A stretch of DNA of 10,974 nt from contig JBFMGU010000324.1 in assembly GCA_040752415.1 (NCBI GenBank), positions 1 to 10,974 of the forward strand. Direction: 5' to 3'. The position numbers were made by a program, and so were the translations under genes. Positions 1 to 10,974 of the stretch are shown here, piece by piece. The stretch comes from Myxococcota bacterium. GTDB taxonomy: Bacteria; Myxococcota; JACRCW01. The notes under the pieces are model-generated. The model saw only the letters and a list, made by a program, of their open reading frames with translations. It was not told where the DNA came from and made no database searches. Position 1 is the stretch's first letter. Each line of letters starts with the position of its first letter.

Positions 1-1
1 C

Positions 2-892
2 GCCGTCACGCCACACCACCGGCGTCCCCACGCACCCGCCGTCCTGCGCGCCCGCCCGGTACACCGTGACCCGACCCAGGCTGCGCGTGCGCCACGGCGC
101 GTGCGTGCTGTCCCGGATCTCGGCAATGACCTCGTAGTCCGCCAGGTCCTCTCCGGCGGAGATGTCCACGTCAAAGCCGTTCTCCACGTCGTCCTCGGAG
201 AGCCCCTGCGCCACCAGCACCGGCTCCTGCTGGCTGAAGGACTTCTTCAGGTACAGGTCGATGATCGCGTCGTCGTCGGGGTCGTCGTCCACCCAGCGGG
301 CACGGAAGCAGGTGTCCACCAGGTCGCCCACGCCGTCTGGCTCCGTCACCAGCATGGCCGGCGGCACGTTCTGGCCCGGCTTGCGCACCCGCACCACGCC
401 GCGGCTGCGCGCAAAGCGCACGTTGCCGCCGCCGCCGTCCGGGTAGTGATCGTCAACGACACCGAGGATGAAGTAGTTCCCCTCCGCCACCGCGCTGACG
501 TCCCACGCGTAGCAGTCATTGTCCGGGTTGCACGCGCCCGCATCCGCGTAGGAGCGACAGTACAGCTCCGTCAGATCCCCGCCCGCGTCGGCGGCGCCGG
601 TGTAGACGGGGCCGGCGTCGGATGGGTCGCAGTCCTCGGGGAGGCCGGCCACCAGCGCCTGGGCCTGCGCCGGCACGTCCGGGTCCGAGGAGAAGCTGAA
701 GGCGATGTTGGCGTCGTCGTCGGGGTCGGCGTCAATCCACCGCAGCTCCGCCACGCCCTCGGCATCCATGATCTGCGCCGGGCCGGGCCGGTCAATGTTG
801 AGGAAGGGAACCCCCGCGCCGCCATGCGCCCAGGCCCCCGCGCCCCCCAGGGTCCCCAGCACCAACGCCAACGCAACACTGTGCTTCTTCAC
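2..892 (-). CDS. Secreted hypothetical protein with two acidic beta-sandwich-like repeats; 3' end lies beyond the window (>297 aa)
   Basis: Translated by hand (absent from the ORF track because it has no stop in the window). GTG at 892 gives MKKHSVALALVLGTLGGAGAWA|HGGAGVPFLNIDRPG..., a Sec signal peptide with an AWA cleavage site. The frame stays open to the edge with high GC3. Internal repeat: LRWIDADPDDDANIAF vs ARWVDDDPDDDAIIDL. Confidence 0.88.
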   Translation of the reverse strand, partial: MKKHSVALALVLGTLGGAGAWAHGGAGVPFLNIDRPGPAQIMDAEGVAELRWIDADPDDDANIAFSFSSDPDVPAQAQALVAGLPEDCDPSDAGPVYTGAADAGGDLTELYCRSYADAGACNPDNDCYAWDVSAVAEGNYFILGVVDDHYPDGGGGNVRFARSRGVVRVRKPGQNVPPAMLVTEPDGVGDLVDTCFRARWVDDDPDDDAIIDLYLKKSFSQQEPVLVAQGLSEDDVENGFDVDISAGEDLADYEVIAEIRDSTHAPWRTRSLGRVTVYRAGAQDGGCVGTPVVWRDG

Positions 893-900
893 GGGGCGGG

Positions 901-909
901 AACCTAGCA
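901..909 (-). promoter_or_regulatory. Possible extended -10 element (TGCTAGGTT) for a leaderless transcript of the 892 gene
   Basis: TGnTAnnnT lies 8 nt upstream of the GTG start, and no Shine-Dalgarno sequence is present there. Confidence 0.3.
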
Positions 910-933
910 GCAGCCCGGCGCGCAAACCCGAGG

Positions 934-1101
934 TCAGCGGGCGACGGGAGGAGCGGGCTTGGGAGGTGGTTGGCTTGGCGTATTGGCGGCGGCCTTGCGC
1001 GCACGCACGTACGCCGCGCCGACCATCACCGGCCCCACCAGGGACAAGGCAAGCTGGAGCGCTTCATGGTGCTGCGTCTGCGCGGGTTCAAACGTGGCCA
1101 T
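934..1101 (-). CDS. Candidate 55-aa single-pass membrane protein
   Basis: MATFEPAQTQHHEALQLALSLVGPVMVGAAYVRARKAAANTPSQPPPKPAPPVAR*: a hydrophobic segment, then RARK, then a Pro-rich tail. 42 of 55 codons end in G/C. RBS is weak. Confidence 0.4.
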   Translation of the reverse strand: MATFEPAQTQHHEALQLALSLVGPVMVGAAYVRARKAAANTPSQPPPKPAPPVAR

Positions 1102-1256
1102 GGTGCCGGCGGCCTACCATGGTGCTCCGGGCGTGTCATCCCGGATGTTCGCGCCTCCGTCAGCGTGCGGAGGGCTACTGACAACGCGGGCGTGCTTCGC
1201 CATGGTGCGCCCCGGCGTGGGCTAGGCTCGCGGCCCCCTCACGCGGGAGACCTTCC

Positions 1257-1883
1257 ATGCAACGACGATTGGCAGCGGCGGTGGCCTTTGTTTGCGGCAC
1301 GGTGCTGACGTGCACCGCGGGCCCGCCGTTCCCCTTCATGGCCGACGCGGGCCACGGCGGCGTCGACGCGGCCACCCCGGATCCCGGCCCGGAGCCCATC
1401 TACGACGGCGACGCGCAGGACGAGGTGTGGCGCGCTTTCGTCGACGCCAAGGGCCGCACCACCGACGACGCCACCGAGGGCAGCACCTTCCAGGTCCCCA
1501 CCGAGGGCCAGACGCTCACCCCCGCCACGCCGGTGACGTTCGTGTGGAACACTCCGCTCGCCTCGGCATTGCCTGCCACCGGCCCCGCCGTTCCGCTGCT
1601 GCGCGGCCCCGCCGGCCTGGGGGTCTTCTCGGTGGCGCACGCGCACGGCCCGGAGCTCACCGGGGACGCCAGCTGGCTCATCTTCCACATCCCCGGCCGT
1701 GACGACTTCACCGTGCTCACCACCAACGGCAGCTGGACGCCGGAGGCGGACGCGTGGGCCGCGCTGACGGCGCAGAGTGACGTCGAGATCACGGCGGAGA
1801 TCTACACCGCGTACTTCGAGCGCAACCGCATCACCGACGGTCCGTACAAGGCTCCGGGGGTGCGTCGCTTCCGGATCCAGTGA
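1257..1883 (+). CDS. Hypothetical exported protein/lipoprotein (208 aa) with an internal AHAHG motif
   Basis: GGGAGA SD at 1245-1250, ATG at 1257. Signal peptide MQRRLAAAVAFVCGTVLTC with a lipobox-like Cys, followed by a DAG linker. High GC3. Its stop overlaps the next start (TGATG). Confidence 0.88.
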   Translation: MQRRLAAAVAFVCGTVLTCTAGPPFPFMADAGHGGVDAATPDPGPEPIYDGDAQDEVWRAFVDAKGRTTDDATEGSTFQVPTEGQTLTPATPVTFVWNTPLASALPATGPAVPLLRGPAGLGVFSVAHAHGPELTGDASWLIFHIPGRDDFTVLTTNGSWTPEADAWAALTAQSDVEITAEIYTAYFERNRITDGPYKAPGVRRFRIQ

Positions 1884-3094
1884 TGACGCGCGGCTGGCAG
1901 CTTGCTCCGCTCCTGGCGCTGGCGGCGTGCGCTCCCACCACGACGGAGACGGCCGACGCCGGCGTGACGATCAGCTTCAGCCTCACCGAGCATTGGCCTG
2001 CGCCCACGGACTGGGACGGCTTTGGCGCGGGGATGCTGGTCACCACCAACAACTCCGACGACACCCTCACCTTCCTCTCCCTGGAGGACCAGGCCGAGCT
2101 CTTCGAGGCGCCCGTGGGCTTCCTGCCGCCCGAGACGGAGGGACCGCACCACGTCGCCTGCGACGAGGGCTGCGAGCACCTGTTCATCCCCATCAGCAAC
2201 TACGTGCCCGGCACCGGCAGCGGACCCCACGGCTCCCACGGCACCGGCAACGCGCGCGGACGGCTGCTGAAGGTGGATGCCCGCACGCTGTTGCCGCTGG
2301 ATTCCGTGGTGGTGGACCGCAGCCCCGGCGACATCCTGCTGGCCCACGACGGGAAGACGCTGTTTGTCTCCCACTACGACCTCGTGAAGGTGCAGGAGGT
2401 GCTCTCGCGGGGCGGGAGCCTGGCGGAGATGGCCAGCACGGTGGCGATTGTCGACGGGGAGACCATGGAGAAGCAGCCGCTGCTCCCGGTGTGTGCCGGC
2501 GGGCATGGCATGGTGCAGAGCCAGGACGGCAACACCCTTTACGTGGCCTGCGCGCTGGCGGACCAGGTTGGCGTGGTGGATCTCGCGAGCACGCCGCCCG
2601 TCGTCACCACGGTGGACGTGGGGGAGAGCCCCATCACCGGCCCCGACGCCACGCGCCATGAGCCCTACGCGCTGAGCATCCATCCTGTCGACGGGAAGTT
2701 GTGGGTGAGCTGCCTGAAGAGCCAGAGCCTGCGCATCTACGACCCCACCACCGGCACCTGGACCGCCGGCCCCACGTTCGACGCCAGCCCCATGTTCGGC
2801 TTCTTCAACAACGACGGCACGCGCTTCATGGTGCCCATCCGGGAGAGCGCGAGCGTGGCCCTCGTCGACACCACCACGCTGGAGCTGGCGCGCCCCATCC
2901 TCACCATGGGCCCGGAGACCTGCGAGAACGCACACGCCCTGGAGCCCTCCCCCGACGGGACCCACACGTTCCTGGTCTGCGAAGGCGATCACCGGGGCCC
3001 GGGCACGGTGGTCACGCTGGCCACGGCGGTGCTGGCGGTGGTGCGCGCCACGCCGGTGGGCGTCTACCCCGACGCCGTGAAGGTGGTCCGATGA
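1883..3094 (+). CDS. YncE/YVTN-like (probably seven-bladed) beta-propeller lipoprotein, His-rich
   Basis: Lipobox LAAC. Blade-like repeats: VTTNNSDDTLTFL, SPGDILLAHDGKTLFVS, GHGMVQSQDGNTLYVAC...DQVGVVD, AHALEPSPDGTHTFLVC, TPVGVYPDAV. Start is ATG 1883 (or GTG 1880), coupled to the upstream stop. Confidence 0.92.
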   Translation: MTRGWQLAPLLALAACAPTTTETADAGVTISFSLTEHWPAPTDWDGFGAGMLVTTNNSDDTLTFLSLEDQAELFEAPVGFLPPETEGPHHVACDEGCEHLFIPISNYVPGTGSGPHGSHGTGNARGRLLKVDARTLLPLDSVVVDRSPGDILLAHDGKTLFVSHYDLVKVQEVLSRGGSLAEMASTVAIVDGETMEKQPLLPVCAGGHGMVQSQDGNTLYVACALADQVGVVDLASTPPVVTTVDVGESPITGPDATRHEPYALSIHPVDGKLWVSCLKSQSLRIYDPTTGTWTAGPTFDASPMFGFFNNDGTRFMVPIRESASVALVDTTTLELARPILTMGPETCENAHALEPSPDGTHTFLVCEGDHRGPGTVVTLATAVLAVVRATPVGVYPDAVKVVR

Positions 3095-3819
3095 TGCGCG
3101 TCCTGGTTGCCACGCTGGTGCTGTTGGCCGGCGCCGGCATGAGTTGTGACGTCCCCGGCCCCTACCCTCGTCAGGTCACGGCGGTGGAGTACGGACGGGA
3201 GCTGTTCAACACCACGGCGCTCAGCAGCAGTCGGTTCAATGCGTTCTCGTGCGCCACCTGTCACGCCACGTCGTCGGAGGGACCGACGATGATTGCCGGT
3301 CGCAGTCTGGAGGGCGTGACCCAACGGACACGCTGGTTTGGCGGCATGGAGCGCGACCTGCTCTCCGCGGTGAACTTCTGCCTGGTGTACTTCATGCGCG
3401 GGGAGAGACTGGGCCGTGACGACGAGCGGGGGAAGGCCCTGTACGAATACCTGGCCAGCATCTCCCCGGGCCGGCCGCCCGACGGGCTGCGCTGGCGTCC
3501 CATGACGGTGGTGGGGAACGTTTCGGACGTGCCGAGGGGGGACCCGGGGCGGGGCGCGGTGGTGTACGCGGAGGCGTGCCAGTCCTGCCACGGCGCAATC
3601 CACGACGGAGCGGGCCGCCTCACCGAGCTGGCGCCGGTGCTGCCGGAAGTGCGCTCCGAGTACGACGCGCTGTTTCCTGGCGTGAGCCACGCGCTGGTGT
3701 TCGTGGAAAAGGTGCGCCACGGGCAGTTCTACGGCGTGGGAGGCAACATGCCGTTCTTTGCGCGGGAGACGCTTTCCGACGAGGACCTGGGCGCGCTGCT
3801 GACCTTCCTGGGGCTGTGA
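3091..3819 (+). CDS. Diheme c-type cytochrome lipoprotein, TsdA/SoxA-like architecture (242 aa)
   Basis: Two CxxCH motifs: CATCH (3250-3264) and CQSCH (3577-3591). Candidate distal ligands: Cys in AVNFCLVYFMRG and Met in GNMP. Signal peptide ends in GMSC. ATGA overlap with the propeller stop, so the real start is 3091, not 2701. Confidence 0.9.
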   Translation: MMRVLVATLVLLAGAGMSCDVPGPYPRQVTAVEYGRELFNTTALSSSRFNAFSCATCHATSSEGPTMIAGRSLEGVTQRTRWFGGMERDLLSAVNFCLVYFMRGERLGRDDERGKALYEYLASISPGRPPDGLRWRPMTVVGNVSDVPRGDPGRGAVVYAEACQSCHGAIHDGAGRLTELAPVLPEVRSEYDALFPGVSHALVFVEKVRHGQFYGVGGNMPFFARETLSDEDLGALLTFLGL

Positions 3820-3948
3820 AGCACGGATCCGTCGCAGAAAACGCTTGTGGACAGCGCCGCGGAAACATTATGAGGCCGCCTCCCGTGCGCGGGCCCGCGC
3901 GGTTCCGTCGACGGGGGATCACCTTTTTCCCAACAACGAGGAATGACA

Positions 3949-4311
3949 ATGGCGTCCAAGAAGGCAAGCAAGGCGGCCAAGGGCGGCAAGAGCGGCAAGG
4001 GCGGCAAGGCGCGCACCAAGAGCCAGGTGCTCACGGACCTCGCCACCGCCACCGGCCTGAGCCGCAAGCAGGTGGCCAGCGTGTTCGATAACCTGGCCAG
4101 CATCATCAAGCAGGACCTCTCCGGCCGCGGCGGCCCGGGCATCTTCACGCTGCCGGGTCTGCTCAAGCTGCGCCTGGTCCGCAAGCCCGCGGTTCCGGCG
4201 CGCAAGGGCATCAACCCCTTCACCAAGGAGCCCACGACGTTCAAGGCCAAGCCGGCCCGCAACGTGGTGAAGGCCTCCGCGCTGAAGGCGCTGAAGGACA
4301 TGGTGGCCTGA
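3949..4311 (+). CDS. HU/IHF-family DNA-binding protein, long type with a Lys-rich N-terminal extension (120 aa)
   Basis: TKSQVLTDLATATGLSRKQV, FTLPGLLKL and ARKGINPFTKE...KAKPARNVVK match the HU fold and its intercalating-Pro arm. SD GAGGA at 3938-3942 favours ATG 3949. Confidence 0.95.
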   Translation: MASKKASKAAKGGKSGKGGKARTKSQVLTDLATATGLSRKQVASVFDNLASIIKQDLSGRGGPGIFTLPGLLKLRLVRKPAVPARKGINPFTKEPTTFKAKPARNVVKASALKALKDMVA

Positions 4312-4327
4312 AAAGGTGACGCCATGA

Positions 4328-4370
4328 CGGGGTGCCGAGCGCGTCCAACACCTGGACCGCTCGCGCCCCG
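4328..4370 (+). terminator. GC-rich hairpin after the HU gene (possible terminator or stabiliser)
   Basis: CGGGGTG/CGCCCCG, CGAGCG/CGCTCG and GTCCA/TGGAC pair around an ACACC loop, 17 nt after the stop. No U-tract follows. Confidence 0.5.
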
Positions 4371-4543
4371 GCCTCCGTCCTCGGCGGTGCGCATCACGCT
4401 ACGCACTGCCACCGCGCCGACGCGCCACCAATCTTGCTGGGCGCGACGCGCTTGCTTCCCACCCCATCATTCTGCTTTGGCTTGGCGCCCATTTGCCGCC
4501 CGGGTCTGAAACTCCGCGTCCCGCCGGTGTTGGAGTCCACGCC

Positions 4544-6823
4544 ATGGTGTCCGTTGATACGTCCTCTCCGCTCTCCCGCACGCCCGAGCTTGAGCCGCTG
4601 GGCGCGCGCATTGTCCGCGCCGCGCTGCAGCGGGTGACTGTCGGCGCGCGCGCGGAGGCCATCCCGCTGGTGCAGCCGGGCGCCGGGTACGTCAGCGTCA
4701 AGGACGCGCTGCTGGTGTGGCTGCGCATCCCCGACGCCACGCTGCTGGACCTGGGCACGCTGGTGCAGGGCACGCACGGACAGCGGCTCATGGCGTTGCG
4801 CTACATCCTGGCCAACCAGGAGAGCTGGCACGCGCGCTTTGCGTGGAAGGCACCGCTGCAGGCCCTCCCGCTCGACGGGGATGCGCACGTGGCGCGCGTG
4901 GAGGAGCTCTTTGGCACCGTCAAGGCGCTGCGCGCGGAGCTGCTCTCCGACGTGGACGCGCACGCCGGCCTGGTGAGCGAGTTCCTGGGCGGCAACGTGG
5001 TCTCGTGTCTCACCGACGGGCTGGACAGCCCGGAGACCATGCGCTTCCTGCTGGTGATGAACGAGCGGGAGGAGCTCCGCACGCAGGTGCGCGCCATGGT
5101 GCGGGCCCGCGCGGGCGAGATGTTGCGCAAGGACCCGGTGGCGCTGGACCTGTTGTACCTGGCCACGGTGGACCTGCGGACCTACCCCGCCACGACGGTG
5201 AGCGCGGGCAGGCTCAAGTACGTCATCGTGGCGGACAAGGGGGAGATGGGCGTGCGCGCCGTGCGTGAGGCGGTGGCGCTGGGGAAGATTCCCGTGGTGT
5301 GCCACAGCCTGCAGGACGACGAGAACGCCCTGCAGGTCCGCCTGGCGCACAAGCACAAGGGCATCACGGTGGGCCTCAAGGGCACGTTCCGTGAGACGTA
5401 CGCCAACTTCGTCCAGATTGCCGACCGGGTCATCAAGACCTTCCAGCAGCGCTTTGGTGACCACTGGCGCACCGAGCTGGCGCAGGCGGCCATCTACCCC
5501 GGCTACGGCCCGCTGGCCGAGAACGCCTCCGCCATCCGCCACTTCCGCAACCACGGGCTCGTGTTCGTGGGTCCCATGCAGGATGTCGTCGAGAACGCGG
5601 GCGACAAGCGCACCTTCCGCTCCATCGTCCAGCAACTGGACCCCGGCGCGGTGACGCCGGGCATCACGCTCCAGTCCAGCAATCCCGCCGAGATCCTCCA
5701 GCGCATCGAGGACGCGCACCGCAACGGCGTGTTCGGCTTCCCCGGTCGACTCAAGGCCGCCAACGGCGGCGGCGGACGCGGCCAGGCCATTGTCCCGTCC
5801 GTCGAGGCGCTGCCCGCGGCAATCACCAAGGTGCTGGGCGAGATCAAGACCAATGGCTGGGATGACGGCGTCATGTTCGAGCAGAACATCCCGGAGACGG
5901 TGCACCTGGAGGTGCAGGTACTGCGCGACCGCTACGGGAACACGCGGCACTTCTCCATGCGTGACTGCACCGAGCAGCGCGCCAGCCAGAAGATCCAGGA
6001 GGAGGCGCCACCGGCGCTCTTGCGCGACAACCCCGCGCTGCAGCAGCGCATCCAGGAGCTGGCGGTGGGGATTGCCGACAAGGTGGGCTACGTGGGCGCG
6101 GGCACCATCGAGCTCATGTACAAGGACGGGAAGGTCTACTTCCTGGAGATGAACACGCGCATCCAGGTGGAGCACCCGGTGACGGAGGAGGTGCACGCCA
6201 TCCGTCGGGGAGACAAGCTGGAGCCGCTGAACCTGGTGCAGTGGCAGATGCGCATTGCCAACGGTGAGCCCATCGACTTCGCGCAGGATCAGCTGGTGCG
6301 CACGCACGTGGGCCGCGAGTTCCGCATCAACGCGGAGAGCTGGAAGGCGGACCTCAAGGACAGCCGCGACGGCGGCCTGGGCCTGTTCCTCCCCAACGCC
6401 GGCATCTTCGACGTCATCAAGCTCCCCAAGCCCACCGCGGTGCGCAAGGCGCTGGAGAAGCAGGGCGTGCGCGGCATCAAGGACCTCAAGGTCCGTTTTG
6501 ATTGCGGCTTCGAGCGCGGCGACACGCTGGTCAACAAGGACCCCACCTTCGGCAAGCTGATCATCTCGGTGGCCGCCGACGCGGATGCCTACGAGCTGCT
6601 CCGGCTCGCGTGCGTCGAGGTGCTGGAGGAGACGCACATCGAGGGGCGGCAGGTGCGTCCGGATGGCTCGGTGATCGACGACACCGAGTTCCAGACCAAC
6701 ATCCAGGACCACATCCGCATCCTGAAGAGCCCGCTGTTCAAGCAGCACAGCCAGAGCAAGGCCCCCACCCGTCACGTGAACTGGGTGGTGGCCGCGCTCC
6801 GCGCCAACGGCAAGGCCCGCTGA
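4544..6823 (+). CDS. Biotin carboxylase-family ATP-grasp enzyme with a ~223-aa N-terminal extension (759 aa)
   Basis: Motifs: VADKGEMGVRAVR, YPGYGPLAENA, LKAANGGGGRG, HLEVQVLRD, RDCTEQRASQKIQEEAP, YVGAGTIE, FLEMNTRIQVEHPVTE, FRINAE, VRFDCG. GGAG SD at 4532-4535 before ATG 4544. No biotinyl (AMKM) domain. Confidence 0.92.
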   Translation: MVSVDTSSPLSRTPELEPLGARIVRAALQRVTVGARAEAIPLVQPGAGYVSVKDALLVWLRIPDATLLDLGTLVQGTHGQRLMALRYILANQESWHARFAWKAPLQALPLDGDAHVARVEELFGTVKALRAELLSDVDAHAGLVSEFLGGNVVSCLTDGLDSPETMRFLLVMNEREELRTQVRAMVRARAGEMLRKDPVALDLLYLATVDLRTYPATTVSAGRLKYVIVADKGEMGVRAVREAVALGKIPVVCHSLQDDENALQVRLAHKHKGITVGLKGTFRETYANFVQIADRVIKTFQQRFGDHWRTELAQAAIYPGYGPLAENASAIRHFRNHGLVFVGPMQDVVENAGDKRTFRSIVQQLDPGAVTPGITLQSSNPAEILQRIEDAHRNGVFGFPGRLKAANGGGGRGQAIVPSVEALPAAITKVLGEIKTNGWDDGVMFEQNIPETVHLEVQVLRDRYGNTRHFSMRDCTEQRASQKIQEEAPPALLRDNPALQQRIQELAVGIADKVGYVGAGTIELMYKDGKVYFLEMNTRIQVEHPVTEEVHAIRRGDKLEPLNLVQWQMRIANGEPIDFAQDQLVRTHVGREFRINAESWKADLKDSRDGGLGLFLPNAGIFDVIKLPKPTAVRKALEKQGVRGIKDLKVRFDCGFERGDTLVNKDPTFGKLIISVAADADAYELLRLACVEVLEETHIEGRQVRPDGSVIDDTEFQTNIQDHIRILKSPLFKQHSQSKAPTRHVNWVVAALRANGKAR

Positions 6824-6833
6824 GCTCGACGGG

Positions 6834-10787
<3,954 letters not shown>

Positions 10788-10860
10788 GAACGACCCTCGG
10801 GGAGGCCGCCCAAGGGTCGTTGGCGCCCGAGGTCGTCTGCAAGCATTTTCTCGTCGGGGC

Positions 10861-10904
10861 AGAAAGCACCAAGGCCGCGTTCCCGGTTGAGAACGCGGCC
10901 TTGG
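10861..10904 (-). terminator. Intrinsic terminator downstream of tRNA-Pro
   Basis: Perfect 14-bp inverted repeat CCAAGGCCGCGTTC (10869-10882) / GAACGCGGCCTTGG (10891-10904), followed on the minus strand by UGCUUUCU, 2 nt after the CCA. Confidence 0.85.
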
Positions 10905-10906
10905 AG

Positions 10907-10974
10907 TGGTCGGGGCGAAAGGATTTGAACCTTCGGCCTCTTGGTCCCGAACCAAGCGCTCTACCAGGCTGAGC
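10907..10974 (-). tRNA. tRNA-Pro (anticodon CGG); about 9 nt of the 5' end lie beyond the window
   Basis: Reverse complement: GCTCAGCCTGGTAGAGC (D arm), CTTGG-TTCGGGA-CCAAG (anticodon arm), GAAGG-TTCAAAT-CCTTT (T arm), CGCCCCG-A-CCA (acceptor with encoded CCA). Confidence 0.97.

Follow-up and report, generated by a model that had tools for sequence, protein, structure and literature searches.

A conserved lipoprotein trio of Myxococcota that looks like an undescribed membrane-anchored redox metalloenzyme

We describe three adjacent genes, here named A, B and C, that form one operon and a conserved, translationally coupled unit. They lie in a stretch of 10,974 nucleotides from a Myxococcota bacterium (contig JBFMGU010000324.1, hereafter the window) and encode an Ig/FN3-like protein, a seven-bladed propeller and a diheme cytochrome, all three predicted to be lipoproteins. 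Together, they look like an undescribed membrane-anchored redox metalloenzyme. The module has so far been found only in Myxococcota, where it is spread over many cultivated myxobacteria, including Myxococcus, Corallococcus, Archangium, Cystobacter, Hyalangium and Pyxidicoccus. Our literature searches found no paper on it, and A, B and C score below the curated cut-offs for TsdA, bCCP/MauG, NosZ, L-NosZ, hydrazine synthase, YncE, methanethiol oxidase and QHNDH. A first-pass annotation of this DNA had proposed a membrane-tethered enzyme complex matching none of the gene sets it could recognise. This interpretation is partly supported: the coupled unit is conserved, no curated family or characterised set claims A, B or C, and the propeller carries an invariant site.

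A conserved and translationally coupled operon

The three genes are joined by stop/start overlaps, TGATG at 1881-1885 and ATGA at 3091-3094, which the window sequence contains exactly as first described (Table 1). The A/B overlap spans four bases if B starts at the in-frame GTG 1880 and one base if it starts at ATG 1883-1885. Across related loci, the overlap of the B stop with the C start reads NTGA in 70/70 cases (ATGA in 55, GTGA in 15 and CTGA in none), as does that of the A stop with the B start in 58 of 59. Given this pattern, B of the window may start at GTG 1880 (GTGA) and not at ATG 1883, the start taken in the first-pass annotation. GC3 is 0.91 in A, 0.94 in B and 0.87 in C.

Table 1 Positions of the genes, junctions and conserved features of the trio in the window
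Feature	Position	Strand	Description
Gene A	1257..1883	+	208 aa, stop-free ORF; lipoprotein-like, Ig/FN3-like beta-sandwich
Cys19 of A	1311..1313	+	TVLTC box, off-consensus here; putative site of lipid attachment
A-x-A-H motif of A (A127, H128, A129, H130)	1635..1646	+	A127, A129 and H130 invariant
A/B junction GTGATG	1880..1885	+	A stop TGA (1881-1883) overlaps B start
Gene B	1880..3094	+	404 aa (403 from ATG 1883), stop-free ORF; lipoprotein, 7-bladed YVTN-type beta-propeller; invariant His/Asp/Cys site
Cys17 of B	1928..1930	+	Canonical lipobox ALAAC; Cys in 65/67 sequences
EGPHH motif of B (E87, H90, H91)	2138..2152	+	Inner-strand start; invariant in alignment A2
GSGPHGSHG loop of B (H117, H120)	2216..2242	+	Gly/His-rich insertion within one blade
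H165-Y-D167 of B (SHYD)	2372..2380	+	H165 67/67, D167 67/67
C205-A-G-G-H209-G of B	2492..2509	+	C205 67/67, H209 66/67, C224 67/67
C348-E-N-A-H352-A of B	2921..2938	+	C348, H352, C367 and E368 all 67/67
B/C junction ATGA	3091..3094	+	C start ATG (3091-3093), B stop TGA (3092-3094); 4-base overlap
Gene C	3091..3819	+	242 aa, stop-free ORF; lipoprotein-like diheme c-type cytochrome
Heme-binding motif 1 of C, CATCH (C54-H58)	3250..3264	+	C57 and H58 70/70; C54 69/70
C97-L-V-Y-F-M102 of C	3379..3396	+	C97 70/70, M102 70/70
Heme-binding motif 2 of C, CQSCH (C163-H167)	3577..3591	+	C163, C166 and H167 70/70
Met220 of C (GGNMPF)	3748..3750	+	M220 70/70; inside the Cytochrome_CBB3 match

Synteny was assessed in 75 genome loci encoding a relative of C. 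In every locus with enough upstream DNA to judge (66/66), B immediately precedes C, and A is present beside B/C in 65 of the 75. Two loci of the 75, L050 and L063, had enough room for A and yielded none; in two others, L061 and L070, the gene order is B-C-A, A being retained despite rearrangement. The conserved triplet proposed in the first-pass annotation is thereby borne out, and the concern that homologues might not be syntenic falls away. The window's own flanking genes, in turn, are missing from the other loci, with one weak match among four queries. It is extremely improbable that the genes are neighbours by chance and unrelated in function; such a reading has to contend with the unbroken B-C adjacency, with overlaps at nearly every junction, and with a trio kept together after rearrangement among unconserved flanks.

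Around the trio, a frequent fourth neighbour is a gene for a BNR/Sortilin-type MYXO-CTERM protein (55/75 loci), which is absent from the window and was missed by the first-pass annotation. Copper-handling genes (CopA, Sco, PCuAC, CopC/D, NosL/D/F/Y) were sought among 118 neighbouring ORFs of 10 loci, and none was found. Neither a TonB-dependent receptor nor a permease is a conserved neighbour. At L057, A-B-C directly follows a Peripla_BP_2/FecCD/ABC_tran importer on the same strand, an importer found at this locus only among the 75 loci and the window.

Defining lipoproteins by a signal peptide that ends in the lipobox [LVI][ASTVI][GAS]C, we predict lipidation of all three proteins. The lipoprotein-like signals noted earlier are canonical in B; those of A and C (AGMSC at Cys19 of C) are off-consensus in the window, and relatives of both carry canonical boxes such as LATSAC and LLAAGC. 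The lipobox Cys of A is invariant in 34/34 diverse relatives.

A propeller with an invariant polar site

The AF2 model of B (pLDDT 88.5, pTM 0.87) is a seven-bladed YVTN-type propeller, and the protein ends with it, having no extra domain. Foldseek matched the model to YVTN, cd1 NirS, YncE, BtuG and NosZ propellers, and in profile searches its best solved relatives were 1l0q (E 1.6e-27) and, second, hydrazine synthase beta (E 1.1e-15). We collected 237 relatives of B, which bear the automated name "YncE family protein".

B had been described as a His-rich propeller. The propeller stands; with 14 His (3.5%), the protein is only mildly His-rich overall, but seven of these His are conserved. Retention is 65-67 of 67 for each of the seven His and 67/67 for four Cys, and alignment A2, of 30 sequences at about 40% identity, holds 38 invariant columns. 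In the EGPHH motif, E87 and H90 are each kept in 66/67 sequences and H91 in 67/67; in the GSGPHGSHG loop, modelled with lower confidence, H117 is kept in 67/67 and H120 in 65/67. C205 probably pairs with C224, and C348 with C367 (CEGD), as disulfides. By the DSSP strands of the model, the conserved residues are the first residues of each blade's inner strand or lie at the end of the second strand, and the blade register suggests that the His residues are centrally placed and clustered. This conservation supports an elaborate invariant polar/His site in the propeller, as would be expected of a catalytic or cofactor-binding subunit.

Comparison with known propeller systems

We compared B with propellers of known function, starting with nitrous-oxide reductase (NosZ), itself a seven-bladed propeller with seven conserved His and among the best Foldseek TM-scores for B (TMq 0.65). 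In blade-level profile alignments (2iwf, E 4.8e-5), H209 and H352 of B fall on the His of the NosZ motifs "NPHG" and "IHG", respectively, which we take to be CuZ ligands. NosZ is, moreover, an extracytoplasmic enzyme fed by c-type cytochromes, and the protein encoded beside B is likewise a cytochrome. However, the blades align one by one and are not collinear, and the similarity is no stronger than that to the cofactor-free YVTN propellers 1l0q and hydrazine synthase beta. Membership of NosZ clades I/II was judged by seven His CuZ ligands in collinear blades, a CuA domain and the curated model; B is non-collinear and lacks the C-terminal CuA cupredoxin domain, and TIGR04244 is matched weakly in 2/30 relatives. 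The lactonase-type clade III, L-NosZ, is described in PMC13477213 as forming clusters without nos accessory genes and near cytochrome genes. The curated equivalog model of this clade (NF052460) demands at least 700 bits; B reaches 14.9, and the best E-value among 30 B relatives, 3.8e-10, reflects a repeat-level match.

Other systems combine a propeller with a cytochrome or a copper helper. In thiocyanate dehydrogenase (TcDH), a trinuclear-copper enzyme, His-ligated copper ions lie in the channel of a seven-bladed propeller. PMC9456337 presents the enzyme with a c-type cytochrome as redox partner. The trio resembles it in concept, as a putative copper propeller with a cytochrome partner, although TcDH is not a lipoprotein trio. 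Profile searches gave no meaningful sequence match between B and TcDH, the sole candidate being chain 8q9x (E 0.37), which we guess to be TcDH. The cluster of methanethiol oxidase, with the MtoX propeller enzyme, SCO1/SenC as putative copper helper and a MauG-like diheme gene, follows the same logic as the trio, but A is not SCO1. B of the window is unmatched by the MtoX/SBP56 models (NF052453/PF05694); among its relatives, the MtoX model is hit in 1/30 (E about 1e-3) and the SBP56 Pfam family weakly in 9/30.

Hydrazine synthase pairs a YVTN seven-bladed propeller (beta) with a CCP-like diheme cytochrome (gamma), as B and C are paired, and its beta model NF052340 is touched by 30/30 B relatives. 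B itself scores 30.3 bits against a cut-off of 560, the window has no alpha-like gene, and the gamma subunit was not retrieved by the C profile among the best 60 of 67 matched chains. According to PMC12758564, the beta subunit has no active site; B, in contrast, has an invariant His site. The propeller of PQQ catabolism, associated with cytochrome c550 PedF (TIGR03866), is likewise touched by 30/30 B relatives, and B scores 41.8 bits against 287.3 for this model, 18.5 against 400 for YncE and 19.2 against 27.1 for Pfam YNCE; the TIGR03866/YncE matches cover single YVTN repeats only. For quinohemoprotein amine dehydrogenase, we looked for the QH_beta model, a small Cys-rich gamma subunit and a radical-SAM maturase: TIGR03907 is matched weakly in 5/30 B relatives, A has two Cys, and no such partner genes are present.

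The fold of B also recalls the AztD and BtuG propellers, by comparison with which the module could be a surface capture device: the top face of B would hold zinc, iron, copper, heme or a corrinoid, A would aid hand-over, and C would reduce the captured metal or cofactor so that it can be taken up. Among the Foldseek matches are BtuG/BT1954, surface lipoproteins that bind B12 (TMq 0.60-0.64), and AztD (TMq 0.51), the AztD model is weakly touched by 2/30 B relatives, an importer lies just before A-B-C at L057, and the frequent MYXO-CTERM neighbour is a surface protein. We nevertheless consider such a device quite improbable, since the importer is confined to that one locus, no receptor or permease is conserved nearby, the BtuG and AztD matches are at fold level only, and binding proteins do not usually come with a strictly coupled diheme cytochrome.

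A diheme cytochrome with an invariant cysteine

C is a diheme c-type cytochrome: it carries two CxxCH motifs, and its class I domain passes the Pfam cut-off (Cytochrome_CBB3, residues 152-240, 53.3 bits against 27). Many of its 506 relatives carry the automated JGI name "thiosulfate dehydrogenase". The candidate Cys ligand proposed earlier alongside the two hemes, CATCH and CQSCH, is confirmed as an invariant residue, Cys97 (70/70), and Met102 is equally invariant; both are candidate sixth ligands of heme 1. In the class I domain, Met220 would be expected to serve heme 2 as its Met ligand. A profile of residues 62-146, which hold the C97-M102 stretch, detected no resemblance to any structure solved so far, TsdA/SoxA included.

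Two groups of diheme enzymes resemble C. Like C, TsdA/SoxA proteins are diheme proteins of about 25 kDa with similar spacing between the two CxxCH motifs and an invariant Cys about 40 residues past the first heme His. A full-length C profile aligns with TsdA structures over both heme motifs (query 34-165, chain 38-171, E 0.02-0.05), and SoxA-TsdA (PF21342) is matched by 6/31 C relatives at E<=0.01; C itself (residues 35-128) reaches 21.4 bits against a cut-off of 27. To our knowledge, TsdA has no propeller partner and acts by itself or together with TsdB. The bCCP/MauG/MbnH group shares with C an N-terminal signature before heme 1 (ELGxxLFxDPxLS...SCxTCH-like) and a two-heme layout with a C-terminal His/Met domain, but bCCP/MauG proteins have 320-370 aa against 242 in C, which is about 100 residues shorter. 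The C profile matches 1eb7 (E 6.8e-6) over about 30-35 residues, and CCP_MauG (PF03150) is found in 28/31 members; C scores 24.8 bits against 25.6 for this family, over residues 31-65 only, and 17.3 against 362.85 for the MbnH model.

These likenesses, together with the JGI names and the invariance of Cys97, point to a second reading, in which C is the catalyst, a miniature TsdA/SoxA- or bCCP/MauG-type diheme enzyme, and B binds substrate or is a scaffold or target. Heme 1, Cys97-ligated or with an open site, would act in sulfur or peroxide chemistry, or would oxidatively convert a residue of B or A to a cofactor, the part that MauG plays for methylamine dehydrogenase. Hydrazine synthase and methylamine dehydrogenase are established cases of a non-catalytic propeller beside a heme enzyme. 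Such partnerships are also described in PMC12758564. We find this reading possible but somewhat unlikely: every TsdA/SoxA and bCCP/MauG match falls below its curated cut-off, the bCCP/MauG match is short and C too small for that group, the Cys97 stretch is unlike TsdA, SoxA or anything else solved, and 38 invariant columns concentrated on one face are more than a propeller serving as scaffold would require.

An unnamed Ig-like family with a single invariant histidine

The AF2 model of A (pLDDT 79.6, pTM 0.70) is an Ig/FN3-like beta-sandwich with a flexible loop at about residues 100-130. Its sequence has no Pfam or NCBIfam match at E<=0.1 and none in the PDB, and a Foldseek search of the PDB gave no match at E<=0.001, only generic Ig/FN3 folds. 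A profile search nevertheless recovered a family of 616 representatives at E<=0.001, and the Atlas neighbours of A are without a family name. The reported AHAHG is present at residues 127-131 (1635-1649), yet alignments A4 (26 sequences) and A6 (34 sequences) reduce the true motif to A-x-A-H, position 128 being occupied by H, E, Q, W, R, Y, F or K.

The first-pass annotation had called A a metal-loading protein. This assignment gains no support from a plain Ig/FN3-like sandwich with one conserved His and no chaperone family match. We found neither family membership nor a similar fold for the known copper chaperones NosL, PCuAC, CopC, SCO1 and YcnI.

A proposed mechanism

The explanation we favour, with moderate confidence, is that the trio is a lipid-anchored extracytoplasmic redox enzyme in which the propeller holds a metal site, C is the electron wire and A is an accessory subunit or metal loader. 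Its demonstrated basis is the order, coupling and synteny of the genes, the folds and conserved residues of the proteins, and the finding that they belong to no known family; from these we infer which metal is bound, which way electrons flow, what A does and that the proteins may form a complex. B would be the business end. Its central top face, stiffened by the two probable disulfides, would present an inner ring of invariant residues (H90, H91, D151, H209, Y263, F306, H352 and D398) flanked by H117, H120, H165, D167, E368 and D370. A metal centre with His ligands would be laid out in this way; copper is the most plausible metal, and the centre may be multinuclear, comparable to those in the propellers of nitrous-oxide reductase and thiocyanate dehydrogenase. 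Against copper, the many invariant Asp/Glu of B would also suit Zn, Fe, Mn or Ca, the sampled neighbourhoods held no copper-handling gene, and the likeness to NosZ is per blade and non-collinear.

Translational coupling would let C be made in a fixed ratio with B. C would then shuttle electrons between the c-type cytochrome pool and B, by way of a His/Met heme 2 and a heme 1 with Cys97 or Met102 as sixth ligand, although, as set out above, it might itself be the catalyst. A would be an Ig-like lipoprotein whose flexible, Arg-rich loop, ending in the invariant A-x-A-His130, presents His130 to the acidic top face of B, either as accessory subunit or as metal-insertion factor; its single invariant His and the lack of a chaperone match weigh against this part. 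As a guess, the substrate would be a small S- or N-compound.

A bolder proposal, which we regard as unlikely, is that B stands at the head of another lineage of propeller oxidoreductases with a His-ligated, probably multicopper site, beside NosZ, L-NosZ and thiocyanate dehydrogenase. Hard-wired to the Cys-bearing diheme C and the His-donating Ig-like A, it would allow aerobic predatory soil myxobacteria to transform a small S or N compound (for example, thiocyanate, a sulfane or thiol compound, N2O or hydroxylamine) at the cell envelope. Processing of A at its invariant A-x-A-His may, in that event, free an N-terminal His to act as a copper "histidine brace".

Significance

Some of the central reactions in the nitrogen and sulfur cycles depend on enzymes that combine a propeller with a cytochrome, among them the turnover of nitrite, N2O, thiocyanate, hydrazine and methanethiol. 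With the trio, we have a conserved and compact three-gene module of this design, claimed by no curated family or paper that we found. Since it occurs in many cultivated, genetically tractable myxobacteria, its function is directly testable by knock-out and biochemistry. Should B turn out to be a metal-cluster enzyme of a new kind, a catalyst would be gained and, perhaps, an overlooked sink or source of a trace gas or sulfur compound in soils; otherwise, the module still sets apart three protein families, of which that of A is entirely without a name.

Organization of the three genes

The three genes, A, B and C, lie in a window with a G+C content of approximately 70%, and their reading frames have GC3 values of 0.87–0.94. 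The first-pass annotation had joined them by stop/start overlaps, and both junctions read as it claimed. It had also assigned lipoprotein-like signals to all three products. This is true of B, whose lipobox (ALAAC) is canonical; the boxes of A (TVLTC) and C (AGMSC) are off-consensus in the window but canonical in relatives, with an invariant Cys. The positions it gave for the AHAHG motif of A (residues 127–131), the two CxxCH motifs of C and Cys97 of C are all correct. A scan of positions 880–4400 revealed no promoter-like site and a single terminator-like hairpin, shortly downstream of C, which is no excess over shuffled sequence (mean 1.7).

Features of the window, in forward-strand positions
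Feature	Position	Strand	Description
Secreted protein	2–925	-	Divergent gene, truncated by window end
A	1257–1883	+	ORF, 208 aa
Arg-rich loop of A	1545–1646	+	Residues ~97–130
A/B junction	1880–1885	+	Reads GTGATG
B	1880/1883–3094	+	ORF, 404 aa from GTG 1880, 403 aa from ATG 1883
B/C junction	3091–3094	+	Reads ATGA
C	3091–3819	+	ORF, 242 aa
Terminator-like hairpin	3901–3929	+	80 bases past C stop
HU/IHF-type protein	3943–4311	+	PF00216, 51 bits
ATP-grasp protein	4493–6823	+	776 aa
MopE-motif protein	6834–10955	-	1373 aa

The trio is a conserved module of Myxococcota

Scanning one genome per species, we collected 75 loci encoding a relative of C. All come from Myxococcota records except one titled Comamonas, which is myxobacterial in appearance. 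This locus (L002, BNCN01000005.1) is titled Comamonas sp. KCTC 72670 yet has a myxobacterial gene order, and the title looks wrong.

The conservation of the triplet, on which the earlier proposal depended, was borne out in these loci. B lies directly upstream of C in all 66 loci with at least 1250 upstream bases. A was detected by tblastn in 58 of the 64 loci with room for it, and by profile HMM in 65 of the 75. In eight of the ten loci lacking A, the contig breaks off within B or C or shortly before them; in the other two (L050 and L063), the profile HMM did not find A despite room. Two deep-branching MAG loci have the order B-C-A, with A following C (L061, 6988–8178; L070, 7652–8176), and a gap of 0.7–1.9 kb separates A from B in two Cystobacter fuscus loci, L045 (4312–5013) and L062 (2992–3774).

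The junctions are conserved as well. At the B/C junction, all 70 loci have the stop codon of B overlapping an NTG start codon (ATGA in 55, GTGA in 15); at the A/B junction, the A stop overlaps the B start in 58 of 59. A TGA following A, G or T is not rare in itself, but base composition would not account for so many ATGA sites and no CTGA. In view of the unbroken B-C adjacency, the recurring overlaps, a trio that stays together even when rearranged and the unconserved flanks, we consider it highly improbable that A, B and C are chance neighbours only. The strict co-occurrence and translational coupling suggest that the three proteins are needed together, in fixed proportion.

Genes surrounding the trio

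We queried the other loci with the window’s flanking genes (the secreted protein, the HU-like protein, the ATP-grasp protein and the MopE-repeat protein). Beside the trio elsewhere, tblastn with an E threshold of 1e-3 gave one weak match in all, to MopE in L048. Since the window’s other genes were not found beside the trio in other genomes, the conserved unit is the trio itself.

These flanking genes are varied. The truncated secreted protein carries repeated acidic DPDDD stretches and matched no family; its signal peptide appears, from its sequence, to end between GAGAWA and HGG, leaving an N-terminal His. The HU/IHF-type DNA-binding protein has a Lys/Ala/Gly-rich N-terminal tail of approximately 24 residues. 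The ATP-grasp protein is related to biotin carboxylase (Biotin_carb_N, CPSase_L_D2) and has an N-terminal extension of approximately 240 aa; as all its NCBIfam scores fall far under the cut-off (for example, 235 against 597), it is a divergent carboxylase-like enzyme. The MopE-motif protein combines a lipobox-like N-terminus, a long Ser-rich linker and 14 stretches that match the Cys-rich “putative metal-binding” MopE motif (PF11617, 214 bits). We rejected a copper link through this protein because its gene is not conserved beside the trio.

To survey conserved neighbors, we combined a Pfam scan of 118 ORFs around the trio, drawn from 10 diverse loci, with targeted tblastn. The Pfam scan revealed no copper, nos, sox, TonB or regulator gene common to these loci. 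One neighbor did recur, in 55 of the 75 loci. It is a repeat protein of the BNR/Sortilin-Vps10 type that bears a MYXO-CTERM sorting signal (for example, L001:3438–5102, +) and scores 61 bits with the F510_1955 glycosylhydrolase model, a weak match given the cut-off of 175. Its gene precedes A in Myxococcaceae and Archangiaceae and follows the trio in deeper lineages (L050, L060, L061, L063, L070 and L073); in L057 it occupies the opposite strand, and the window and L003 have none. The copy in the Comamonas-titled locus shares 90% identity with its counterpart from Myxococcus sp. Y35 (L001). This protein could belong to the system as an optional fourth component or be its partner at the cell surface.

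B is a seven-bladed propeller with a focused invariant site

A word-based search recovered 237 relatives of B, the best 51–54% identical, either named YncE family protein or unnamed. The AlphaFold model, built from 30 sequences, has a pLDDT of 88.5 and a pTM of 0.87, and its 28 strands form seven four-stranded blades. Established families did not accommodate B: its scores fell below the cut-offs for Pfam YNCE (19.2 against 27.1 bits), TIGR03866 (41.8 against 287.3), hydrazine synthase beta (30.3 against 560), YncE (18.5 against 400) and L-NosZ (14.9 against 700).

What distinguishes the B family is its pattern of conservation. Thirty sequences at approximately 40% identity share 38 invariant columns. 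Among 67 sequences (66 loci and the window), H91, H117, H165, H352, D151, D167, E368, C205, C224, C348 and C367 are present in all, H90, H209, E87 and D398 in 66, and H120 and Y263 in 65. Mapped on the model strands, H90/H91, D151, H209, Y263, (M305)F306, H352 and D398 begin the innermost strands of the blades, at the position of P-x-G in a YVTN repeat, and the second strands end at N107, H165/D167, C224, S277 and C367-E-G-D. In YVTN-type propellers, both strand positions line the mouth of the central channel. Each of the two Cys pairs brackets one His-bearing strand, and the pairs are probably disulfides, given that the protein is exported. This focused, invariant His/Asp/Tyr site speaks for B as a binder of a cofactor or metal and against a purely structural role as scaffold.

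Foldseek matched B to generic propellers: the archaeal YVTN protein 1l0q, cd1 nitrite reductase, NirN/NirF and YncE, as well as B12-binding BtuG lipoproteins, NosZ (TMq 0.65) and AztD. NosZ also appeared among the solved-structure profile matches (2iwf, E 4.8e-5; also 1fwx, 1qni and 9f8x). In the profile alignments, H209 falls on the His of NosZ “NNPHGC” and H352 on that of “KGIHGM”, residues that we take to be CuZ ligands; we treat this as a lead only. The aligned pieces differ in chain order, so the likeness is one of individual blades.

The BtuG and AztD matches also bring to mind a different role, in which the trio would be a capture device of that kind for a metal or cofactor, with C as its reductase. 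In one locus, an importer of the iron-siderophore, heme or B12 type (Peripla_BP_2/FecCD/ABC_tran, L057:2086–4951, +) is encoded directly upstream of A-B-C on the same strand; tblastn found this importer beside the trio in no other locus. We regard a capture device as improbable.

C represents a distinct diheme family

The 506 relatives of C are named “thiosulfate dehydrogenase” by JGI and “c-type cytochrome” or “cytochrome C oxidase Cbb3” by NCBI. The C-terminal half of C forms a class I cytochrome c domain that matches Cytochrome_CBB3 at 53.3 bits and holds Met220 within GGNMPF. The N-terminal half opens with the sequence signature found ahead of heme 1 in bacterial diheme peroxidases and in MauG. 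PF03150 matches 28 of 31 members, and the N-terminal profile matched 1eb7 (E 6.8e-6) and MauG (approximately 5e-4 to 2e-2), always over about 30 residues.

A full-length profile aligned with TsdA structures from heme 1 to heme 2 (34–165 on 38–171, E 0.02–0.05), and residues 35–128 matched Pfam SoxA-TsdA at 21.4 bits, under the cut-off of 27. Domain-only profiles spoke against identifying C as TsdA: they sent the N-terminal domain to bCCP/MauG, and the inter-heme stretch matched nothing. Profile searches with residues 62–146, which include Cys97, found no solved relative, the sole match being a chance lipase (E 1). Overall, C has the general build of TsdA and bCCP but is a member of neither, and constitutes a distinct diheme family. 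Cys97 and Met102 are both invariant (70/70), which makes each a candidate for the sixth ligand of heme 1.

The peroxidase/MauG-like opening of C is compatible with C itself being the catalyst or a MauG-like maturase, and B the binder or target. Weighed together with the focused invariant site of B, we find this arrangement possible but rather unlikely.

A is an Ig/FN3-like lipoprotein with an invariant A-x-A-H motif

A word-based search returned only two relatives of A; an exhaustive profile search returned 616 representatives at E ≤ 0.001, 420 at 1e-10 and 75 at 1e-30. Among the 150 matches listed, relatives span 93–273 aa, mostly around 160–240 aa, all free of additional domains. The predicted fold (pLDDT 79.6) is an Ig/FN3-like sandwich without a Foldseek match at E ≤ 0.001, and its Atlas neighbors are exclusively myxobacterial lipoproteins without a family name.

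Across 34 diverse members, conservation is complete at the lipobox Cys, D55, P113, A127, A129, H130 and G195. The AHAHG motif was thus correctly located at first pass, but H128 varies, and the motif is really A-x-A-H. It ends a low-confidence, variable, Arg-rich loop.

The motif resembles a signal-peptidase I site, with Ala at -3 and -1 and His at +1, which would become an N-terminal His if cut. The preceding segment has at least one Arg or Lys in 31 of 34 members and Pro or Gly at -8 to -4 in 28 of 34. Cleavage before His130 is not supported, since 29 of 34 members have charged residues in the would-be hydrophobic core (mean Kyte-Doolittle 0.66) and the topology following a lipoprotein signal is wrong for an internal signal-peptidase I site. 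Judged by sequence, a cut at A-x-A-His130 would be a long shot.

A putative extracytoplasmic redox metalloenzyme

Propellers and c-type cytochromes work together in several known systems, among them cd1 nitrite reductase, NosZ with its donors, QHNDH and the methanethiol oxidase cluster. The trio shares this general design. So do thiocyanate dehydrogenase, which is reported to pair with cytochrome c552 (PMC9456337), and hydrazine synthase beta/gamma (PMC12758564). Hydrazine-synthase homologues outside anammox bacteria are reported in Planctomycetota and Desulfobacterota (PMC12758564), in passages that do not name Myxococcota, so we take them to be a different family from the trio. Each sequence- or fold-based test of membership in the known propeller and cytochrome systems failed on score or architecture, in agreement with the initial view that the trio matches none of the gene sets recognized at first pass. 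In the open-access literature covered, we found no description of the module, including through M. stipitatus locus tags.

The obligatory diheme cytochrome points to electron transfer. Together with the coupling of the genes and the invariant site of B, this leads us to favor, with about even confidence, the reading that the trio forms a lipid-anchored extracytoplasmic redox metalloenzyme. B would be the catalytic propeller and hold a His-ligated centre, probably of copper; C would serve as the electron wire; and A would either be an accessory subunit or insert the metal, using its basic loop and invariant His to address the acidic face of B. Everything said here about the metal, the substrate, the direction in which electrons flow and a three-protein complex is inference. 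The trio itself is a real, conserved and testable module of the Myxococcota.
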